This document shows, in pieces, positions 1 through 64,000 of a stretch of 64,000 nt of DNA. How positions within the stretch are numbered: the stretch's first letter is position 1; each line of letters begins with the position of its first letter. Under the pieces are notes generated by a model. The model did not search any database, was not told where the DNA came from, and saw only the letters and a program-made list of their open reading frames with translations. Origin of the DNA: an uncultured Algibacter sp. (lineage in GTDB: Bacteria; Bacteroidota; Bacteroidia; Flavobacteriales; Flavobacteriaceae); NCBI GenBank assembly GCA_947502405.1, contig CANMZT010000014.1, positions 7,309-71,308 of the forward strand, in the 5' to 3' direction. The position numbers were made by a program, and so were the translations under genes.

Positions 1-114
1 GCACTAAATTCTGGAGCGCTTTTATCAAAGCTAAGGCGCACTAAAATAGGAGATTTTGATGTTAATAATGCCTTGTCAATAGAAAACTTCATAGAGAGCT
101 TATCTTCGGAATAA
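1..114 (+). CDS. truB: tRNA pseudouridine(55) synthase, C-terminal fragment (5' end outside window)
   Basis: Frame +1 reads ALNSGALLSKLRRTKIGDFDVNNALSIENFIESLSSE*, matching the TruB C-terminal GA.L..LRRT.IG motif; not in the ORF track. Confidence 0.85.
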   Translation, partial: ALNSGALLSKLRRTKIGDFDVNNALSIENFIESLSSE

Positions 115-151
115 TTGTTGATGACATACTTGCTTCAAAACCAAAATAAAT

Positions 152-700
152 ATGAAGCAAGCTTACCCACTTATTTTCTTTCTAATTTTCTGCCCTTATT
201 CAATATTTTCACAAACTGAAACTGATAACATTAGCGGTATATTTTACAAAATCTCATTGGCCACCACATTAACCATCAATGAAGAATATCAAGCTTTTGA
301 TGATAGTGACGAAACATTAATCAACCCGAGTGCATTATATATAAACAACACATTTGGTTACCAATTTGATATGCGTACTTCTATTGGTTTTAACCTTGGC
401 TACAATTGGCATTCTCAACAAGGCTTACACTTTGCTCCAGCTTATCTAAGCCTACGCCATAATTTTGTGGTAGATGATAGTAATATTTTTGCTAGAGCTG
501 GGTACGGTACACTTCTAGGTGTTAGTAAAAATTTCCAAAAAGGAAATATGTATAAGCTAGGTTTGGGAATTCAGATGTATGGCGATGACTATAACAAATC
601 TGTACTTTTAGGGGTGGATTTCACTAGAAAACGATTTGGTTACAGAGCTTTAGAAGGCTTATCAAGCATCTCTATTTTCCTGGAATTCATGCTTTTTTAA
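152..700 (+). CDS. Hypothetical exported protein, probable small outer-membrane beta-barrel
   Basis: Signal peptide, alternating hydrophobic/aromatic strands, C-terminal Phe (FLEFMLF). Confidence 0.6.
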   Translation: MKQAYPLIFFLIFCPYSIFSQTETDNISGIFYKISLATTLTINEEYQAFDDSDETLINPSALYINNTFGYQFDMRTSIGFNLGYNWHSQQGLHFAPAYLSLRHNFVVDDSNIFARAGYGTLLGVSKNFQKGNMYKLGLGIQMYGDDYNKSVLLGVDFTRKRFGYRALEGLSSISIFLEFMLF

Positions 701-756
701 ACTTTTTAACGTATTTTGCCGTATATATTAATACGATTTAGCATAAAAAAACCGTA

Positions 757-1467
757 TTGAGCCTCAATAATCAACATAAAGCCCTACTTATTACACTTCT
801 AATTTCTGGAACTGTAGTACTCTCTGTTTTTAACTTAAGCCTTAAAAAACAGAGTGCGTTTATATCTGAAAGTTATTATGAAATTGAACCTGAAAAAGAG
901 CTTACTGAAGAAGAAATAAAGATTCTTGAAGCCTTGGATCAACTCAGCAAAACAAAAGCTGAAACAAATAAAGCTTTTAACGAAACAAACCCAAACAAAC
1001 ATTTTGCTCAAGCCTATAAAACTATTGCTCCACCTGAAGATTATGTCCCTAAATCTACGAATACTTCAGAAAGTCAAATAGCCAGAAAAACCTATGAAAT
1101 CCCAGAGGATTCAAAACTAAATCAAGAAGAACTTGCTAAGTTTAGTAAAGTAAATGATGTTTTAAAAAAACAGCATTCTGAGAGTAATAACTCTAAAAGT
1201 TCTATTAGATTTTCACTTACTAACAGATCTAAAGTTTACATTCCTATACCTGTTTATTTGTGTGAGGTTGATGGTAAGATTGTTGTTAATATTACTGTGA
1301 ATTCTAGCGGAAACGTTATTGATGCTTACGTAAATACGTCGTCTACGTCAAATAATGAATGCTTAATTGAACATGCTATAGATTATGCTAAACAATCTCA
1401 GTTTAGCATTGACACTTCAAAAGAAACTCAAATTGGCTCTATTACTTTCTTTTTTATCGGAAAGTGA
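757..1467 (+). CDS. Energy transducer TonB family protein
   Basis: N-terminal TM anchor, charged linker, TonB-C-like end (GKIVVNITVNSSGNVIDA...A...F...Q.G.ITF.F); TTG start. Confidence 0.75.
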   Translation: MSLNNQHKALLITLLISGTVVLSVFNLSLKKQSAFISESYYEIEPEKELTEEEIKILEALDQLSKTKAETNKAFNETNPNKHFAQAYKTIAPPEDYVPKSTNTSESQIARKTYEIPEDSKLNQEELAKFSKVNDVLKKQHSESNNSKSSIRFSLTNRSKVYIPIPVYLCEVDGKIVVNITVNSSGNVIDAYVNTSSTSNNECLIEHAIDYAKQSQFSIDTSKETQIGSITFFFIGK

Positions 1468-2071
1468 TAGGTTGCAACTGATGCAATATTTCTATGATAT
1501 CATCGATGATGTTTTGCCCTTTATCATCGTTATACCAATGCTGTAAATCTTCTTTAAAATCTGGTGTTAATGTTCCGTATTTTGCCTTGAATCTATTCAC
1601 ATAACTAGTAGCCTTACTAGGTCTTGGTCCGTAAGTAGTTAAAACTTCATTTGTATTTGAATCTAAAATAATTAGCTTAGGTATTGCTTTATTACCATAG
1701 GTTAAAGAGGCATTCATCAATGCATCATTATCGTCTCTCAACACAACCCTAAAGCTTATATTTGAATTTAATTCTGAAATTTTATTCAAAACAGGAAGGG
1801 TATGCGCTGCATCTCCACACCAACTTTCAGTTATTACCAACCAAGTTAATTTTGTATCTAAAGCTTCAATTGCTTTTCTTGCCGCATTTGATATCTTAAG
1901 GGTTTTATCCCAACGGCTCATGCGCTTATTATTAAGTTTTGTGTAATTAACAAAAGCTTTAGCTTGGTTATGTCCAGTTGTAGAACTATTTTTTACAAGC
2001 TCATCAACCAAAGCTCTGTATGCCTTGTAAGACATACTATTCTGTAAACCGGTTTGAATTATAGTTTTCAT
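1454..2071 (-). CDS. Thioredoxin-like protein (Thioredoxin_9 type, WCGD motif), paralogue 1
   Basis: ITESWCGDAAH motif, AIPKLI and GPRP motifs. Confidence 0.85.
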   Translation of the reverse strand: MKTIIQTGLQNSMSYKAYRALVDELVKNSSTTGHNQAKAFVNYTKLNNKRMSRWDKTLKISNAARKAIEALDTKLTWLVITESWCGDAAHTLPVLNKISELNSNISFRVVLRDDNDALMNASLTYGNKAIPKLIILDSNTNEVLTTYGPRPSKATSYVNRFKAKYGTLTPDFKEDLQHWYNDDKGQNIIDDIIEILHQLQPITFR

Positions 2072-2093
2072 GACAATATTTTTATACCACGCA

Positions 2094-2101
2094 CAAAGTT
2101 A
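2094..2101 (-). promoter_or_regulatory. Bacteroidota -7 promoter box (TAACTTTG)
   Basis: TAnnTTTG consensus about 23 nt upstream of the 2071 start. Confidence 0.55.
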
Positions 2102-2166
2102 GAGGCTTATACCTTGACTTATGCTGATATTTGTCATGTTTGCCTTATTTAAAGACTAAAAAAAGT

Positions 2167-2787
2167 TTAAACACAAATTGCTGGTTGGAAATCGCAGAGC
2201 ATCTTTACAGCGTCTTCGATAATATTTTGACCTTTATTTTTATTGTACCACAATTGTAAATCCTCTTTAAACTCAGGTGTTAATTTACCATGTTCAGCCT
2301 TGTAATTATTAACTAGCGTAGTTGCTTCGGATGGTCTTGGTCCAAAAGTATTCAAAACTTCACCAGTCTCATTATCAATCATAATTAGTTTTGCAATAGC
2401 TCTTCCGCCATTAGTTAAAAACATATCCATTAACTCTAAATTCTCATCTCTAAGCACAATTTTTAAGTCAATATTATCATTTAACTCTGCCAATTTATTT
2501 AATACAGGCATTACATGAGCTGCATCACCACACCAGCTTTCAGTTATAACTAACCAGGTTATTGGACGTTTAAATTCTGCTACTTTTTTCTGATTTTCTT
2601 CAGAGATTTTTAAAGTTTTATCCCAACGCTTCATTCTACGAGCGTTTAATTTTGTGTAATTTATTAAGGCTTCTGTTTGCTCTAAACCAGTAGTACCATC
2701 AGTATCTGCCAATTGGTTAACTAAACTTCTATAGGCATCATAATTAATGCTTTTAACTAAACTCTCTTTTATTGTTGGATCTAACAT
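2167..2787 (-). CDS. Thioredoxin-like protein (WCGD motif), paralogue 2
   Basis: ITESWCGDAAH motif; long blocks identical to 1454..2071. Confidence 0.85.
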   Translation of the reverse strand: MLDPTIKESLVKSINYDAYRSLVNQLADTDGTTGLEQTEALINYTKLNARRMKRWDKTLKISEENQKKVAEFKRPITWLVITESWCGDAAHVMPVLNKLAELNDNIDLKIVLRDENLELMDMFLTNGGRAIAKLIMIDNETGEVLNTFGPRPSEATTLVNNYKAEHGKLTPEFKEDLQLWYNKNKGQNIIEDAVKMLCDFQPAICV

Positions 2788-2973
2788 ATTATATCTATTA
2801 TCTGTTATTTGTCTCGCTTAATTATTAATCCTTACTATTCTATACAAAATAACAAACATTAGTACTTTTAGAAGGTAACTTTTGTTGCATTAGAATTAAT
2901 CTTTTAAGCGACTCCTCATGATTAAAGTTGTTAAAAAATACTAACTTTAAATCTTATTAAAACAAATTAATTT

Positions 2974-3540
2974 ATGTCTAAAAAGCACAGATGCGGGTGG
3001 TGTGAAGGCGATGATTTATATCAAGCTTATCATGATAATGAATGGGGCGTTCCTGTATATGATGATGATACCCTTTTTGAATTTTTAATATTAGAAACGT
3101 TCCAAGCTGGATTGAGTTGGATTACTGTTTTACGCAAACGCGAAAACTTTAGAAAAGCTTTTGATAATTTCAACTATAAAAAAATAGCCCTTTATAAGCA
3201 AAATAAGATTAACGATTTACTTAAAGACACTGGAATTATAAGAAACAAACTAAAAGTAAATGCTACAGTAACTAATGCGCAGGCCTTTATAAAAATACAA
3301 GAGGAATTTGGTAGTTTCAGTAGGTATATTTGGGGTTTTATTGATGGAAAACCTATTAAAAATACGCTTAAAGATTATCGAAATGCCCCAGCCAACACAA
3401 CTCTAAGTGATACTATTAGTAAAGATTTAAAAAAACGTGGTTTTAAATTTGTAGGCTCAACGGTTGTATATGCTCACATGCAAGCTACAGGTATGGTAAA
3501 CGATCATGAGGTGAATTGTTTTAGGTATGAAGAGGTATAA
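2974..3540 (+). CDS. tag: DNA-3-methyladenine glycosylase I
   Basis: RCGW...YHDNEWGVP, LETFQAGLSWITVL, IIRNKLK, GFKFVG, MVNDH...C. Confidence 0.97.
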   Translation: MSKKHRCGWCEGDDLYQAYHDNEWGVPVYDDDTLFEFLILETFQAGLSWITVLRKRENFRKAFDNFNYKKIALYKQNKINDLLKDTGIIRNKLKVNATVTNAQAFIKIQEEFGSFSRYIWGFIDGKPIKNTLKDYRNAPANTTLSDTISKDLKKRGFKFVGSTVVYAHMQATGMVNDHEVNCFRYEEV

Positions 3541-3664
3541 CCTTTATAATTTAAAATGAAATAAAAAATTACATCTATACTTAAGAATTTTTCAGAAATC
3601 AATCTTTACTATTTTAACACCCCATTTTCAATCAAGTAAATTATTTGAACAATAGTATAAACTA

Positions 3665-4765
3665 TTATACTGTTTTAGGTTTTATACTCAATACTTCTAT
3701 ATGGATTGATTTACCTTTTAAATTTTTCACTCCTAATGGTTTAATATCAAAATCTGATTTTAGGTTTAATAGATTAGCTAACGTATCGCTAATTAATAAA
3801 TCTTCATTAAGCTCTGAGCATAAAGCCTGAATTCTTGAGGCTGTATTAAGAACATCTCCAGTAAAAAATATTTCTTTTTTTAAAGCACCTATCTCACCTG
3901 TTGTAACTTCCCCAAAATGGAGTGCTGCTTTAAAATCTGGAAAAAAACTATACTCTTTGATGTAGTAATCTTTCTTTTTAAGTAAATCAGACTTCATATT
4001 AAAAAAACATCTAACACAATTATTTTCTTTTACACCGTTTCTTAGTGTCCATGAGACTACAATTTCATCTCCAATGTATTGATATACTTCTCCATAATGT
4101 TTTAATATTGCTTCTGATAAATCAAAATAGTATGAGCGTAAAAATTCAAAATATTTAATGTGCCCCAAAACTCCTGCAATTGATGTTGAAGATTTCATGT
4201 CAGCAAACATAAAAATACGTGTTTCAGTAACTGGTTTATGATACTTTCCAGTAAAAAAATTTAATAAAACATTTTGCCCCAAATTATCGCTTATCTCAGC
4301 ATACAATAAGGAAATAAAAAGTGAAAAACTGAGCTGAATTATTGCACTTAAATGTGTAATACTTAAAAAAAATGTGAAATATTTATCCCAAACTTTCCTG
4401 TCTAAAATAGAAGTATCAAGCTCAATACTTGCAGCAATTGGGTAATTTATAAGTATAACTAAAAAAAAGAATGCGAGGTAGATTATAAATTTAGAACTTA
4501 TTTTAACAAGAAAACTTTTCTTTGCAAAAAATCTACTTAAAACTTTTAGCTCAATAAAGCCAACTAATAAACCAATGATTGTAATCCCTGTAAGAGCAAA
4601 AAAAAGAATATTGGGTTCTAATTTTATTGCAGATTCTGGTGTATTGGTTAGGTCGCCAATTGCCGCATATTCAATCCATAAAAACAAACACCCAAACACG
4701 AACCAAATAATCCCAAATGGGATTACTCTAACCATATTTCGCTTTGTAATTACAGAAAGTTTCAA
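3665..4765 (-). CDS. Membrane-bound class III adenylate/guanylate cyclase-domain protein
   Basis: About four N-terminal TM helices; FADMKSST, YIGDE, GDVLNTASRIQ cyclase motifs. Confidence 0.85.
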   Translation of the reverse strand: MKLSVITKRNMVRVIPFGIIWFVFGCLFLWIEYAAIGDLTNTPESAIKLEPNILFFALTGITIIGLLVGFIELKVLSRFFAKKSFLVKISSKFIIYLAFFFLVILINYPIAASIELDTSILDRKVWDKYFTFFLSITHLSAIIQLSFSLFISLLYAEISDNLGQNVLLNFFTGKYHKPVTETRIFMFADMKSSTSIAGVLGHIKYFEFLRSYYFDLSEAILKHYGEVYQYIGDEIVVSWTLRNGVKENNCVRCFFNMKSDLLKKKDYYIKEYSFFPDFKAALHFGEVTTGEIGALKKEIFFTGDVLNTASRIQALCSELNEDLLISDTLANLLNLKSDFDIKPLGVKNLKGKSIHIEVLSIKPKTV

Positions 4766-4838
4766 TATAAATTATAGTCTATACTATAAATGCAATTTAA
4801 ACATTTTTTAAGTTGTCAAGATACTATAAAATTATACT

Positions 4839-5462
4839 TTATAAGTATTTTAAAAATTCATCTCTAGTAATCTCTTCAGCTCCTAAACTACATAAATGAT
4901 TAGTATATACCTGACAATCAACCAGTTTATATCTTGAATTTTGAATAAACGTAACAAACCCAACCTTACTAGCATTGCTTTCTTTTGTAAACATGCTTTC
5001 GCCACAAAATACATCATTACCTAAATCTATACCATATAATCCACCAACCAGAATTTCTTTATGCCATACTTCTACAGATTTTGCATAACCTAAATTATGT
5101 AATTCTGTATAGGCTTCAATCATATAATTGGTTATCCAAGTACCACTTTGCCCGTTGCGTTTTGCTTTAGCACATTCAGTAATCACTTTAGCAAAATCTT
5201 TATTAACTGTTACTGTATAATTTTTATTTCGTAATACTTGACGCATACTTTTTGAAACCTTTAATTTCTCTGGGAACAATACAAAACGTGGGTCTGGAGA
5301 CCACCATAAAAGAGGCTCATCAGTTTCAAACCAAGGAAAAATTCCCGTTTTATAAGCTAGCACTAAACGCTCAATAGATAAATCCCCTCCAATAGCCAAC
5401 AGACCTTCTGGAGTAGCTCTACTAACATCAGGAAACCAAATATCTTCGTTTAGGTATTGCAT
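4839..5462 (-). CDS. aat: Leucyl/phenylalanyl-tRNA--protein transferase
   Basis: GLLAIGGDL...AYKTGIFPW, WWSPDPR, GGLYG, GESMF, DCQ. Confidence 0.97.
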   Translation of the reverse strand: MQYLNEDIWFPDVSRATPEGLLAIGGDLSIERLVLAYKTGIFPWFETDEPLLWWSPDPRFVLFPEKLKVSKSMRQVLRNKNYTVTVNKDFAKVITECAKAKRNGQSGTWITNYMIEAYTELHNLGYAKSVEVWHKEILVGGLYGIDLGNDVFCGESMFTKESNASKVGFVTFIQNSRYKLVDCQVYTNHLCSLGAEEITRDEFLKYL

Positions 5463-5480
5463 ACATTATAAATATAAAAA

Positions 5481-5508
5481 ACCTCAATGTTTTAAAAAAC
5501 ATTGAGGT
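5481..5508 (-). terminator. Intrinsic terminator after the DUF3127 gene
   Basis: 12-bp stem ACCTCAATGTTT/AAACATTGAGGT with T-run on the minus strand. Confidence 0.75.
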
Positions 5509-5517
5509 AAATTTTAT

Positions 5518-5544
5518 GAGATTCCCGCCTTTCCGGAAATGACA
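5518..5544 (-). repeat. TGTC-tagged REP-like palindrome, degenerate copy
   Basis: Minus strand TGTCATTTCCGGAAAGGCGGGAATCTC, similar to 12153..12179 and 40003..40026. Confidence 0.7.
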
Positions 5545-5555
5545 AATCGTTTTAA

Positions 5556-5933
5556 TTAAAACGGTAAATCGTCATGATTTTCTTCTTTTAAATCACCTGC
5601 AGGTTCAAAAGCGTCAGCCGGTGGTACAGGAGGTACGTTTCCTGCAGCTGGCTCAGACTGTAATGCTTCAATTCTCCAACCTTGAATAGAGTTAAAGTAT
5701 TTAGTTTCACCTTGAGGATTAACCCATTCTCTACCGCGTAAGTTGATGTTGATTTTAACTTGTTGTCCTTCTTGATAATTGTTTAACAAGTCTGTTTTAT
5801 CTTGTACAAACTCCACCATAATATGTTGTGGATACTGCTCTTCTGTTGTTACTACAATTTCTCTTTTTCTAAACCCATTACTTCCAAAAGTTTGAGTTTC
5901 ACCAATCATTTTAATTCTTCCTTGAACTTCCAT
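5556..5933 (-). CDS. DUF3127 family protein (SSB/OB-fold-like)
   Basis: GFRKREIVV...YPQ.I.VEF.QDK, NLRGREW, YFNSIQGWRIE; tail DDLPF. Confidence 0.85.
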   Translation of the reverse strand: MEVQGRIKMIGETQTFGSNGFRKREIVVTTEEQYPQHIMVEFVQDKTDLLNNYQEGQQVKININLRGREWVNPQGETKYFNSIQGWRIEALQSEPAAGNVPPVPPADAFEPAGDLKEENHDDLPF

Positions 5934-5974
5934 TTTTATATATAATTATTAAATATTCGTCTAATTTATAATTG

Positions 5975-6844
5975 TTACGATAACAATATTTTCCAAGCAC
6001 TTTCTACATCTCCAAAGCTTAGATAATTTCGTGCTAATTTATGTTTCTCTCGATGCGTAGCTGTTTTAATATTGGGGTAACGCGTACCAACTTCTTCTAC
6101 AAAATCGTTTACACTTCCCTGTGTCGGAAGTGCTTCAATATTTCCTAACATCCCTAAATTATTCCCTGTTAAAATCATACTATTTTTAACATGGTCTGGA
6201 AAAGCATCAACTCCAATTCCTAGTGTAGAAATTGGTTTAGGTATTTCAAAAAAACCATCTTTTGCACGACTATAATAACTTCCACCAGCTCTAGCAACCA
6301 AATCTAACTTTTTCTGGTTAATAGATTCATCTTCATCAAGAACTTCTTCATCAATATGCAATTTAACCACTTCACATATAATTAAATTTCCAGCACCACC
6401 CTCAGTTCCTAACTTTATAATTTCATTTACCTTACATTCAAACTGTACTGGAGCCTCTCCAACCCTAAAAGGCTTCACAACATCAGATTTAACCATTGTT
6501 AAACCAGCCTTTTCAAATTCATTAATCCCTTCAGGATATTCGGTACTACTCAAAGACATTTGATGAACCATATCATAAGTCACAACATTAATAACAACTT
6601 CTTTGGTTGCTTCAGCATTTTCCAAAGTGTTTTTTGTTGTATTATTTCTCACACGTCGTGCTGGAGAAAAAATCATGATTGGCGGATTAGCACTAAACAC
6701 ATTAAAAAAACTAAATGGTGATAAATTCGGTTTTCCATCGGCATCAACAGTGCTTGCAAAAGCTATTGGTCTTGGTGCTACAGCACTCAACAAATAACTA
6801 TGTAATATACTGGTTGATAAGCTTTTTGGATCTATTGAACGCAT
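5975..6844 (-). CDS. Flavin reductase family protein (DIM6/NTAB)
   Basis: VAPRPIAFAST...NLSPFSFFN, PVQFECKV, RAGG..Y. Confidence 0.9.
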   Translation of the reverse strand: MRSIDPKSLSTSILHSYLLSAVAPRPIAFASTVDADGKPNLSPFSFFNVFSANPPIMIFSPARRVRNNTTKNTLENAEATKEVVINVVTYDMVHQMSLSSTEYPEGINEFEKAGLTMVKSDVVKPFRVGEAPVQFECKVNEIIKLGTEGGAGNLIICEVVKLHIDEEVLDEDESINQKKLDLVARAGGSYYSRAKDGFFEIPKPISTLGIGVDAFPDHVKNSMILTGNNLGMLGNIEALPTQGSVNDFVEEVGTRYPNIKTATHREKHKLARNYLSFGDVESAWKILLS

Positions 6845-6864
6845 CTACCCTTTATAAGTTTCAA

Positions 6865-6872
6865 CAAATGTA
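6865..6872 (-). promoter_or_regulatory. -7 promoter box (TACATTTG)
   Basis: Consensus match upstream of the flavin reductase. Confidence 0.55.
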
Positions 6873-6967
6873 ACCAATCTGATGTTCAACTAAAAAATGA
6901 TTTACTAACAACTTGAACAATAATATTAACAGATTTGCATTATATTACAAATCAAATCTTATTGTTA

Positions 6968-8119
6968 ATGATTTTCACAAAACATAGCAATGTATTTCGT
7001 TGGATTATTATAGTAGCGTCTTTTGCTATTGTCTCTCTCATTTTATGGAAAACCTATGAGTTTTTTCAACATTTTAAAGATGAAGAACGAAATAAAATGG
7101 AAAATTGGTCTTTTGCGCAAACAGAGTTTGTTAATTCAGATACAAATACCAACTTAAATCTTACTCTAAAAATTTTAAATAGTAATACCACAACTCCTAT
7201 GATTGTGATTGATAAGGATGGCAACCTTAGTAGTTCTAACAATATAGACACAACTAAAATAGGAAACCCAAAATACTTAAAAAGCCTTATTGATAAATTT
7301 AAGAGTGAAAATTCTCCAATTGATATAAAATACCAAGGAAAAACTTATTCAACCATATACTATGGCAATTCACCACTACTAAACAAATTAAAATATTATC
7401 CTTTAGCTTTAATACTCATAGTCGTACTTTTTGGCGCTGTAATTTTCTTCTTTTACAGTAGCAATAAAAACGCTACTCAAAATAAATTATGGTCTGGTAT
7501 GGCTAAAGAAACTGCGCATCAAATTGGAACACCTTTATCTTCATTAATTGGTTGGACAGAACTTTTAAAAACTGAAAATGTAAACCCTGATTATATTTCT
7601 GAAATGGAAAAGGACGTTAACCGTTTAAGCACTATTGCTGAACGATTTAGTAAAATAGGCTCTTTACCAACTCTTGAAAAAACAGATATTATAAAAGAGA
7701 CTATTGAATCTTATGATTATCTAAAGTCAAGGTCGTCAAAACTTATTGATTTTGATCTAAAAACCCCTAAAGGCGAAATCTCCGTAAATCTTAATAAACA
7801 ACTCTACAGTTGGACTATTGAGAATTTAGTAAAAAATGCAATTGATGCTATGAAAGGAAGAGGTAAACTTACCGTTGAAATATCTCAGCTTGAAAATGAT
7901 GTTAAAGTATCTATTACTGATACTGGAAAAGGCATTTCAAAAAAAAATTATAATAAAATTTTCGAACCTGGTTTTACAACAAAAAAGCGTGGTTGGGGCT
8001 TAGGTTTGTCATTAACCAAGCGTATTATAGAAGATTTCCATAATGGAAAGATAAAAGTATTGCAATCTGAAAAAGGAAAAGGAAGCACCATACAAGTAAG
8101 TTTAAAACGTGCAAATTAA
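6968..8119 (+). CDS. Orphan sensor histidine kinase (ATG 6968 preferred to the track's TTG 6935)
   Basis: Two TM helices; H-box ETAHQIGTPLS, N-box NLVKNAIDA, DTGKG, F-box, GWGLGL. Confidence 0.92.
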   Translation: MIFTKHSNVFRWIIIVASFAIVSLILWKTYEFFQHFKDEERNKMENWSFAQTEFVNSDTNTNLNLTLKILNSNTTTPMIVIDKDGNLSSSNNIDTTKIGNPKYLKSLIDKFKSENSPIDIKYQGKTYSTIYYGNSPLLNKLKYYPLALILIVVLFGAVIFFFYSSNKNATQNKLWSGMAKETAHQIGTPLSSLIGWTELLKTENVNPDYISEMEKDVNRLSTIAERFSKIGSLPTLEKTDIIKETIESYDYLKSRSSKLIDFDLKTPKGEISVNLNKQLYSWTIENLVKNAIDAMKGRGKLTVEISQLENDVKVSITDTGKGISKKNYNKIFEPGFTTKKRGWGLGLSLTKRIIEDFHNGKIKVLQSEKGKGSTIQVSLKRAN

Positions 8120-8131
8120 ACTCTTAAACTT

Positions 8132-8482
8132 ATGTCTGAAAAACTAATTGATATTAAAGAAGTAGCGTTAAAAAACAACTGCCCTGAATGCTATGATAAT
8201 AGGGAGTTGCGCTTAACTTTTAAACAAAAAATAAAAGACACTAAGTTTTATAAGTCTATTACTTCAGAAATTAATCATGAAATCACTTGCCTAAAATGTA
8301 ATTCTGTAATTTATCCAGTGCAATGGACAGATGATATTGATCGTGTTTTTGAATATCAAAAGAAGGCATTCACTCCAAAAAAAGCATCTACATATCTCAA
8401 AAAAGCATCATGGATTACTATTATATCAGCTTTTGTTTTGCTAACCTTGATACTAACTTTAATTTACTTGGTAGAATTATAG
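8132..8482 (+). CDS. Hypothetical protein with two CxxC pairs and a C-terminal TM helix
   Basis: CPEC...CLKC and a hydrophobic C-terminus. Confidence 0.65.
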   Translation: MSEKLIDIKEVALKNNCPECYDNRELRLTFKQKIKDTKFYKSITSEINHEITCLKCNSVIYPVQWTDDIDRVFEYQKKAFTPKKASTYLKKASWITIISAFVLLTLILTLIYLVEL

Positions 8483-8866
8483 TTGCGCCTTAATACCTTC
8501 TGCTAATTCTTGAAATTCTTCAGTAGTTAATTTGGTTTTTTTTATAAAACGCGCATCGTCCATTGAGTGCAAAGGAATTAAATGTACATGCGCATGAGGC
8601 ACCTCTAAACCAATAACACTTATCCCAATACGCTCACATGGTACCGCTTTTTTTAAAGCTACTGCAACAGTTCTAGAAAACTGCATTAATCCATTATAAG
8701 TGGCTTCATCCAAATCAAAAATCTTATCAACCTCCTTTTTTGGAATACAAAGTGTATGCCCTTTGGTATTGGGGTTAACATCAAGAAAAGCTAAAAACGC
8801 TTCATTCTCAGCTATTTTGTAGCATGGTAATTCTCCGTTAACTATTTTGGTGAAAATGGAAGCCAT
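8477..8866 (-). CDS. HIT family nucleotide hydrolase
   Basis: HAHVHLIP histidine triad, GHTL.IPK. Confidence 0.95.
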   Translation of the reverse strand: MASIFTKIVNGELPCYKIAENEAFLAFLDVNPNTKGHTLCIPKKEVDKIFDLDEATYNGLMQFSRTVAVALKKAVPCERIGISVIGLEVPHAHVHLIPLHSMDDARFIKKTKLTTEEFQELAEGIKAQL

Positions 8867-8868
8867 AT

Positions 8869-9342
8869 CTATCTTGAAATTTCTATAACATCAAATTTCA
8901 TCACGCCATTTGGCACTTGTATTTCAGCAACTTCTCCAACAGACTTTCCTAATAAGCCTTTTCCAATTGGTGAGTTAACCGAAATTTTTCCTGATGCTAA
9001 ATCTGCTTCACCATCAGCAACCAATGTATAGGTCATTTCCATACCATTGGTTTGATTTTTTATTTTCACTTTAGACAGCACTAAAGCTTTGGATGTATCC
9101 AATTGAGATTCGTCTATAATTCGAGCCCCAGCTAAGGCTTTCTCTAATTTAGAAATGCGCATCTCAAGCATGCCTTGTGCTTCCTTAGCTGCGTCATATT
9201 CAGCATTTTCACTTAAATCACCTTTATCTCTAGCTTCTGCTATTGCTTTTGAAGCTTTTACACGCTCTACGTCTTTAAGCTGTTGTAATTCGTCTCTTAA
9301 CTTTTTTAATCCTTCAGGTGTATAGTATGACACTTTACTCAT
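8869..9342 (-). CDS. greA: Transcription elongation factor GreA
   Basis: GDLSENAEYDAAKE, ISVNSPIGKGLLGK. Confidence 0.98.
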   Translation of the reverse strand: MSKVSYYTPEGLKKLRDELQQLKDVERVKASKAIAEARDKGDLSENAEYDAAKEAQGMLEMRISKLEKALAGARIIDESQLDTSKALVLSKVKIKNQTNGMEMTYTLVADGEADLASGKISVNSPIGKGLLGKSVGEVAEIQVPNGVMKFDVIEISR

Positions 9343-9443
9343 AACTTCATCATTTAGTTAATTAAAAGATGCTGATAACTTCAAAACAAACTTCTTAAAG
9401 TATTCAGCAAATAAAAAAATCCCGTTTGCACGAGATTGTACAA

Positions 9444-9451
9444 CAAAAATA
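9444..9451 (-). promoter_or_regulatory. -7 promoter box (TATTTTTG) for greA
   Basis: Consensus match about 100 nt upstream of greA. Confidence 0.45.
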
Positions 9452-9525
9452 CAAAATTTTAGTTACATATATAGTCAAATTTTTAAGCTGATTTACTTTT
9501 TATCGTAAATTGCGTTTCAATTTTT

Positions 9526-9963
9526 TTGCTTATGAAATCGTTATTTAGTCTCCTATTATTTTTGCTTCTAATGTCTTGTAGTGGCAATTCTAATGATGAC
9601 AGAAACTGTAGATTTTTACTTGATATTGGGGTGAATAGACAAATAGATCTTAATTTATTTCCATTTACTGAACTTCTATTTCCTGGAAACTCTGTATATG
9701 TCCCAAATGAAGGTAACGGTGGTATTATAATAGCTACAACAACCGGTAAAGAGTTTTATGCTTGGGACGCTGCCGATCCAAATCGGGAGCAAAGTAGTTG
9801 CTCGATTTTAGTTCCTGATGGCCTATTTGCAACTTCTAGTTGTGAAGATGCCAATCAATATGAATTAGTTAACGGAACAGCAGTAGGAGATAACGATTTA
9901 AGGTGTGCCTTAAAAAATTATCGTGTTCAACAAACTGGAAATATTCTTTTGATTTTTAATTAA
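9526..9963 (+). CDS. Lipoprotein with a degenerate Rieske-like fold
   Basis: Lipobox LMSC; GGIII...FYAWD.ADPN...C...C.D...Y.L.NG...LK.Y pattern. Confidence 0.55.
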   Translation: MLMKSLFSLLLFLLLMSCSGNSNDDRNCRFLLDIGVNRQIDLNLFPFTELLFPGNSVYVPNEGNGGIIIATTTGKEFYAWDAADPNREQSSCSILVPDGLFATSSCEDANQYELVNGTAVGDNDLRCALKNYRVQQTGNILLIFN

Positions 9964-10001
9964 AAAAAGCGCAGTTAGTCATAAAACCAACTGCACTTTT
10001 T
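9964..10001. terminator. Probable bidirectional terminator between convergent genes
   Basis: AAAAAGCGCAGTT...AACTGCACTTTTT. Confidence 0.6.
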
Positions 10002-10017
10002 AATCCCTAAAAATATT

Positions 10018-12201
10018 TTAAAACTTGAGTGTAGCTCCTACTAAAAAGTTAGTAGTGGCTTGTGGATAATATCCAGCAAAATAGCCTGTAGTAGTTCCCG
10101 TAGGGCTTGTATTATCATCAAAATCAAACGACCCAAAGTAACCGTTAGACACATATTTCTTATTAAAAATATTGTTTACCAATCCAGATAACACAATAGA
10201 CTTAAACAGTTTATTTGGCTTAATTTCGTAATTAATATTGAAATCGTTAACAAAATAACTTTCTAATAAAGATTCTTCATTATCAGTGTTACCCATATAT
10301 TGCTCACCCACATATTTACTTAATAATGATAGTTGCAATCGTTCCGCAGGGAAAAAATTAAGTGCATTACCGATTACTAAATCTGGAGAAAATGAAATAT
10401 TAGTATCTCCTAAGTTAACAACCTCACCATTTATTGAAGATGAAAAGTCTTTATTTTTATTACTACTTAAAGCAATATTTGTTGATGTACTAAAGTATTT
10501 ACTAAATTGAATGTTAGCATCAACTTCTAAACCTAGTCTATAACTTTTACCACTTGTAGCTCTTAATGGACTTCCCACATCATCTAACTCGCCTGTTAAC
10601 ACCAATTGATTTTGATAAAACATATAATAGATATTGGTATTAATACTGGCCTTTTCACTATTGTAACGCCATCCTAACTCAATATCATTTAAAGTTTCAT
10701 TTTCAGTTACACCGCCTTCAAAATCATCACGATTAGGTTCCCTATTAGCTCTTGCATAAGATGCATAAAAACTATTAAAATCGCAATGCTTGTATGTTAA
10801 ACCGACTTTTGGGTTGAAAAAACTAAAATCAGCATCCGTTACAAACTCATCTCTATCCGAGTTCAACCCATTCGTCTTATAACTCACAAAACGACCTTGT
10901 AAATCAATAAAACCTGTGATTTTTTCTGCTAATTTGAAAGTGGCTTTTGAAAATACACTAAAATCATTTTTTGTAGCATCTCCATCGTAGTAACGGTCTC
11001 TGATTTCAGTATTAGCAGTCAAGTCACTTCCCCAAATAACCTCTCCAAAATGGTCTCCCGTATAAGAACTCCATGAAATTCCAGAAATAATTTCCAACGC
11101 ATTTTCTTTATAAGTTACATTTGCATTTAAGACATAAAAATCATTATCTAACCACCTACGAACAATAACATCCGAATTATATTCAATCAAATTATTAAAA
11201 TCCTCTGCTGATTCTTCTGGCTTGTATTGCTCAAAATACCCTTTACCTTTTGTGTAGTTTAATCCTAAGTTGGTAGACCAATTATTATCAAAACGCTCGT
11301 TCCAATGTAATTGATAGTGGTCTTGCCAATAATTATCGGTTTCATTTTCATAAGTGTACGGGTTTTGACGACGATCCTCTTTTAGTTGTTCTGCCGTTAA
11401 ACCAAACCAAGATTGATAGGTTTGTTCTGTATTACCAAAAGTTAAAGCTTTAATTAAGGTGTTATCATCTTTATAAACACCTTGTATGAAATACGACTTT
11501 AAATCTGTAAACGCTCTATCTACATAGCCATCAGAATAAATATTAGAGAAACGACCAGAGATTTCGAAATGATCATTTAATAATCCTGTACTAACTTTTA
11601 CAGTATGTTTACGAGTGTTAAAACTACCAAAACTATTAGCAATTTCTGCTGAAGCTTCCTTAGAAAATGCATCTGTTAATAAATTGATACTAGCACCAAA
11701 AGCACCTGAACCATTTGTAGATGTACCAACACCACGCTGTAATTGTAAACTTTCAGTTGACGAGGCAAAATCCCCCAAATTCACCCAAAATGTACCTTGA
11801 CTTTCTGGATCGTTATAAGGTATACCGTTTATGGTAACATTTACTCGTGTTGCATCTGTACCACGAACTCTAATACCAGTGTAACCTACACCTGCACCAG
11901 CATCACTAGTAGTTACAACAGAAGGTAAGAAGTTTAACAAAACAGGAATATCCTGTCCTAAATTACGTTTTGCAAGTTCCTCTTTTGAAACGTTTGAATG
12001 CGTAATTGGAGAATCTGCATCCACTCTAACTGCATTTACTAAAACTTCATCTAGTTTTTCAGTTTTAGTTGAATCTTGTACTTTTTGATTTTGCTGTGCA
12101 TTAATTCCAATTGTAACAAGCAGAATTAAAGCAGCTACAAACTTTTTTTGATGAGATTCCTGCCTTCGCAGGAATGACAAATTTTTGAATAAATTTTTCA
12201 T
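10018..12201 (-). CDS. TonB-dependent receptor, probably for thiamine
   Basis: Signal peptide, plug motif (RVRG.D..R.NVTING.PYND), C-terminal GATLKF; TPP riboswitch upstream. Confidence 0.9.
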   Translation of the reverse strand: MKNLFKNLSFLRRQESHQKKFVAALILLVTIGINAQQNQKVQDSTKTEKLDEVLVNAVRVDADSPITHSNVSKEELAKRNLGQDIPVLLNFLPSVVTTSDAGAGVGYTGIRVRGTDATRVNVTINGIPYNDPESQGTFWVNLGDFASSTESLQLQRGVGTSTNGSGAFGASINLLTDAFSKEASAEIANSFGSFNTRKHTVKVSTGLLNDHFEISGRFSNIYSDGYVDRAFTDLKSYFIQGVYKDDNTLIKALTFGNTEQTYQSWFGLTAEQLKEDRRQNPYTYENETDNYWQDHYQLHWNERFDNNWSTNLGLNYTKGKGYFEQYKPEESAEDFNNLIEYNSDVIVRRWLDNDFYVLNANVTYKENALEIISGISWSSYTGDHFGEVIWGSDLTANTEIRDRYYDGDATKNDFSVFSKATFKLAEKITGFIDLQGRFVSYKTNGLNSDRDEFVTDADFSFFNPKVGLTYKHCDFNSFYASYARANREPNRDDFEGGVTENETLNDIELGWRYNSEKASINTNIYYMFYQNQLVLTGELDDVGSPLRATSGKSYRLGLEVDANIQFSKYFSTSTNIALSSNKNKDFSSSINGEVVNLGDTNISFSPDLVIGNALNFFPAERLQLSLLSKYVGEQYMGNTDNEESLLESYFVNDFNINYEIKPNKLFKSIVLSGLVNNIFNKKYVSNGYFGSFDFDDNTSPTGTTTGYFAGYYPQATTNFLVGATLKF
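12153..12179 (-). repeat. TGTC-tagged REP-like palindrome inside the receptor CDS
   Basis: TGTCATTCCTGCGAAGGCAGGAATCTC, read in frame as LSFLRRQES. Confidence 0.85.
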
Positions 12202-12340
12202 GTCGATTATGAATTTATAATCGAATAAAAAGAGGTAATTATTCTTTGTTATTAATAATTAAGTTTTGAACGTTAGAAATATTTAGTTAAAATTTAGCTT
12301 AGTTATTAGTATCAAATAAGATGAACTAATCGCAATCACT

Positions 12341-12362
12341 AAAAATGTCTACTAGACATTTT
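12341..12362 (-). terminator. Candidate terminator in the TPP riboswitch expression platform
   Basis: AAAATGTC-TAGTA-GACATTTTT on the minus strand, just downstream of the aptamer. Confidence 0.4.
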
Positions 12363-12371
12363 CTAAACGTT

Positions 12372-12442
12372 CGCTTTCCTAAACAGCATTACCTGTTCTA
12401 GGTTCAATGGGTATGATCTCAGCCGATAATAGGCACCCCTTT
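12372..12442 (-). promoter_or_regulatory. TPP (THI-box) riboswitch aptamer
   Basis: Minus strand GGGGTGCC..GGCTGAGATCATACCCATTGAACCTAGAACAGGTAATGCTGTTTAGGAAAG contains the TPP hallmarks CTGAGA, ATACCC, GAACCT and TAATGC. Confidence 0.93.
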
Positions 12443-12455
12443 TTTGAGAACGGTG

Positions 12456-12463
12456 CAAATGTA
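12456..12463 (-). promoter_or_regulatory. -7 promoter box (TACATTTG) for the riboswitch-receptor transcript
   Basis: Consensus match just upstream of the aptamer. Confidence 0.75.
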
Positions 12464-12503
12464 ATAACGAATTTTGGATTATAAATTAAAAATAACCTTT
12501 TTT

Positions 12504-12911
12504 TTAATCCAAATTAGGCTTTTTTCTATTAGCCTTCTTTTCAGACAGTTTGCGTTTACTATTTAGTCGTTTTTTAACTACTGCTTTTGGAACTTTAGTT
12601 GGTTTACGCTTTTTGGGAACTTTCAAAGCTTCTTTAATCAAACCCAAAAACCTCTTAATAACTAGGTCTTTATTTTTGTGCTGACTTCTACTTTCATCAC
12701 ACTGTAAAATCAATACTCCTTCTTTTGTTAATCGATTTTGAAGTTTATCTAAAAGACGTTCCTTTTGTTCAACATTAAGTATAAGCGACTCTGATATATT
12801 AAATGACAATTCTACTTTTGAAGAGACCTTATTAACATGCTGCCCTCCACTTCCGGAGCTTCTAACAGCTTTAAAAGTTAACTCTTGTAATATGGCTTCT
12901 TCATCAAACAT
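12504..12911 (-). CDS. arfB: Alternative ribosome rescue peptidyl-tRNA hydrolase ArfB
   Basis: RSSGSGGQHVNKV (GGQ), RSQHKNK, basic tail. Confidence 0.95.
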   Translation of the reverse strand: MFDEEAILQELTFKAVRSSGSGGQHVNKVSSKVELSFNISESLILNVEQKERLLDKLQNRLTKEGVLILQCDESRSQHKNKDLVIKRFLGLIKEALKVPKKRKPTKVPKAVVKKRLNSKRKLSEKKANRKKPNLD

Positions 12912-14461
12912 TAAGATACTTGATGCACAGGTTTCAATAAGTCGTTTACTGTTTTTACAGGATTAAAAGTTTCCAAGGGTACTTCTACAAAAATAGAATT
13001 CCAGTATGCCATACTACCGTTCCACAATCCAGGAAGCTCAAGAGCTTGAATATCTACTCCATTTTGTGTTTTAGTGGTTATAAAAGCGGCTTCTGGGTCA
13101 ACAAACTTTGTTAAATCAAATTTTTCTCCTTTATAATTTTTTACGCCACAAACTAAATCTGTAGGATTAAAATGTGTGGCCTTATATACTATACCTTGCT
13201 GATTCTTTTTACCAAAATTAATTTGAGCAAATTCAACTATTTGTAATGATATTTTACCCTCATCATCTTTTACCCAAAATGGACCTCCACCAGGTTCTCC
13301 TTGGTTTTTTACCATACCACAAACTCGAATAGGTCTATCAAATTTTTCTTTTAAATAACTTATTTTTTCCTCAGAGCAAAAGGCTTCAAAATCTGCCACA
13401 ACTGGCACATTTAATCTATAACGTAAAAACAAAGCCATCACTTTAAAATCAGCATCATCTAAATAACCTTCATCGAGCTTTTTCAAATAAGTAAAAACTT
13501 TCTCTTGAGCTTCTAAAAGAACACCAGCCAATAATTTCTTATAGTTTGAAACTTCAATATTTTTATTTGCAACAACTATATTGTCTATATTTTTAATAAA
13601 AATTAAGTCGTTATCTAAATCGTTTAAATTCTCTAGTAGCGCACCATGGCCAGCTGGTCTGAATAAAATTGAACCATCTTCATTTCTAAACACCTTATCA
13701 TCAAGAGTTAAAGCAACTGTTTCGGTTGCTTCTTTTTGAAAAGAATAAGACACATTGAATTTTGTATTTGTTTGGTCTTCTATCGGCTCTACAACAGCAC
13801 TAAACTCTTTTTTAAAATAGAGATGATGTTTTTCTGAAACTGTGAAATGTAGATTTGATTTACCATTGGAAGATGCATACAAGGTAGATTCAAATAAATG
13901 CTCTTCAAAGGCTGTTTTTACTTGCGCTCCGTACTTATGAAAAGGCAATAAACCTTTTGGTAAAAAGCTATAGTTTAGCCCATCAGCATCTAGCATGGTT
14001 TTTACAAATAACATTTGCTTTTCTTCGTTAGTTAAAGCATCATAATTTGGTGTTCCTTGACGAATCACTGATTGCACTTCATTATAAAATGGAAACTGTT
14101 CTAATTTTTCAAAAAAGGTTTCAATTAGAGCTTCATTTTTTCGCTCTGCATATTTTTTAACATTCTCTTTTGAGGGATTAAAATGTTGTAAAAACTGAAA
14201 CAAAAACTTAAACATACGTGTTGCTGCTCCTGAAGCAGGAACAAACTTCACGATTGATAAATTATCCTTTTTATTGTCATAAAGATTTATCAACTCTTGA
14301 GTTTCACCTTTATCATAGCTTTCTATACCTTTTCCTATGGTAGCAGCTGCCACAAGATCAGAAAATGACATGCCGTTTTTTAATCTGGACACTTGTGCGT
14401 TAACCTGATCTGGAGTTATTCCTTTACTTTTTATTTGCTTAATATCTTTCTCTGTAAACAT
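12911..14461 (-). CDS. DUF4301 family protein (nucleotidyltransferase-like)
   Basis: KFVPASGAATRMFK, RPAGHGAL, KNIDN, GEPGGGPFW, THFNP.DLVC, LELPGLWNGSM, FNPVKTVNDLL. Confidence 0.85.
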   Translation of the reverse strand: MFTEKDIKQIKSKGITPDQVNAQVSRLKNGMSFSDLVAAATIGKGIESYDKGETQELINLYDNKKDNLSIVKFVPASGAATRMFKFLFQFLQHFNPSKENVKKYAERKNEALIETFFEKLEQFPFYNEVQSVIRQGTPNYDALTNEEKQMLFVKTMLDADGLNYSFLPKGLLPFHKYGAQVKTAFEEHLFESTLYASSNGKSNLHFTVSEKHHLYFKKEFSAVVEPIEDQTNTKFNVSYSFQKEATETVALTLDDKVFRNEDGSILFRPAGHGALLENLNDLDNDLIFIKNIDNIVVANKNIEVSNYKKLLAGVLLEAQEKVFTYLKKLDEGYLDDADFKVMALFLRYRLNVPVVADFEAFCSEEKISYLKEKFDRPIRVCGMVKNQGEPGGGPFWVKDDEGKISLQIVEFAQINFGKKNQQGIVYKATHFNPTDLVCGVKNYKGEKFDLTKFVDPEAAFITTKTQNGVDIQALELPGLWNGSMAYWNSIFVEVPLETFNPVKTVNDLLKPVHQVS

Positions 14462-14462
14462 C

Positions 14463-15032
14463 TTATTCTTTGGGGTTTAATAATTTGTCAATATGTTTTA
14501 CTGCTGTTTCTAAACGCGTTTTCTTATCACCTTTTAAAAGCACAAAAGGTTTTTTATATTTTAATAATGCTTCTTGGAAAGCATCAAACATTTCTTTTCT
14601 ATGCTCAGGTTTATCTCTTAAATCATCTGCTTCCCAAGGCGTATCAATATAGGTTAAAAAATACAAATCGTAAGAATTCTCTAAAGCATGCTTCTCTAGT
14701 GTTGGGTCGCAACTTCCTAAGTAATAAGCTTCAGAATAAACCTTGGTTTCTAACAAATCCGTATCACAAATCAGCACTGAATCGGTTTTTTGAGCCAATT
14801 CATTTTCCAATTTCATTTGTCCTTCTGCTATAGGTAATAAATCTTCTGGCTCACAGGTTTTTCGCTCATTATTCCATTTGTTTTGAAGATATTCACGAGC
14901 ATATTCTGGTACCCAAACAGAGTTATAATACCTAGCCAATTGTCTTGACAAAGTAGTTTTTCCTGTAGATTCGGGACCAAACAAAACCACTTTTATGCAG
15001 TTTGCAGGTTGTTGTTTATATTTTTCTTCCAT
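14463..15032 (-). CDS. Stand-alone NadR-type P-loop kinase (AAA_28)
   Basis: GPESTGKTTL Walker A, VPEYAREYL, CDTD, PWEADDLRD. Confidence 0.88.
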   Translation of the reverse strand: MEEKYKQQPANCIKVVLFGPESTGKTTLSRQLARYYNSVWVPEYAREYLQNKWNNERKTCEPEDLLPIAEGQMKLENELAQKTDSVLICDTDLLETKVYSEAYYLGSCDPTLEKHALENSYDLYFLTYIDTPWEADDLRDKPEHRKEMFDAFQEALLKYKKPFVLLKGDKKTRLETAVKHIDKLLNPKE

Positions 15033-15625
15033 GCTATGTAGCCAAAAATGGCAATAAAAGTGAATCCTAAATATTGTAAACTCGTAAACGTAAAACCTTT
15101 ATAAAAGTATAACGGCACGGAAATAATGTCTCCAATAATCCAAAAAATCCAATTTTCGAGTTTACGTCTTGCCATAAGCCACATACCAACAAAAAATATT
15201 GCTGTAGTTATGGTATCTATATAGGCTACCCAACTCGTCCATTTATCAAAACTTTGGTAAACTAAATAAACAAATAAGAGTGTTGCTAAAAATATAGCTA
15301 TACTTATCTTTTTTTCGTTGAATGTTGTTTTGGATATTGGGGTAACATGCTCATCATCAATTTTCTTCGTCCAAATGTACCAACCATAAACACTCATCAC
15401 AAAGTAGTATGCGTTTATCATCATATCTCCCAACAACTCCCACTTAAGCAGTAAATACACAAAAATAACGGTACTTATCATACCCGTTGGAAACACAAAA
15501 ACATTGTTCTGCTTAGAGAACCAAACCGATAAAAATCCAAAAAAAACAGCAACTATTTCTAAAACAATATCAATCGTTTCATATTCTGAATATTGCCCAA
15601 AGAAAAACTCAAAAATGAGGTTCAT
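14993..15625 (-). CDS. pnuC: PnuC/PnuT family vitamin transporter (nicotinamide riboside or thiamine)
   Basis: Seven-TM pattern; FPTG, YGWYIW, D..TT, WLMARRKLENWIFWI..D. Confidence 0.92.
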   Translation of the reverse strand: MNLIFEFFFGQYSEYETIDIVLEIVAVFFGFLSVWFSKQNNVFVFPTGMISTVIFVYLLLKWELLGDMMINAYYFVMSVYGWYIWTKKIDDEHVTPISKTTFNEKKISIAIFLATLLFVYLVYQSFDKWTSWVAYIDTITTAIFFVGMWLMARRKLENWIFWIIGDIISVPLYFYKGFTFTSLQYLGFTFIAIFGYIAWKKNINNNLQTA

Positions 15626-15869
15626 AATCGTATCTGTCTGATTTTACAATTTTCATGTAGAGTAAACCGCGTTCAATAAGCTCGAAAGCTTCTTTTATTT
15701 CAGATGTTAATACTTGCATAACCTCATCATAATCACCATAAACTTGTGTGCTTAATGGGTTTTCAAGCACTTTTAATTTAGATGCTCTTAACTTTTTAAT
15801 GAAATGAATAATAGCTGGTTCAAAATCATCTTGCAATGGTGTTAGTGTTAATTCTACTGATATTTTCAT
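15609..15869 (-). CDS. Thiamine-binding protein family (YkoF/MTH1187-like)
   Basis: SVELTLTPL...NPLSTQVYGDYDEVM ferredoxin-like pattern. Confidence 0.75.
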   Translation of the reverse strand: MKISVELTLTPLQDDFEPAIIHFIKKLRASKLKVLENPLSTQVYGDYDEVMQVLTSEIKEAFELIERGLLYMKIVKSDRYDYEPHF

Positions 15870-15882
15870 TAATTTATCTTTT

Positions 15883-15906
15883 TATCATTTCCACGAAGGT
15901 GGGAAG
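15883..15906 (+). repeat. Degenerate TGTC-tagged REP-like palindrome
   Basis: TATCATTTCCACGAAGGTGGGAAG. Confidence 0.55.
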
Positions 15907-15952
15907 CTTTTTTATTTTATACGAGATACTGAAATAAGTTCAGTATGATAAT

Positions 15953-16678
15953 TTACTTTAGTAATTCATCAAAAAACGATTCATCTTCTTCAAAGGCGGT
16001 ACCTATAACTACAATATCTGCTCCTGCTTCAAAAGCATTTTCAATCTGCAATTTAGTCCTTAAACCACCTCCTATAATTAACGGAATCTGTAACTCATTT
16101 TTTACAGCTTTAATAATTTCTTTAGTTAAACCGTATTTTGCACCGCTTCCTGCTTCCAAATATATTAGCTTCATACCTAAAAGCTGTCCTGCTTTGGCAG
16201 TATCTAATATGTGTTGGACATTATTTCTTGATATAGGTTTTGTTTCAGTAACTTGTTCTACTGCTGAAATTTTACCACTTTCAATTAAAATATATCCTGT
16301 TGGGATTACCTCTAAAGACGAATCCTTTAACTTGGAAACTGCTCTTACATGCTTACCAATTAAATACTCAGGATTTCTACCAGAAAGCAAAGACAAAAAT
16401 AACAATCCATCTGCCTTATTCGTAATTTGAGTAACATCTCCAGGAAATAAAATTACTGGTAACTTAGTATGCTTTTTAATCTCAGAAACCAAATCTTCTG
16501 TTAAACCTTCATTCACAGAGCTCCCGCCAACAAATATATGTGTTGCGATAGATTTGTTTACTTTATTAATAAAATACAATGCTTTATCAACAGAAAACTT
16601 ATCGGGGTCAATTAAAATGGCAAGTAATTTTTCGCCTTTACTGATACTATCTTGTATGTTATTATAAATAGCATCCAT
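15953..16678 (-). CDS. Geranylgeranylglyceryl/heptaprenylglyceryl phosphate synthase (PcrB/GGGPS family)
   Basis: LIDPDK, FVGGS, LFPG, LSGRNPEYLIG, YLEAGSGA, GGGLR; ATG 16678 overlaps the upstream stop (TAATG). Confidence 0.92.
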   Translation of the reverse strand: MDAIYNNIQDSISKGEKLLAILIDPDKFSVDKALYFINKVNKSIATHIFVGGSSVNEGLTEDLVSEIKKHTKLPVILFPGDVTQITNKADGLLFLSLLSGRNPEYLIGKHVRAVSKLKDSSLEVIPTGYILIESGKISAVEQVTETKPISRNNVQHILDTAKAGQLLGMKLIYLEAGSGAKYGLTKEIIKAVKNELQIPLIIGGGLRTKLQIENAFEAGADIVVIGTAFEEDESFFDELLK

Positions 16679-17304
16679 TAGGCTATGGCATAAGCACATG
16701 TAAATCCTTCAAACTCTAAAAAATGAATACTATAACGGTATTTTTTACCTTCATAATCAATCCATGCAATAGTATCATTATCAATAATTGAAAATGGAAT
16801 TACTAAACAGTGCTGTTTAAAACTCAATCCTGGTGTAGCAAAAAGTTTATATAATGATTCTTTTACACACCAAATAGTTGTTAGTTTTTTAACATAGTCA
16901 GAATCCCCTACCTCTAAGTAATCAAACTCATAATCAATAAACTTATGTGCTATCACAGAAATTTTTTCACGCTGCTTTTCTATATCTATACCAACTACTA
17001 AATCACTAACAATAACTGCCGAAAAATTAAATGAATGCGTAATAGAAATTTGCTTGCCATCTTTTAAATGGGGTTTACCGTTTTCATCATAAAACAAATC
17101 AGAATCAGTATACCCAAACTCGTGCAATAAATGACGAACACTTAAAAAACCACGCTGATGTAATTCACTTTTCATGCCCAAAACCCGATTTAAAGCAATA
17201 GGTTTTAAATTAACCTTTGCCATTAAATCCTCGTAAGATTCTGTAATCTTCCAAATTTTAACAGTAGTTTGTGAATTTGGTGTAATGGTTTTATAAAGTG
17301 GCAT
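16678..17304 (-). CDS. 4'-phosphopantetheinyl transferase family protein
   Basis: GKP.L....ISITHS, VGIDIE, WCVKESLYK. Confidence 0.9.
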   Translation of the reverse strand: MPLYKTITPNSQTTVKIWKITESYEDLMAKVNLKPIALNRVLGMKSELHQRGFLSVRHLLHEFGYTDSDLFYDENGKPHLKDGKQISITHSFNFSAVIVSDLVVGIDIEKQREKISVIAHKFIDYEFDYLEVGDSDYVKKLTTIWCVKESLYKLFATPGLSFKQHCLVIPFSIIDNDTIAWIDYEGKKYRYSIHFLEFEGFTCAYAIA

Positions 17305-17327
17305 TTAATATTCTGAATGTTATTGAT

Positions 17328-17335
17328 TATCTTTG
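17328..17335 (+). promoter_or_regulatory. -7 promoter box (TATCTTTG) for ahcY
   Basis: Consensus match followed by GCA. Confidence 0.7.
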
Positions 17336-17435
17336 CACCGCCTAATACGGATTACATCAATTTGGTTAGCGAATTTAACTATTTTAAGTACTAATCCCAA
17401 TCAAGTTAGGTTTAAAAAACAAAAGAAAAATTACT

Positions 17436-18752
17436 ATGAGTACAAAAACAATTCCTTACGTAGCTTACAAAGTAAAAGATATCTCTTTAGCAGACTGGGG
17501 ACGAAAAGAAATTGAATTAGCCGAAGCAGAAATGCCAGGATTAATGAGTCTTCGTGAAGAATATAAAAACGAGCAACCATTAAAAGGTGCCCGTATAGCT
17601 GGATGTTTACACATGACTATTCAGACTGCAGTACTAATTGAAACCTTACAAGCTTTAGGCGCAGAAGTTACTTGGAGTTCTTGTAATATCTTCTCAACGC
17701 AAGATCAAGCTGCTGCTGCTATTGCTGCTGCTGGAACTGCAGTGTACGCATGGAAAGACATGACAGAAGAAGAATTTGATTGGTGTATCGAGCAAACACT
17801 TTTCTTTGGAGAAGACAGAAAACCATTAAATATGATTTTGGATGATGGTGGTGATTTAACCAATATGGTTTTAGATCAGTACCCAGAGTTAGCTGCTGGA
17901 ATTAATGGACTATCTGAAGAAACTACAACAGGTGTTCATAGATTATACGAGCGTGTTAAAAACGGAACTTTACCAATGCCAGCCATTAACGTAAACGATT
18001 CTGTTACAAAATCTAAATTCGATAATAAATACGGGTGTAAAGAAAGTGCAGTGGACGCTATTCGTCGTGCAACCGACATTATGTTAGCTGGAAAACGTGT
18101 AACCGTTTGTGGTTATGGTGATGTTGGTAAAGGTACAGCAGCCTCTTTTAAAGGTGCTGGGAGTATTGTAACTGTTACCGAAATTGACCCAATTTGTGCG
18201 CTTCAAGCTGCTATGGATGGTTTTGAAGTTAAAAAATTAGAAACTGTTGTCAGCAACTCTGATATTGTAATTACAACTACCGGAAACAAAGACATTGTTC
18301 GTGCAGAGCATTTCCAAGCAATGAAAGATAAAACCATCGTTTGTAACATTGGGCATTTTGATAACGAAATCCAAATGGCTTGGTTAAACGATAACTACGG
18401 AAACACCAAAAACACCATTAAACCTCAGGTTGATAAATATACCGTAGATGGAAAAGATATCATTATACTTGCCGAAGGACGTTTGGTTAATTTGGGTTGT
18501 GCTACAGGCCACCCAAGTTTTGTAATGAGTAACTCGTTTACCAACCAAACTTTAGCACAAATTGAACTTTGGAACAATGCTAATGCTTACAAAAACGATG
18601 TATATATGCTACCTAAACATCTTGATGAAAAAGTAGCAAAACTACACCTAGAAAAAATTGGTGTTGAGCTTACAGAGCTTAAACAAGACCAAGCAGAATA
18701 TATTGGTGTAACGGTTGAAGGCCCTTATAAGCCAGAGCATTACCGTTACTAA
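17436..18752 (+). CDS. ahcY: Adenosylhomocysteinase
   Basis: [49 protein letters not shown]. Confidence 0.99.
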
Positions 18753-18756
18753 AAAA

Positions 18757-18790
18757 CGTCATTGCGAGGAGTTTGCGACGTGGCAATCTC
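18757..18790 (+). repeat. GTCATTG(C/T)GAG-type REP-like repeat
   Basis: CGTCATTGCGAGGAGTTTGCGACGTGGCAATCTC; sister copy at 34659..34693. Confidence 0.75.
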
Positions 18791-18810
18791 TTTAATTGAA
18801 TATAAAATAC

Positions 18811-18843
18811 AAATCCCAAGCAGAAATGTTTGGGATTTTTTTA
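18811..18843 (+). terminator. Intrinsic terminator after ahcY
   Basis: AAATCCCAAGCA-GAAA-TGTTTGGGATTT followed by a T-run. Confidence 0.85.
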
Positions 18844-18846
18844 TTT

Positions 18847-18943
18847 GGGCGTTACCACAAGGGTCGGGCTTTCGGGAGTCGCTCCCCGATCCCGATAGCT
18901 ATCGGGATCGGGGAGCTTCAACAAATCCCTCAATCCCTAACGC
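18847..18943 (-). repeat. GCGTTAGGGA...TAACGCCC structured repeat, copy A (probably Flavo-1-like)
   Basis: Conserved ends shared by five copies; internal hairpin carries CCCGATAGCTATCGGG. The Flavo-1 match is from memory and unverified. Confidence 0.8.
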
Positions 18944-18984
18944 AATATTCCAAAAATAATTTTTGATTCAATAAAGAAACCTAA

Positions 18985-19863
18985 CTAATTAAAATCTTTT
19001 CTTATTATAGTTATAGATGTTTCCTCTCCTTTATCAAGATTGGTTAAAGTTTGTACATTATTTTTAGAATCTATTATTTCTAAAAAAACTGTATTAGGAG
19101 ATATAGCCCCAATGTTTAAGGCTTTTAAAGTGATTTTTGTTTTCAACTTATCTAATGGAACTTCTATAATTTTTTTTGTTTGGGTAACTGTAAAATCGTT
19201 TAAAACGGAAATATTATTAATCAGTAAATTTATTTTATCACCATCTTCTTTTCCTGCATCATGAAGAACAAATTTTATATGTTGATCTACACTAAAAAAA
19301 CTGAGTTCTTCGTCTTTACCAACAAAATTAAGTTTTAAAGAGTCTAATGATTTTACTAAATTAACTTTCTGTTTTGTTTCCTTTTTAATAAGCTTACTTT
19401 TAGCTATTTTCTTGTCTAATCGCTCAGCTTTTTTAGTTATTTTATTAAAATTAGTTAATCGGATTTCTCCGCTTATACATTCTTCATCATCATCATATAA
19501 TCCCTTAAAAACACCTTCAATTCTAGCATTATCACCAGTTTTTTTTATTTTACCGCTAAAGTTAACAAAACAAAAATCATCTGTTGTAATTGGTGATTTT
19601 GTATATACAATCCCTTTCTCTTTAAAAGTAATTACTTTATCTTTTTTACTCAAATACCCTCTTATAGTAGATTTCGTTTCATGCGCACCACCAATATCAG
19701 TTACAGAGTATCCTAAAATATTATCAGCTTTTACAGTAAAGTTAATTTTATAAGATATCAAAGATGTATCATTTAGCTTTATAAACCCCAAATATTCTGA
19801 TGTTTCTTGTGAAAACAAAAAGCAATTAAATAACAAATAAATTGTAAGTATGAAACACCTCAC
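18985..19863 (-). CDS. Hypothetical exported protein
   Basis: 292-aa ORF with signal peptide; no recognised domain. Confidence 0.65.
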   Translation of the reverse strand: MRCFILTIYLLFNCFLFSQETSEYLGFIKLNDTSLISYKINFTVKADNILGYSVTDIGGAHETKSTIRGYLSKKDKVITFKEKGIVYTKSPITTDDFCFVNFSGKIKKTGDNARIEGVFKGLYDDDEECISGEIRLTNFNKITKKAERLDKKIAKSKLIKKETKQKVNLVKSLDSLKLNFVGKDEELSFFSVDQHIKFVLHDAGKEDGDKINLLINNISVLNDFTVTQTKKIIEVPLDKLKTKITLKALNIGAISPNTVFLEIIDSKNNVQTLTNLDKGEETSITIIRKDFN

Positions 19864-19921
19864 TTTATTAACACATTTTATTTATATTGCAAACATAACT
19901 TAAATAACATTATCTTAAATT

Positions 19922-20296
19922 ATGAAAATTAAAATTATTCTTTTTTTATTAATAGCTATATTTTCTACTTCAAGTAGCTATGCATCTTTTCCTGTTGTGA
20001 AAGCATCTACTTCAAACAGTGTAAACGCAGAATCAGTTCAATCAAATGATTCAGACTTACTAGTATCTCCTGCTATTGTGGCTTCAGAAAAAAGTCAAGG
20101 AATTGCTATTGTTTTATTATTAGTATTAGGGTTTCTTGCTGGACACAGATGGTATTTAGGAACTCCTTGGATTTGGAATTTATTTTTCATTATGACTTTA
20201 GGAGGCTTAGGTATATGGGCGTTAATTGATTTAATTAGGATAATAACTAAAGATCTTACTCCAGCAAGAGGCCGTTATAAAAGAAGCTTCTTTTAA
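19922..20296 (+). CDS. TM2 domain-containing protein
   Basis: LGFLAGHRWYLG...TLGGLGIWALIDLIRI. Confidence 0.88.
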   Translation: MKIKIILFLLIAIFSTSSSYASFPVVKASTSNSVNAESVQSNDSDLLVSPAIVASEKSQGIAIVLLLVLGFLAGHRWYLGTPWIWNLFFIMTLGGLGIWALIDLIRIITKDLTPARGRYKRSFF

Positions 20297-20309
20297 AACT
20301 AAATTAGAC

Positions 20310-21263
20310 ATGAGACATCTTATACAAGCGCTAATGCTGTTTTTTTCAGTTTTTATAAGCGCTCAAGTTACGGTAGGGAAAAGTATCATTGGTACTTTTG
20401 AAGATTTTAAAAAAGGCGAGTATGAACTCATCAAAAAGAAAACAACCGTTTTCGTTGTAGACGATTTAAATCTTGACGCTTTTAATAAAATGATTAAGGA
20501 TGTTTGGACTTACAACGAATATATAGTAATAGCTCGAGAGGATTATAACGAAAGCTCTTACGAGTCTGAAAAATATGCTCCTTTCATAATTGAAGGGTTT
20601 ATCAGAACAACAACTAATACCCAAACTGGTAGAACCCGCGAATCTGTTTTTGTTTACCATCGTTATTTCTATTATACTTTTAAAGAAAAAAGAAATAAAA
20701 TAAAAACCAAAACACATACCATTGCAGGTATATTTTATGCTGGCGATGTAGAAACTACATTTCAAACTATAAGATCACAATCATTTGGCAATATGTATGA
20801 TGGCTACAACAACTATAGCCTTGGATATTTAAAAAATTATTTTCAAAAAATAAATCATGAATTTTCAACTAAAGGTTACTCATTTGCATTTGCTCAAGAT
20901 TATGACAAAAAGAAAATGAAGCCGCTTAAAAAAAGTACGCTTTATATTCCAGAATTTATTCAAAACAAATATAACGCATGGATTGGATCTTCTAATTTTG
21001 GCGAAGAAGAACGAGAAAAACCAAACGATTTATTAAAGGACTACGATCATCCATACGAATGGATTTCAAAAGAAGATTTGAATGATAAAATCTTAAATGC
21101 TACCGAAAATTTTTATTATTTAATGTATGTTAGATTGAATTCTGAAAAAATTCTTGCAGTTATGAATGGCTTCACAGGCGAAATGATTTATCAAGACCAT
21201 CAAACCATGTCATTTAACATTAAAAGAAAAGATTTAAGGCGTATAAGCGCTAAAGTGAAATAA
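20310..21263 (+). CDS. Hypothetical exported protein
   Basis: Signal peptide ending ISAQ; 317 aa. Confidence 0.65.
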   Translation: MRHLIQALMLFFSVFISAQVTVGKSIIGTFEDFKKGEYELIKKKTTVFVVDDLNLDAFNKMIKDVWTYNEYIVIAREDYNESSYESEKYAPFIIEGFIRTTTNTQTGRTRESVFVYHRYFYYTFKEKRNKIKTKTHTIAGIFYAGDVETTFQTIRSQSFGNMYDGYNNYSLGYLKNYFQKINHEFSTKGYSFAFAQDYDKKKMKPLKKSTLYIPEFIQNKYNAWIGSSNFGEEEREKPNDLLKDYDHPYEWISKEDLNDKILNATENFYYLMYVRLNSEKILAVMNGFTGEMIYQDHQTMSFNIKRKDLRRISAKVK

Positions 21264-21283
21264 ATTTTAATAAACTAAATTCC

Positions 21284-21316
21284 AAATTCCAAGCAGCAAT
21301 GTTTGGGATTTTTTTA
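21284..21316 (+). terminator. Intrinsic terminator, near-identical to the ahcY terminator
   Basis: AAATTCCAAGCA-GCAA-TGTTTGGGATTT followed by a T-run. Confidence 0.8.
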
Positions 21317-21319
21317 TTT

Positions 21320-21464
21320 GGGCGTTACCATAAGGGGTAAGGCTTTACTCATTGATTTATAATTCAAATTAATGAATTCGTGAATATAAATATTTCACTG
21401 CTCAATCCCTCTCCCGACAGCTATCGGTATTAGGGATTTTAAACATACCGTTCAATCCCTAACC
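21320..21464 (-). repeat. Structured repeat, copy B (degenerate, expanded)
   Basis: Plus strand GGGCGTTACCATAAGGG...CAATCCCTAACC; contains CCCGACAGCTATCGG. Confidence 0.65.
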
Positions 21465-21538
21465 TTTAGATTAGCATCACCACTCACTATACTAAACAAA
21501 ATATTTAGTTCGGATTCAATTAGCTTAAGCAAACACAC

Positions 21539-23629
21539 TTAATTCTTTTTAGGATGCACTAATTTCATTTCATCAATTAAGTTATTTGCACCCGCATATT
21601 TATCGATAATAAACAATACATAACGAAGGTCTACCATAATATTTCTACAAATCTCAGGATCATAATAAATATCACTCATTGTGCCTTCCCAAACGCGATC
21701 AAAATTCAATCCAATTAAATTCCCTTCTGCATCTATTGCAGGACTTCCTGAATTACCACCGGTAGTATGATTAGTTCCTAAAAAACAAATTGGAAGTTTA
21801 CCGTTTTCATCAGCATATTGCCCATAATCTTTAGCCTCATATAACTCTAGAAGTTTTTCAGGCACATCAAACTCGTAATCCCCTGGAACGTATTTTTCAA
21901 TAACTCCATCTAAATACGTAACTGGATTATAGTACACTGCATCTCTTGGGGAATATCCATTTACTTTACCATAAGTAACCCTAAGTGTACTATTGGCATC
22001 TGGAAAATAGCGTTCTTTTGGCATAACTTCCATTAAGGCTTTCATGTAGATATTCTGTGTTTCGTTAATTTTTGTATTCAAACTCTGGAATTTAGGCTCT
22101 AACTCATTAAAAAACTCCATAACCATGGGTTTAGCATATGTATATGCTGCATCGTTATTCAACTTTTTAATAACAGAAGCTTTATCACCTTCTAAAAGCG
22201 CTAAGGCATTATCTAAATTTACAAAAGCTGTTTTATCATAAATAGAAACATCTACATTATCCGTGTATAATGGCATTACAGCTTCATAAACCCCTCTATC
22301 AACCTTAACATTATAATTTTTATGGATACCCTTTAAACGATTAACAACTGATCTTCTAGCCTTTTCAAAAGCATCATCGCTTCTGTTAGCAGCATTTTCC
22401 ATTTGTGTTAAACGTAACATCATGTGCATAAGCTCATTAGTTGACAAAAACACTTCAATAAATTTGTAGCGATTAACATGCACCTTTTCAAACTCACCAT
22501 AAAGCGCTTTGAAGTTTTCTAAAATATTACCATATTCATCCTCTTTCCCTTGAGATTTTAAAGCCTTTGTAAATTCATTTTCAAATTCACGCTTTACATC
22601 TATAGCACCACTTTTATTAATACCTAGGTTTTCCCCAATCCATTTTTTCCACGAATTTGCTATTCGTGCTTGCTTAGAAGCGTATTGAATACGAATTTGG
22701 TCGTCTGCCTTCATGTTAGCATCAATAACCTTTAATGCAGCCTCTCGAATTGCAATTTTTTCTGGATTAACTTTTTGAGTTATCTGCTCAACAGCCACAG
22801 CTGGTAAATACTCATTTGTTCGACCTGGAAAACCAAACACCATGGTAAAATCATTTTCTTCAACTCCATCTAAAGATACTGGAAGGTAATGTTTCGGAAT
22901 ATAAGGTACATTATCTTTACTGTATTCCGCTGGCTTGTTATTTTTATCGGCATAAATTCTGAATAAAGAAAAATCTCCTGTATGCCTTGGCCACACCCAG
23001 TTATCAGTATCACTACCAAATTTACCGATACTTGAAGGCGGTGCTCCAACCAAACGAACATCATTAAAACGTTCTGTTACAAACAAGTAATACTGATTAC
23101 CATTATAAAATGGCCTTATCTTAATGCCTTCCCAAGTTTCTTTCTTTACATTCTTTTCAACCTTATTTCTATTGATATCAATTTTAGATTGTCTTTGCCT
23201 TGAGTCCAAATCATCTGTAACCCCTTCAAGCATAGCCTCAGTTACATCTTCAATTCTAACTATAAACTCAACATACAAACCCTTATTTGGGAGTTCTTCT
23301 TCAAGAGACATCGCCCAAAAGCCATTCTTTAAATAATCATTTTCTAATGATGAATGAGATTGAATTTGACCAAAACCACAATGATGATTAGTAAGTAACA
23401 ACCCCTTGGGAGAAATTACCTCACTGGTACAACCGCCATTAAAATGGCCTATAGCATCCTTAATACTTGAATTATTAATGTCGTAAATATCTTTAGCAGT
23501 TAATTTACTGCCTAGACTTTGCATTTCGGTTTCATTCATTCCTTCTAAAAGTGAAGGAATCCACATCCCGCCTTGTTGGGCTGATACTTGAAATACAATA
23601 AATAGAAGTATTACTCTTAAAAGTCTCAT
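21539..23629 (-). CDS. S46 family dipeptidyl peptidase, DPP11-like (Asp/Glu-specific)
   Basis: GGMWIP, TNHHC, TTGGNSGSP; FDRVWEG carries the Arg that distinguishes DPP11 from DPP7 (FDGNWE). Confidence 0.92.
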   Translation of the reverse strand: MRLLRVILLFIVFQVSAQQGGMWIPSLLEGMNETEMQSLGSKLTAKDIYDINNSSIKDAIGHFNGGCTSEVISPKGLLLTNHHCGFGQIQSHSSLENDYLKNGFWAMSLEEELPNKGLYVEFIVRIEDVTEAMLEGVTDDLDSRQRQSKIDINRNKVEKNVKKETWEGIKIRPFYNGNQYYLFVTERFNDVRLVGAPPSSIGKFGSDTDNWVWPRHTGDFSLFRIYADKNNKPAEYSKDNVPYIPKHYLPVSLDGVEENDFTMVFGFPGRTNEYLPAVAVEQITQKVNPEKIAIREAALKVIDANMKADDQIRIQYASKQARIANSWKKWIGENLGINKSGAIDVKREFENEFTKALKSQGKEDEYGNILENFKALYGEFEKVHVNRYKFIEVFLSTNELMHMMLRLTQMENAANRSDDAFEKARRSVVNRLKGIHKNYNVKVDRGVYEAVMPLYTDNVDVSIYDKTAFVNLDNALALLEGDKASVIKKLNNDAAYTYAKPMVMEFFNELEPKFQSLNTKINETQNIYMKALMEVMPKERYFPDANSTLRVTYGKVNGYSPRDAVYYNPVTYLDGVIEKYVPGDYEFDVPEKLLELYEAKDYGQYADENGKLPICFLGTNHTTGGNSGSPAIDAEGNLIGLNFDRVWEGTMSDIYYDPEICRNIMVDLRYVLFIIDKYAGANNLIDEMKLVHPKKN

Positions 23630-23789
23630 ATTGCTAGGTTTTAGTAGTAGTAAATATAAAAATATCCTTTACGAACTTTGTATAAAGTATGTTAAAAAAT
23701 AGCTTAGAAACTAAGGTTGATATAAAGCAGAATAGGTTTGCTAAAACGTAATTTTTTAAGTTTTAGTAAAAAATTATAAGTATACGTTC

Positions 23790-24068
23790 TTAATCATCAA
23801 TCAAATCCTCTTCAAAATACCACCACAAACTAGAATCAATGGATGTTTTCATTTTATTAATATCTACATCATCTTTTAAAAAAACAGTAATACTTTCACA
23901 AGCTCTATTTCTAGCTATACCGTCACAAATCTCGATATCTTCTATTTCTTTAAAATGCTCTAAATGCTTTTTAATTCGTGCATCTAAGGACTCGTCACTT
24001 AAAAAAATCTTAATGGTAGGTTGCGTTGGGGAGTTTCTAATTTCAGATCTAAATGGCAGCATAATCAT
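23790..24068 (-). CDS. Small hypothetical protein
   Basis: 92-aa ORF with protein-like composition; preferred over the overlapping plus-strand ORF. Confidence 0.6.
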   Translation of the reverse strand: MIMLPFRSEIRNSPTQPTIKIFLSDESLDARIKKHLEHFKEIEDIEICDGIARNRACESITVFLKDDVDINKMKTSIDSSLWWYFEEDLIDD

Positions 24069-24158
24069 TCATTTTTAAGTAAAACAATACATCAATTGCG
24101 TTACGCAATAGCTTAAAGTTAAGAATTAAATCAATATCTTTTAGAATAATTTTAAAAA

Positions 24159-24632
24159 ATGGAACAAAGGCGTATCGAAATTCTGAACACCCTATTATCT
24201 GAAATAGAAGGGCATATTCCTAATAAAGACTTAAAAAATAAAGCTGTTTCTAGTTCTGATATTGGTTGGCAATTAGACCATAGTTTAAAAGTTTTTAACG
24301 CTGTTAGCGCGTGGACAGAAAACTCTAAACCAGAAGATTACAAAAGAAGCTTTAACTTTTGGAGACTTATTTTATTTCCGTTGTGTTATATACCAAGAGG
24401 AAAAGCAAAAGCTCCAAAAATAGTACGACCTCCAGAAATAATTAAACAAGAAGATTTAGCAAATCAATTACAAACTGCAAGAACACACATTATAAAGCTA
24501 AAAACACTTCCGAAAAAAGCCTACTTTAAACATTTTATTTTTGGCATGCTATCTAAAAAACAAACCCTTCGCTTTTTAGAAATGCATACTAAGCATCATT
24601 TAAAAATTATAAACGATATTTTGAAACAATAA
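24159..24632 (+). CDS. DinB-like / DUF1569 family protein
   Basis: IGWQLDHSL, KHF.FG.L, H..HHL. Confidence 0.75.
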   Translation: MEQRRIEILNTLLSEIEGHIPNKDLKNKAVSSSDIGWQLDHSLKVFNAVSAWTENSKPEDYKRSFNFWRLILFPLCYIPRGKAKAPKIVRPPEIIKQEDLANQLQTARTHIIKLKTLPKKAYFKHFIFGMLSKKQTLRFLEMHTKHHLKIINDILKQ

Positions 24633-24662
24633 AAAACCCTTTCTGTTTCCAGAAAGGGTTTT
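24633..24662. terminator. Bidirectional terminator between the DinB-like gene and rpmA
   Basis: AAAACCCTTTCTG-TTTC-CAGAAAGGGTTTT. Confidence 0.85.
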
Positions 24663-24685
24663 AATGCGTTTAAGAAATGTGTTTC

Positions 24686-24946
24686 TTAAGCCTGAAAAGG
24701 CTCAATAGAAACAAAAGACTTATTGTCTTTTTTCTTAGTAAACTTTACAATACCGTCAACTTGTGCATGTAAAGTATGGTCTTTTCCTTGGTATACATTT
24801 TCACCTGGGTGATGTGTATTACCACGTTGTCTTACGATAATGTTTCCAGCAATAGCAGCTTGTCCACCAAAAATCTTAACACCTAAGCGTTTCGATTCTG
24901 ATTCTCTACCATTCTTAGAACTACCTACTCCTTTTTTATGAGCCAT
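24686..24946 (-). CDS. rpmA: 50S ribosomal protein bL27
   Basis: [24 protein letters not shown]. Confidence 0.99.
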
Positions 24947-24986
24947 TGTCTTAAGTTTTTATATTGTTAAACTAAGTGGTTAGCAA

Positions 24987-25652
24987 TTAAGCTTTACCAC
25001 CATCTAATTCGTCTTGCCATTTTTTAAGCTCATCCCATTTACCATCAGCAGCTAATTTAGCTTGTGCTGGCCATGTATCTGTAACGTGGTTTCCACGAAC
25101 ACCTGCGATGATTTCTGATATTGCAGCTGGTTTAGCTTTTGCTAAATCTGCAAAAGTTGTAATTCCTGCCTCTACTAAAGTTGATGCAATTTTTGGACCA
25201 ATACCTTCGATTTTCTTTAAATCGTCAGCTTTTCCTGTTGCTTTTTTTGCAGCTGGTTTTGCTTTTGGTGCAGCAGCTTTCGCCTCTACTTTTGGTTCTG
25301 CTTTTTTAGTTTCCTTTTTAGGAGCTGCTTTTTTAGCTCCAGATGCTGCGATACTTTCTATCACAATCTCTGTTAAAGACTGACGATGACCATTTTTAAC
25401 ACGGTAACCTTTACGTCTTTTCTTTTTGAAAACTATAACTTTATCACCTTTAAGGTGCTTTAAGACTTTTGCACTTACTTGTGCTCCGTCTATAGCTGGG
25501 GCGCCTACAGTTACTTTGTCACCATCACCTAAAAGAAGTACATTATCGAAAGATACTTTCTTACCTTCTTCAGTTTGTAAACGGTTAACAAAAACTTTTT
25601 GGTCTTTTTCAACTTTAAATTGATGCCCTGCTATCTCTACAATTGCGTACAT
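24987..25652 (-). CDS. rplU: 50S ribosomal protein bL21 with a C-terminal HhH-like extension
   Basis: MYAIVEIAGHQFKV...KKKRRKGY..KNGHRQ, then an Ala/Lys linker and DDLKKIEGIGPKI. Confidence 0.98.
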   Translation of the reverse strand: MYAIVEIAGHQFKVEKDQKVFVNRLQTEEGKKVSFDNVLLLGDGDKVTVGAPAIDGAQVSAKVLKHLKGDKVIVFKKKRRKGYRVKNGHRQSLTEIVIESIAASGAKKAAPKKETKKAEPKVEAKAAAPKAKPAAKKATGKADDLKKIEGIGPKIASTLVEAGITTFADLAKAKPAAISEIIAGVRGNHVTDTWPAQAKLAADGKWDELKKWQDELDGGKA

Positions 25653-25694
25653 AGCGTAACGTTTTTATTAATTAATTTGTTCAAAAAATGAGTG

Positions 25695-25702
25695 CAAATA
25701 TA
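25695..25702 (-). promoter_or_regulatory. -7 promoter box (TATATTTG) for rplU-rpmA
   Basis: Consensus match. Confidence 0.7.
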
Positions 25703-25739
25703 CTGCTAATTAATTAATCTACAAACGTTATTATTATTT

Positions 25740-26183
25740 TTACACTATATTTCTAGACTTTTTAAAAAGTTGCATTACCGTTAAAGCAGAAACTACAGTT
25801 GTTGCTAGCCCCATTACAGCAACCACAAAGGTTACCATACCAATATCAGCATTAAAACCTCCTTTTATTTTTTGAAGTAATTCTGGCAAAAAAGCGCTAT
25901 TAATCTCTGTTGCATAAAACAAAAAGAAAACGGTAAATAAAATGGTTGCAACAAAACCTGTTATAATACCTGTTTTAAATCCTTCACTATAAGTAAAACC
26001 TTTTGGGTTTTCAAATTTACTTAAACGGATTGCTTCATAAATTCCAAAACCTGTTATTAAAGCATTTACAAAACTAAACGCTGGATTTGTGTGTTTATCA
26101 ACCAAAGACAACACTAAAAAATAAGCTACTAATACGGCACTAGTTACTATTCCGAAACGAATGGGAAGTGATAAATTTTTCAT
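25740..26183 (-). CDS. DUF4199-like membrane protein
   Basis: Four TM helices; YSEGFKTGIITG. Confidence 0.7.
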   Translation of the reverse strand: MKNLSLPIRFGIVTSAVLVAYFLVLSLVDKHTNPAFSFVNALITGFGIYEAIRLSKFENPKGFTYSEGFKTGIITGFVATILFTVFFLFYATEINSAFLPELLQKIKGGFNADIGMVTFVVAVMGLATTVVSALTVMQLFKKSRNIV

Positions 26184-26294
26184 ATTTGGCAGGGATTAAT
26201 TCTCTTAAATTTCGTGAAAATTCCTGAAAAAAAATAATTTTAGAATAGAAAACTTAGTTTTAATACCTTGATTCCTAATATAATTACTTGGTTT

Positions 26295-27173
26295 TTATAT
26301 AGCTTTTTTATGCGATAAATAAACACCAAATAGAATTATAATACTAGCAAAACCTTGAATCCAACTAAAAGTTTCCCCATCTAAAAAACCCCACATTAAT
26401 GCAACTATTGGCATTAAGTATGTAACTGATGATGCGAACACTGGTGTAGATATTTGAACCAATTTATTGAACAGTATTTTAGCCAAGGCAGTACCAAAGA
26501 AAGATAATATAGTAATGTAAACCATTGCCATTTTAAAATGGGGCTGACTGAATGTTTCAGCAGAAAAGAAATTTGTAAAAAACAAAATTATAACAGCAGG
26601 AATAAAAATCCCCACAAAATTCCCTGTAGCTATGGTTAACGGTTTTACGTGTTGCAAATACTTTTTTATAATATTAACATTGGCAGCGTACATTAAAGTA
26701 GACAATATCACAAAAATAGCATACCAATAGTTTTGATTTGGGTTAAGATTTGCACCTTTTAATATAAGCATAGCAGTACCAATAAAACCAATAATAACTC
26801 CTACTATTTGCCTTTTTGTAGAGGTTATTTTAAAAATAGCAAACCCCAATAAAATAGCATTTAGTGGCACCAGTGAATTCAATACCGAAACCACAGCACT
26901 ATCAATTTCAGTTTCAGCAATAGCAAAGAAAAACGAAGGTATAAAAGACCCTAAAACACCAGAAATGATTAGCCATTTCCAATCTTTAGTCTTAATAGTT
27001 TTTACTGTTTTAAAGCCTAATACGAATAAAATTAAACCCGTAATCACAACTCTTAAAGCTCCCAACTGATAAGGTGTTAAACCCAAAAGCGCTTTCTTAA
27101 TAAGAATAAATGAACTTCCCCAAATTAAGGAGAGTACAAAAAGATATAACCACTTAGAACTTATACCGCTCAT
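26295..27173 (-). CDS. DMT/EamA family transporter (ATG 27173 preferred)
   Basis: LIWGSSFILIK, about ten TM helices, VTYLMPIVALMWG. Confidence 0.9.
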   Translation of the reverse strand: MSGISSKWLYLFVLSLIWGSSFILIKKALLGLTPYQLGALRVVITGLILFVLGFKTVKTIKTKDWKWLIISGVLGSFIPSFFFAIAETEIDSAVVSVLNSLVPLNAILLGFAIFKITSTKRQIVGVIIGFIGTAMLILKGANLNPNQNYWYAIFVILSTLMYAANVNIIKKYLQHVKPLTIATGNFVGIFIPAVIILFFTNFFSAETFSQPHFKMAMVYITILSFFGTALAKILFNKLVQISTPVFASSVTYLMPIVALMWGFLDGETFSWIQGFASIIILFGVYLSHKKAI

Positions 27174-27265
27174 TATTTTGAATTTAACTTGTACAAAATT
27201 GAGCTTTTTAGTAGAATAAACCGCATTATTTATTAATTTTGTTGCATAAATCTTAATAAAGAATA

Positions 27266-27820
27266 GTGATGAAAACAATAAAACATATTTTAACTTTTGC
27301 GCTTATTGCTTCTTTTACACTTAGCTGTAAAAATGAAAAGAATCCAGAGGTTAAAACAGTAGAAGTTGAAGCTGAAGCTGTAAAAAAATTAGATCCCAAT
27401 GCAACTTTTGCAAAAGCAGAATTCACTATTGATGGAATGACTTGTGCTATGGGTTGCGCAGCTCAAATTCAAAAGAAAATTGCTAAAATGGATGGTGTAA
27501 AGTCAGCAATCGTGGATTTTGACAAAAAGTTAGCCATGGTAGAATATAATGAAGCCAAGGTAACACCTATTACCTTAGAGGAAGCTGTAACTAAAGTATC
27601 AGATACTTATAAAGTAAGTGACATGAAAACGGTTGAAGACTTCTCAAATAAAAAAGTATGTTCAGCTGATTGTAAAAAAGAATGTTGCACCAATAAAGAG
27701 AAAAAAACATGCAAACCTGGATGCGAAAAGGCATGTTGTAAAGACGGTGCTAAAGCCGATAAAAAAATAGCTTGTAAAGCTGACTGTAAAAAAGCATGTT
27801 GTACTACTAAAGAAGCATAA
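27266..27820 (+). CDS. Heavy-metal-associated (HMA) domain lipoprotein with a Cys-rich tail
   Basis: Lipobox TLSC; GMTCAMGCA; three C-x3-C-x3-CC repeats. Confidence 0.85.
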   Translation: MMKTIKHILTFALIASFTLSCKNEKNPEVKTVEVEAEAVKKLDPNATFAKAEFTIDGMTCAMGCAAQIQKKIAKMDGVKSAIVDFDKKLAMVEYNEAKVTPITLEEAVTKVSDTYKVSDMKTVEDFSNKKVCSADCKKECCTNKEKKTCKPGCEKACCKDGAKADKKIACKADCKKACCTTKEA

Positions 27821-27841
27821 CTTAAAACTGATTAATCAAAG

Positions 27842-27872
27842 AAAAGGACTTCTCGTTATGAGAGGTCTTTTT
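27842..27872. terminator. Terminator between the HMA gene and gldD
   Basis: AAAAGGACTTCTC-GTTAT-GAGAGGTCTTTTT. Confidence 0.7.
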
Positions 27873-28453
27873 TATTTCCAAGCAACAGATTCCATAATAC
27901 GCTTAATATCATTTTGCAAATAATTGGCTGCTGGTAAAATAGAATCGTAATTTGGTTTTGCATTAAAATATAAAGAGCCTGTTAAAAAATGATTTACACT
28001 ATCAGTAACATAAAACTGTACTGGAGAAGCCACATCTCCCTTAACCTCTGAAAGCATTCCGTAAACTTTTCTCCTATCATCCTCAAAAGGATATGCAGGA
28101 ATTTCATCTGCTTTTTTAGTATGCTCTAAAGTAAACTTTTGAGCGTCTCTTAAAAAAGCTCGTAAATTGTTTTTTTTGTTATCAATAGCTTTATAGGTTA
28201 TAAATATTGTCCCTTTTAACGCTGGATATTCTAAATTCACTCCGTAACTTTCAGTTGGAGCTTTAAGCGGTTTTGAAACTACTTTTTTAACCAATAGATT
28301 TTTTTCAAAAGTAAAAGGCAGCTCTAAATTTGCTTCTACATATTTAGCCTTTGGATACTCTAACCTTAATTCTGCTTTAGGTTTTGGCACATAATCTTCA
28401 CCACAAGAAAAACATATCAACACAAAAAAAAGAAAAGAACTATATTTTGCCAT
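27872..28453 (-). CDS. gldD: Gliding motility lipoprotein GldD
   Basis: Lipobox FSC, YVPKPKA.LRLEYP, ASPVQFYVTDS..HFL.GSLYF...PNYDSILPA. Confidence 0.95.
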   Translation of the reverse strand: MAKYSSFLFFVLICFSCGEDYVPKPKAELRLEYPKAKYVEANLELPFTFEKNLLVKKVVSKPLKAPTESYGVNLEYPALKGTIFITYKAIDNKKNNLRAFLRDAQKFTLEHTKKADEIPAYPFEDDRRKVYGMLSEVKGDVASPVQFYVTDSVNHFLTGSLYFNAKPNYDSILPAANYLQNDIKRIMESVAWK

Positions 28454-29758
28454 TTACAGTATTGTGAATTTAATAAGTTTAATGCGTTTTTTATCCATTG
28501 CTTCAATAGTAAAAACGTAATTTTCAAAATTTATTTTACTATTTAACTTCGGAAAGCTCTTAGAAATTTCTAAAACAAAACCTGCTATGGTTTCAGCTTC
28601 ACCTTTATTCTCCTCAAAAACAGTATCATCTTCAAATCTCAAAATCTTATAAAAATCCTTCAAAGCAGTTTTACCTTCAAATACATAATTATGTTCATCA
28701 AGTTTTGAGTACATTAAGTCTTCATCATCAAACTCATCACTTATATCTCCAACAATTTCTTCAATTATATCTTCTAGAGAAATCAACCCTGATGTACCTC
28801 CATACTCATCTACAACCAGAGCTAAATGCACTTTCTTTTCTTGAAATTCTGCCATTAAATCATCTAGCTTTTTATTCTCTGGAACAAAAAAAGGTTCACG
28901 TAATAAAGTAGTCCAATCAAACTGTTTCCTATCAATGTAAGGCAATAAATCTTTTACGTACAAAACACCTTCAATAGTATCCATACTATCACGATATACA
29001 GGAATTCTTGAGTACCCATTTTCAATAATATCTGGCATAATTTCAAGATACTTTTGCTCAATGTTTAATGCAAAAATGTCTATTCTTGGGCGCATTACCT
29101 GTTTTGTATCAGTATTACCAAAAGATACAATACCTTTTAAAATTTTATGCTCTTCCTTAGTGGTATCCTCTTCGCTTGTTAATTCTAAAGCTTGAGATAA
29201 CTGATCAACACTCAAATTAGATTTTTGCCTTCCTAATTTATTATGAATGCCTAAGGTTACACTTCGCATGGGTAAACTTATTGGAGAAAAAACCATATCT
29301 AACACCTTAAGCGGATAAGCCATAAATGTTGCAAATTTTAGATTGTTTCTACTCGCATAAATTTTAGGAAGAATTTCTCCAAAAAGTAGTATTAAAAATG
29401 TAATAACAACAACCTCAACAAAAAATTTAACCTTAAGGTTATCAATATTACTAAATATGTAATCACCTAAATAGGCAAACAAAATAACTATAGCGATGTT
29501 GATAAAATTATTAGCTACTAAGATGGTTGCTAGTAATTTTTTTGGTCGCTCTAATAGTTGCGATATAATTTCTATACGTTTTGATTTTTGATTTAGCCCC
29601 TCTTCAATATCCCCTCTGTTTAATGAAAACAAAGCCACTTCAGCGCCTGAAATTAAAGCAGAACAGAATAAAAGCAAAAACAATAATGCAAAACTTATCA
29701 CAACAGAAATATCAGTTGCTAATATTAAAAACTGTAAACTCGGGGGTTCAGGGTCCAA
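28454..29758 (-). CDS. gldE: Gliding motility-associated protein GldE (CNNM/CBS/CorC)
   Basis: MDPEP start, SGAEVALFSL, VMRPR, GYSRIPVY, VVDEYGGTSG; adjacent to gldD. Confidence 0.95.
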   Translation of the reverse strand: MDPEPPSLQFLILATDISVVISFALLFLLLFCSALISGAEVALFSLNRGDIEEGLNQKSKRIEIISQLLERPKKLLATILVANNFINIAIVILFAYLGDYIFSNIDNLKVKFFVEVVVITFLILLFGEILPKIYASRNNLKFATFMAYPLKVLDMVFSPISLPMRSVTLGIHNKLGRQKSNLSVDQLSQALELTSEEDTTKEEHKILKGIVSFGNTDTKQVMRPRIDIFALNIEQKYLEIMPDIIENGYSRIPVYRDSMDTIEGVLYVKDLLPYIDRKQFDWTTLLREPFFVPENKKLDDLMAEFQEKKVHLALVVDEYGGTSGLISLEDIIEEIVGDISDEFDDEDLMYSKLDEHNYVFEGKTALKDFYKILRFEDDTVFEENKGEAETIAGFVLEISKSFPKLNSKINFENYVFTIEAMDKKRIKLIKFTIL

Positions 29759-29784
29759 ATACTTTGGTTTTAGTTAAACTTGAC

Positions 29785-30231
29785 TTAAAATGGAAGATCA
29801 TCATTATCATCAACCGCAGCTGAATTAGGTGCCGGTTCATTAACTGAAGGGCTTGCAGATTCAGGTGCATTAGTTGCATTACTGCCACTTTCTCCTTTAG
29901 GCGTTAAAAATGTAAAATCAGTACATTGTATTTCTGTAGAATACCTATCGTTGCCCTTATCATCCGTCCATTTTCTGGTTTTTATACGGCCTTCAACATA
30001 TATTTTATCACCTTTACTTAAATATTTTTCACATATTTCGGCACCCTTATTACGTACCACAATATTATGCCACTCTGTATTAGTAATACGTTCGTTGGTC
30101 TGTTTGCTTACATAAGTCTCACTAGTTGCAATAGGAAACCTTCCAACACAACCACCACCCTCAAAATAATGCATCTTAACCTCATCACCCAAATTACCAA
30201 TTAGCATTACTTTATTTAAACTTCCAGACAT
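29785..30231 (-). CDS. ssb: Single-stranded DNA-binding protein
   Basis: LNKVMLIGNLG, TEWHNIV, YVEGRIKTRKW, tail DDLPF. Confidence 0.98.
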   Translation of the reverse strand: MSGSLNKVMLIGNLGDEVKMHYFEGGGCVGRFPIATSETYVSKQTNERITNTEWHNIVVRNKGAEICEKYLSKGDKIYVEGRIKTRKWTDDKGNDRYSTEIQCTDFTFLTPKGESGSNATNAPESASPSVNEPAPNSAAVDDNDDLPF

Positions 30232-30252
30232 AATTTTATTGTTTTATAAATG

Positions 30253-30260
30253 CAAAAATA
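30253..30260 (-). promoter_or_regulatory. -7 promoter box (TATTTTTG) for ssb-gldE-gldD
   Basis: Consensus match 22 nt upstream of ssb. Confidence 0.65.
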
Positions 30261-30328
30261 CGCATTCAAAATTCATAGTTCTAAAATTAATAAAAAAATG
30301 AGACTATTCTAAAAATTGTTTGTTTTTT

Positions 30329-30411
30329 GGGCGTTACCCACAAGGGGTCGGGCTTTCCGTTATATCTTTTTCTCGTGCCTCAAAAAAGGATGCCACTTCA
30401 ATCCCTAACGC
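30329..30411 (-). repeat. Structured repeat, copy C (Flavo-1-like)
   Basis: Minus strand GCGTTAGGGATTGAAGTGGCATCCTTTTTTGAGGCACGAGAAAAAGATATAACGGAAAGCCCGACCCCTTGTGGGTAACGCCC. Confidence 0.8.
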
Positions 30412-30496
30412 GGGCTCATCAGCTAGCCATTTGACTAAACAAAACAATATCATTTTTTTACAAACGTTAAGTCTATAAGAATTAAAACAATTCCTA

Positions 30497-30778
30497 ATGA
30501 GAGATATCTCAAAATATACGTTCAGTGCTAGCGCTTTTAGCATTGCAATGGTATTACCTACAATATCCATAGGCTCCAATAATATAGTTAAATGGCTCGC
30601 AATCTGCGCATTAATTATTGCTATTGGTGGACTCGCTATTTCTTTTGGCATTACCATTTGGAGCAACCAACCTAAAAAACCATCTTTTATAAATAGTTTA
30701 AAAATCTCATTTGGTTTTAGTGCAGTTGTTTTTATTGCGGGGTATATTTTTGCAGCGTTACATCCTATTTTTATATAA
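30497..30778 (+). CDS. Small three-TM hypothetical membrane protein
   Basis: Hydrophobic 93-aa ORF abutting the next gene. Confidence 0.55.
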   Translation: MRDISKYTFSASAFSIAMVLPTISIGSNNIVKWLAICALIIAIGGLAISFGITIWSNQPKKPSFINSLKISFGFSAVVFIAGYIFAALHPIFI

Positions 30779-31168
30779 ATGAAACACTTATACAAAATAC
30801 TAAGCCTTATAATTATTGCTCCTATTTTAAGTTTAGTGTTTATCGTTGGTGCAGGGTCGTTAATAGAAGGTTACAACGTTTTCTCACCATATATTGACAC
30901 AGAATTTGCTGAAAATTACACCCCAGAAAAGTTCGATTTAATACAAATGGACTTAAATGAAAAAGAAGTTCTAAAAATTCTTGGGGAACCTTTAAAAAAG
31001 AATACCTGGAAAAACGAAACAGTATTTTATTATACACTTGATGCTTTTTTAAGTAGAAGTAGCGACTGCAAATATCTAATTAGAGATTTTGCTTGGTACC
31101 GTTCAGTTATTTATTTTAATAAACAAGGTAAAATTACAAGAATAGACAAAGGTTGGAGTTATGACTAA
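30779..31168 (+). CDS. Hypothetical protein with a SmpA/BamE-like motif
   Basis: N-terminal TM; FDLIQMDLNEKEVLKILGEP...VIYFNKQGKITRI. Confidence 0.55.
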   Translation: MKHLYKILSLIIIAPILSLVFIVGAGSLIEGYNVFSPYIDTEFAENYTPEKFDLIQMDLNEKEVLKILGEPLKKNTWKNETVFYYTLDAFLSRSSDCKYLIRDFAWYRSVIYFNKQGKITRIDKGWSYD

Positions 31169-31218
31169 AAGTAGAAAAAAAGCTAGCAAATCTTTAAATA
31201 TTTGAAGTGGCCTTTTAG

Positions 31219-32265
31219 TTAATCGTTAAACCCATCAAACTCCGCAATAAATTTTCCAATTAAAATAGGCACGGGATATTCTGTAATGTTTTTAAAAAGT
31301 ATCCCTTTTTCAATTGAATCTATTTTAATTATCCAAAAAGTAGTATTCAAATGTTGATGAGACAGTTTATGTACTTTAGGTACATCGTTATACTGGCGCA
31401 ACTCAAAAGTCTTATTATCTAAATCTGGATGTTTTTTAACCAATTTTAAAAACGAATCATAGTCAAGCGTGCTTTTTGTTTCAATTAAAGGAAATTGATA
31501 CAAGTTTTGCCATATCCCTTTCCCCTCTCGTTTTTCTAAAATGGTTTTATCATCTTCAGAAATAAACACTAAAAAATTAAAATACTTTTTTTTCGCTTTC
31601 GCTGATTTAATTTTAACGGGCAATTCGTTAATTATATTTTTATTAAAAGCAACACAACTATCCTTAAATGGACAAATATGGCAATAAGGGTTTTTGGGTT
31701 TACATTGCGTAGCACCAAACTCCATAATAGCTTGATTAAACTCTGCTGGTTGTTTTTTATCAATCAGTTCTTGCGCTAAAGCCTTAAACTCTTTTGCCCC
31801 TTTTGAAGAATTTATTGGTATATCCATCCCAAAATAGCGCGATAAAACTCTGTATACATTCCCATCTACCACAGCAGATGCCTCATTAAAACAAATAGAA
31901 GCAATGGCACTAGCCGTATAATCACCAACACCTTTAAGCTTTAAAAGCGCTTTGTAATTATCAGGAAATTCACCATTTAACTTATCAGCCACATACTTTG
32001 CAGTAGCATGCAAATTCCTAGCACGAGAATAATACCCAAGCCCTTGCCATAATTTTAACACCTCACTTTCGTCAGCCTTAGCTAAATCAAAAACCGTAGG
32101 ATAAGTATTTACAAAAACTTCATAATAAGGCAATCCCTGTTTTACTTGAGTTTGCTGCAAAATAATTTCAGACAACCAAATTCTGTAGGGGTCTTGGGTT
32201 TCTCTCCAAGGAAGATTTCGCTTATTATTTGAATACCAGTGTATTAAGGTTTTTGAAAATATCAT
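31219..32265 (-). CDS. mutY: A/G-specific adenine glycosylase (ATG 32265 preferred)
   Basis: LPWR...Y.IWLSEIILQQT, WQGLGYYSRARNLH, VVDGNV.RV, C.PKNP.C..CP...C. Confidence 0.98.
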   Translation of the reverse strand: MIFSKTLIHWYSNNKRNLPWRETQDPYRIWLSEIILQQTQVKQGLPYYEVFVNTYPTVFDLAKADESEVLKLWQGLGYYSRARNLHATAKYVADKLNGEFPDNYKALLKLKGVGDYTASAIASICFNEASAVVDGNVYRVLSRYFGMDIPINSSKGAKEFKALAQELIDKKQPAEFNQAIMEFGATQCKPKNPYCHICPFKDSCVAFNKNIINELPVKIKSAKAKKKYFNFLVFISEDDKTILEKREGKGIWQNLYQFPLIETKSTLDYDSFLKLVKKHPDLDNKTFELRQYNDVPKVHKLSHQHLNTTFWIIKIDSIEKGILFKNITEYPVPILIGKFIAEFDGFND

Positions 32266-32286
32266 GAATTCATTTAATCGAGGAAA

Positions 32287-32294
32287 CAAAAATA
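32287..32294 (-). promoter_or_regulatory. -7 promoter box (TATTTTTG) for mutY
   Basis: Consensus match; overlaps the track's longer start and supports ATG 32265. Confidence 0.6.
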
Positions 32295-32327
32295 AACGTT
32301 TATAATATTAAATTTTAGTGAATTAGG

Positions 32328-32360
32328 TTTGAAATATTGAATATTAAATGCATATATTTG
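32328..32360 (+). promoter_or_regulatory. Full Bacteroidota promoter for the HU gene (-33 TTTG / -7 TATATTTG)
   Basis: TTTG 32328-32331, 21-nt spacer, TATATTTG 32353-32360. Confidence 0.75.
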
Positions 32361-32407
32361 CATCCCTTTTATAATTTTATAGTAACCTAAAAAATAATAT
32401 ATTAAAA

Positions 32408-32698
32408 ATGACGAAGGCTGATTTAGTAGCAAAAATTTCTGAAAAATTAGGAATTGAAAAAGGTGATGTTCAAGCAACTGTTGAAACATTTATGGAAGAG
32501 GTAAAAACTTCTTTAGAAAGTGGAGATAATGTTTATTTAAGAGGTTTTGGAAGCTTTATAATTAAAACTAGAGCTGAAAAAACTGGTAGAAACATTTCTA
32601 AAAACACTACCATTAAAATACCTGCTCATAATATCCCTGCATTTAAGCCTGCAAAAGTATTTGTAGAAGGCGTTAAAACTAATGTAGACGTTAAATAA
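32408..32698 (+). CDS. HU/IHF family DNA-binding protein
   Basis: MTKADLVAKI, VYLRGFGSF, KTGRNI, PAFKP. Confidence 0.95.
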   Translation: MTKADLVAKISEKLGIEKGDVQATVETFMEEVKTSLESGDNVYLRGFGSFIIKTRAEKTGRNISKNTTIKIPAHNIPAFKPAKVFVEGVKTNVDVK

Positions 32699-32764
32699 AA
32701 AAACCAAGTACTGAAATTCTTATTCAGTATTAAAACGAATTATTAATTTAAAAAGACACTATTT

Positions 32765-32857
32765 ATGCCAAGTGGTAAAAAACGCAAAAGACATAAGGTA
32801 GCGACGCACAAACGTAAAAAACGTAGACGCGCTAACCGTCACAAAAAGAAAAAATAA
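32765..32857 (+). CDS. 30-aa basic protein, ribosomal protein bS22 (AURKAIP1/COX24/mS38-like)
   Basis: MPSGKKRKRHKVATHKRKKRRRANRHKKKK*; below the ORF-track length cutoff; followed by a terminator. Confidence 0.88.
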   Translation: MPSGKKRKRHKVATHKRKKRRRANRHKKKK

Positions 32858-32861
32858 ATCG

Positions 32862-32890
32862 AAAAAGTAGTTAGATTAGCTACTTTTTTT
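32862..32890 (+). terminator. Intrinsic terminator after bS22
   Basis: AAAAAGTAGTTA-GAT-TAGCTACTTTTTTT. Confidence 0.75.
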
Positions 32891-32985
32891 GATTTTAAAA
32901 ACAAACAAAGTTCTTTGAAATGAGTTCATAAATTTTTAACACTTTTTAAGTGTATTTTGAACTCCACGGATAAACCCCGTATAAA

Positions 32986-33001
32986 CCCGATAGCTATCGG
33001 G
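32986..33001. repeat. 16-bp palindrome CCCGATAGCTATCGGG
   Basis: Perfect palindrome; also present inside repeat copies A, B and D. Confidence 0.8.
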
Positions 33002-33033
33002 ACGGGACCTGTGAAAAAATAATGTTTAATCCA

Positions 33034-33051
33034 TCCCGATAGTCATCGGGA
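33034..33051. repeat. Palindrome variant TCCCGATAGTCATCGGGA
   Basis: Second copy in the RNase E/G leader. Confidence 0.75.
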
Positions 33052-33065
33052 CAAAAATTAACACA

Positions 33066-34613
33066 ATGGATAAAGAATTGATCATTAGATCTAGTTCCGA
33101 TAATGTTGATTTTGCCTTATTAAAAGATGGAAAACTTATTGAATTACAGAAAGACGAAGATGATAACGACTTTTCGGTTGGTGATGTGTTTATAGCCAAA
33201 ATACGAAAAGCTGTTCCTGGTCTAAATGCTGCATTTGTAAATGTAGGTTATGAGAAAGATGCTTTTTTGCATTATCATGATTTAGGACCAAAATTACCTT
33301 CTCTTTTAAAATTCACAAAACGTGTAAGCACAGGTAAACTAAAAGATTTTTCTTTAAAAAATTTCCCATTTGAAAAAGATATTGAGAAAGACGGTAAAAT
33401 TACCGACGCCTTAAAATCTAATCAATCGCTATTAGTACAAATCGTAAAAGAACCGATATCTACAAAAGGTCCAAGAATAACTTCAGAGTTATCCATAGCC
33501 GGAAGATATATCGTTTTAATGCCATTTTCAAACCGTATTTCTATTTCACAAAAAATAGAATCTCGCGAAGAGAAAGACCGCTTAAAACGTTTGGTAAAGA
33601 GCATAGCTCCCCAAGGTTTTGGCGTTATTGTACGTACGGTAGCACAAGGCAAAAAAGTAGCTGAACTAGATAAAGATTTGCAAAATTTGCTTAGTCGTTG
33701 GACGGCAATGTGCAAAAAGCTACACAAAGCGCATCATCCTACCAAAGTATTAGGAGAAATGAATAAAGCCTCGTCAATTTTACGAGATATATTTAATGAT
33801 ACCTTTACTGGAATTACAGTGGACGATGAAACGCTTTATTACCAAATTAAAGATTACGTGCAAGAAATTGCACCACAAAAAGAATCAATAGTTAAATTGT
33901 ATCAGTCTAAAAATCCAATTTTTGAAAAATTTGGAATTGAAAGACAAATTAAAACCTCCTTTGGAAAAACCGTATCTATGGCAAAAGGTGCTTATTTGGT
34001 TATCGAACATACCGAAGCCCTCCATGTTATAGATGTAAACAGCGGAAACCGCTCAAACAAAGCAAACAATCAAGAGGATACAGCATTAGAGGTTAACTTA
34101 ATTGCAGCTACAGAAATGGCGCGTCAGTTACGCTTGCGTGATATGGGCGGCATCATCGTAGTCGATTTTATAGACTTAACCAGTGCAGAAAACAGGCAAA
34201 AATTGTTCAATCACCTTCGAGATGAAATGAAGGACGACAGAGCAAAACACAAAATATTGCCTCCAAGTAAATTTGGATTGATACAAATAACAAGACAACG
34301 CACAAGACCAGAAATGAACATTAAAACGCGCGAGGAAAATCCAGATGCAATAATTAATGGCGCAGAGGTTGAAGCACCAATAGGGTTGATACAAAAAATT
34401 AACCATGATCTTGAAAGACTATTTAAAAAAGACTATAAAAAGTTGACTTTAAACACACATCCTTTTATAGCGGCCTTTTTAACCAAAGGCTTTCCATCTA
34501 TACGTTCTAAATGGTTTTTAGAGCATAAAAAATGGGTGAAAATTTTACCAAGAGATGCTTACACATACTTAGAGTACCACTTTTTTGATAAAGATGGTAA
34601 TCAAATTAAATAA
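33066..34613 (+). CDS. rng: Rne/Rng family ribonuclease (RNase G-sized)
   Basis: S1 domain (LNAAFVNVGYEKDAFLH), KEPISTKGPR, TEAL.VIDVNSG, LRLRDMGGIIVVDFID. Confidence 0.95.
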   Translation: MDKELIIRSSSDNVDFALLKDGKLIELQKDEDDNDFSVGDVFIAKIRKAVPGLNAAFVNVGYEKDAFLHYHDLGPKLPSLLKFTKRVSTGKLKDFSLKNFPFEKDIEKDGKITDALKSNQSLLVQIVKEPISTKGPRITSELSIAGRYIVLMPFSNRISISQKIESREEKDRLKRLVKSIAPQGFGVIVRTVAQGKKVAELDKDLQNLLSRWTAMCKKLHKAHHPTKVLGEMNKASSILRDIFNDTFTGITVDDETLYYQIKDYVQEIAPQKESIVKLYQSKNPIFEKFGIERQIKTSFGKTVSMAKGAYLVIEHTEALHVIDVNSGNRSNKANNQEDTALEVNLIAATEMARQLRLRDMGGIIVVDFIDLTSAENRQKLFNHLRDEMKDDRAKHKILPPSKFGLIQITRQRTRPEMNIKTREENPDAIINGAEVEAPIGLIQKINHDLERLFKKDYKKLTLNTHPFIAAFLTKGFPSIRSKWFLEHKKWVKILPRDAYTYLEYHFFDKDGNQIK

Positions 34614-34616
34614 TTT

Positions 34617-34651
34617 AAAAAACCCGCTAACTTAAAAGTAGCGGGTTTTTT
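34617..34651. terminator. Bidirectional terminator after rng
   Basis: AAAAAACCCGCTA-ACTTAAAAG-TAGCGGGTTTTTT. Confidence 0.88.
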
Positions 34652-34658
34652 GTTTTTA

Positions 34659-34693
34659 TGTCATTGTGAGGAGTGCAACGACGTGGCAATCTG
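34659..34693 (+). repeat. GTCATTG(C/T)GAG-type REP-like repeat
   Basis: TGTCATTGTGAGGAGTGCAACGACGTGGCAATCTG. Confidence 0.75.
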
Positions 34694-34721
34694 TTTAATG
34701 AATATCTGTCTGATTCATTTT

Positions 34722-34822
34722 GGGCGTTACCACAAGGGTCGGGCTATCCGTTACAAGTCCTCGCACCTCTCCCGATGGCTATCGGGATCGGGCTGTGGAC
34801 CTTCCACTACTATCCCTAACGC
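34722..34822 (-). repeat. Structured repeat, copy D (Flavo-1-like)
   Basis: Plus strand GGGCGTTACCACAAGGGTCGGGCTATCCG...TATCCCTAACGC; contains CCCGATGGCTATCGGG at 34771-34786. Confidence 0.8.
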
Positions 34823-34858
34823 AGAATTTATTGCTCCAATCTCAAACAATTATAAACA

Positions 34859-35710
34859 TTAAAAAAGAATATTCAAATTTTTCAAATAATGCTCTATCTG
34901 AAAAGAAATTTCAACTAAATAAGGACCACCCCCATTTTTTTCTTTAAGATTTCTTTGACTATTTTTAATTTCTTGAATAGCATATATATAATCCTCGTAA
35001 AGAATTTTTTTATCAAATTTTAAAAAAATCACATCTTTACTACCTATTATTTTATCTATAGATTTTCCAGATATAATAGAATTATTATGCTCAAGCCGTT
35101 TGTTTGGCAATACCCTAAACACATCATATGAGTAATCTGTTAAGGCTTTTATTATTGCTCCTTTTTCCCCAGAATAAATTGTTTCTGCAAAGCTCCTATG
35201 CCATAAACTTAGAGGAGGAAGTGGGGGAGGTGGAACGTTTTTGTTAAATTCTTCATTCTTAATTTCTTGTTCTAAAGTAAGTATTGTTTTATTATTTTTA
35301 TGTTTGAGCAAAAAACTGTTTAAGAAAATTGAATAGCCTCTTTTAGTGTCATCTGAACTATCCGTCATTAAAAATAATGATTTTTCTACTAAGGCAATTT
35401 CTTGCTTAAGCTTATCTATGAAAGAATATCTTGTTTTTCTATCAGCATATACTAAAACCCTTCTCTCTGGCAATGGAAGATCATGTTTGCTTAAAATAAA
35501 ATTTGAAATATCATCATAACGTACAAATATTTTATTTTCATTAAACACTTCCTGATTTTTAGTTACAAATAAATCTATAGTTCCATAGAACGAAAGTTCT
35601 TTCCCTTTTGCTTCAGGTAAATTAACATTATCTTTCGATTGCCCAAAAACAAATATGTTTACACAAACTAATAGTAATAATAACTTTTTCTTTAAATAAC
35701 TATTCGTCAT
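34859..35710 (-). CDS. Exported hypothetical protein with ExbD-like periplasmic domain(s)
   Basis: VNLPEA...VLVYADRKTRYSFIDKLKQEI, PPPPLPP linker, then VIFLKFDKKILYEDYIYAIQEI. Confidence 0.55.
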   Translation of the reverse strand: MTNSYLKKKLLLLLVCVNIFVFGQSKDNVNLPEAKGKELSFYGTIDLFVTKNQEVFNENKIFVRYDDISNFILSKHDLPLPERRVLVYADRKTRYSFIDKLKQEIALVEKSLFLMTDSSDDTKRGYSIFLNSFLLKHKNNKTILTLEQEIKNEEFNKNVPPPPLPPLSLWHRSFAETIYSGEKGAIIKALTDYSYDVFRVLPNKRLEHNNSIISGKSIDKIIGSKDVIFLKFDKKILYEDYIYAIQEIKNSQRNLKEKNGGGPYLVEISFQIEHYLKNLNILF

Positions 35711-36365
35711 TTATAATGATTTTATTAAACAATTTAGCAGTATAGCCAGTAATATTATTTTTCTCCAATGTATCTTTTAATTTTTGACTTACTATAATAT
35801 GGCTAAAGGCTCCTGTTTTATAAAAATCATATTTAGAAAACTCAAAACTCATTTTTAATTCCCCTAGCCTAATTGGAGTGCGTCCAGTGTATTGTTTTTT
35901 TTCTTTTTGAATTTGACCTAATGAGGTTATTTTTATTTTTTTAATTAAAGAAACTTGCCCTTTCTTAATTTTCACTACTTCAGCATAAGAATTGTTTGTG
36001 TCTAGTAACTTCCAAAAATCGTTTGGAATAAAATGAAACCAATAGTAATCAAGTATACTACCTTTGTAATGTAACTTCATAGGATAAAAAGCATGAGGAG
36101 GCAAATAATGTGTTTTCAGGATTTGCTTAACTTTTTCATCCACCAATAACCCTTTACCCTCTGGATACAGTGGTAAAATATTTGTGGCTTTAGCTTTTTT
36201 ATTTAATTCTAACTCATAATCTGGAATAAAATTTGGGAACTCATCTTTTTTAACACAATAATATCCGTTTGATAAACTAGGGTCATAACCTTTTTTAAAT
36301 TTTAATTGAGGATAATATCCGATGACCTTAAGATCATCGGATATACTCAGAGTGAAATATTTCAT
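35700..36365 (-). CDS. Putative immunity protein (Imm11/Imm43/DUF1629-like)
   Basis: Abuts the toxin stop; LLVDEKVKQIL, DYYWFHF and IIVSQKLKDTLEKNNITG are typical of this class. Confidence 0.7.
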   Translation of the reverse strand: MKYFTLSISDDLKVIGYYPQLKFKKGYDPSLSNGYYCVKKDEFPNFIPDYELELNKKAKATNILPLYPEGKGLLVDEKVKQILKTHYLPPHAFYPMKLHYKGSILDYYWFHFIPNDFWKLLDTNNSYAEVVKIKKGQVSLIKKIKITSLGQIQKEKKQYTGRTPIRLGELKMSFEFSKYDFYKTGAFSHIIVSQKLKDTLEKNNITGYTAKLFNKIIINDE

Positions 36366-38669
36366 TTAATCAATACCATTAGCAGGGTTAATAACATCTC
36401 TAAAATAAGTATTTAAATTCATAGTAGACTCAATTGCATCGTCAATATGCTCATTCAATTCTGGAATTAAAATGTCTTCTAAAAACTCCTTAGCCTCTTC
36501 AGAAGTTTCTCCAATAAAATCATTTAGTCTCTTTTGCACATATTTATCATATGCAGGGTGATTACCATGAATTCCTTCTCCCGTTAAAGCAGTAAACTTT
36601 TTAAGAGCTCTACCATTAACTTCCGCATTCATATGAAAACCTGCATAAGCAGCTTCTTGTATGACTTCATGTTCTAATTTGTTCCAAGGAACAATATGAT
36701 GTGCTTCTTCAAGAGGTGTAGTTTTAATAATGGTTGCTAATTTGCTACGACTACCAAAATTTACAACACCATCAATTACTTTAAAAGTTAATTTTACTGT
36801 CCTATCACCAACTTTTGCAGTAATTTTCCATGCTTTAGTCCCTTTGGCAATTTTTGTTACTGGTTTTAAAACTTTACCACCAGGAACGATACTAACCAAT
36901 AACATCCCACCTGCAATCATCTTATTCTGCTCTACACCATCAAAATCTTTACCGTCAATTAAAATAATAGCATCCTCAATTGGTGTTGCATATCTTGCTA
37001 CTATTTTTGTACCTGTCCAGAAAGCATCTAGTAAAAAATCTATATCTGCATCCGGGTAATCTGTAGGCGGCAACCTATATTCATAGTATTTTTTTGTATC
37101 ATAACTGTATATGTAATGATAGCCTTCATCACTTGTCTCTTTAGAAGGCAAACTGACCGAATCTGCATTTATTTTCTTTTCACCATCTGCTACATATAAT
37201 ACCAAACCGTTTTCTAATAAATACATTTTTTCAGTACCAAAAGTACCAGGAATATCTGAGATAGCGACGTATTTAAGTGAATCTCTATCTAAGTATGTAC
37301 CTTTTTTTGTAAAATCCCATTGAGAGGTTGTATGGCTAATATCATTAACCATTTCGGCAATAATTCGCATTATGGCTTCATTTTTAAGTACTTCATTAAT
37401 CAAAGCCCCATCATAACCAATTTCATTAACTACTTTATTATTTCTGAAAAAATCTTCTAACTCTTTCTTAAGGTTATTATGAGGTTCTCCCCATTGTGGA
37501 TTTAAATAATCTTTTTGCTCATCTGTAAGACTTTCAAAAAAGGCATCAATAGCGAGGTCTAATGGAGAAGGAGCTAAAACACCTACTACATCACCTTGAT
37601 TTGTATTATTATCTGTATTGGAATCATTTGAAGGCGAACCACCTCCACCAGAGTCACTATGAAGTGGGTCGACATTAGGCCATGTATTAGTTGAGTTTCC
37701 CCAAGGGTCTGATGAATCTGTGTCGGTTGGAGAATTGCCATTTGATGGCAAGCTCCCATCTTGACAATCTACTGATGTTACTTGATATGTATTAAGAGGG
37801 TTCCCATCTAAATCAAATAGTGCTCTAGATAAAAAACATTGATCTCCTCCAGATATTCGTCCATGATTAATCCAATTTCCAAACCTAAATTCAGTTCCAT
37901 AAGATATACTAGCTCCTGATAAAGCAAAACCTGTCAAAGCTCCGCTTCCTGCTACATGTATTGCACCATCTCCACCATAAGCTCTATCTCTACAGTCAGA
38001 GGTATCTATTATTAAATCGCCATTTTCAATAGTAACTCTTACCCAACAGCGATTTGCATCATCATACCTCATAACACTGGGTAGATAATCATCAAAATCA
38101 CCTATATTAATTTGATCACTATTTACTTCTTCTCTTGAAAAGTTAAGAGCAGTAATCTCAGAACCAATACTTTCGTATCTATAAATATAATAAGCTATAC
38201 TTTCATCACTGTTTTTGTGTATTACAAAGTTTTCAAAATCTGATTCTGGTTTGGTTGGGGTTTCTATACGAAACGTATAAACATCTGTGGAGTCTGTACT
38301 TACTTGTAATATCTCATCGGTTAAAATAGTAAACGTATTGTCCTTATTTTTTATAGGGTCATTAGTAGCTATTGCTGATGTAGATGCATTTGTTTGATAC
38401 TTGGTTTTAGACGATTTTGTGCTGTTTAATTTATTATAATCTAATTGTTGCTCAATATTATCTATAGCTTGTTTTACTAAATTACTTTGTTTTACTTCGT
38501 TTAAGGTTACTTTTTTAACGGTATAGCCTTTCTCTTGGGGTTGAGAAATACTAGTTTCTTGATTGGGACTATCGTCTTTCTCACAACTAAAAGACAATAA
38601 TGTAATTAGTAATAAAACACAAAAGTGTTTGAGGCTTGAGGGCATTGTAAAATGATTTTTCATAAACAT
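36366..38669 (-). CDS. Lipoprotein with a C-terminal AHH (HNH/EndoVII-fold) nuclease domain, putative polymorphic toxin
   Basis: Lipobox LSFSC; Gly/Ser/Asp/Asn linker; pretoxin-like VSIVPGGKVLK; EAHHIVP...FHMN...NG..L...HGNHPAY. Confidence 0.82.
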   Translation of the reverse strand: MFMKNHFTMPSSLKHFCVLLLITLLSFSCEKDDSPNQETSISQPQEKGYTVKKVTLNEVKQSNLVKQAIDNIEQQLDYNKLNSTKSSKTKYQTNASTSAIATNDPIKNKDNTFTILTDEILQVSTDSTDVYTFRIETPTKPESDFENFVIHKNSDESIAYYIYRYESIGSEITALNFSREEVNSDQINIGDFDDYLPSVMRYDDANRCWVRVTIENGDLIIDTSDCRDRAYGGDGAIHVAGSGALTGFALSGASISYGTEFRFGNWINHGRISGGDQCFLSRALFDLDGNPLNTYQVTSVDCQDGSLPSNGNSPTDTDSSDPWGNSTNTWPNVDPLHSDSGGGGSPSNDSNTDNNTNQGDVVGVLAPSPLDLAIDAFFESLTDEQKDYLNPQWGEPHNNLKKELEDFFRNNKVVNEIGYDGALINEVLKNEAIMRIIAEMVNDISHTTSQWDFTKKGTYLDRDSLKYVAISDIPGTFGTEKMYLLENGLVLYVADGEKKINADSVSLPSKETSDEGYHYIYSYDTKKYYEYRLPPTDYPDADIDFLLDAFWTGTKIVARYATPIEDAIILIDGKDFDGVEQNKMIAGGMLLVSIVPGGKVLKPVTKIAKGTKAWKITAKVGDRTVKLTFKVIDGVVNFGSRSKLATIIKTTPLEEAHHIVPWNKLEHEVIQEAAYAGFHMNAEVNGRALKKFTALTGEGIHGNHPAYDKYVQKRLNDFIGETSEEAKEFLEDILIPELNEHIDDAIESTMNLNTYFRDVINPANGID

Positions 38670-38954
38670 ATATAATTAAGAATAATAAATTAATGTTAAA
38701 TCCTATTAAACATTTTAGAGAGAAAGCTCTATTTAAATGCGATAAACCTAACAATATTTATCATAAATTCCTACATAAAATGAGTAAAAATCTTATTTTT
38801 TAAAATTTATGGTATATAAAACCTTCATAATAATATATATAGTTATCTCGTAATGATTGAAAAGAGACTTAAAACAAGTCAGCATATAAGTTAAAAGAGT
38901 TGTTTTATACAATTTCAGAGAGACATTTATAAAAATCATCTCTTTGCAATAAAT

Positions 38955-39992
38955 TTAAGGCGCAGGATTGGGAATAGTATGATGCACATCGTTTATTTGA
39001 GACAATACTTCATTGCTTAAAATAACATCAATACTATCAATATTCTCTTTTAGCTGTTCTAATGTTGTAGCTCCAATAATATTACTTGTTACAAAAGGAC
39101 GCTGGTTTACAAAAGCTAAACTCATTTGTGCTAAAGTCATACCATTATCTTCTGCAATCTTCAAATAGCGTTTAGCAGCTTCTGTAGCTTGTTCTCCGCT
39201 ATATCTTGCAAATCTTGGGAATAATTTAAGTCTTGCATTATCTGCCGCATTACCTTTTATATACTTTCCTGAAAGCACTCCAAATGCCATTGGCGAATAG
39301 GCTAATAGCCCAATATTTTCTCTGTGCGATACTTCGGCTAAATCGCCTTCAAATGTTCTACATAACAAAGAATAGGCATTTTGTATGGTTATTGGCCGTG
39401 GTAAATTGTTGGTTTTACTTTCTTGTAAATAACGCATAGTACCCCAAGCCTTTTCGTTAGACAAACCAATATGTCTTATCTTACCTGCTTTAATTTGAGA
39501 TTGTAGTGTTACTAAAACCTCTTTAAAATTATCTTCCCATTTATCATTTTCATTAGGTTTATAATCTCTAGTGCCAAAGGTATTAGTTTCTCGTTCTGGC
39601 CAGTGTAATTGATATAAATCTATATAATCTGTTTGAAGCCTTTTTAACTCTAAGTCTATAGCTTCTTTAATCGATGCAGGACTAAAGCCCGTAGTGCGTA
39701 TATGCGCTGTATAATCGCCATTACCAGCAATTTTTGAGGCAATAATTACTTGGTCTCTTTTACCTGTTTTTTTTAGCCATGTGCCAATAATTTCACTAGT
39801 TTTTCCTTGAGTATCTGGGCTTGCTGGCACTGGATACAATTCGGCAGTATCAATAAAATTTACGCCTTTTTCAAATGCATAGTCTAGTTGCTGATGGCCT
39901 TCTGCCTCGGTGTTTTGATTTCCCCAAGTCATCGAGCCTAAACATATTTTACTAACTTTTATATTGGTATTTGGAAGTGTTGTGTATTTCAT
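38955..39992 (-). CDS. Aldo/keto reductase (Tas-like)
   Basis: ICLGSMTWG.QN, NFIDTAELYP, DLYQLHWP, GLSNE, AYSPMAFG.LSGKY. Confidence 0.93.
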   Translation of the reverse strand: MKYTTLPNTNIKVSKICLGSMTWGNQNTEAEGHQQLDYAFEKGVNFIDTAELYPVPASPDTQGKTSEIIGTWLKKTGKRDQVIIASKIAGNGDYTAHIRTTGFSPASIKEAIDLELKRLQTDYIDLYQLHWPERETNTFGTRDYKPNENDKWEDNFKEVLVTLQSQIKAGKIRHIGLSNEKAWGTMRYLQESKTNNLPRPITIQNAYSLLCRTFEGDLAEVSHRENIGLLAYSPMAFGVLSGKYIKGNAADNARLKLFPRFARYSGEQATEAAKRYLKIAEDNGMTLAQMSLAFVNQRPFVTSNIIGATTLEQLKENIDSIDVILSNEVLSQINDVHHTIPNPAP

Positions 39993-40002
39993 ATTTTTCT
40001 TT

Positions 40003-40081
40003 TGTCATTCCCGTGAAGACGGGAATATTTTTAATGGAACTTACACCTTAATTGTGGATTCCTGCCTGCGCAGAAATGACA
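40003..40081. repeat. Inverted pair of TGTC-tagged REP-like palindromes
   Basis: TGTCATTCCCGTGAAGACGGGAAT (40003-40026) ... GGATTCCTGCCTGCGCAGAAATGACA (40056-40081). Confidence 0.8.
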
Positions 40082-40114
40082 AATTGGTTATATTTTTTTG
40101 ACGAATCGTAAAGA

Positions 40115-40157
40115 TAAAAAACCTTTAAAAGTTAATAAGACTTTTAAAGGTTTTTTA
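40115..40157. terminator. Strong hairpin terminator downstream of the OmpA/MotB gene
   Basis: TAAAAAACCTTTAAAAGT-TAATAAG-ACTTTTAAAGGTTTTTTA. Confidence 0.8.
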
Positions 40158-40158
40158 T

Positions 40159-40248
40159 GCGTTAGGGATTGAGGCATTTGTTGAAGCTCCCCGATCCCTA
40201 TCCGGAGAGGGAGCGACTGCCGAAAGCGCGACCCTTGTGGTAACGCCC
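40159..40248 (+). repeat. Structured repeat, copy E (orientation opposite to A-D)
   Basis: GCGTTAGGGATTGAGGCATTTGTTGAAGCTCCCCGATCCCTATCCGGAGAGGGAGCGACTGCCGAAAGCGCGACCCTTGTGGTAACGCCC. Confidence 0.8.
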
Positions 40249-40256
40249 TACTTATT

Positions 40257-41228
40257 TTACTCGCTTAACAGTTTAGAAAGCTCATCTAATTTTGGCGTTA
40301 AAATAACTTCTATACGTCTGTTTTTGGCTTTTCCTTCTTTAGTACTATTTGTTGCAACTGGAGCAAATTCACCTCGACCTGCTGCGGTTAAGTTTTCTGG
40401 GTTTATATCATTGTTTTCTCGTAAAATATTCACGATTGCTGTTGCACGTTTGGTGGATAAATCCCAGTTACTGGTTAAAGTCCCGTTGCCTTTGTATGGC
40501 ACGTTATCTGTGTGACCTTCGATTAGCACTGCAATGTCTGGATTATCTCCAAGCACATTACCAAGTTGTTTAACGGCTCTTTGTCCTTCGCTACCTACGG
40601 CCCAACTTCCTGAACTAAAAAGGAGTTTGTTTTCCATAGATACATACACTTTTCCGTCGCGTTGCTCTACGGTTAGACCTTTGCCCTCAAAATCAGTTAA
40701 CGCTCTTGATATGGCATTTTTAAGCGCTGTCATTGCTGCATCTTTAGAAGCTATTACCTGTTCCAATTCTGCCACACGGTTGGAGCGATCTTCCAACGCT
40801 TTTTTTAGTTTTTCTAATCTTGCATTTTCAGCAGCTAAGGCTTGTTCTTTAGCTTCTAATTGTGCTAAAAGCTCTCTGTTTTTCTTTGAATTGGCAGCTA
40901 TGGCAGCTGAACTATTCTTCTCTAAAGCATCATAAGAGGCTTTTAAATTGTCTAAATTAGATTTTGCAGCGTTATAATCGGCTTGTAACTTATCACGTTG
41001 TGATACAGCTTCATCATAGGCAGATTGCAATTGCTTTAATTCGTTTTCTGCTGCTGTTTTAGCACTTAAAAGCGCTTCATTATCTGAAGTCAGTTTTTTA
41101 TTCTCTTGTTTTAAATCGGCATATTTTGCTTCTAAGTCTTTATAGACTTTTGGTGATACACAAGATGCTAAAAGGGATAAAGTTAATACTGAAAATACGA
41201 TTTTTTTAATCATGTTGTTTGGGTTCAT
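40257..41228 (-). CDS. OmpA/MotB C-terminal domain lipoprotein with a long coiled coil
   Basis: Lipobox LASC, heptad repeats, IEGHTD, NWDLSTKRA, NRRIEVIL. Confidence 0.9.
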   Translation of the reverse strand: MNPNNMIKKIVFSVLTLSLLASCVSPKVYKDLEAKYADLKQENKKLTSDNEALLSAKTAAENELKQLQSAYDEAVSQRDKLQADYNAAKSNLDNLKASYDALEKNSSAAIAANSKKNRELLAQLEAKEQALAAENARLEKLKKALEDRSNRVAELEQVIASKDAAMTALKNAISRALTDFEGKGLTVEQRDGKVYVSMENKLLFSSGSWAVGSEGQRAVKQLGNVLGDNPDIAVLIEGHTDNVPYKGNGTLTSNWDLSTKRATAIVNILRENNDINPENLTAAGRGEFAPVATNSTKEGKAKNRRIEVILTPKLDELSKLLSE

Positions 41229-41244
41229 TGTTGTTTATTATCTC

Positions 41245-42006
41245 TTATTTATCTATTTCTACCAGAATAGGACAATGGTCGCTATGAACGGCTTCGGATA
41301 GTATAACGGCTCTTTTTATGTTTTCTTGTAAGGGTTGCGAAACCATAGCATAATCTAATCGCCAACCTTTGTTATTAGCACGTGCATTAGCTCTGTAACT
41401 CCACCAGCTATATTGTTGTAATTCTGGGTTAATAAACCTGAATGAATCAATAAAACCACTATTAATAAAATTTCCTATCCACTCGCGCTCTACGGGCAAA
41501 AAACCTGAGACACCTTTCATTTTTGGATTATGAATATCAATTTCTTCATGGCAAATATTATAATCGCCACAAATAATGAGGTTTGGAATGTCTTTTTTAA
41601 GTGTATTAATATAATCCTGAAACATATCCATATACTCCAACTTATGGTTTAATCTGGCGTCGTTAGTTCCTGATGGTAAATACAAACTCATTACTGAAAA
41701 ACCGCCAAAATCTGCACGAATGTTTCGTCCCTCAAAATCCATCGATTCAATGCCTGTGCCATATTCAATATGATTGGGCTCAGTTTTACTTAATATAGCC
41801 ACACCGCTGTAACCCTTTTTTTGCGCACTAAACCAATAGTTGTATTTGTAACCAGCTTCTTCAAAAAGACTTAAATCTAATTGCTCTTTCATGGCTTTAA
41901 TCTCTTGCAAACAAACCACATCTGGGTCTGCTGCTTTTAACCAATCTATAAAGCCTTTATTAATGGCTGCTCTGATACCGTTTACATTATAGGATATAAT
42001 CTTCAT
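41245..42006 (-). CDS. xth: Exodeoxyribonuclease III (AP endonuclease)
   Basis: ISYNVNGIRA, CLQEIK, GYSGVAI, CGDYNI.H, YSWWSYR, GWRLDY, SDHCP. Confidence 0.97.
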   Translation of the reverse strand: MKIISYNVNGIRAAINKGFIDWLKAADPDVVCLQEIKAMKEQLDLSLFEEAGYKYNYWFSAQKKGYSGVAILSKTEPNHIEYGTGIESMDFEGRNIRADFGGFSVMSLYLPSGTNDARLNHKLEYMDMFQDYINTLKKDIPNLIICGDYNICHEEIDIHNPKMKGVSGFLPVEREWIGNFINSGFIDSFRFINPELQQYSWWSYRANARANNKGWRLDYAMVSQPLQENIKRAVILSEAVHSDHCPILVEIDK

Positions 42007-42230
42007 TATGATTAAATAAGTATATCAGCTAAATTAAATAATGCATTACTTTTACACCATAAAAAATAGCAGGAATTTTAACGAAGCTATTAACATTTAG
42101 GTTCAATTCCTGAGATCCCGATAAAAAAAGTCGGAATTAGTTCGACCATCTATTTTAATTGCGTCTGAAAGGCTTTTTTAAAACAGGGTCTCACTAAAAT
42201 ATTTTAAACGTTTTGTAGTTTAAGTATCTG

Positions 42231-45200
42231 ATGAAGTTTTTCACATGCATTCTTATGGTTTTAATTGGTTTTTGCGGGTTTTCGCAGAACCAAACTTCGA
42301 ACTATAAAACTAAAAAAGTTGCTGTAAATGATACCATTCAAATTGATAGCGTTAGTATAAATTCCAATGCGTTTTCTATTAGAAAAAAAGACAACACTCT
42401 TGTAGATTCAACTTTCTATAAGGTTGATTTTGCTAAAGCTATTTTAACGTTTAAAAAACCCATAGAAACAGATTCTATCATTATTAACTACCTCAAGTTT
42501 CCAGACTTTCTTACAAAAACTTATCAGCAATTAGATGAAAATATAATAGTTGAGAATAACTCCAATAACCAAACGCTCTACAAATTATCTCAACCTAATA
42601 CAGATAGAAATTTTATTCCTTTTGATGGGTTAACTACATCTGGAAGTATTTCTCGTGGGGTTACGGTTGGTAATAATCAGAATTCTGTTTTAAATAGCGA
42701 ACTTGACCTTCAAATTACAGGAAAACTAAATGATAAAGTATCATTACGCGCCTCAATTCAAGATGCCAACATTCCTTTACAAGAAAGCGGCTATAGTCAA
42801 CGTTTAGATGAGTTTGACCAAGTTTTTATTGAACTATTTAGTGAACGGTGGAATGTGCGTGCTGGTGATATTGATTTAGTAAATACAAACTCTTATTTTG
42901 CAAATTTCTCTAAGCGTGTCCAAGGTTTAAATTTTAATTTAAAATTGGGCGACGATGAGAATCGCACTAATTTATTCGCTGCTGGTGCTATTGTTAGAGG
43001 ACAATTTACAACTAGCCAATTTATTGCTCAAGAAGGGAACCAAGGTCCTTATAAATTGCAGGGTCCAAATGGCGAATTGTTTGTACTTATTGTTTCTGGT
43101 AGCGAAACTGTTTATGTGAATGGGATTCCTGTAAAACGTGGTGAAGACCAAGATTATATTATTGATTATAATGCTGGAGAAATTATATTTAACTCCACAT
43201 TTCCCATTACTTCCGAAATGCGAATTACGGTTGATTATCAATTTAGCGATAGAAATTACTCCAGATTTGTAGCTTATGGCGGAGGTAATTATGAAAGCGA
43301 AAAACTAAAAATAGGCATTTCTGTTTATTCTGAAAATGATTCTAAAAATCAACCTTTGCAACAGAATCTATCTGATGAACAAGTTGAAATTCTTGCCAAT
43401 GCCGGTGATGATCGTTCTCAAATGGTTGCTCCTTCTGCTGTTCAAGAAGAATTAAATGAAAACAGAATCCTTTATAAAAAAGAACTAATCAGTGGTGTTG
43501 AAGCTTTTGTGTTTTCTAACAATCCTGATGATGAACTCTTTAGAGTTACGTTTACACTTGTTGGCGATAACCAAGGTGATTACGCTTTAAGTAACATTAA
43601 TGCCATCAATAATATATATGAATTTGTTGGGATGAATCAAGGCAATTATGCTCCAGTAGTGCAACTTGTAGCGCCTACAAGACTTCAAATTGCTGTTATA
43701 AACGGGAGCTATAAACCTTCAGAGAAAACCAATATTAGTTTTGAAGCCTCGGGTAGTAAAAACGATTTAAATCTGTTTTCAACTGCTGATGACGATAATA
43801 ACGATGGGTTTGCTGGAAAAATAAATATCAACCAAACATTGGTTAAACGAGATAGCCTTTGGAACTTAGGCGCTTATTTAGATAGTGATTATATAAATAC
43901 AGACTACAGAAATATTGAAGGTTTATACAATCCAGAATTTAATAGAGATTGGAATTTAGACCCAACCAACATTAATGGTATTGGACTTAATTTAGGAAAC
44001 CAATGGTTGGTTAATTCTGGTTTCAAATTATTTCATCCTAAAAAAGGAACTGTAAATTACCAATATGAGCATTTAAATTTTTCTGATGGGTTTAATGGAA
44101 ACCGACATATAGCCAATGCAAATCTTCTTTTAAAAAATTGGAATATTTTATCGTCTTCAAGTTTTTTAAATGCTGACTCTAATATAAATACCTCAACGTT
44201 TTTAAGGTCTTACAACCGGATTACTTATGCCATGAAGAAAAGTTGGGCAGGAACAAAAATAGCTATTGAAGATAATGAACAACGCAATACAGTTACTCAA
44301 GAACTCACACCTCTAAGTCAACGTTTTAAATCTTATGAGGTTTTTGTGGGTGTTGGAGATAGCACTAAAATCTTCACAGAAATAGGTTATAAGTATCGCA
44401 TAAATGATAGTATTAGAAATAATGAATTACAAAAAGTAAACACTTCAAATACATTTTATCTTGATTCAAGAATCGTTCAAAACAAAAACACCAACCTCTC
44501 TTTATATGCTAATTACAGAACTTTAAAAAACACAGATGAAACTATTGAAGATGAAAATTCTATAAACTCTAGGTTGCAGTTTAATCAGAAACTATTTAAT
44601 CAAATCATACAATGGAATACCATTTTTGAAACCAATTCTGGTAGATTACCACAGCAAGATTTTACTTATGTTGAAGTTGAAGCTGGACAAGGCACCTATA
44701 CTTGGAATGATTATAATGAAAATGGGATACAAGAACTTGAAGAATTTGAAATTGCGCAATTTCAAGATGAAGGACGATTTATCCGTGTACTTCTTCCAAA
44801 TCGCGTTTTTATAAAAACACATCAAAATAGATTGAGTCAGACAATTACTTTAAACCCTGCACAATGGTCGGTTTCAGATACAAAATCAAAAAAATTCTGG
44901 TCTCATTTTTACAACCAAACCAGTTATTTAATTGATAGAAAAATAAACCGCGAAGGGAGCAAATTTAATTTAAACCCCTTTAATAATAATGAAGAAGATC
45001 AATTAGGTTTACAACTTAACTTTAGAAATGTATTGTTTTTTAATAGAGGAAAACAAAAATATACCACATCTTACACATTTTTAGATAACACCACAAGAAA
45101 TGTATTGTCTGTTGGGTTTATAGAAAATAGTTTAAAAAGTCATCAACTAAATTTTAATCATAAAATAGCTGATAATTGGTTGATTAACATGCTTTCTGCT

Positions 45201-45653
45201 TTTGACAATAATGAAAGTATTAGTGAGAATTTTGCTAGCAAAAATTTTAATTTTGATGAAGCAAGATTTAACCCAAAACTATCTTACCTCTTTAATGATA
45301 ATTCAAGCTTTGATGTGTTTTATCAGTATGCCAGTAAAAATAATACAGTTGGTGACATGGAGACACTAAAACAACAAAATTATGGTATATCCTTTACTCT
45401 TGGCGGTAGCCAAAACAGTGCTATAAATGGTGAGTTTAATTACTTTTCAAATGATTACACAGGAAATCCTAATACACCTGTAGCATATCAAATTTTAGAA
45501 GGTCTTCAACCTGGAAAAAACTTTACATGGACACTTTTAGCTCAAAAAAAACTAACTAAATTTTTAGATTTAAATTTGAGTTATTTTGGAAGAAAATCAG
45601 AAAGTAGTAGAACTATTCATTCTGGCTCTATTCAACTAAAAGCTTATTTTTAA
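42231..45653 (+). CDS. Large (1140 aa) exported hypothetical protein, probable giant outer-membrane beta-barrel
   Basis: Signal peptide; amphipathic strand repeats; C-terminal QLKAYF; GSETVYVNG...DYIIDYNAGEI.F motif. Confidence 0.75.
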   Translation: MKFFTCILMVLIGFCGFSQNQTSNYKTKKVAVNDTIQIDSVSINSNAFSIRKKDNTLVDSTFYKVDFAKAILTFKKPIETDSIIINYLKFPDFLTKTYQQLDENIIVENNSNNQTLYKLSQPNTDRNFIPFDGLTTSGSISRGVTVGNNQNSVLNSELDLQITGKLNDKVSLRASIQDANIPLQESGYSQRLDEFDQVFIELFSERWNVRAGDIDLVNTNSYFANFSKRVQGLNFNLKLGDDENRTNLFAAGAIVRGQFTTSQFIAQEGNQGPYKLQGPNGELFVLIVSGSETVYVNGIPVKRGEDQDYIIDYNAGEIIFNSTFPITSEMRITVDYQFSDRNYSRFVAYGGGNYESEKLKIGISVYSENDSKNQPLQQNLSDEQVEILANAGDDRSQMVAPSAVQEELNENRILYKKELISGVEAFVFSNNPDDELFRVTFTLVGDNQGDYALSNINAINNIYEFVGMNQGNYAPVVQLVAPTRLQIAVINGSYKPSEKTNISFEASGSKNDLNLFSTADDDNNDGFAGKININQTLVKRDSLWNLGAYLDSDYINTDYRNIEGLYNPEFNRDWNLDPTNINGIGLNLGNQWLVNSGFKLFHPKKGTVNYQYEHLNFSDGFNGNRHIANANLLLKNWNILSSSSFLNADSNINTSTFLRSYNRITYAMKKSWAGTKIAIEDNEQRNTVTQELTPLSQRFKSYEVFVGVGDSTKIFTEIGYKYRINDSIRNNELQKVNTSNTFYLDSRIVQNKNTNLSLYANYRTLKNTDETIEDENSINSRLQFNQKLFNQIIQWNTIFETNSGRLPQQDFTYVEVEAGQGTYTWNDYNENGIQELEEFEIAQFQDEGRFIRVLLPNRVFIKTHQNRLSQTITLNPAQWSVSDTKSKKFWSHFYNQTSYLIDRKINREGSKFNLNPFNNNEEDQLGLQLNFRNVLFFNRGKQKYTTSYTFLDNTTRNVLSVGFIENSLKSHQLNFNHKIADNWLINMLSAFDNNESISENFASKNFNFDEARFNPKLSYLFNDNSSFDVFYQYASKNNTVGDMETLKQQNYGISFTLGGSQNSAINGEFNYFSNDYTGNPNTPVAYQILEGLQPGKNFTWTLLAQKKLTKFLDLNLSYFGRKSESSRTIHSGSIQLKAYF

Positions 45654-46570
45654 AGGTTAGTTGAAGAATCAATTTTTTCAAATACTGAAATAATTGTTTT
45701 AACCGCTTCAGTATAAAACTCTGGATGAATATTTTCAAAATCATCAGTAGGTTCATGATAGTCTTTATGATCTTCTACTCCAAAATATAGAAAAGGTATA
45801 CCTTTTTTATGAAAGTTAGCATGATCTGAAGAATAAGTCCAATTATCCAAATCATCATAGCCATCATGTCCTCTAACCAAATTGATTTTACAAGAATGTT
45901 TTGAGTCAGTAATTAACTTTTTTAGTGTTTTGTTTTCCGAAGTACCAACTACATAAAGCTCTTTCTTTTTACTTCGACTAATCATATCCATATTCAAATT
46001 AACTACTATATCAGAACTAGAAATAATGGGATTCTTTACATAATGTTTAGAACCTTGTAAACCTAATTCCTCACCATCAAATGCTGCTAAAATAACTGAA
46101 TGCTCTGGTGGATTACTTCTAAAATACTCTGCAAAAGCAAATAAGGCACTTATTCCAGATGCATTGTCATCGGCACCATTATAAATTATTCCATTTTTAA
46201 CACCTTCATGATCATAGTGAGCACTAATGATTATATATTTTTTTGGATACTTTGAACCTTTAACTTGCCCCAAGACATTTATACCTTCATAAAATTCTCT
46301 TTTATTAACGAATGAAAATGGTTGATAAAAAGATTTTTCTAATGGTTTTACTTTTAAAGTGTGAAATTGATTAACTATATACTTTCTAGCTTTTTTGGCT
46401 CCATCGGTTCCTGTTCTCCTTCCTTCAAACGCATCAGAAGATAAAGACTTAACATGTTTTAAAAGAGTTGCTTCGTCAAATAATGTACATTCTGATTTAG
46501 ATTGGGAGACTGCAAAAAAAGAAGACCAAAAAAAGAAGACAAAAAGAAATAGTCTTTTTGGTAGTATCAT
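45650..46570 (-). CDS. M28 family metallopeptidase
   Basis: SAHYDH, GADDNASG, FDGEELGLQGS, NMDM, YSSDH, DYH.PTD. Confidence 0.93.
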   Translation of the reverse strand: MILPKRLFLFVFFFWSSFFAVSQSKSECTLFDEATLLKHVKSLSSDAFEGRRTGTDGAKKARKYIVNQFHTLKVKPLEKSFYQPFSFVNKREFYEGINVLGQVKGSKYPKKYIIISAHYDHEGVKNGIIYNGADDNASGISALFAFAEYFRSNPPEHSVILAAFDGEELGLQGSKHYVKNPIISSSDIVVNLNMDMISRSKKKELYVVGTSENKTLKKLITDSKHSCKINLVRGHDGYDDLDNWTYSSDHANFHKKGIPFLYFGVEDHKDYHEPTDDFENIHPEFYTEAVKTIISVFEKIDSSTNL

Positions 46571-46642
46571 ATAATTTTAATGAATTAGCTTTTAAATATA
46601 CTTAAAATATTAAACTTCCATTTAATATAGAATACAAAAACA

Positions 46643-46672
46643 AAACCCATACCATTAATTAGGTACGGGTTT
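46643..46672 (-). terminator. Terminator after sdhB
   Basis: Minus strand AAACCCGTACC-TAATTAAT-GGTATGGGTTT followed by T-rich sequence. Confidence 0.65.
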
Positions 46673-46699
46673 AAGTATATTAAAAAATTACTGTGATAA

Positions 46700-47443
46700 T
46701 TACTTTACAGCAGCTTTCATTAACTCTCTATTCATTCTTGCAATATTATCTAATGAAATTCCTTTAGGACATTCCACCTCACAAGCTCCAGTATTTGTAC
46801 AGTTACCAAAGCCTTCTAAATCCATTTGAGCTACCATATTCTGAACGCGATCTGCAGCTTCAACTTGTCCTTGAGGCAATAATGCATATTGCGATACCTT
46901 AGCACCAACAAATAACATAGCACTAGAATTTTTACATGTAGCTACACACGCACCACAACCGATACAAGTTGCGGCATCCATAGCTTCGTCTGCATCATGC
47001 TTAGAAATAGGAATAGCGTTTGCATCCTGCGTGTTTCCTGAGGTATTTACCGAAATGTATCCACCCGCGTGTTGTATTCTATCAAAAGCAGTTCTATCTA
47101 TTACTAAATCTTTTATCACTGGAAAGGCAGCTGCTCTAAATGGCTCTATTGTAATAGTATCTCCATCTTTAAACATACGCATATGTAATTGGCATGTTGT
47201 AATGCCTCTATCTGGTCCATGGGCTTCACCATTTATATACATGGAACACATGCCACAAATTCCCTCACGACAATCATGATCGAAAGCTACAGGCTCTTCT
47301 CCTTTACCAACAAGTTGTTCATTCAAAACATCCATCATCTCTAAAAAAGACATATGTTCTGAAATTTCAGTTACTTTATAATCGACCATCTGACCCTTCG
47401 CATTTGAGTCTTTTTGTCTCCAAATTTTAAGTGTTAAATTCAT
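46700..47443 (-). CDS. sdhB: Succinate dehydrogenase/fumarate reductase Fe-S subunit
   Basis: [32 protein letters not shown]. Confidence 0.97.
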
Positions 47444-47453
47444 AGCGTCTTTT

Positions 47454-49451
47454 TTATTTGTAACTTCTTTCTTTTACTTCAATATTTTTATAAACCAATT
47501 CTTCTTTATGCAACACTGCATCTTTTGGTTCACCTTTATACTCCCAAGCAGAAACAAACTGGAATTCTTTCATTCGTTTTGCTTCTCCTTCTGGTGTTTG
47601 ATGTTCTTCTCTAAAGTGACCACCAGCAGATTCTTCTCTTACAAGTGCATCTTTAGCAAACAATTCTCCTAGTTCTAAGAAATCTGCAACTCTACCAGCT
47701 TTAGCCAGTTCTTCGTTATATTCTTCACTTCCACCAGGAACCGAAACTTCTTTCCAGAATTCTTTTCTTAAATCTGAAATCTCTTGAATAGCTTCTGTTA
47801 ATCCTTTAGCATTTCTAGACATACCACATTTATCCCACATGATTTTACCTAGTTTTTTATGGAAATAATCAACTGATTTTGATCCTTTGTTATTTACAAA
47901 GAAGTTGATGGTTTCTTTTACTGATTTTTCAGCTTCTTCAAACTCTTTAGTATCTGTTGAAATCTTACCAGTTCTAATATCATCTGCCAAATAATCTCCA
48001 ATGGTATATGGTAACACAAAATATCCATCAGCTAAGCCTTGCATTAAAGCAGAAGCTCCAAGTCTATTAGCGCCATGATCAGAGAAATTAGCTTCACCAA
48101 TACAGTATAATCCTGGAACAGTTGTCATTAAATTATAATCAACCCATACACCTCCCATGGTGTAATGTACTGCCGGATAAATCATCATAGGTGTTTCGTA
48201 TGGGTTTTCATCTACGATTTTCTCGTACATTTGAAAAAGGTTTCCATACTTAGCTTCAACAATAGCCTGACCTAATTCGTATATTTTTCCTTTTGAAGGG
48301 TTTGAAATATTATGAATTTTAGCTTGCTCTTTTCCATAACGCTCAATAGCAGCTGCAAAGTCTAAGTATACCGCTTCTCCTGTTGCGTTTACACCATAAC
48401 CTGCATCACAACGTTCCTTAGCAGCACGCGAAGCTACATCACGAGGCACTAGGTTACCAAATGCTGGATAACGACGCTCTAAATAATAATCTCTTTCATC
48501 TTCGGATAAATCCGTAGGCTTTTTACGCCCTTCACGAATTGCTTTAACATCATCTAAATTTTTAGGTACCCAAATGCGCCCATCATTACGTAATGATTCA
48601 GACATCAATGTTAATTTAGACTGATAATCCCCAGAACGCGGAATACATGTTGGGTGTATTTGTGTGTAACAAGGATTTGCAAAATATGCACCTTTTTTAT
48701 GAATTTTCCACGCCGCGGTTACATTACTACCCATGGCATTTGTTGATAAGAAATACACATTACCATAACCACCAGAACCTACCACAACAGCGTGAGCTGA
48801 ATGACGCTCAATTTCACCTGTAACTAAGTTTCTAGCTATGATACCTCTTGCTTTTCCATCTACAATTACAACATCTAGCATTTCGTGACGATTAAACATT
48901 TCAATTTTACCACGAGCTATTTGACGATTCATTGCTGAATATGCTCCTAATAATAATTGCTGTCCCGTTTGTCCTTTGGCATAAAATGTTCTCGAAACTA
49001 ATACACCACCAAACGAACGGTTATCTAAAAGCCCACCATAATCACGAGCAAAAGGAACACCTTGTGCTACACATTGGTCAATAATATTTGCTGAAACCTC
49101 AGCTAATCTGTATACATTGGCCTCTCTTGAGCGGTAATCACCACCTTTTACAGTATCATAAAATAATCTGTATGTAGAATCTCCATCTCCTTGATAATTT
49201 TTGGCTGCATTAATACCTCCTTGTGCCGCAATAGAATGCGCACGTCTTGGAGAATCTTGGTATGCAAATGCTTTTACATTATATCCTAATTCTGCTAATG
49301 TAGCTGCTGCCGAACCTCCTGCTAAACCAGTCCCTACAACAATAACATCTATATGGCGCTTGTTCGCTGGATTTACAAGGTTAATTTTATTTTTGTAATC
49401 TGTCCATTTATCTTGAATTGGACCTTCTGGTACTTTTGAATCTAAAGCCAT
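47454..49451 (-). CDS. sdhA: Succinate dehydrogenase/fumarate reductase flavoprotein subunit
   Basis: [41 protein letters not shown]. Confidence 0.98.
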
Positions 49452-49462
49452 GTTATTTAAGA

Positions 49463-50140
49463 TTAATGGTTATGTGTTAAATGATGAAAAATAGCAATTA
49501 CAATGAACCCTAACGGGATTAAAATTGAATATGCTTTTCCTATATTTTGTAATGTTTTTTTGCGTCCTGCTGTAGAACCTACAGATTGAAACGCAGAGGT
49601 AAAACCATGAGCCAAATGAAGCCCTAGTAAAACAAATGATATTACGTATGCCGCAACCCTAAGTGGATTATGAAACTTTTCTACCATTTCATGAAAATAG
49701 CGATATTCGCCATTATGCATTCCAGACATGTCGCCTTGAATATATTTTACATTTAGTTCTGGAAACCAAAAGTCAATAAAATGCAATACGATAAAAGCTA
49801 AAATTACAAGTCCGCTGTAAATCATGTTTCTACTTACCCATGACGAATTAGCGCCTCCGTTATTCTTAGCGTAACTTACACCGTTTGCTTTTTTGTTTTG
49901 TATTTCTAAAATAAAGCCCATCACAAAATGGAATACAACACCAAAAATTAAAACTGGCTGCAATGCAAACTGTACTAGCGGATTTGTACCCATAAAATGA
50001 GATAGCTCATTAAATAAATCTGCACTAAAAAGTGAGGTGATATTAACTGCTAAATGTATAATTAGAAAAAACATAAGGAAGAATGCAGAAAGAGCCATGG
50101 CTACTTTTCTTCCAACCGAAGATTTAAAAAATCCACTCAT
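49463..50140 (-). CDS. sdhC: Succinate dehydrogenase cytochrome b subunit (ATG 50140 preferred)
   Basis: SSVGRK..MALS, heme-ligand His residues in TM helices, HLAHGF.SAFQS.G. Confidence 0.95.
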
Positions 50141-50167
50141 TATTTTGAAGTTGTTATAAGTTTTTAA

Positions 50168-50175
50168 CAAAGGTA
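50168..50175 (-). promoter_or_regulatory. -7 promoter box (TACCTTTG) for sdhCAB
   Basis: Consensus match; overlaps the track's 50170 start. Confidence 0.7.
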
Positions 50176-50363
50176 GTTATGGACACATTCTTAGACAAAT
50201 AACATATGTCATGTTTTCTTTATTTAGAATGATTTTAAAGATAAAAATAAATCCTGTTTTTTTATCTAAAAAATAGTATTACTTTAACAAAAAGTTGTTT
50301 TATTTAAGTAATTAGTAATTATTTTGCCAATTTACAGATTTTAACTAACTAAATACAATTAAG

Positions 50364-50650
50364 GTAAAAGAGTATCTACAATTAATTATTTAACTAATCA
50401 GTGGTGTAGTTGGCGGAAACATTGCTGGCTCATTCATAAAAAACTCTTCATTTGGCACTTTATGGAATTTTGTAGCTGGGATATTAGGCGGTGGACTTGG
50501 GTTAGTATTCTATGTATGGTAGGCTTAGGTACAAATGACGGTGACGGTATGAATATATAAGGAATATTAAAAATCGTTGCTGGCGGTGACATTGGTGATG
50601 GATTTGTAATAGCTACTATTGAGCTAATCAAAAAAGCCATGAATAAATAA
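50364..50650 (+). pseudogene. Degraded gene for a small Gly-rich membrane protein (GlsB/YeaQ/YmgE-like)
   Basis: VKEYLQLII*LISGVVGGNIAGSFIKNSSFGTLWNFVAGILGGGLG, frameshift near 50500-50516, MVGLG...MNI*GILKIVAGGDIGDGFVIATIELIKKAMNK*; stops at 50391 and 50558; no ATG. Confidence 0.75.
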
Positions 50651-50667
50651 ATATTTCCTTGTTAAAT

Positions 50668-50702
50668 AAAAAGAGAGTCATATAAGTATGACTCTCTTTT
50701 TT
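50668..50702. terminator. Bidirectional terminator
   Basis: AAAAAGAGAGTCATA-TAAG-TATGACTCTCTTTTT. Confidence 0.9.
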
Positions 50703-50723
50703 TATAAATATTGCTTTATTTCA

Positions 50724-52562
50724 CTAATCAAGGATGAGTTTTTTAGTAATAAATCTTCCTTCTGAATGTATGTTAACAAAATACACACCCTTTGAAGCAT
50801 GATGCATATTTATAGCTTTCATCCTGACAGCTTCAGAAATACTGATATCGGAAACTAACCTACCGCTTACGTCATATATTTCAATCTTATCGAGATTTAG
50901 GTAAGCTGATTTAATAAAGAATTCCTTTTTAGCTGGATTTGGAAATATTGAAATCCCCTCTTCTATTGTATTATCATCAACACTTAAGCCGCAAGTGCCT
51001 GCATAATCTGTCATTGGCAAAATTACTACACAGACAGGTCCTGATGTACTTCTACTGTGTACATCTGCTGCCGCTAGAATATTGTTTGCACCTAAAGTTC
51101 TTTGATCTTGTCCATTAAATAATGTAAAATGCATAACATCTGAGTTAGAATCAATAACATGCGCTAATTGATGCCCATGACCTAATTCATGAAGTGCTAC
51201 ACTTTCAAAATCATATTCTGAACCACTAGATGCTCCAGTGCCATAATTCCATGTCTCCATCACATCGGTTGACTGACTACTGTCTGGGTCATCATTAAAA
51301 ACTATATCTAACTCATTAACAAACCAATCTATACTTGTATTTCCATTTGCAAAACACCCTCCAAAACGAGAAGTACATCTACCTAAAACACCATCAGGCA
51401 ACTCATCTCCTACATCAAACCTTATAACATTTATATTATCTTCAGCAATAATGTTGGTATTTGTAGTTTCTCCGATCACCCAATTAACTCCAGACTCGCA
51501 ACGCCATGTTTCAAATGCTCTTAAAAAAGCGGCCTTAGCCAAAGTATTTGAATCAAAACCTGTAAACATTTGCCAAGTGTAGCCTCCAGCCCCATCATCA
51601 TTTACATGTCGAGTTTGGTAAGCTACATCTAAACCTGCATTGGGTCCTTGTGTAGCTTGATTGCTAATTATATTAATTTCTGAATATGAAACAGTTAAGA
51701 TATCATTAGAATCAGCAGAACTGTTAGAACTATCAGTAACCCTAATTATTCCTGTACCAGCTTTAGAAGGCACTTCAACTGTAATTTGCGTATCTGACCA
51801 AGTTAAAATTTGAGTATCTAGTGCTTCATAAAACTCTGAACCTCCTTCATCTGCATCAGAAAAGCCAACTGACCCTTTTGTGGCTCCAAATCCAGAACCA
51901 TTAATTGTTAATACAGATTTAGTACCAGCCGTTATTGATGTAGGTGTAAAAGTAATTGAACTTGGAGGCCTAAAACTTTTTTTCTGAAGAAACTCTCTTT
52001 GTTTTTCTTTAACATCAAAATCATCAACATTAATGTAATCAGCCTTTGTTAATGCTATAATCTTATCATAAAAAGACGATGTAATACCTTTAGTTTTATT
52101 GAATGGGTTTCTAACTACGTCTTGCTCTATGTTATACTTATAAAAGCCTTGAGAACTTGAATACGGCTTATATGCCTTTATATTTGTTTTAGATTCTAAG
52201 TTGACATCATTATTATGTAATACAAATACACCAATATCGTTTGTATTTAAACTTAAACTTGGTGAAACAACTTCAGCACGTAATCCAACAACCCCTCCAT
52301 GTGTAATAACATCAACTGTTTTTTTTAATTCACCTTTAAACACTTTATAAACTTCTATTCTATTTAAAGTATATATGTTTTTACGCTCACTATCCCAAAA
52401 TGATTCTTTTGACAACACTCTTCCCTCAATAAGTAAAGTAGAATTTTCAATTTGTTGTTCAAATGAAACTTCTTTCATTAAAACTTGAGCAACCATAGTA
52501 GGCACATTTATTAAAAAGCCTAGAAATAAAAAGACTATTTTTAATGGTAGTTTTCTAATCAT
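50724..52562 (-). CDS. T9SS-secreted zinc metalloprotease (IPT/TIG + matrixin-like + type A CTD)
   Basis: Signal peptide; LTINGSGFGA..G.V.F and TWSDTQI.V.VP; HELGHGHQLAH with Met-turn; IFPNPA...IYDVSGRLV...GVYFVNI...KKLIL. Confidence 0.88.
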   Translation of the reverse strand: MIRKLPLKIVFLFLGFLINVPTMVAQVLMKEVSFEQQIENSTLLIEGRVLSKESFWDSERKNIYTLNRIEVYKVFKGELKKTVDVITHGGVVGLRAEVVSPSLSLNTNDIGVFVLHNNDVNLESKTNIKAYKPYSSSQGFYKYNIEQDVVRNPFNKTKGITSSFYDKIIALTKADYINVDDFDVKEKQREFLQKKSFRPPSSITFTPTSITAGTKSVLTINGSGFGATKGSVGFSDADEGGSEFYEALDTQILTWSDTQITVEVPSKAGTGIIRVTDSSNSSADSNDILTVSYSEINIISNQATQGPNAGLDVAYQTRHVNDDGAGGYTWQMFTGFDSNTLAKAAFLRAFETWRCESGVNWVIGETTNTNIIAEDNINVIRFDVGDELPDGVLGRCTSRFGGCFANGNTSIDWFVNELDIVFNDDPDSSQSTDVMETWNYGTGASSGSEYDFESVALHELGHGHQLAHVIDSNSDVMHFTLFNGQDQRTLGANNILAAADVHSRSTSGPVCVVILPMTDYAGTCGLSVDDNTIEEGISIFPNPAKKEFFIKSAYLNLDKIEIYDVSGRLVSDISISEAVRMKAINMHHASKGVYFVNIHSEGRFITKKLILD

Positions 52563-52603
52563 AAATTTTAAATTATATTAATAAAAATTGAGTGAGGGAA
52601 TAT

Positions 52604-52611
52604 CAAATATA
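52604..52611 (-). promoter_or_regulatory. -7 promoter box (TATATTTG)
   Basis: Consensus match upstream of the T9SS cargo gene. Confidence 0.55.
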
Positions 52612-52675
52612 GGAAATAAAAATCTACTTTTTCTTTATACATTTACATCATACACAAAATTAAACTTTACATAAC

Positions 52676-53968
52676 ATGAAATATTTTCCCATAAACAATT
52701 CCCTTTTCATAAAAAATAGAGCAAAATTCATGTCTAAAATGAAGCCTAATAGTCTGGCTGTTTTTAACTCTAATGACATATACCCAATAAGTGCCGATAG
52801 CACCCTACCTTTTGAGCAACACCGAGATATTTTCTACCTAAGTGGTGTAGACCAAGAAGAGAGTATCCTTGTTTTATTTCCAGATTGCCCTAAAGAAAAA
52901 CACCGAGAAATCCTTTTTCTTAGAGAGACCAATGAACATATTGCAGTTTGGGAAGGCGAAAAATTAACAAAAGAAAAAGCATTTGAAACTAGTGGAATCA
53001 AAACGGTGTATTGGCTACAAGACATGGAAAAAGTAATGTTTGAAATCATGACTCAATGCAATACGATTTACATTAACACCAACGAACACTATCGTTCTAA
53101 TGTTGAAACAGAAACCCGAGAAGATAGATTTACCAAATGGTTAAAAGACAAATACCCTGCACATAGTGTAGCAAAAAGTAACCCTATTTTGCAACGTTTA
53201 CGTTCTGTAAAAGAACCTATTGAAATCGATTTAATTCAAAAAGCTTGCGATATTACCAATAAAGGATTTCGAAGAGTTTTAAATTTTGTAAAACCAGGCG
53301 TTTGGGAATTTGAAATTGAAGCTGAGTACATGCACGAATTTTTACGAAACCGTTCAAAAAAGTTTGCATACACACCTATTATAGCATCAGGAAATAATGC
53401 CAATGTTTTGCACTATATTGAAAACAATCAACAATGTAAAACTGGCGATTTGATATTGATGGATGTAGGAGCAGAATATGCCAATTATTCGAGTGATATG
53501 ACAAGAACGATACCTGTTTCTGGTCGTTTTTCTAAAAGACAAAGAGACGTTTATAACGCTGTGCTTCATGTAAAAAATGAAGCAACAAAAATGTTAGTTC
53601 CTGGAACTGATTGGGCTGAGTATCATGTTGAAGTTGGTAAACTAATGACTAGCGAATTACTTGGTTTAGGTTTAATTGACAAAGCCGATGTTCAAAATGA
53701 AAACCCAGATTGGCCTGCCTATAAAAAATACTTTATGCATGGCACGAGCCACCATATGGGCTTAGATACTCATGACTATGGTATACTCACCGAACCGATG
53801 TTACCCAATATGGTATTTACTGTTGAACCAGGTATTTATATTCCTGATGAAGGTTTTGGTATTAGACTTGAGGATGATGTGGTTATTCAAGAATCTGGTG
53901 AACCCATAAACCTTATGAGAAACATTCCTATTGAACCAGATGAAATCGAAGAGATTATGAATGCGTAA
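52676..53968 (+). CDS. pepP: Xaa-Pro aminopeptidase (M24B)
   Basis: DIFYLSG, LMDVGAE, SDMTRT, HGTSHHMGLDTHD, TVEPGIY, GIRLEDD. Confidence 0.93.
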   Translation: MKYFPINNSLFIKNRAKFMSKMKPNSLAVFNSNDIYPISADSTLPFEQHRDIFYLSGVDQEESILVLFPDCPKEKHREILFLRETNEHIAVWEGEKLTKEKAFETSGIKTVYWLQDMEKVMFEIMTQCNTIYINTNEHYRSNVETETREDRFTKWLKDKYPAHSVAKSNPILQRLRSVKEPIEIDLIQKACDITNKGFRRVLNFVKPGVWEFEIEAEYMHEFLRNRSKKFAYTPIIASGNNANVLHYIENNQQCKTGDLILMDVGAEYANYSSDMTRTIPVSGRFSKRQRDVYNAVLHVKNEATKMLVPGTDWAEYHVEVGKLMTSELLGLGLIDKADVQNENPDWPAYKKYFMHGTSHHMGLDTHDYGILTEPMLPNMVFTVEPGIYIPDEGFGIRLEDDVVIQESGEPINLMRNIPIEPDEIEEIMNA

Positions 53969-53973
53969 AATAT

Positions 53974-54002
53974 AAAAGGGTCGTTTTAAAACGACCCTTT
54001 TT
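53974..54002. terminator. Bidirectional terminator between pepP and lysC
   Basis: Perfect palindrome AAAAGGGTCGTTTTAAAACGACCCTTTT. Confidence 0.85.
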
Positions 54003-54025
54003 GCTAAAAACACTAATGTTGTAAT

Positions 54026-55348
54026 TTATAGAGTGACTAATTCAAATAAATAATCGTTTAGTTTTTGTAGCGTATTGATTTTATCTTTAGAATCAATTAA
54101 TAGAGATATATTGTTTTTGCTTCCACCGTATGAAATCATTCTGATTTTTACATCCTGTAATATTTGGAATAACTTATAAGTATCTTGATGATTTACAACA
54201 GAATGCCCTACCAAACAAACAATACTTTGGTTTGTATCAACTTCAATTAAAGCGATTTTTTCTAATTCCGTTATTATACTTTCAAGGTTTTTGTCGTCAT
54301 CAATAGTTAACGAAACTGCAACCTCTGAGGTTGTAATCATATCTATTGATGTTTGATAAGTCTCAAAAATTTCAAAAACTTTCTTTAAAAAACCATGAGC
54401 CTGTAACATTCTAGCCGATTTTATTTTAATGGCTGTAATATTATCTTTTGCAGCTATAGCTTTTATCCCGTTTTCTGATGTACTTTTTGAAATAAGTGTT
54501 CCATGAGCCTCAGGCTTCATTGTATTTTTTAAACGTACGGGGATACTATCTTTTCTAACTGGTGTAACAGTTTGCGGATGTAATATTTTAGCACCAAAGT
54601 AAGCTAACTCCGCTGCCTCTTCAAACGATAGATTTGAGATAGCCGATGTGTTTTCAACATACCTTGGATCGTTATTATGCATCCCATCAATATCTGTCCA
54701 AATTTGAACTTCCTCAGCTTTTATTGCAGCACCAATTATGGTTGCTGTATAATCACTTCCACCACGCTGTAAATTAGATATTTGCCCTTCATCATCTAAA
54801 CAAATAAAACCTTGAGTAATATATATTTCTGAACCCTTTCCATCACTAATCAGGCGCTCTAAATTAACCTTTATACTATCAATATCAGGTTCATTAAAAG
54901 CATCAGTTCGCATAAAATCTAATGCAGGTAACAATGTTGCACTAATTCCTTCTTGCTTCAAAAAGCTGTTAAATATATATGTTGAAAGCAACTCCCCTTG
55001 AGCCAATATTTTATTTTCTAATGTTTTAGAACAAGACTTGTTAGTACACTCTAATAAGAATTCAAAAACACTTGAAACATAGTTTTTAACATCTACGATT
55101 AAATGCGCATCAGTTAAAAGGCTGTCTATTGTTTTGAAATAAGTTTCATGAAGGTTGTTTATTTTATCTATAGCATCACTTGGATTACCCAACTCAATAG
55201 CTTGAGCAATAGCCACCAGATGATTAGTTGTGCCTGACATAGCAGAAAGCACTACAACCTTCTTATCACCATCACTGATAATATTTTTAACATTATGCAT
55301 ATTCTCTACAGAACCTACTGATGTACCTCCAAACTTTAATACCTTCAT
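54026..55348 (-). CDS. lysC: Aspartate kinase (ATG 55348 preferred)
   Basis: MKVLKFGGTSVG, VVLSAMSG.T, L.RGGSDYTA, WTD.DG, ACT domains. Confidence 0.96.
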   Translation of the reverse strand: MKVLKFGGTSVGSVENMHNVKNIISDGDKKVVVLSAMSGTTNHLVAIAQAIELGNPSDAIDKINNLHETYFKTIDSLLTDAHLIVDVKNYVSSVFEFLLECTNKSCSKTLENKILAQGELLSTYIFNSFLKQEGISATLLPALDFMRTDAFNEPDIDSIKVNLERLISDGKGSEIYITQGFICLDDEGQISNLQRGGSDYTATIIGAAIKAEEVQIWTDIDGMHNNDPRYVENTSAISNLSFEEAAELAYFGAKILHPQTVTPVRKDSIPVRLKNTMKPEAHGTLISKSTSENGIKAIAAKDNITAIKIKSARMLQAHGFLKKVFEIFETYQTSIDMITTSEVAVSLTIDDDKNLESIITELEKIALIEVDTNQSIVCLVGHSVVNHQDTYKLFQILQDVKIRMISYGGSKNNISLLIDSKDKINTLQKLNDYLFELVTL

Positions 55349-55366
55349 TACTATTAATTTGAGCCA

Positions 55367-55374
55367 CAAAACTA
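55367..55374 (-). promoter_or_regulatory. -7 promoter box (TAGTTTTG) for lysC
   Basis: Consensus match; overlaps the track's longer start. Confidence 0.55.
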
Positions 55375-55466
55375 TGATTCATTTAAGTAACTGCGATGTT
55401 TTTATTAAAAAAAAGTTATTTTTACACAAATTGTTAAATAATTAACATACGATAAGTTCTAAACAA

Positions 55467-56123
55467 ATGAAAACAGTATCAAATTGTGTTGAAGATATAC
55501 TAATTACACAACCTTATTTAGAAGAGGCTTTATCTAGAAACATCATAAATTTTAGTGCTCTGGCCATTGAATTAGTAGAACCCATAAGCAAAATGTTAAA
55601 AAAAGAGGTTAAACCGGGCGCCATAATGATGGCACTAAGGCGTTATAACCCACCTGTAACTCTTGGGAATTCAATTAAAATGAAACGAGTTATTCAAAAC
55701 CTAGGTGATATTACTGTGCGCTCTAACCTAACAGATTTTACGGTTAGAAATTCTACAACATTAATTGATAATCATGCTAAAATACTGGAACGCATCAATA
55801 GAGAAGATAAATTGTTTTATGCCTTTACACGAGGTATCCATGAAAGTAATATTGTTGTATCTAGCAGTTTGAACGATTTTGTTAATGAGCATTTAGATAA
55901 CGAAACCTTTATTGCGGTTCAAGAAAACTTATCAGCAATCAGTATAAGCTTACCTCAAGACAACTCAAAAATAGCCGGCTTATATTATCATTTCTTTAAG
56001 CGATTAGCTTGGGAAGGAATCGTTTTGTACGAAGTATTATCCACTACAAACGAATTTACCATTCTTGTTGAAGACGAGTATGTTGATAAGGCTTTTACCG
56101 CAATTAAAAGAGTGAAATCTTAA
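55467..56123 (+). CDS. ACT-like domain protein, possible amino-acid metabolism regulator
   Basis: N-terminal helical INFSALA...AIMMALRRY; C-terminal ACT-like GLYYHFFKRLAWEGIVLYEVLSTTNEFTILV. Confidence 0.65.
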   Translation: MKTVSNCVEDILITQPYLEEALSRNIINFSALAIELVEPISKMLKKEVKPGAIMMALRRYNPPVTLGNSIKMKRVIQNLGDITVRSNLTDFTVRNSTTLIDNHAKILERINREDKLFYAFTRGIHESNIVVSSSLNDFVNEHLDNETFIAVQENLSAISISLPQDNSKIAGLYYHFFKRLAWEGIVLYEVLSTTNEFTILVEDEYVDKAFTAIKRVKS

Positions 56124-57400
56124 TAATCTTCCTTAAACTTTTGAAATATATTTACCAATATAAAAGTAATGATAGTTGGCAAAACCCAACCTAGATTTTG
56201 ATTTGCAAAAGGAATTATTGTTTTTACCACTTTTAGATTTTCAGCAGGTATTATAAATCCTAAAAAGTCTGGAATACTAAAAATAAACGCCACTAAAACC
56301 ACCCATCTAAATACAAGTTTTGTAGCTAATTTTTCTGGAAGAACGTTTAAAATTATTAGAACTATACAAAGTGGATAAATAAACATTAAGGCTGGTAATG
56401 CAACATCAATAATGTACTTAACGTCCATTTGCCCTACCACAACACCTACTATACAGCAAAAAATAGAGGTTACTAAATACACATGCTTATAATTCTTAAA
56501 ATAGGCTTTAAAAAAATCTGCAATACTGACTACAATAGCAATAGCCGTTGTAAAACACGCTAAAGCAATCAGAACACTTAAAAAAGCTGAACCCGTATTT
56601 CCTAAAGTTTTTGTTGCTAGTCCAGAAAGTAAATCAGTTCTAGAGATATTATCACCAAACTCTCCATTATAATAAGCTCCAACAGCAATTAAACCTGTAT
56701 AAACTACAAACAATCCTATCATAGCAATAGTACCAGATTTGACAATCATTGTTTTTTTCTCAGCAAAGGACATATTATTTTTGGATCTGTTAATAGATAC
56801 CAAAACTACACCTCCCATAATTATACCTGCCATTGCATCATAAGTCTGATAACCTTCCAGCAAACCACTTATGATTGGAAACTCTAAACTTGATGGATTC
56901 ATTTGAATTACAGGTGAAAAAACACCAACAAGAATTATAGCCAGAATTATTAAAACAATTACGGGAGTTAGGTATTTACCAACTATACTTAGTACTTTAT
57001 TTCTATTCATCACAAAAACAAAAACCAAAATAAAATATATAATACTTGTAAGTAAAGAGCTTGTGCCAAAAAAAGGAGCAATTGCCATTTCGTGTGTAAC
57101 TGCCGCTGTACGAGGACACGGTAAAGCTATTGCAATAACAAACAAACTAAAACTAAAGATTAAACTAAAAATTGGTGATACTTTTTTCCCAAAGTCAAAC
57201 AAAGTGCCTTGTAATTTAGCATGCGCAAAAATAGCTAGTAAAGGAATTACAATTGCAGATATTACAAACCCTAAGGTTACCAACCACCAATCCGACCCAG
57301 ATTTAAAACCCAATAATGGCGGTAATATTAAGTTCCCAGCTCCAAAAAAGCCAGCAAATAATGCAAAACCAAATACAAAGGTTTCTTTAGTTTTATTCAT
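56120..57400 (-). CDS. brnQ: Branched-chain amino acid transport system II carrier
   Basis: GFALFAGFFGAGNLILPP, PRTAAV, GKYLTP, EGYQTYDA, LACFTTA. Confidence 0.95.
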   Translation of the reverse strand: MNKTKETFVFGFALFAGFFGAGNLILPPLLGFKSGSDWWLVTLGFVISAIVIPLLAIFAHAKLQGTLFDFGKKVSPIFSLIFSFSLFVIAIALPCPRTAAVTHEMAIAPFFGTSSLLTSIIYFILVFVFVMNRNKVLSIVGKYLTPVIVLIILAIILVGVFSPVIQMNPSSLEFPIISGLLEGYQTYDAMAGIIMGGVVLVSINRSKNNMSFAEKKTMIVKSGTIAMIGLFVVYTGLIAVGAYYNGEFGDNISRTDLLSGLATKTLGNTGSAFLSVLIALACFTTAIAIVVSIADFFKAYFKNYKHVYLVTSIFCCIVGVVVGQMDVKYIIDVALPALMFIYPLCIVLIILNVLPEKLATKLVFRWVVLVAFIFSIPDFLGFIIPAENLKVVKTIIPFANQNLGWVLPTIITFILVNIFQKFKEDY

Positions 57401-57410
57401 AGTATGAGTT

Positions 57411-57418
57411 TATCTTTG
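57411..57418 (+). promoter_or_regulatory. -7 promoter box (TATCTTTG)
   Basis: Consensus match upstream of the hydrolase. Confidence 0.65.
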
Positions 57419-57435
57419 CCTAAGATAAATTAAAA

Positions 57436-58212
57436 ATGATTTTAGAACATAAAGGAATCACTATTTTTTATAAAGATGAAGGCAATGGAGAGGCAATCGT
57501 TTTTCTTCATGGTTTTTTAGAAAATACCTCGATGTGGAAACCTTTTATCCCAGAACTATCAAAAAACAATCGTGTTATTTGCATCGATTTATTAGGGCAT
57601 GGTAAAACAGGATGCTTAGGTTACATTCATAGTATGGAACTTATGGCAGAAGCTGTTGAGGCAGTTTTAAATCATTTGAATATTAAAAAATCAATCTTTA
57701 TAGGCCACTCCATGGGTGGTTATGTTTCGCTAGCTTTCGCTGAAAAAAACCAAGACGCGGTAAAGGGGCTATGTCTTATGAACTCAACACCCCAAGAAGA
57801 CACTCTGGAAAAGAAAAAGAACAGAGACCGAGCTATTATTGCTGTAAAGCAAAATCATAAAACCTTTATTAGGATGGCTGTTGCTAATTTATTTAGTCCA
57901 GCAAATAGAACTATTTTAAAAAATGAAATAAAGAACACTACTGAAGCTGCTTTAAAAACTCCGCTTCAGGGCATTATAGCTGCTCTAGAAGGCATGAAAA
58001 CTAGAAAAGATAGACTAAAAATTCTAAAAAACTCAACGTTTAAGAAAATGATTATTGTAGGTAGAAAAGATCCTGTTTTAGATTATAAAAATTTAATTTC
58101 ATTAATTAAACCTACTAAAGTAAATCTAATTGAATTTCCAGATGGACACATGAGTCATATTGAAAATAAAGATGAATTCCTACAACAAATAATGTATTTC
58201 ATCGAAAAATAA
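57436..58212 (+). CDS. Alpha/beta fold hydrolase
   Basis: FLHGFLE, IDLLGHG, GHSMGG nucleophile, D and GHMSH. Confidence 0.93.
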   Translation: MILEHKGITIFYKDEGNGEAIVFLHGFLENTSMWKPFIPELSKNNRVICIDLLGHGKTGCLGYIHSMELMAEAVEAVLNHLNIKKSIFIGHSMGGYVSLAFAEKNQDAVKGLCLMNSTPQEDTLEKKKNRDRAIIAVKQNHKTFIRMAVANLFSPANRTILKNEIKNTTEAALKTPLQGIIAALEGMKTRKDRLKILKNSTFKKMIIVGRKDPVLDYKNLISLIKPTKVNLIEFPDGHMSHIENKDEFLQQIMYFIEK

Positions 58213-58272
58213 TTGCTTTTTATCGATTTATTAAATTATTTTTTTACTTTTAAGCTCCCAAATGATTAGATC

Positions 58273-58539
58273 ATGAAAAAACCTACTAACAAACCTACTC
58301 TTATTCCAAGAATGTATTGCAATCTTTTTGGGCATGATTTTGAAGTTACTAAAAAGGTAACTTATCATGTAAAAGAGTACACCTGTAGACATTGCAAAAA
58401 AGAATTAACTACCAATAGCAATGGAAAGCTTACCGAGCTTACTCCAAAATTTAAAGAGATTAATGCCATCTTAGAGCGTATTCACGCTTCCAGAACCGAA
58501 CGTTTAAAGAAAAAAAGTGTCGCTTCGTCGATTTATTAA
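58273..58539 (+). CDS. Small zinc-finger-like protein (DUF1660-like), paralogue 1
   Basis: CNLFGH...YTCRHC. Confidence 0.7.
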   Translation: MKKPTNKPTLIPRMYCNLFGHDFEVTKKVTYHVKEYTCRHCKKELTTNSNGKLTELTPKFKEINAILERIHASRTERLKKKSVASSIY

Positions 58540-58613
58540 CTACTTGTTAACATAATTAACTTGTTTTTAATATTTTTAGGCGTCTCTCTTAAATTTATTA
58601 ATAAGCAAACAAA

Positions 58614-58874
58614 ATGAAAAGCATTCATTGTATGGTGTTTGGGCACAATTTTAAAGTTACCAGACAAGTTACTTATCATGTTCAAGAATACACTTGTAAA
58701 AACTGTAAAAAAGAACTCACTACAAACAGTAACGGAAACTTAATAGAACTTACACCAAAATTTAAAGAGATTAATGACGTTCTTGAGCGAATTCATCACA
58801 AACGTTTAGTAAGAATGAACAAGAGAAAAAAGCTCAGCAGAACTCAACCAAAACCTAAGTTAATGATTGCTTAG
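58614..58874 (+). CDS. Small zinc-finger-like protein (DUF1660-like), paralogue 2
   Basis: CMVFGH...YTCKNC; long blocks identical to paralogue 1. Confidence 0.7.
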   Translation: MKSIHCMVFGHNFKVTRQVTYHVQEYTCKNCKKELTTNSNGNLIELTPKFKEINDVLERIHHKRLVRMNKRKKLSRTQPKPKLMIA

Positions 58875-59917
58875 TCATTAAAATTCTTCCAACCTTGAGC
58901 TTTGATGGGTATTCTCGTATCTGCTCTAGTCACAAGATGTAATCCTTCTTTTTCTTCCTTTATATAACCAATAACTGAAAGGTTAGGATTTGCTTTTATT
59001 TTTGGAAAATCATCTTGAGAAACTGTAAATAAAAGTTCGTAATCTTCACCTCCATTTAAAGCCACTGTAGTACTATCAATTTTAAATTCTTCACAGGTAG
59101 AAATAACTTGTGGGTCTAATGGAATTTTATTTTCGTACAAATCACAACCTACCTTACTCTGCTTACATAGATGTATTATTTCTGAAGATAAGCCATCACT
59201 AACATCAATCATGGACGTGGGTTTAACTTCTAAATCTGTTAATAATTTAACAATATCCTTTCTCGCTTCAGGTTTAAGCTGTCTTTCAACAATATAAGTA
59301 TAAGGTTCTAAATCTGGTTGACTATTAGGATTTACTTTATAAACCTCTTTTTCACGCTCTAAAACTTGCAAACCCATGTAAGCCGCTCCTAAATCTCCAG
59401 ATACTACTAATAAATCATTAGGTTTTGCACCACTTCTATATACTTCATTTTCAGGTTTCACCTCTCCAATAGCAGTGACAGAAATAAGCAATCCTTTATT
59501 TGAAGATGTGGTATCGCCTCCAACCACATCAATAGCATAAATACTTGCAGCCGTTTCAATTCCAGCATATAAATCTTCTAAAGCTTCCAAAGGAAATCTA
59601 TTAGATACTGCAATTGAAACTGTTACCTGTGTTGCTTTAGCATTCATCGCATAAACATCAGATAAATTTACAACTATCGCTTTATAGCCCAAATGCTTTA
59701 AAGGCATATAACTTAAATCAAAATGCACACCTTCAACTAATAAATCAGTAGACACAACAATGCGTTTATCTTCAAAATTTAAAACTGCAGCGTCATCACC
59801 AATCCCTTTAATTGTTGATTTTTGCTTTATTTCAAAATTTTTTGTCAAATGTTCTATTAATCCAAATTCACCTAAATCACTTAACTGTGTACTTTGCTGG
59901 TTTTTATCTTCTATCAT
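58871..59917 (-). CDS. thiL: Thiamine-monophosphate kinase
   Basis: GEFGLI, GIGDDAAV, DLLVEGVHF, NLSDVYAM, IDVSDGL, GGEDYELLFT. Confidence 0.97.
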   Translation of the reverse strand: MIEDKNQQSTQLSDLGEFGLIEHLTKNFEIKQKSTIKGIGDDAAVLNFEDKRIVVSTDLLVEGVHFDLSYMPLKHLGYKAIVVNLSDVYAMNAKATQVTVSIAVSNRFPLEALEDLYAGIETAASIYAIDVVGGDTTSSNKGLLISVTAIGEVKPENEVYRSGAKPNDLLVVSGDLGAAYMGLQVLEREKEVYKVNPNSQPDLEPYTYIVERQLKPEARKDIVKLLTDLEVKPTSMIDVSDGLSSEIIHLCKQSKVGCDLYENKIPLDPQVISTCEEFKIDSTTVALNGGEDYELLFTVSQDDFPKIKANPNLSVIGYIKEEKEGLHLVTRADTRIPIKAQGWKNFND

Positions 59918-59921
59918 GCTG

Positions 59922-59929
59922 CAAAAATA
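59922..59929 (-). promoter_or_regulatory. -7 promoter box (TATTTTTG) for thiL
   Basis: Consensus match almost adjacent to the start codon (very short leader). Confidence 0.5.
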
Positions 59930-60000
59930 AGAAGCTAATTTTGTTTTTACTATCTTTATACTAAAACTAAACCTATTTAGTTATAACAATAAATCTTTCT

Positions 60001-61491
60001 ATGAAACTTTTAAGAATTTCTTACGCCTTTTTCTTGGCGTGCTCTATTATTTTTTTTTCACAATCTTGTAATGATGAACCTGTAGAAATTATACCTGTCG
60101 TAGATTCTGATAATGATGGTATTGAAGAAAGCATTGACAACTGTGCTACAATTTCGAATACTGATCAAAGTGATAATGATAATGACGGCATTGGAGATGT
60201 TTGTGACGATGATGATGATAACGATGGTGTTTTAGATATAAATGATAATTGCCCAACTATTGCAAATCCAGACCAAGAAGATGAGGATGGGGATGGTATT
60301 GGTGATACTTGTGATGATGATTCTGTAGACCCTAATGCTCCTTTAGCAATTTGTGAAAATGGTTTTGCAGATGGATACCCATGTAATGATTATGATCTTA
60401 TGGCTCAAATTCCACTAAATGTTTTTGGTGCTGCTGAAGGTAATGATTGCTGGGGATGGACTGATGAAACTACTGGAAGAGAATATGCTTTAATGGCTAC
60501 AACTCATAACACATCTTTTGTTGATATAACTAAACCAAATGAGCCTATTTACTTAGGAAAACTACCAACAGCTACAACTACTAGTCCTTGGCGTGATGTT
60601 AAGGTTTACAAAAATCATGCTTTTATTGTCGCTGATTGTAGTTTGGGGAGAGATCCTACATGTAATGACGACCATGGCATGCAAGTTTTTGATTTAACAC
60701 GTTTAAGAAACGTTCAAAACCCGCCAGAAACATTTACCGCAGATACACGTTTTACAGGATTTGGTAAAGCACATAATATTGTTATTAATGAAGATAGCGG
60801 ATATGCATATATAGTTGGCGCTAATAGAAATTCAACTTATAGCGGTGGTCCAATATTCATAAATATTCAAGACCCTAAAAACCCTGTTGCGGAGGGTGGT
60901 TTTAGCCAAGGCGGATATTCCCACGATGCACAAGTGGTTACATATAATGGACCTGATACTGATTATACTGGTAAAGAAATTTTAATTGGCAGTAATGAAG
61001 ACGAAGTAGTTATAGCTGATGTAACAGATAAGGCTAATCCAACAATCATATCTACTATTAGCTATAATAACGTAGAGTATGCACATCAAGGTTGGTTTAC
61101 CGATGATATGAAATATTTTATTTTAGGTGATGAACTTGATGAAATAAGAGCAGGAAATAATACGAGAACTATTGTATTTGATTTCACAGATTTAGATAAC
61201 CCTGCTTTTCATTTTAATTATTTTGGCACAAGTGTAGCTATAGATCATAATGGATATGTAAAAGGAAACACATATTACTTTGCAAGTTACAGGGCTGGTG
61301 TGCGTATGTTAGATATATCTCAAATAGATTCAAAATCTGCCACTGAAATTGGATTTTTCGATACCTATCCAAAGGATAATGTTACAGAATTTAATGGCGC
61401 TTGGAATATATATCCATATTTCCCGAGCGGAAACATTATAGTAAGCGATATTGAAAGAGGGTTATTCATCATCAGAAAAAGTGGCACTTAA
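60001..61491 (+). CDS. Choice-of-anchor B family lipoprotein with thrombospondin type-3 repeats
   Basis: Lipobox SQSC; DxDNDG...DNC...N.DQ.D.D.DG.GD.CD repeats; [41 protein letters not shown]. Confidence 0.88.
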
Positions 61492-61511
61492 ATTTTAAAA
61501 CATCAAACCAT

Positions 61512-62864
61512 TTGAAAACCTTTAGAGTCGCCCCTTATCTCGTATGCATCAGCCTAATCCTTTTTAATTGTTCTAAAAAAGATGATGGTAAGTCTCATAC
61601 ACCAAAATCAGTAAACGTTGCATTTATAAAAGCTATTGGTGGTTCTAAAAATGAAAGTGCAAAATCCATTATCAATACAACAGACGGAGGTTATGCTATT
61701 TTAGGGCACACCCAAAGTATGGATGGAGATGTTTCTGGTAAATCCAATGAATCATTTGATTTATGGCTACTTAAATACGACTCCAATCATTTTTTACAGT
61801 GGCAAAAAACATATGGAGGAACTGATGACGACCGTGGAAATGATTTATTACAAACTTCAGATGACGGTTATGTTATATCTGGCTACAGTAAAAGTAACAA
61901 TCAAGATGTTTCTGAAAACAATGGTGCTCATGACTTCTGGGTTTCTAAGTTAGACAATTCTGGAACTATTATTTGGGAAAAATCTTATGGATTCTTAGGA
62001 GCAGACATCTGTAATTCAATTATTCAGACTAATGATGGCGGATTCTTATTAACAGGTGTTTTAGATGTTTCAGCTTCCAACGGAGAAGGTAATAGTAAAA
62101 ACAGCAAATCAAAACTTTTTGCTCGACATGCAGGTGGTGATTATTGGGTAATAAAAATAGATGCATCAGGCGAAAAAGAGTGGAGTAAATTTTTTGGAGG
62201 CACTTTTACAGATACCCCATACGATGCTATTCAAACTCAAGATAATGGTTATATATTAATTGGTTCATCTGATAGTGACGATGTAGATATTTCTAACAAA
62301 AAAGGCTCTTATGACTTTTGGGTCGTAAAAATTTCTGAAACTGGAACACTGGTTTGGGAAAAATCTTTTGGAGGCTCGCAAACAGATGAAGCTTGGGCCA
62401 TTACAAATACAGATGACAATAATTTTATCATCGTAGGGGATACTAGAAGTAACGACTTGGACGTTTCAATAGACCATGGTGCTGCTGATTTATGGTGCAT
62501 TAAAATATCATCTTCAGGAGATTTACTTTGGGAAAAATCTTTTGGAGGAAATAGTTTTGATGTAGCGCGTTCCATCTCTAAAACTCAAGATGGTGGCTTT
62601 ATTATTTCTGGAAGTTCTAGAAGTGTAAATAATGATTTAACTAACAATAATGGACAGAATGATGCGTGGGTTTTAAAAATTAATAATAATGGTAAACTCC
62701 TATGGCAAAAAAGTATAGGTGGATCAGAAATTGATTTTGCCTATGATGCCGTGGAACTGAACAATAAAAGCATAGTTGTAGTTGGAGAATCCAGCAGCTC
62801 AAACATAGATATTTCAACTAATAAAGGATTTTCAGATTTACTGATTTTCAAAATAGACCCTTAA
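61512..62864 (+). CDS. Lipoprotein with seven W.K..GG...D repeats (probable beta-propeller)
   Basis: Lipobox LFNC; repeats such as WQKTYGGTDDD, WEKSFGGSQTD, WEKSFGGNSFD; TTG start. Confidence 0.75.
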   Translation: MKTFRVAPYLVCISLILFNCSKKDDGKSHTPKSVNVAFIKAIGGSKNESAKSIINTTDGGYAILGHTQSMDGDVSGKSNESFDLWLLKYDSNHFLQWQKTYGGTDDDRGNDLLQTSDDGYVISGYSKSNNQDVSENNGAHDFWVSKLDNSGTIIWEKSYGFLGADICNSIIQTNDGGFLLTGVLDVSASNGEGNSKNSKSKLFARHAGGDYWVIKIDASGEKEWSKFFGGTFTDTPYDAIQTQDNGYILIGSSDSDDVDISNKKGSYDFWVVKISETGTLVWEKSFGGSQTDEAWAITNTDDNNFIIVGDTRSNDLDVSIDHGAADLWCIKISSSGDLLWEKSFGGNSFDVARSISKTQDGGFIISGSSRSVNNDLTNNNGQNDAWVLKINNNGKLLWQKSIGGSEIDFAYDAVELNNKSIVVVGESSSSNIDISTNKGFSDLLIFKIDP

Positions 62865-62865
62865 A

Positions 62866-63633
62866 ATGAAAAATATACTCTCCCTTTTACTAATTACTTT
62901 TTTCACATTAATCTCTTGTGGTGAAGACAACGAAAACGACACATCTCAAACTAACATAACTTTTAATTTTAGTCACACATGGGATGGTACTGCAGTGACT
63001 AATGCTGACTTTAATGATATTAAATTCACTAATGAAAATGGTGACAAACTTAGTATAGAACGCCTTCGATATCTTATTTCTAGAATTACTTTTACATCAA
63101 ATAGTAATGAAAAACTGGTATTAAATGGTTACAACTTAATAGATGTAACTAATAATCAGAATTTATCAATTACGTCATCAGCCTTTATACCTCAAGGTAA
63201 TTATCGTGATTTGTCTTTTACTTTTGGCTTTACCAATGAAGATAATAGCGGTAATTATGAAGATTTAAACTCTGCCTCTTGGTTTGTTCCTGAAATGCTT
63301 GGTGGCGGATACCATTACATGCAAATGGATGGTAAATTTATCAATAATGCAGATGAAGAACAGGGTTATAATTATCATTCTATCAGAGCAGCTGACAACC
63401 CTGGAGACAACCCAACATTTCCTCAAGACACCTTTTTTAATGTAAGTCTTGGAGAAGTTACCGTTACAAATAATGCTAAATTTAATATTGAAATGAACAT
63501 TGCTGAATGGTTTAAAAACCCAAATAGATGGGATTTGAATGTTTTAAACCAAATGTTAATGCCAAATTCTGATGCACAAATCAAAATGTATGAAAATGGG
63601 CAAAATGTATTCAGTTTAAAATCTGGTGATTAA
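62866..63633 (+). CDS. MbnP family lipoprotein
   Basis: Lipobox LISC; LRYLIS, SW...GGGYHYMQMDG, NIAEWF.NP..WDL; directly upstream of an MbnH-like gene. Confidence 0.75.
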   Translation: MKNILSLLLITFFTLISCGEDNENDTSQTNITFNFSHTWDGTAVTNADFNDIKFTNENGDKLSIERLRYLISRITFTSNSNEKLVLNGYNLIDVTNNQNLSITSSAFIPQGNYRDLSFTFGFTNEDNSGNYEDLNSASWFVPEMLGGGYHYMQMDGKFINNADEEQGYNYHSIRAADNPGDNPTFPQDTFFNVSLGEVTVTNNAKFNIEMNIAEWFKNPNRWDLNVLNQMLMPNSDAQIKMYENGQNVFSLKSGD

Positions 63634-63642
63634 AAGGTTGTT

Positions 63643-64000
63643 TTGAGACTTAGGAAATTATTACATATCACATTTATAATTATCGTTTGTTTTTCTTGTG
63701 AAAGCGAAACTGTTAATACGTATAAAAACACGCCTAGTCCACTTGAAATTCCTAAACTTTTTCAAGAGAATATACTTGCACCTATAGTTCCTATTGATAA
63801 CCCACAAACGGAAGAAGGTATTGCACTTGGTAAAAAGTTATTTTTCGACCCCATTTTATCCTCAAATAACACACAAGCTTGTGCAGATTGTCATGCGCCT
63901 GAAAATGCATTTACTGATAGCGACAGATTTAGTGATGGTGTGGAAGGCTTTTTTGGAAATAGAAACTCGATGCCACTGTTCAACTTAGCATGGAATTATG
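63643..64000 (+). CDS. MbnH/MauG-like cytochrome c peroxidase, N-terminal part (runs off the window)
   Basis: TTG start; MRLRK...CFSC...DNPQTEEGIALGKKLFFDPILS.NNTQACADCH...RNSMPLFNLAWN; CxxCH; not in the ORF track. Confidence 0.9.
   Translation, partial: MRLRKLLHITFIIIVCFSCESETVNTYKNTPSPLEIPKLFQENILAPIVPIDNPQTEEGIALGKKLFFDPILSSNNTQACADCHAPENAFTDSDRFSDGVEGFFGNRNSMPLFNLAWNY

Follow-up and report, generated by a model that had tools for sequence, protein, structure and literature searches.

A PnuC-family channel and a stand-alone NadR-type kinase in a predicted thiamine acquisition locus of Flavobacteriaceae

In gut Bacteroidetes, TPP riboswitches govern OMthi-pnuT-tnr3 loci, for which genetic work has demonstrated the transport roles (PMC5613172). 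PnuT acts as a facilitator and binds neither TMP nor TPP, as would suit a substrate that is trapped once phosphorylated (PMC5749112). The PnuC family also serves nicotinamide riboside (NR) salvage together with NadR, as described in E. coli, H. influenzae, and L. lactis (PDB 4QTN, 1LW7, and 6GYE; PMC7221760).

Within the 64,000-nt stretch of DNA that was analyzed (the window), a tight chain of five genes on the minus strand precedes a TPP aptamer and the gene for a TonB-dependent receptor (Table 1). Down the chain, the ORF coordinates show the Thiamine_BP-family gene running with its stop 17 nt into the channel gene, and pnuC and the kinase gene overlapping by 40 nt; a gap of 1 nt separates the kinase gene from DUF4301, and DUF4301 and arfB overlap by 1 nt. 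A first-pass annotation had described a five-gene chain with these junctions, and the ORF positions, the strand, and the family matches all agree with it. ArfB, which carries a GGQ motif and a basic tail, is an alternative ribosome-rescue peptidyl-tRNA hydrolase and a passenger gene. Since it is packed into the chain as tightly as the rest, tight packing here is no proof of a common pathway. The unrelated gene PcrB is kept beside the chain almost as well as the chain genes themselves, so synteny here can persist without common function.

Table 1. Positions of the features in the window, with their family matches.
Feature	Position	Strand	Size, match, or remark
MTH1187/YkoF-like protein (Pfam Thiamine_BP)	15609..15869	-	86 aa; first in chain; PF01910, 31.2 bits, cut-off 24.9 (profile search)
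PnuC-family channel	14993..15625	-	210 aa; seven helices; NMN_transporter PF04973, 182 bits
NadR-kinase-like P-loop kinase, stand-alone	14463..15032	-	189 aa; AAA_28 PF13521, 149 bits
DUF4301	12911..14461	-	516 aa; PF14134, 705 bits
ArfB	12504..12911	-	135 aa; NF006718, 138 bits, cut-off 100
TACATTTG, Bacteroidota-type -7 box	12456..12463	-	A few bases upstream of the aptamer
TPP riboswitch aptamer, short-P3 variant	12354..12455	-	RF00059, 37 bits, E 1.6e-4
Terminator-like hairpin AAUGUCU-AGU-AGACAUU, then five U	12341..12360	-	Read from the sequence
TonB-dependent receptor	10018..12201	-	727 aa; plug and beta-barrel domains
ThiL, thiamine-monophosphate kinase	58871..59917	-	TIGR01379, 316 bits, cut-off 184

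The locus resembles OMthi-pnuT-tnr3 in combining a TPP riboswitch, a TonB-dependent receptor, and a PnuC-family facilitator whose gene is immediately followed by that of a cytoplasmic kinase, and it is predicted to work in the same way, by facilitated diffusion and subsequent metabolic trapping. It differs in that a Thiamine_BP-family gene heads the chain and that DUF4301 and ArfB sit between the kinase gene and the riboswitch. In addition, the kinase is a NadR-RNK-type P-loop kinase and not a thiamine pyrophosphokinase, so it would yield TMP, and ThiL would be required in addition. With PnuC-NadR salvage the locus shares a PnuC-family channel and a homologous P-loop kinase, and kinase-DUF4301 fusions, like NadR, join a kinase to a nucleotidyltransferase within a single polypeptide. 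However, the kinase lacks both the NMNAT (HxGH Rossmann) and the HTH domain, the adjoining nucleotidyltransferase has a UDP-sugar pyrophosphorylase fold and lies C-terminal to the kinase where that of NadR is N-terminal, the context is thiamine and not NAD, and Asp replaces Asn in the ligand motif.

The channel and the kinase are an obligate pair. The kinase gene directly followed pnuC in all 80 named Flavobacteriaceae loci, and pnuC lay directly upstream in 29 of 31 distant metagenome loci, with kinase identities down to 27%; the linkage noted in the first pass was thus seen in essentially every locus examined. The channel is the sole PnuC-family gene in its own genome and shares 23% identity with PnuC of E. 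coli. Its motif W159-x-x-W162-x-x-x-D166 ends in Asp, as in S. woodyi PnuT (PMC5749112), where PnuC of E. coli and of N. mucosa has Asn; the marker is imperfect, since Asn variants likewise occur beside TPP aptamers. We read the channel as a putative PnuT-type thiamine channel.

The kinase matched NadR models in their kinase part only, matched PDB NadR kinase domains at E values of 1e-16 to 1e-9, and shared 38 to 47% identity with NMNAT-fused NadR-type proteins. It is thus clearly homologous to true NR kinase domains, which counts against a thiamine reading. In the kinase tree, all 16 NMNAT-fused NadR-type kinases fell on one side of a single, weakly supported branch (SH-aLRT 79), with the kinase of the window and every TPP-linked kinase on the opposite side. 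The stand-alone enzyme is probably a thiamine kinase of a new type.

The TPP aptamer is real despite its low score. The match, at 12359-12450 on the minus strand, scores 37 bits where the Rfam gathering score is 54.3; the default scan therefore misses it, and it was seen in the E-value scan only. An aptamer lay at the equivalent place in 11 of 15 related loci, and one in a locus of another family scored 57.8 bits. Base pairing of the element was 98.3%, with compensatory changes in three pairs. With a model built in this analysis, it was found in 61 of the 80 named Flavobacteriaceae loci, always downstream of the pair and on the same strand, and the next gene encoded a TonB receptor in 60 of these and was thiC in one. 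Aptamer and receptor were also present in 9 of the 31 distant loci, often with the aptamer directly after the kinase gene and without DUF4301 or ArfB between. The own genome contained no other TPP match of weight. Unlike in OMthi-pnuT-tnr3, the riboswitch controls the receptor only (thiC in one locus) and was never upstream of pnuC in the loci examined.

Around the aptamer, the position of TACATTTG suggests a candidate promoter of the receptor transcript; motifs of this type were not more frequent than chance in the window. The terminator-like hairpin is a candidate expression platform of the riboswitch, and the minimum-free-energy fold pairs this stretch otherwise, with downstream sequence. 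The receptor is predicted to be a thiamine receptor, the counterpart of Bacteroides OMthi.

Further thiamine elements were found beside the pair. In one locus (L117), genes for ThiC, a TMP-TENI-family protein, and ThiD come after the aptamer in the place of the receptor; in another (L165), a ThiE/TenI-family gene lies immediately upstream of PnuC-kinase; in a third (L175), the order is receptor-PnuC-kinase. The MTH1187/YkoF-like gene was present in about 59 of the 80 related Flavobacteriaceae loci, usually overlapping the channel gene by 14 to 17 nt. Its product, for which PDB 2ibo is a weak match, would probably be a cytoplasmic binder of thiamine or of a thiamine moiety. The E-value scan of the region detected no RNA element related to NAD.

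The own genome is 99.98% complete. Profile searches of it found neither ThiC nor a true ThiG nor a thiamine pyrophosphokinase (TPK_catalytic, PF04263), and nothing for ThiE exceeded the cut-off; ThiL is kept. By the families tested, this marine flavobacterium thus seems incapable of B1 synthesis, and with this gene content a kinase would have to make TMP from thiamine that is imported. For the receptor, channel, and kinase, we infer that thiamine is the better-supported substrate than NR.

The AlphaFold model of DUF4301 (pLDDT 92, pTM 0.91) had UGPase, UAP, or USP structures as all of its top 47 PDB fold matches. Compared with UDPGP enzymes (PF01704; UGPase 2icx and 4r7p, UAP/AGX 8yp3 and 1jv1, USP 3oh1), the overall fold is alike (Foldseek probability 1.0, TM 0.45 to 0.51) and the motifs occur in matching order (Gly-rich NTP loop, GHG, NxDN, and the F-x-P-V-K lysine motif), whereas sequence similarity is at noise level (PF01704, 18 bits versus a cut-off of 22). 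The invariant motifs of DUF4301 are PASGAA-RMF, GHG, KNxDN, and FxPVK, and no PDB match to the family profile was found. UDPGP enzymes are eukaryote type, whereas DUF4301 was restricted to Bacteroidota in this sample, with none in a control E. coli genome, and in one family lies within, and is sometimes fused to, a vitamin-uptake operon. The modeled fold bears out the earlier assignment, and we predict with confidence that DUF4301 is a nucleotidyltransferase folded like the UDP-sugar pyrophosphorylases. We infer that it would most simply act on a phosphorylated sugar.

DUF4301 was found in 23 of 24 same-family genomes in the sample of relatives and, across about ten genera, directly followed PnuC and the kinase in nearly every such locus. 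Nevertheless, about 29 of the 80 Flavobacteriaceae loci lack it and retain PnuC, kinase, ArfB, and receptor, and some genomes of the family lack it entirely. In other families, neither PnuC nor the kinase lay within about 9 kb of DUF4301, where the contig allows, in any of 39 loci, and no recurrent neighbor of any kind was found in the 37 loci analyzed. A complete uptake-and-activation pathway had been proposed in the first pass; of this, receptor, channel, and kinase look like one uptake-and-trapping system, whereas DUF4301 as a necessary step is not supported. DUF4301 is probably an optional chain member, a non-required passenger. However, its repeated fusion to the kinase may argue against a mere passenger role: the spacing of the two genes is -4 to +5 nt in most loci, at least five independent fusion events occurred within the family, and none were found at the equally tight DUF4301-ArfB junction or at control junctions. 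In the nearest cluster representatives of the kinase, the domain is fused to NMNAT (16) or to DUF4301 (6).

This partner swap, the five fusions against zero at control junctions, the homology of the kinase to NadR kinase domains, and the intact nucleotidyl-transfer motif set of DUF4301 would all fit NR salvage with a new last enzyme. PnuC would import NR, the kinase would make NMN, and DUF4301 would adenylylate NMN to NAD, its UGPase fold replacing the NMNAT domain fused to the same kinase type in NadR, and the thiamine receptor would be a neighbor only. A stand-alone NMNAT would make sense in PnuC-less genomes too; DNA ligase releases NMN, which an NMNAT could recycle. We consider this reading unlikely, given that about a third of PnuC-kinase loci lack DUF4301, that it was never linked to the pair in the 39 loci outside Flavobacteriaceae, that all solved structures resembling it use UTP and a sugar-1-phosphate, that the specific context clues at PnuC-kinase are all thiamine and none NAD, and that the channel has Asp where two characterized NR transporters have Asn. 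It is very unlikely that DUF4301 acts on the kinase product in a thiamine module, joining TMP or TPP with an NTP into a thiamine nucleotide, similar to adenosine-thiamine-diphosphate or -triphosphate, that serves for storage or signaling. DUF4301 is widespread in Bacteroidota without thiamine or Pnu context, many thiamine loci dispense with it, and in this sample it was confined to Bacteroidota and absent from the E. coli control genome, whereas a synthesis activity for adenylated thiamines has reportedly been described in E. coli. This reading shares the thiamine context of the best explanation and agrees with the tight coupling and repeated fusion of kinase and DUF4301. Adenylated thiamine phosphates are said to occur in bacteria, from work by Bettendorff and Makarchikov, and we know of no identified gene for their synthesis.

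We also give little credence to synteny as the whole explanation, in which PnuC and the kinase perform ordinary NR uptake and phosphorylation, other enzymes convert NMN to NAD, the thiamine receptor is a neighbor, and DUF4301 acts in sugar-nucleotide metabolism, for instance as a UDP-glucose pyrophosphorylase supplying GT3 glycogen synthase. The family-level annotation is indeed PnuC plus RNK, the unrelated PcrB and ArfB are kept in the same block, DUF4301 has a UGPase fold, and in one locus of another family (L065) it directly follows a GT3 (UDP-glucose-type) glycogen synthase. That adjacency occurs in just 1 of 37 loci, however, and synteny does not account for PnuC-kinase beside differing thiamine elements across lineages (receptor, thiC-thiE-thiD, ThiE/TenI gene, Thiamine_BP). 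It also leaves a ThiL-bearing B1 auxotroph without an inner-membrane thiamine route or a thiamine kinase among the families tested.

Our preferred reading, with a probability of roughly 55%, is that this is the thiamine acquisition locus of Bacteroidota in its Flavobacteriaceae form, a route that runs from receptor through PnuT-type channel and new-type thiamine kinase to ThiL. DUF4301 and ArfB would be co-located, probably co-transcribed, non-required parts. At low TPP, the riboswitch would permit production of the TonB-dependent receptor, which would carry thiamine over the outer membrane. Thiamine would diffuse through the inner membrane by way of the PnuT-type facilitator. The P-loop kinase, whose translation is coupled, would convert it to TMP and hence trap it in the cell, and ThiL would convert TMP to TPP.

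On the minus strand of the window, ORF coordinates, Pfam and NCBIfam matches and an RNA aptamer agree on the layout described in the first-pass annotation: a chain of five genes, followed by a thiamine pyrophosphate (TPP) element and a TonB-dependent receptor. The chain encodes a protein of a thiamine-binding family (Thiamine_BP), a PnuC-family channel, a NadR-like P-loop kinase, a DUF4301 protein and ArfB. In that order, neighboring genes overlap by 17 and 40 nt at the first two junctions, are 1 nt apart at the third and overlap by 1 nt at the fourth, and a 302-nt spacer separates arfB from the receptor ORF. ArfB passes its curated cut-off and carries the SGSGGQ (GGQ) motif and a basic, Lys/Arg-rich C-terminal tail. 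The Thiamine_BP protein belongs to the MTH1187-YkoF family by its Pfam gathering score, with putative ligand binding, and matched none of the NCBIfam models in an NCBIfam search. In same-genus genomes (loci L005, L011, L012 and L015), this protein is 35 to 61% identical to that of the window in some and 86 to 96% in others, and the gene is absent altogether from several genomes. Because its identity varies so widely while that of the adjacent PnuC in the same genomes stays at about 88 to 91%, the comparison points to allele replacement or very rapid change in the Thiamine_BP gene. A PcrB-family gene and a 4'-phosphopantetheinyl transferase gene lie directly upstream of the chain.

Features of the chain and its surroundings (window positions)
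Feature	Positions	Strand	Remarks
Thiamine_BP gene	15869-15609	-	86 aa; PF01910 31.2 bits, cut-off 24.9
NMN_transporter/PnuC	15625-14993	-	210 aa; PF04973 182 bits
AAA_28 kinase	15032-14463	-	189 aa; NadR models (TIGR01526, PRK08099) matched partially, over kinase portion only
DUF4301	14461-12911	-	516 aa; 705 bits
ArfB	12911-12504	-	135 aa; NF006718 138 bits, cut-off 100
TPP aptamer	12359-12450	-	RF00059 37 bits
Hairpin plus five U	12360-12341		right after aptamer
Hairpin before receptor AUG	12195-12235
REP-like palindrome	~12153-12179		in frame within receptor gene
Stretch holding the palindrome	12108-12201		weak FtrB-like Rfam match (34 bits) caused by palindrome
TonB-dependent receptor	12201-10018	-	727 aa; Plug plus beta-barrel
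Hairpin in PcrB/Thiamine_BP spacer	~15888-15905		similar to receptor palindrome
PcrB-family gene and 4'-phosphopantetheinyl transferase	15953-17304	-
Flavo-1 RNA	30342-30420		RF01705 51.9 bits
ThiL	58871-59917		in window; 316 bits

A default Rfam scan of the window returned no TPP element. An E-value Rfam scan gave the RF00059 match listed in the table, which does not reach the gathering score of 54.3 and contains the conserved core (CUGAGA, ACCC and AACCU) together with the pairing stems. In 11 of 15 related loci the element recurs at the corresponding site (37 to 50 bits). Aptamers at this position pass the gathering score in L065, which belongs to a different family of the same order (57.8 bits), and in two further loci (L167 and L178); the best score among the orthologues is 67 bits. 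When a covariance model built from 12 copies was run on 80 named Flavobacteriaceae loci, it detected the aptamer in 61, always on the gene strand and after ArfB or DUF4301, with the receptor next in 60 of them. Pairing holds in 98.3% of cells across the 12 copies, compared with 33 to 60% in slid controls, and the P4/P5 stem shows compensatory changes in three pairs. Since orthologous positions, pairing and covariation agree, we regard the predicted riboswitch as real despite its subthreshold score. The whole genome contains no other TPP match of any weight.

The aptamer is followed at once by a hairpin and five U residues. A second hairpin, UCGAUUAU-AAAUUC-AUAAUCGA, ends two bases before the AUG of the receptor gene and may belong to a translational expression platform. 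Just before the aptamer stands a TACATTTG box; it was considered as a -7 promoter box and rejected, the motif being no more frequent in the window than expected by chance. Within the signal-peptide region of the receptor there is a REP-like palindrome, GTCATTCCTGCGAAGGCAGGAATCTC, and a similar hairpin lies in the spacer between the PcrB and Thiamine_BP genes. The only Rfam match above its gathering score in the window is a Flavo-1 RNA.

The 80 loci come from about 25 genera, among them Winogradskyella, Polaribacter, Tenacibaculum, Maribacter, Dokdonia, Formosa, Gramella and Lutibacter. They were fetched through a PnuC-alignment scan of genome contigs that reached Flavobacteriaceae only, all at an identity of at least 71%, with the PnuT and PnuC proteins of other phyla outside it. 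The kinase gene directly follows pnuC in all 80. ArfB is present in about 70, the Thiamine_BP gene in about 59 and DUF4301 in about 51; in Polaribacter, Tenacibaculum, Lutibacter and others, the order is PnuC-kinase-ArfB-aptamer-receptor without DUF4301. The conserved core thus consists of channel and kinase, usually with a riboswitch-controlled receptor, to which DUF4301, ArfB and the small binding protein are optional additions.

A search of metagenomes that used distant stand-alone kinases as seeds yielded 31 further loci, in 29 of which PnuC precedes the kinase. In nine, a TPP aptamer (40 to 67 bits) lies 3' of the kinase, with a TonB receptor after it wherever the contig is long enough. 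Of these nine, six have the aptamer immediately behind the kinase, two (L156 and L160) have DUF4301 in between and one (L183) has other sequence there. These TPP-linked loci include kinases 34 to 37% and PnuC proteins 26 to 30% identical to those of the window. One further distant locus has the order receptor-PnuC-kinase, and in another a ThiE/TenI-family gene directly precedes PnuC and the kinase. In Flavobacteriaceae bacterium R38 (L117:8823-12485), ThiC, a TMP-TENI-family gene and ThiD stand behind PnuC-kinase-DUF4301 and the aptamer, in the place of the receptor.

The genome, which is 99.98% complete, contains a single PnuC-family gene and has ThiL; in searches for other thiamine genes, ThiC, a true ThiG and thiamine pyrophosphokinase (PF04263) were not found, and nothing scored above the ThiE cut-off. 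On this gene content the cell would be unable to make thiamine monophosphate (TMP) while retaining the TMP kinase ThiL, and would need a thiamine kinase. The chain kinase is probably an unrecognised type of thiamine kinase. Its product would be TMP, with ThiL then completing the route, because it is a NadR-type P-loop kinase and not a pyrophosphokinase. A literature search found no paper describing a NadR-like thiamine kinase. Two cluster-representative proteins, P0332 and P0376, join this kinase domain to other partners, a DCC1-like thiol-disulfide oxidoreductase in one (316 aa) and a class-I methyltransferase in the other (602 aa).

Nicotinamide riboside (NR) is the alternative substrate of the channel and kinase. 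The kinase is an evident homologue of the NadR kinase domain (RNK), as in PnuC-NadR salvage, with PDB matches at E values of 1e-16 to 1e-9, and 16 of its 150 best matches among 1.84 billion representatives are NMNAT-kinase proteins of the NadR type (38 to 47% identity). Unlike PnuC-NadR systems, however, the locus has no NMNAT (HxGH, CTP_transf_like) domain and no NAD context; Pfam gave no CTP_transf_like match in the 189-aa kinase, the other chain genes or the flanking genes scanned. In a tree of 156 kinase domains, a single branch, with an SH-aLRT value of only 79%, divides all NadR-type kinases from a group that holds the window's kinase, the nine TPP-linked kinases and every DUF4301 fusion. 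The channel has the ligand motif WxxWxxxD, whose D166 is needed for thiamine binding in PnuT (PMC5749112); the Asp is present in nine of nine TPP-linked distant loci, and the PnuC proteins of E. coli and N. mucosa have Asn at this position. As a marker separating thiamine from NR, Asp versus Asn was set aside and is a weak hint only, since four Flavobacteriaceae loci with Asn carry the aptamer. A distant clade of PnuC-kinase pairs (L164, L168 to L171 and L173) has Asn in this motif, WxxWxxxN (ESWxWWIxTN), with no thiamine element within 3 kb; these loci may be genuine NR systems and would be useful as a contrast group.

Genomic context favors thiamine. An aptamer and receptor lie near the channel-kinase pair, also in distant loci, thiamine synthesis genes accompany it in R38 and in the locus with the ThiE/TenI-family gene, the first gene of the chain is of a thiamine-binding family, and the thiamine pathway of the genome has the gaps described. 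The layout is that of the experimentally supported OMthi-pnuT-tnr3 module of gut Bacteroidetes (PMC5613172), with which the locus shares the TPP riboswitch, a TonB-dependent receptor directly under it and a PnuC-family inner-membrane transporter; it differs in having an AAA_28 kinase of the NadR type after pnuC, where Tnr3/TPK stands. By analogy, the window locus would be a system of this kind with its kinase exchanged. Against thiamine, the riboswitch is never upstream of pnuC in the loci examined, and the unrelated PcrB keeps its place next to the chain almost as constantly, also in distant metagenome loci (L159, L165, L180 and L183). Conserved synteny here takes in genes without an obvious vitamin link, and synteny alone is therefore no proof of shared function. 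On balance, we favor thiamine over NR as the substrate of the channel-kinase pair by roughly two to one. The first-pass annotation had proposed a complete uptake-and-activation pathway for one or the other vitamin. Its uptake-and-trapping part stands, most likely with thiamine as substrate, given the repeated TPP and receptor context; the distribution of DUF4301 does not support this protein as the completing step, although its recurrent fusion to the kinase leaves that idea some probability.

An AlphaFold2 model of DUF4301, made from an alignment of 50 homologues (41 to 83% identity), reached a pLDDT of 92 and a pTM of 0.91. All of its top 47 PDB fold matches belong to the UDP-sugar pyrophosphorylases of eukaryotic type (UGPase, UAP/AGX and USP), with probability 1.0 and TM scores of 0.45 to 0.51; other sugar nucleotidyltransferases follow with much weaker scores. 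DUF4301 has the invariant motifs K-F-V-P-A-S-G-A-A-x-R-M-F, R-P-x-G-H-G-A-L, K-N-x-D-N and F-x-P-V-K-x-x-x-D-L, of which P75-A-S-G-A-A, G271-H-G, K290-N-x-D-N and F499-x-P-V-K503 are invariant both in 25 and in 50 diverse homologues. The catalytic motifs of the UDPGP type (NTP loop, GHG, NxDN and the PVK lysine) are therefore conserved, and K-N-x-D-N and F-x-P-V-K align with NIDN and PVK of human UGPase. DUF4301 thus resembles the UDPGP superfamily in catalytic-domain fold and motifs but not in sequence score: PF01704 gave 18 bits (cut-off, 22) over residues 406 to 510 only, which leaves it outside that family. Against solved structures, phmmer gave an E value of 0.27, and the family profile found nothing in the PDB. 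The link to UDP-sugar pyrophosphorylases is made by fold comparison, since sequence methods alone fail. Because both fold and invariant motifs match these enzymes, nucleotidyl transfer to a phosphate ester is almost certainly the reaction of the modeled protein. A literature search found no paper on its function and one that mentions DUF4301 in passing.

It is unlikely that DUF4301 acts on the kinase product, making NAD from nicotinamide mononucleotide (NMN) or a thiamine nucleotide from TMP or TPP. If it did, kinase and DUF4301 would form a two-step vitamin-activating enzyme analogous to NadR on either branch, and on the NAD branch the UDP-sugar-pyrophosphorylase fold would be a third unrelated solution to NMN adenylyl transfer. 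In favor of such a role, most of the 73 loci with both genes show a kinase-DUF4301 spacing of -4 to +5 nt, and five of the 73 have the two as a single ORF, representing five separate events in the DUF4301 tree. More fusions (37 to 68% kinase identity) occur in cluster representatives and in one NCBI protein, and control junctions are unfused (DUF4301-ArfB in 0 of 62 pairs, kinase-ArfB in 0 of 20), the DUF4301-ArfB junction being comparably tight. DUF4301 is, however, dispensable in many PnuC-kinase loci and stands alone elsewhere. In a sample of the window's relatives, 23 of 24 same-family genomes have it, almost always directly 3' of PnuC and the kinase. It is present in 63 of 401 sampled Bacteroidota genomes, and in 39 DUF4301 loci cut out from other families (flanks of up to 9 kb, contig permitting), neither PnuC nor a kinase was nearby. 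Among 139 flanking genes of 37 such loci, no family recurs, and context therefore cannot name the substrate. The fold is typical of chemistry on UTP and a sugar-1-phosphate, and in one of these 37 loci DUF4301 adjoins a UDP-glucose-type glycogen synthase: L065:5460-9052 has a GT3 (eukaryote-type) glycogen synthase, 44 nt, DUF4301, a TPP aptamer and a TonB receptor, and neither PnuC nor a kinase close by.

Vitamin B1 auxotrophy is ascribed to many abundant marine Flavobacteriaceae (e.g., PMC8552899). The locus bears on marine vitamin ecology and on annotation. DUF4301 is a large Bacteroidota family, for which the fold placement and the recurrent kinase fusion lead to a short list of substrates. 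For genomes which, like that of the window, lack thiamine pyrophosphokinase, the kinase is a candidate for the step that traps imported thiamine by phosphorylation. If it is a thiamine kinase, a widely distributed gene family, whose present label is NR kinase, "NAD metabolism" kinase or none at all, is misnamed, B1 salvage in these bacteria would run via TMP and ThiL, and this marker would have to be added to genome-based maps of oceanic B1 dependence.

Follow-up and report, generated by a model that had tools for sequence, protein, structure and literature searches.

A DUF4301 protein beside a thiamine-type cassette in Flavobacteriaceae is predicted to be a diverged UDPGP-fold nucleotidyltransferase that very probably activates a phosphorylated sugar

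The 64,000-nucleotide stretch of Algibacter sp. DNA analyzed here (the window) contains a gene of the family DUF4301, whose start lies 1 nt after the stop codon of a gene for a P-loop kinase related to the kinase domain of NadR. Grouping DUF4301 at 50% identity gives about 2,800 clusters, and a literature search on it returned a mention in one paper and no publication on function. The original prediction, in which nucleotidyltransferase motifs had been read in the protein, raised the question of whether DUF4301 supplies an NMN adenylyltransferase step missing from the kinase or adenylates thiamine phosphates. The evidence presented below suggests that DUF4301 very probably activates a phosphorylated sugar, an assignment that draws on sequence comparison and a predicted structure.

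Positions 12911 to 14461 hold a single open reading frame on the minus strand, with many stops on the plus strand, and encode a 516-aa protein (P0001) that matches Pfam PF14134 (DUF4301) over its full length (E = 9.9e-212). We searched an AlphaFold2 model of P0001 (pLDDT 93.1, pTM 0.92) against the PDB using Foldseek and found that the best 37 matches were all UGPase, UAP1/AGX, or USP (E = 3.8e-11 to 3e-6; TM-scores of 0.37 to 0.50), bearing out the GT-A-like nucleotidyltransferase fold expected by the original prediction; RmlA-type enzymes came next in the list, at E values of about 2e-3. The sole Pfam family beyond DUF4301 that matched P0001 was UDPGP (PF01704; residues 406 to 510, E = 0.0013), and since this match, at 18.0 bits, did not reach the gathering threshold of 22, DUF4301 is a remote homologue that lies outside the Pfam family as defined. 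PDB sequence matches of the single protein or of the profile comprised only UGPases and one UDP-GlcNAc pyrophosphorylase. When the DUF4301 profile was aligned by hhalign with 21 canonical bacterial UDPGP proteins (E = 8.2e-5, 206 columns), the motifs F-x-Q, P-x-G-H-G, N-x-D-N, G-G, E-x-A-Q, F-N, E, and F-x-P-V-K-T-x-x-D-L-L were paired in this order. Each catalytic position that is invariant in UDPGP met an identical DUF4301 residue (G-H-G, N-x-D-N, G-G, E-x-A-Q, F-N, E, and F-x-P-V-K...D-L-L), and the hexose-contacting residues of UGPases had identical counterparts throughout.

The individual motifs could be placed on the minus strand of the window as follows. By its position in the fold and its resemblance to known motifs, the putative nucleotide-binding loop KFVPASGAATRMFK (residues 72 to 85; 14207..14248) would be the counterpart of UGPase K-L-N-G-G-L-G-T-S-M-G with an altered glycine pattern, and it is invariant within DUF4301. 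The original prediction likened PASGAATRMFK to a G-G-x-G-T-R loop; compared with (L/K)-x-G-G-x-G-T-(R/S)-(L/M)-G, this loop, which falls outside the hhalign span, retains T-R-M and one glycine but not the G-G pair. In S-Y-S-F-Q-K (residues 238 to 243; 13733..13750), the invariant Q242 pairs with the glutamine of F-x-Q in UDPGP enzymes and would contact the base, judging from published UGPase/AGX structures. The P-x-G-H-G motif, F-R-P-A-G-H-G-A-L (residues 267 to 275; 13637..13663), contains the segment R-P-A-G-H-G, which aligns with C-P-P-G-H-G of canonical UDPGP and P-N-G-H-G of 3oc9, and the N-x-D-N motif, F-I-K-N-I-D-N (residues 288 to 294; 13580..13600), aligns with UGPase F-V-S-N-x-D-N-L; both are invariant. 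A glycine-rich strand-loop, V-C-G-M-V-K-N-x-G-E-P-G-G-G-P-F-W-V (residues 380 to 397; 13271..13324), aligns with UDPGP K-K-G-G-H-L, and its residues G391 to G393 and P394 show little or no variation. Further downstream, L-Q-I-V-E-F-A-Q-I (residues 406 to 414; 13220..13246) aligns with UGPase L-R-E-S-A-Q / V-E-I-A-Q, and T-H-F-N-P (residues 429 to 433; 13163..13177), in which F431, N432, and P433 are invariant in the phylum-wide homologue alignment, aligns with Y-F-N-T-N. Finally, F-N-P-V-K-T-V-N-D-L-L (residues 499 to 509; 12935..12967), with the predicted catalytic lysine K503, aligns with R-F-A-P-V-K-T-T-N-D-L-L of UDPGP.

Across 56 homologues with identities down to 44%, residues P75, A76, S77, G78, A79, A80, R82, M83, and F84, and likewise G271, H272, G273, K290, N291, D293, and N294, were invariant. 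Most of these residues were also invariant or more than 90% conserved in 22 phylum-wide homologues with identities down to 31%. PASGAATRMFK, RPAGHGAL, and KNIDN, the three motifs originally singled out, are all present, are invariant or nearly so family-wide, and exceed chance resemblance. K503 is conserved at 90% or more, the sole exception being L060, a degenerate paralogue present as a second copy in one genome, which lacks the N-terminal loop and has N-I-G-N for N-I-D-N and P-V-E for P-V-K. The family also has invariant residues of its own with no UGPase counterpart, namely PGLWNG(S/A)M, the H175/H188/H205 cluster, R376, and R379. Together, the model and the alignments uphold the placement of DUF4301 in the UGPase/AGX class of GT-A-like nucleotidyltransferases, with intact predicted catalytic residues.

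Eukaryote-type UGPases (human UGP2 3r2w/3r3i/4r7p, Arabidopsis 2icy, and yeast 2i5k) were the best structural matches by E value (4e-11 to 1e-8). They share with DUF4301 the motif order from F-x-Q to F-x-P-V-K-T-x-x-D-L-L and a similar overall length, and the P-x-G-H-G of DUF4301 has the histidine of UGPase, not the asparagine of UAP. However, identity is only 10 to 18% at TM-scores of 0.37 to 0.50, the loop reads P-A-S-G-A-A-T-R-M instead of N-G-G-L-G-T-S-M, and DUF4301 adds a helical insertion of about 75 residues (about 298 to 375) along with its many family-specific invariant residues. DUF4301 also ends 13 residues past K503 and 7 past D-L-L, lacking the C-terminal left-handed beta-helix/oligomerization domain of UGPases (about 110 aa), which leaves some 110 columns at the C-terminal end of the UDPGP profile unmatched. 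The highest TM-scores (0.46 to 0.50) were obtained with enzymes of the same superfamily and fold, USP (Leishmania major 3oh2/8tgs; plant USP) and UAP1/AGX (1jvd, 2yqc, 6g9w, and 3oc9); UAP differs in having P-x-G-N-G and E-Y-S-E, where DUF4301 has the UGPase versions. DUF4301 is probably a catalytically competent NTP:X-1-phosphate nucleotidyltransferase from a very diverged, remodeled bacterial branch of the eukaryote-type UDPGP superfamily. Working as UGPases do, it would grip the NTP with the N-terminal loop (K72...R82...K85) and the P-x-G-H-G histidine, while Asp293 (N-x-D-N) and Lys503 (F-x-P-V-K) would position Mg2+ and the phosphates. The acceptor phosphate would then attack the alpha-phosphate of the NTP, releasing pyrophosphate.

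Whereas the fold, the conservation of the catalytic motifs, the occurrence of DUF4301 independently of the kinase, and the metabolic gaps are observed, the enzyme activity, the nucleotide, and the acceptor are what we infer, and our favored acceptor is a hexose-1-phosphate, the product being UDP-glucose and/or UDP-galactose. We give about an even chance to DUF4301 being a UTP:hexose-1-phosphate uridylyltransferase. The Algibacter genome encodes galM-galK with a sodium:solute symporter on contig C15 and a GalE that is 45% identical to the Escherichia coli enzyme, and searches of this genome found no GalT, GalU, or canonical UDPGP, a gap beside an intact galM-galK and GalE that DUF4301 might fill. 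USP, a UDPGP-fold enzyme, turns the galactose-1-phosphate (Gal-1-P) made by galactokinase into UDP-galactose without GalT, and is thus a precedent for the proposed role. GalU was real in about 2 to 3 of the 301 Bacteroidota genomes searched. The Bacteroides thetaiotaomicron control carries DUF4301, and neither GalT nor GalU was found there. A 2026 paper (PMC13634575) assigns the galactose route of B. thetaiotaomicron to BT_0370-0372 and BT_0623; the text of that paper, as searched by term, contains no mention of a uridylyltransferase.

DUF4301 was found in 50 of the 301 Bacteroidota genomes, and in 121 of the 141 Flavobacteriaceae genera searched. As only 50 genomes carry it and nearly all lack GalU, DUF4301 cannot be the general UDP-glucose source of the phylum. 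Outside Flavobacteriaceae, where 31 genomes were DUF4301 positive, galK lay 50 bp upstream of DUF4301 on the same strand at one locus, and at another a GH65 phosphorylase gene overlapped DUF4301 from upstream. Three genera of a single family had GalE 0.5 to 1.8 kb from DUF4301, and at a further locus Ugd lay at a distance of 1.7 kb. GalE, Ugd, and GalK are modestly enriched near DUF4301, an observation made partly post hoc, and most neighbors outside Flavobacteriaceae were unrelated to sugars. A test for complementarity between DUF4301 and GalT failed, with GalT present in 5 of 16 DUF4301-positive and 5 of 17 DUF4301-negative genomes.

The same fold and motif evidence would hold if DUF4301 nucleotidylated another sugar-1-phosphate or metabolite (MurNAc-1-P, GlcNAc-1-P, beta-glucose-1-P, pentose-1-P, or a phospho-alcohol) to make an envelope or storage precursor. 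The departure of the N-terminal loop from G-G-x-G-T, the helical insertion, and the missing C-terminal domain make a different acceptor quite possible, and the DUF4301-specific invariant residues argue in the same direction. So do the patchy occurrence across the phylum and the absence of GalT complementarity in the 33 genomes, a difference from the USP precedent. In Capnocytophaga, moreover, a GH65 phosphorylase gene lies upstream of and overlaps DUF4301, and GH65 enzymes yield beta-glucose-1-P. However, all of the hexose-contact residues of UGPases are identical in DUF4301, the nearby sugar genes (GalK, GalE, and Ugd) are all related to UDP-glucose or UDP-galactose, and the genome has a concrete gap between Gal-1-P and UDP-galactose. 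We regard such an alternative acceptor as possible, although somewhat unlikely.

A role tied to the neighboring kinase was the other reading to be weighed, and it depends on what these neighbors do. The kinase (14463..15032, minus strand; AAA_28, 189 aa) matches only the kinase part of NadR models (positions 162 to 320 of TIGR01526) and falls far short of the NCBIfam NadR cutoffs (110 versus 341 bits for TIGR01526; 73 versus 201 bits for NF005988), confirming that it lacks the NadR adenylyltransferase domain. In the PDB, it most closely matches kinase domains of NadR (E = 2e-16 to 4e-9). Next to it on the same strand lie a 210-aa PnuC-like facilitator (14993..15625), the only Pnu-family protein of the genome, which was identified by profile matches and passes the NCBIfam PnuC model, and a gene overlapping it for an 86-aa homologue of MTH1187/YkoF-type "thiamine-binding protein" (15609..15869; PF01910, E = 2e-7). 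The latter matched PDB entry 2ibo weakly and keeps the same position throughout the Flavobacteriaceae loci examined. On the other side of DUF4301, also on the minus strand, follow the gene for the ribosome-rescue peptidyl-tRNA hydrolase ArfB (12504..12911; NF006718, 138 bits, above the cutoff), which belongs to the same conserved gene block as DUF4301 and is unrelated in function, and a diverged TPP riboswitch (12359..12450; RF00059, E = 2.5e-4), whose 37 bits are below the gathering score of 54.3. Sub-threshold RF00059 matches occurred at the equivalent position in three other genera. By its position, the riboswitch governs the downstream TonB-dependent outer-membrane receptor (10018..12201, minus strand; plug and beta-barrel domains), which probably takes up thiamine or a thiamine precursor, and not DUF4301.

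Searches for ThiC, ThiE, ThiD, ThiM, ThiK, and TPK found none of them in the genome, whereas ThiL is retained; the host is a thiamine auxotroph. Among the 141 Flavobacteriaceae genera, 3 of the 134 that carry the kinase also had TPK, as against 5 of the 7 that lack the kinase. This complementarity makes the PnuC-like protein and the kinase look like a system for thiamine uptake and trapping, with genes resembling thiamine genes rather than nicotinamide-riboside genes and the facilitator being a putative PnuT by its context. There is fairly strong comparative support, from gene content, for a NadR-kinase-like thiamine kinase standing in for TPK and ThiK in Flavobacteriaceae. The neighbors of DUF4301, though not DUF4301 itself, resemble the Bacteroides-type thiamine operon (TPP riboswitch, TonB receptor, PnuT, and thiamine pyrophosphokinase) in clustering a riboswitch-preceded TonB receptor, a Pnu facilitator, and a trapping kinase in a thiamine-auxotrophic host. 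They differ in that the kinase is NadR-kinase-like rather than TPK, the diverged riboswitch precedes only the receptor, a small thiamine-binding-protein homologue is added, and DUF4301 and ArfB, which are not known parts of such operons, are interposed.

Where Flavobacteriaceae carry both genes, the kinase and DUF4301 almost always lie side by side, and the two have become joined in frame (kinase::DUF4301) on at least two occasions (Flavobacterium; Flagellimonas plus Croceivirga). Adjacency and repeated fusion could be a sign of real coupling; alternatively, the genes probably became fused in some lineages because they are only 1 nt apart. The two proteins do not show the co-occurrence of an obligate salvage pair of the NadR-like or FKP-like kind. 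In the Flavobacteriaceae sample, 16 of the 134 kinase-bearing genera, many of them with streamlined genomes, had the kinase only, and 3 genera had DUF4301 only. Inside the conserved block, DUF4301 alone was cleanly lost in G055, G191, and G223 and the kinase alone in G187, G203, and G263, and in several Flavobacterium species the kinase is gone and DUF4301 kept. In the phylum sample, whole families carry the kinase without DUF4301, and about 20 of the 31 DUF4301-positive genomes outside Flavobacteriaceae have no kinase homologue. At the loci examined there, neither a Pnu transporter nor the kinase was ever seen beside DUF4301, and 14 loci from other families had no TPP riboswitch or thiamine gene nearby. 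The AAA_28 kinase is absent from the B. thetaiotaomicron control, and the conserved block also holds the plainly unrelated genes AHCY, PPTase, GGGPS, and ArfB. We consider it unlikely that the coupling is real and that DUF4301 nucleotidylates a vitamin phosphate. On that view, NMN would be turned into NAD, or thiamine mono- or diphosphate into an adenosine- or uridine-thiamine di- or triphosphate; the fusions leave a small residual probability for such a role. DUF4301 would instead be a stand-alone housekeeping enzyme that, in Flavobacteriaceae, sits in an old syntenic block beside a thiamine uptake-and-trap cassette made up of the small thiamine-binding-protein homologue, the Pnu facilitator, and the NadR-kinase-like thiamine kinase.

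Taken separately, the two vitamin phosphates fare differently. Nucleotidylation of thiamine mono- or diphosphate, the product of the adjacent kinase, to adenosine- or uridine-thiamine di- or triphosphate would fit the most likely identity of that kinase, the near-constant adjacency in Flavobacteriaceae with its 1-nt spacer in the window, and the at least two origins of the fusion. The occurrence of DUF4301 without the kinase is not fatal to it, as thiamine phosphates are universal metabolites, and we know of no gene for a thiamine-diphosphate adenylyltransferase in any organism. However, the presence of ThiL makes thiamine salvage complete without DUF4301, the 16 kinase-bearing genera and several Flavobacterium species each dropped one partner only, and the window riboswitch serves the receptor. 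Thiamine genes and TPP riboswitches are lacking at the 14 loci from other families, the block contains unrelated genes, and the acceptor-side residues are of the hexose-binding UGPase type. The suggested adenylation of thiamine phosphates is thus not supported, and we judge a thiamine phosphate acceptor to be rather improbable.

The idea that DUF4301 provides a missing NMN adenylyltransferase fared worse. It would have the enzyme complete a PnuC/ribosylnicotinamide-kinase route as an NMN or NaMN adenylyltransferase with a fold unlike those of NadR, NadD, and NadM. It follows the NadR logic of kinase plus nucleotidyltransferase, here with a Pnu facilitator, a kinase whose nearest solved relatives are NadR kinase domains, a transporter that passes the PnuC model, and adjacency with natural fusions. 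However, the NadR adenylyltransferase is an HxGH Rossmann-type domain (PF01467) located N-terminal to the kinase, whereas DUF4301 has a GT-A/UDPGP fold and is C-terminal to the kinase in the fusions. P0001 had no match to PF01467, and the three PF01467 genes of the genome are all elsewhere (C9:50143, C20:7982, and C9:58687). Because NadA of the de novo route is encoded in the genome alongside an adenylyltransferase of the NadD type and an NMN deamidase domain of the CinA/PncC type, NMN can reach NAD without a dedicated NMN adenylyltransferase and no such step is missing. The context of the neighbors and the kinase/TPK complementarity point to thiamine and away from nicotinamide riboside, the kinase and DUF4301 are phyletically independent and lost separately, B. 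thetaiotaomicron has DUF4301 and no AAA_28 kinase, and the acceptor-pocket residues are UGPase-like, with no NMN adenylyltransferase of UDPGP fold known. A NAD-making role is very unlikely, since the neighbors resemble a cassette for vitamin B1 uptake that functions independently of DUF4301. Least probable of all is a catalytically dead or purely regulatory pyrophosphorylase relic, as P0001 and all other aligned members (31 to 90% overall identity) keep every catalytic position, even though L060 indicates that inactive derivatives exist.

Since nearly all Bacteroidota lack GalU and many also lack GalT, UDP-glucose synthesis and the handling of galactose-1-phosphate form a real gap in the metabolic reconstruction of polysaccharide degraders from gut and marine habitats. 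Should DUF4301 close some of this gap, the annotation and models of such organisms would improve. Should its acceptor be a vitamin phosphate instead, this would be a new biochemical activity with the first gene for it, and the UDPGP fold would have its first acceptor other than a sugar. As a by-product, the comparison across genera lends fairly strong support to a NadR-kinase-like thiamine kinase that replaces TPK and ThiK in Flavobacteriaceae.

On the minus strand, a single open reading frame fills positions 12911-14461; many stop codons close the plus strand. The DUF4301 model (Pfam PF14134) spans all 516 residues of the encoded protein, P0001 (E = 1e-211); none of the NCBIfam models matched it, and the nearest relatives in a homologue search carry the name Algibacter. 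Three motifs, likened in the original prediction to those of UDP-sugar pyrophosphorylases, lie at residues 72-85, 267-275 and 288-294 and vary little or not at all in alignments of 22 homologues from across the phylum and of 56 closer ones. The only other Pfam match was UDPGP, under its threshold, and the PDB sequence matches comprised UGPases and one UDP-GlcNAc pyrophosphorylase and nothing else, with N-I-D-N and F-x-P-V-K-T-x-x-D-L-L pairing residue for residue. When the DUF4301 profile was aligned with a reference profile built from 21 canonical UDPGP proteins of bacteria, the two matched over 206 columns (E = 8.2e-5), with F-x-Q, P-x-G-H-G, N-x-D-N, G-G, E-x-A-Q, F-N, a conserved Glu and F-x-P-V-K...D-L-L aligned in order. 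An AlphaFold2 model of P0001 (pLDDT 93.1, pTM 0.92) has a nucleotidyltransferase fold: the best 37 Foldseek matches in the PDB were all human, plant or fungal UGPases, UAP1/AGX enzymes or Leishmania USP (E = 3.8e-11 to 3e-6), and the bacterial RmlA class followed only at E of about 2e-3. The proposed resemblance is thus backed by sequence, profile and structure matches alike.

The likeness is nonetheless distant, with 10-18% identity to UDPGP-type structures and TM-scores of 0.37-0.50. Unlike UDPGP enzymes, DUF4301 has an altered nucleotide loop (P-A-S-G-A-A-T-R-M) and an inserted helical segment (about residues 298-375), and it lacks their C-terminal beta-helix domain. In the profile alignment, every position invariant in canonical UDPGP enzymes is matched by an identical DUF4301 residue, and in published UGPase/AGX structures these are the sites that bind phosphates, metal and hexose. 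For this reason we take DUF4301 to be, as judged from its sequence, an active pyrophosphorylase on a sugar-1-phosphate-like acceptor.

That it forms UDP-hexose is our leading reading, although we regard the proposition as evenly balanced. The window's own genome contains a galactose locus (C15:62029-66017; L166:4030-8018) with a sodium:solute symporter, galM and galK, together with a good GalE, and no GalT, GalU or canonical UDPGP enzyme was found in this genome. With GalK and GalE present and the latter three absent, galactose-1-phosphate is therefore left without a known fate and UDP-hexose without a known source. P0272, a 521-aa protein encoded after galK and lacking a Pfam match, was considered as a hidden GalT and rejected; its hydrophobic leader resembles a lipoprotein signal, making it a probable secreted lipoprotein. 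Bacteroides thetaiotaomicron repeats the pattern, with DUF4301 and neither GalT nor GalU. A 2026 paper gives its galactose route as BT_0370-0372 plus BT_0623, and a term search of that text turned up no uridylyltransferase (PMC13634575); in Algoriphagus, another member of the Bacteroidetes, the galactose pathway was described as "incomplete with GalT missing" (PMC5507952). A literature search on Bacteroides galactose and UDP-glucose enzymes found no assignment.

Outside the Flavobacteriaceae, no neighbour of DUF4301 recurred beyond single families, and about 20 unrelated genes adjoin it, including those for a helicase, SpoU, carboxyltransferases, LigT, CDF, sigma-54 activators, a histidine kinase and NifU. 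The few informative neighbours all concern hexose-1-phosphates or UDP-glucose/galactose: galK lies 50 bp upstream in L142, a GH65 phosphorylase gene overlaps DUF4301 upstream in L129, GalE is divergently placed 0.5-1.8 kb away in three genera of family f9 (L043, L047 and L048), and Ugd lies 1.7 kb away in L052. GalK, GalE and Ugd are only modestly enriched, and the observation is partly post hoc. At L047 and L048, two of these GalE loci, a small Hpt-domain gene lies directly upstream of DUF4301.

DUF4301 was found in 50 of 301 Bacteroidota genomes, a sixth of the sample, which is too few for it to close the GalU gap across the phylum as a whole. GalU (TIGR01099) was convincing in only 2-3 of the 301 genomes and canonical UDPGP in one, and DUF4301, given its own frequency, can explain only part of the UDP-glucose source of the phylum; with both enzymes nearly absent, no complementarity between them and DUF4301 can be read. 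Replacement of GalT by DUF4301 was rejected as a general rule: GalT seemed complementary in the first five genomes, where only two DUF4301-negative ones had it, and the association was gone after 28 more genomes (5/16 DUF4301-positive versus 5/17 negative). Nor can a supply of UDP-glucose to GT3, the eukaryote-type glycogen synthase, explain DUF4301 in the window's genome, which has no GT3 and carries GlgC instead. GT3 was present in 14 of the 301 genomes (nine of them DUF4301-positive) and in 0/22 Flavobacteriaceae, and where the two co-occur, in those nine genomes, they are never adjacent.

Given the remodelled loop, the insertion and the many invariant residues peculiar to this family, the acceptor may well be something other than a UDP-hexose precursor, and action on another sugar- or metabolite-phosphate is a tentative alternative that we consider possible, if on the unlikely side.

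Two further alternatives arise from the gene neighbourhood. All genes of the block lie on the minus strand: a 4'-phosphopantetheinyl transferase (PPTase; 16678-17304), a GGGP-synthase-family gene (GGGPS; 15953-16699), an 86-aa homologue of MTH1187/YkoF-type "thiamine-binding protein" (15609-15869), a Pnu-family facilitator (14993-15625), a 189-aa AAA_28 kinase homologous to the NadR kinase domain (14463-15032), DUF4301, which starts 1 nt after the kinase stop codon, ArfB (12504-12911), a TPP-riboswitch-like element (12359-12450; a sub-threshold Rfam match) and a TonB-dependent receptor (10018-12201). The order AHCY, PPTase-GGGPS-thiamine-binding homologue-Pnu-kinase-DUF4301-ArfB-(riboswitch)-receptor is kept across many genera. 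Synteny alone says little about the role of DUF4301 here, since the block holds plainly unrelated functions, and a promoter and terminator scan gave counts no higher than shuffled sequence. Elsewhere in the window, a Flavo-1 RNA (RF01705) at 30342-30420 (minus strand) scored 51.9 bits, over its gathering score; the Flavobacterium loci L055 and L056 contain more copies.

The context of the Pnu and kinase genes points to thiamine. In tblastn searches with Escherichia coli proteins, no ThiC, ThiE, ThiD, ThiM or ThiK was detected in the window's genome, and thiamine pyrophosphokinase (TPK) was not found there; ThiL is retained and is itself encoded in the window (58871-59917, minus strand). An organism with ThiL alone needs another enzyme to convert imported thiamine to thiamine monophosphate. 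Among 141 Flavobacteriaceae genomes, one per genus, 134 carry a kinase orthologue and eight TPK, the latter in 5/7 kinase-less versus 3/134 kinase-bearing genomes (Fisher p = 3e-6, related genomes not being independent); a Flavobacterium that lost the kinase carries TPK. The riboswitch element before the receptor scores 37 bits against an Rfam gathering score of 54.3, and three other genera have equally diverged matches in the identical position, with ArfB on one side and the TonB receptor on the other (L062:10001-10091, L063:10006-10096 and L066:7361-7528). As this variant scores 35-40 bits across the four genera, standard annotation would miss it. The Pnu-kinase pair thus looks like a thiamine pair, the predicted kinase probably being a non-orthologous thiamine kinase. 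In Algibacter pectinivorans, a canonical TPP riboswitch (L077:12593-12690, plus strand; 71 bits) follows the TonB receptor and precedes a further 619-aa gene, forming a second thiamine-regulated unit adjoining the same block. The window's genome also encodes a second, 179-aa AAA_28 kinase (C6:196624-197118; L074:1489-2028), which is too dissimilar to the window's kinase to be recovered at E = 1e-8 and whose gene immediately precedes that of a DEAD-box helicase.

The presence of DUF4301 does not track that of the kinase. Outside the Flavobacteriaceae, about 20 of 31 DUF4301-bearing genomes lack a kinase homologue, and neither a Pnu transporter, nor this kinase, nor any thiamine gene was found near DUF4301 in about 36 such loci; B. 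thetaiotaomicron, a control, has DUF4301 and zero AAA_28 matches. Whole families in the Bacteroidota sample have the kinase without DUF4301. Within the Flavobacteriaceae block, DUF4301 alone was cleanly deleted in three genomes (PnuC-kinase-ArfB in G055, G191 and G223) and the kinase alone in three others (PnuC-DUF4301-ArfB in G187, G203 and G263). Among the 141 genera, 16 have the kinase without DUF4301, many with streamlined genomes of 1.4-2.2 Mb, and three have the reverse. No riboswitch adjoined DUF4301 in 14 other lineages at E <= 0.01.

The best argument for coupling is recurrent fusion. In-frame kinase::DUF4301 proteins of about 700 aa exist, and the fused state changed at least three to four times on the DUF4301 tree, with two gains (one in Flavobacterium, one in Flagellimonas plus Croceivirga) and later losses of the kinase part inside Flavobacterium. 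Because the fusion recurs, we keep a small share of belief for action on a vitamin phosphate of either kind. Against this, two genes that share an orientation and lie 1 nt apart are easily fused, and that DUF4301 was kept when the kinase half was later lost speaks for selection on DUF4301 in its own right. Action on thiamine phosphates, also raised in the original prediction, is improbable in our view.

Action on NMN is more doubtful still. The idea that DUF4301 supplies a missing NMN adenylyltransferase step fails in its premise on three counts, namely the thiamine context, the independence of DUF4301 from the kinase and the presence of NAD genes. The genome, which is 99.98% complete, encodes NadA and a CinA/PncC-type deamidase domain, and among its three PF01467 genes is one of NadD size. 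The pathway runs from NMN through NaMN and NaAD to NAD, and with these genes any NMN can therefore reach NAD.

Least credible of all is that DUF4301 is an inactive protein, given its identity at the UDPGP-invariant positions. A divergent paralogue in another genome (L060:8001-9272, minus strand; G275:C42; 424 aa, 31% identity) has no N-terminal nucleotide loop and carries N-I-G-N for N-I-D-N and P-V-E for P-V-K, changes that make this second copy probably inactive; it adjoins YqcI/YcgG and DUF1989 genes.

A literature search on DUF4301 and PF14134 returned nothing on the family's function, the name appearing in one unrelated metaproteome paper and the accession in none. New here are the natural deletions in both directions, the finding that DUF4301 and the kinase occur independently of each other at the level of genera, the complementarity of kinase and TPK, the complete argument for thiamine auxotrophy, the negative GalT and glycogen tests, and the GalK, GalE and Ugd neighbours. 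DUF4301 represents a known kind of enzyme in strongly diverged form and not a demonstrated new pathway, and this Algibacter genome offers it a concrete job in the gap around galactose-1-phosphate and UDP-hexose.

Follow-up and report, generated by a model that had tools for sequence, protein, structure and literature searches.

The question raised by this locus is what a stand-alone NadR-type kinase phosphorylates when its gene lies between that of a vitamin channel and a TPP riboswitch preceding an outer-membrane receptor. The window, by which is meant the whole stretch of 64,000 nucleotides that was analysed, comes from an Algibacter-like marine member of the Flavobacteriaceae whose genome is 99.98% complete. 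Homologs of the kinase carry the database name nicotinamide riboside (NR) kinase, and the initial annotation had suggested that the protein converts thiamine to thiamine monophosphate (TMP). The analysis described here indicates that the window protein is quite likely an ATP-dependent thiamine kinase, a third, P-loop type analogous to ThiK. The assignment of thiamine as the probable substrate rests on genome comparison, that is, on gene content, distribution and linkage. The features discussed are collected in Table 1.

Table 1. Features of the window discussed in the text, with positions counted from its first nucleotide.
Feature	Position	Strand	Evidence or remark
Stand-alone NadR-RNK-type P-loop kinase, putative thiamine kinase	14463..15032	-	189 aa, AAA_28
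Pnu-family inner-membrane vitamin channel, probably PnuT	14993..15625	-	PF04973, 182 bits
Small thiamine-binding-family protein, YkoF-like	15609..15869	-	PF01910, 31.2 bits (cut-off 24.9)
DUF4301 protein, UDP-sugar-pyrophosphorylase fold	12911..14461	-	PF14134, 705 bits
ArfB-like peptidyl-tRNA hydrolase, RF-1 domain	12504..12911	-	PF00472
Putative Bacteroidota-type -7 promoter box	12456..12463	-	TACATTTG, read from the sequence, directly before the riboswitch
TPP riboswitch aptamer	12359..12450	-	RF00059, 37 bits, E 1.8e-5
TonB-dependent outer-membrane receptor, OMthi type, under the riboswitch	10018..12201	-	PF00593, PF07715
ThiL, thiamine-monophosphate kinase (TMP to TPP), unlinked second step	58871..59917	-	TIGR01379, 316 bits, over cut-off
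Palindromic repeat, 26 nt	12152..12177	-	about 30 genome copies
GGGP synthase-family and phosphopantetheinyl transferase genes	15953..17304	-	upstream of the gene string
Flavo-1 RNA	30342..30420	-	51.9 bits, above Rfam cut-off

The protein had been described as containing only the P-loop kinase domain of NadR, and the profile comparisons bear this out. The Pfam AAA_28 match (149 bits) spans residues 14-173, and the NadR models align with the kinase only at positions 162-320 of TIGR01526 and 233-409 of the NadR model; in TIGR01526 and NF005988 the C-terminal part alone is matched, far below the cut-off. The protein is a ribosylnicotinamide kinase domain without the HTH and NMNAT domains. Comparison with the NadR models showed that the N-terminal NMN adenylyltransferase domain of NadR is absent from it, and no NadR-type NMNAT-like match was found in the host genome. 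The predicted structure (pLDDT 96) most resembles those of NadR proteins (8x7f, TMq 0.86), which are also the closest solved sequences. The nearest relatives, with 92-93% identity, belong to Algibacter species.

The Walker A, ExxR, DT and lid motifs of the P-loop RNK domain are all present. Among 36 stand-alone homologs, G19, P20, E21, K25, E43, D90, T91, D130, R139 and R145 are invariant, and R46 and the lid residues W133, D136 and R139 are likewise conserved. The conservation of Walker A, E43/R46, D90 T91 and the lid indicates that the protein is an intact kinase and not a relic. The stand-alone forms differ modestly, at few sites, from the NadR domains. The Gly of the WxxDGxR lid is found in 10/10 NadR domains and is replaced by D in the window kinase and by P, D or E in stand-alone forms, in which the residue after the lid Arg is acidic (51/51) and Lys97 is frequent (41/51). 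Since NR and thiamine are both cations, these differences are not diagnostic of the substrate. The aromatic residues that we take to be the NAD and NR contacts of H. influenzae NadR are not conserved even among Bacteroidota NadR proteins.

No fusion of the kinase to ThiL or to a thiamine-binding domain was found among the 120 best longer homologs. Two proteins of 387-396 aa combine Pnu and kinase and are either genuine fusions or the result of genes being joined over the 40-nt overlap described below. One locus (L141, 7163-8608) encodes a kinase with an attached aldose 1-epimerase domain, its gene lying between pnu and a TPP riboswitch with its receptor. A second AAA_28 gene (L082, 6613-7152, on G000:C6), encoding 179 aa between a small ORF and a recQ-like gene, was considered as a salvage kinase and rejected; the product gave no BLAST match to the window kinase and sits on a long branch, far from NadR-type kinases.

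The host genome was then considered as a whole. ThiE, ThiC, ThiD, ThiG, ThiH and ThiM were not found in it, and without these synthesis genes thiamine import is required. The initial annotation had seen neither a thiamine kinase nor a pyrophosphokinase beside the receptor, and had regarded a thiamine pyrophosphokinase elsewhere as an argument against its proposal. A search of the whole host genome for thiN, tnr3 and thiK found none, and the observation therefore holds genome-wide: there was no match to thiamine pyrophosphokinase (TPK; ThiN/Tnr3, PF04263 catalytic domain), or to ThiK (TIGR02721) at E 0.1. A ThiB/ThiP transporter was not detected in single-sequence searches of the host genome, which were also used for PncC and NadD and are less sensitive than family searches. 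What the host retains is ThiL, one Pnu channel and, together with its receptor, one TPP riboswitch. The conversion of thiamine to TMP is a pathway hole in this genome, and since TPK is absent and there is no de novo synthesis, a thiamine kinase is needed. The sole candidate at hand for the trapping step is the kinase whose start is overlapped by 40 nt by pnu. ThiL had been cited in support of the proposal; its identification stands, but it carries little weight because 216/221 Bacteroidia genomes encode it, and its presence in the window, or its co-occurrence with the kinase, is uninformative. On the NAD side, the host genome encodes NadA, NadC, PncC and NadD and lacks a detected NAPRTase. NR salvage is therefore possible but not needed, and NMN made from NR could be used through PncC and NadD.

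The kinase gene is part of an overlapping string in the order thiamine-binding-family gene, pnu, kinase, DUF4301, arfB, promoter-like box, TPP riboswitch and TonB receptor. The two neighbours on which the initial proposal relied, the thiamine-binding-family gene and pnuC, were both confirmed, and this pnu is the only copy in the host genome. Among 66 fully covered relatives, pnu was retained in 65, DUF4301 in 66, the riboswitch in 65 and the receptor in 65. The PF01910 gene was kept in 51/66, and it adjoins the kinase in three other families. The ArfB-like gene (64/66) is a conserved bystander. Genes of the GGGP synthase family are also found near pnu-kinase pairs in several other families (L159, L161, L172, L173, L186).

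The riboswitch was missed at the Rfam gathering threshold (54.3 bits) and detected in E-value mode; its score is below the cut-off, yet it is the only match in the genome and is kept at this place in 65/66 relatives. It lies before the TonB-dependent receptor, as in OMthi modules, and close homologs of the receptor follow the kinase and a riboswitch in other families. The box directly before it fits the sequence TAnnTTTG, which we take to be the Bacteroidota consensus, and is predicted to act as a promoter; a sigma-70 promoter scan and a search with the full Bacteroidota promoter pattern gave nothing above chance. As the riboswitch is located downstream of the kinase and has this promoter-like box of its own, the kinase is outside riboswitch control, a point against the thiamine reading. 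The receptor ORF contains the palindromic repeat in frame at its start, which means that translation either begins farther downstream or runs through the repeat as part of the signal peptide.

A route for thiamine through these components can be proposed. The TonB receptor, controlled by the riboswitch, would carry thiamine across the outer membrane, and the Pnu channel would let it pass the inner membrane by facilitated diffusion. The kinase would then move the gamma-phosphate of ATP to the hydroxyethyl OH of thiamine, giving TMP, and E43 may act as the catalytic base, by analogy to deoxynucleoside kinases. TMP would be trapped, being unable to exit through the channel, and ThiL would complete the conversion to TPP, so that the kinase and ThiL together would replace TPK. 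PnuT operates by facilitated diffusion and binds neither TMP nor TPP; a trapping kinase is believed to be required (PMC5749112). The kinase would take the place of ThiK without being homologous to it and would descend from the NR kinase domain of NadR; NR and thiamine are both cationic with a primary alcohol, and a side activity on NR would be allowed.

Linkage was evaluated in other families, using 77 genomes that carry the kinase. In 27/77 of them, from 10 families, the kinase is followed on its own strand by a TPP riboswitch no more than 1 kb away; within 10 kb there is one in 33/77, from 15 families. By chance, the closer arrangement would be expected at a rate of about 1.6e-4 per genome. 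At least eight genomes encode Pnu elsewhere and still have the kinase at the riboswitch, which argues that pnu alone does not account for the link. In one of these (G239) the row reads thiamine-binding gene, kinase and receptor. The row of Persicobacter psychrovividus consists of pnu, kinase and receptor, and in two genomes (G228, G307) a ThiE-family gene follows the receptor. Two further genomes, G323 and G325, contain a module of receptor, pnuC and full NadR together with a separate module of pnu and stand-alone kinase. The NadR module of G323 carries a nudC-like gene, and the stand-alone module of G325 is followed by a riboswitch. This coexistence of separate NadR and stand-alone kinase modules is an internal control.

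The type of the channel was assessed with a tree of 61 Pnu proteins. The window protein and the PnuT encoded in a riboswitch-receptor-TPK operon share a clade (SH-aLRT 98) that holds 0/9 NadR-linked PnuC proteins; PnuT proteins in this tree were typed by their TPK operon, none being characterised. These relationships suggest that the window Pnu is probably PnuT, a thiamine channel. The WxxWxxxD/N motif, considered as a discriminator between NR and thiamine channels, was rejected, as it is common to both types and gave no separation here.

To determine the distribution of the kinase, 221 Bacteroidia genomes with a completeness of 95% or more were surveyed. The kinase was present in 124/221, these matches including at least a few full NadR proteins, such as that of G294, and TPK in 42/221. 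Both occurred in only 4/221 genomes, all of one genus, versus about 24 expected; since related genomes are not independent, Fisher values on this distribution overstate the significance. ThiE is missing from 148 genomes; of these, 106 encode the kinase alone, 36 TPK alone, 1 both and 5 neither, so that one or the other is present in 143/148; two of the five lacking both are genomes of 0.5 and 1.3 Mb. Where ThiE is present (n=73), 54 genomes have neither kinase nor TPK, and 53 of these 54 are also without Pnu. The counts include two unpublished genomes, one with the kinase only and one with ThiE only, without which 106 becomes 105 and 54 becomes 53. The replacement also recurs within families: TPK stands in place of the kinase in single members of three families, and genomes with ThiE and no kinase occur beside genomes with the kinase and no ThiE in six families, in one of them (f68) even within a genus. 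ThiL accompanies the kinase in 123/124 genomes. NadC was found in 218/221, and NAD need therefore does not explain the distribution of the kinase. The ThiK search covered the host genome.

Taken together, the distribution relative to TPK and ThiE, the riboswitch linkage in many families and the affinity of the channel to PnuT point to thiamine. The thiamine-to-TMP activity initially suggested is supported by all three, with the specificity deduced from the genomic pattern.

Some genomes depart from this pattern. In one Flavobacteriaceae genus, all 7/7 sampled genomes encode an intact kinase fused to DUF4301 together with TPK, and the kinase may be kept there through redundancy or for a second job. 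Two genomes of another class (G012, G037) have no ThiE and no TPK, and encode only a full NadR next to pnuC (L142, L138); either NadR itself handles thiamine there or another route is used. In G186 and G219, which have Pnu and ThiL, no ThiE, TPK or kinase was matched, and a profile search found no kinase beside pnu (L177, L178); yet another enzyme may operate, or the genomes may be incomplete.

The possibility was considered that the protein is an ordinary NR kinase working with PnuC, in which case NMN would reach NAD either by way of PncC, NadD and NadE or with DUF4301 serving as a new NMN adenylyltransferase, and thiamine activation would fall to a different enzyme. By sequence and by fold alike, no characterised family is closer than NadR, the database name agrees, and the host has PncC and NadD and no detected NAPRTase. 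The genus that holds the kinase alongside TPK also fits an NR kinase. However, this explanation leaves the near-exclusion of TPK, the absence from most genomes with ThiE and the riboswitch linkage in 10 families unaccounted for, and it would leave 106/148 ThiE-less genomes without a detected means of phosphorylating thiamine. NadC is nearly universal, and full NadR modules coexist as a separate set.

The DUF4301 protein bears on the same point. Its gene starts 1 nt after the kinase stop, and its predicted structure (pLDDT 95.5) matches eukaryote-type UGPase/UAP, the UDP-glucose and UDP-GlcNAc pyrophosphorylases (E 5e-12). This nucleotidyltransferase-like fold and the many fusions with the kinase keep alive the idea of a split NadR, composed of a kinase and a nucleotidyltransferase. 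However, adjacency or fusion is restricted to the Flavobacteriaceae; no DUF4301 gene was found beside the kinase in the loci read outside that family. In Bacteroides finegoldii and Parabacteroides distasonis, DUF4301 is next to and divergent from relA/spoT, with no kinase or pnu alongside, and six distant homologs, mostly on short contigs, had no named kinase or pnu neighbour. The family comprises 1149 clusters at E 1e-30 and is mostly stand-alone, with 3/150 best clusters of fusion length. DUF4301 is probably not needed for the thiamine step and is treated as a lineage-specific passenger or partner. On this evidence, an ordinary NR kinase is considered unlikely.

A second alternative is that the kinase does serve thiamine salvage but at another step, either phosphorylating thiamine twice to give TPP or acting on an analogue or breakdown product imported by the same system. 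The link to thiamine is genomic, the fold is common to NMP kinases such as thymidylate kinase, and the kinase swaps with TPK, which makes TPP directly. Double phosphorylation is hard to reconcile with the retention of ThiL in nearly all kinase genomes and with the behaviour of NadR-type domains, which phosphorylate a free primary alcohol once. Furthermore, phosphorylated precursors could not be joined in the host, which has no ThiD, ThiM or ThiE. A different salvage step is therefore judged quite improbable. Last, the Flavobacteriaceae kinase might form a two-step pathway with DUF4301 that phosphorylates and then nucleotidylates an unknown imported compound, whatever other homologs do, as the separate clade of these kinases, the adjacency of DUF4301 in 66/66 relatives with its many fusions and the persistence of the kinase beside TPK would allow, but this is very improbable, as the host and two other genomes (G088, G112) would have no thiamine-activating enzyme, riboswitch and receptor are linked in 65/66 relatives and DUF4301 is mostly stand-alone.

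The phylogeny weighs against the thiamine kinase assignment. The Flavobacteriaceae kinases form their own clade (SH-aLRT 99), and a sister relation to the 40 other stand-alone kinases was not resolved. The hypothesis that all stand-alone kinases share one origin was rejected (p-AU 0.011), due largely to truncated NadR-like rows such as L190 and L139, and the tree indicates that stand-alone forms arose more than once. Given this placement and the multiple origins, the evidence from other families transfers by analogy and not by orthology.

Three known systems resemble parts of this one. The RNK domain of NadR (EC 2.7.1.22; H. influenzae 1LW7, E. coli-type 8X7F, L. lactis 6GYE; PMC7221760) has the same fold (TMq 0.77-0.86), the Walker A GxES[ST]GK, ExxR, DT and lid Arg motifs, a gene beside a Pnu channel and a trapping role. 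The window kinase differs in having no NMNAT or HTH domain, in its 23-29% identity, in the missing Gly of WxxDGxR and the acidic residue after the lid Arg, and in belonging to a stand-alone group whose distribution tracks thiamine need and not NAD need. The OMthi-PnuT-Tnr3 (TPK) system of gut Bacteroidetes (BT2390, BT2396-2397; PMC5613172) shares the TPP-riboswitch TonB receptor, the Pnu channel and a trapping kinase. In the window, however, TPK is absent and an unrelated P-loop kinase that would need ThiL is found instead, the channel and kinase are upstream of the riboswitch and outside its control, and a thiamine-binding-family protein and DUF4301 are added. ThiK (EC 2.7.1.89, E. coli ycfN, TIGR02721) is alike in the proposed reaction and in ThiL dependence, but has no sequence match to the window kinase and a different fold. 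ThiK is of the aminoglycoside/choline kinase type, whereas the window protein is a P-loop kinase. Published reconstructions use only ThiK and ThiN for the thiamine phosphorylation step (PMC6593275). No paper proposing or testing thiamine kinase activity was found in the literature searched, and an earlier prediction in subscription journals or curated databases is possible.

Many Bacteroidia, including abundant marine flavobacteria, have no B1 synthesis and neither known thiamine-activating enzyme, which raises the question of how they use imported thiamine. The same kinase is probably the missing B1-trapping enzyme in many other Bacteroidota without B1 synthesis, as the genome comparison suggests. 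More broadly, the stand-alone NadR-type kinases of Bacteroidia are likely to be a third, structurally unrelated class of thiamine-activating enzyme that arose through a change of substrate from NR to thiamine and provides the commonest B1 salvage route there (about 70% of sampled ThiE-less genomes). The kinase is one small soluble candidate that is easily assayed. If the assignment is true, many genes named nicotinamide riboside kinase and PnuC would carry the wrong annotation, metabolic models of how marine and freshwater communities exchange B1 and NAD would have to be corrected, and the NadR kinase fold would offer a clean case of substrate change.
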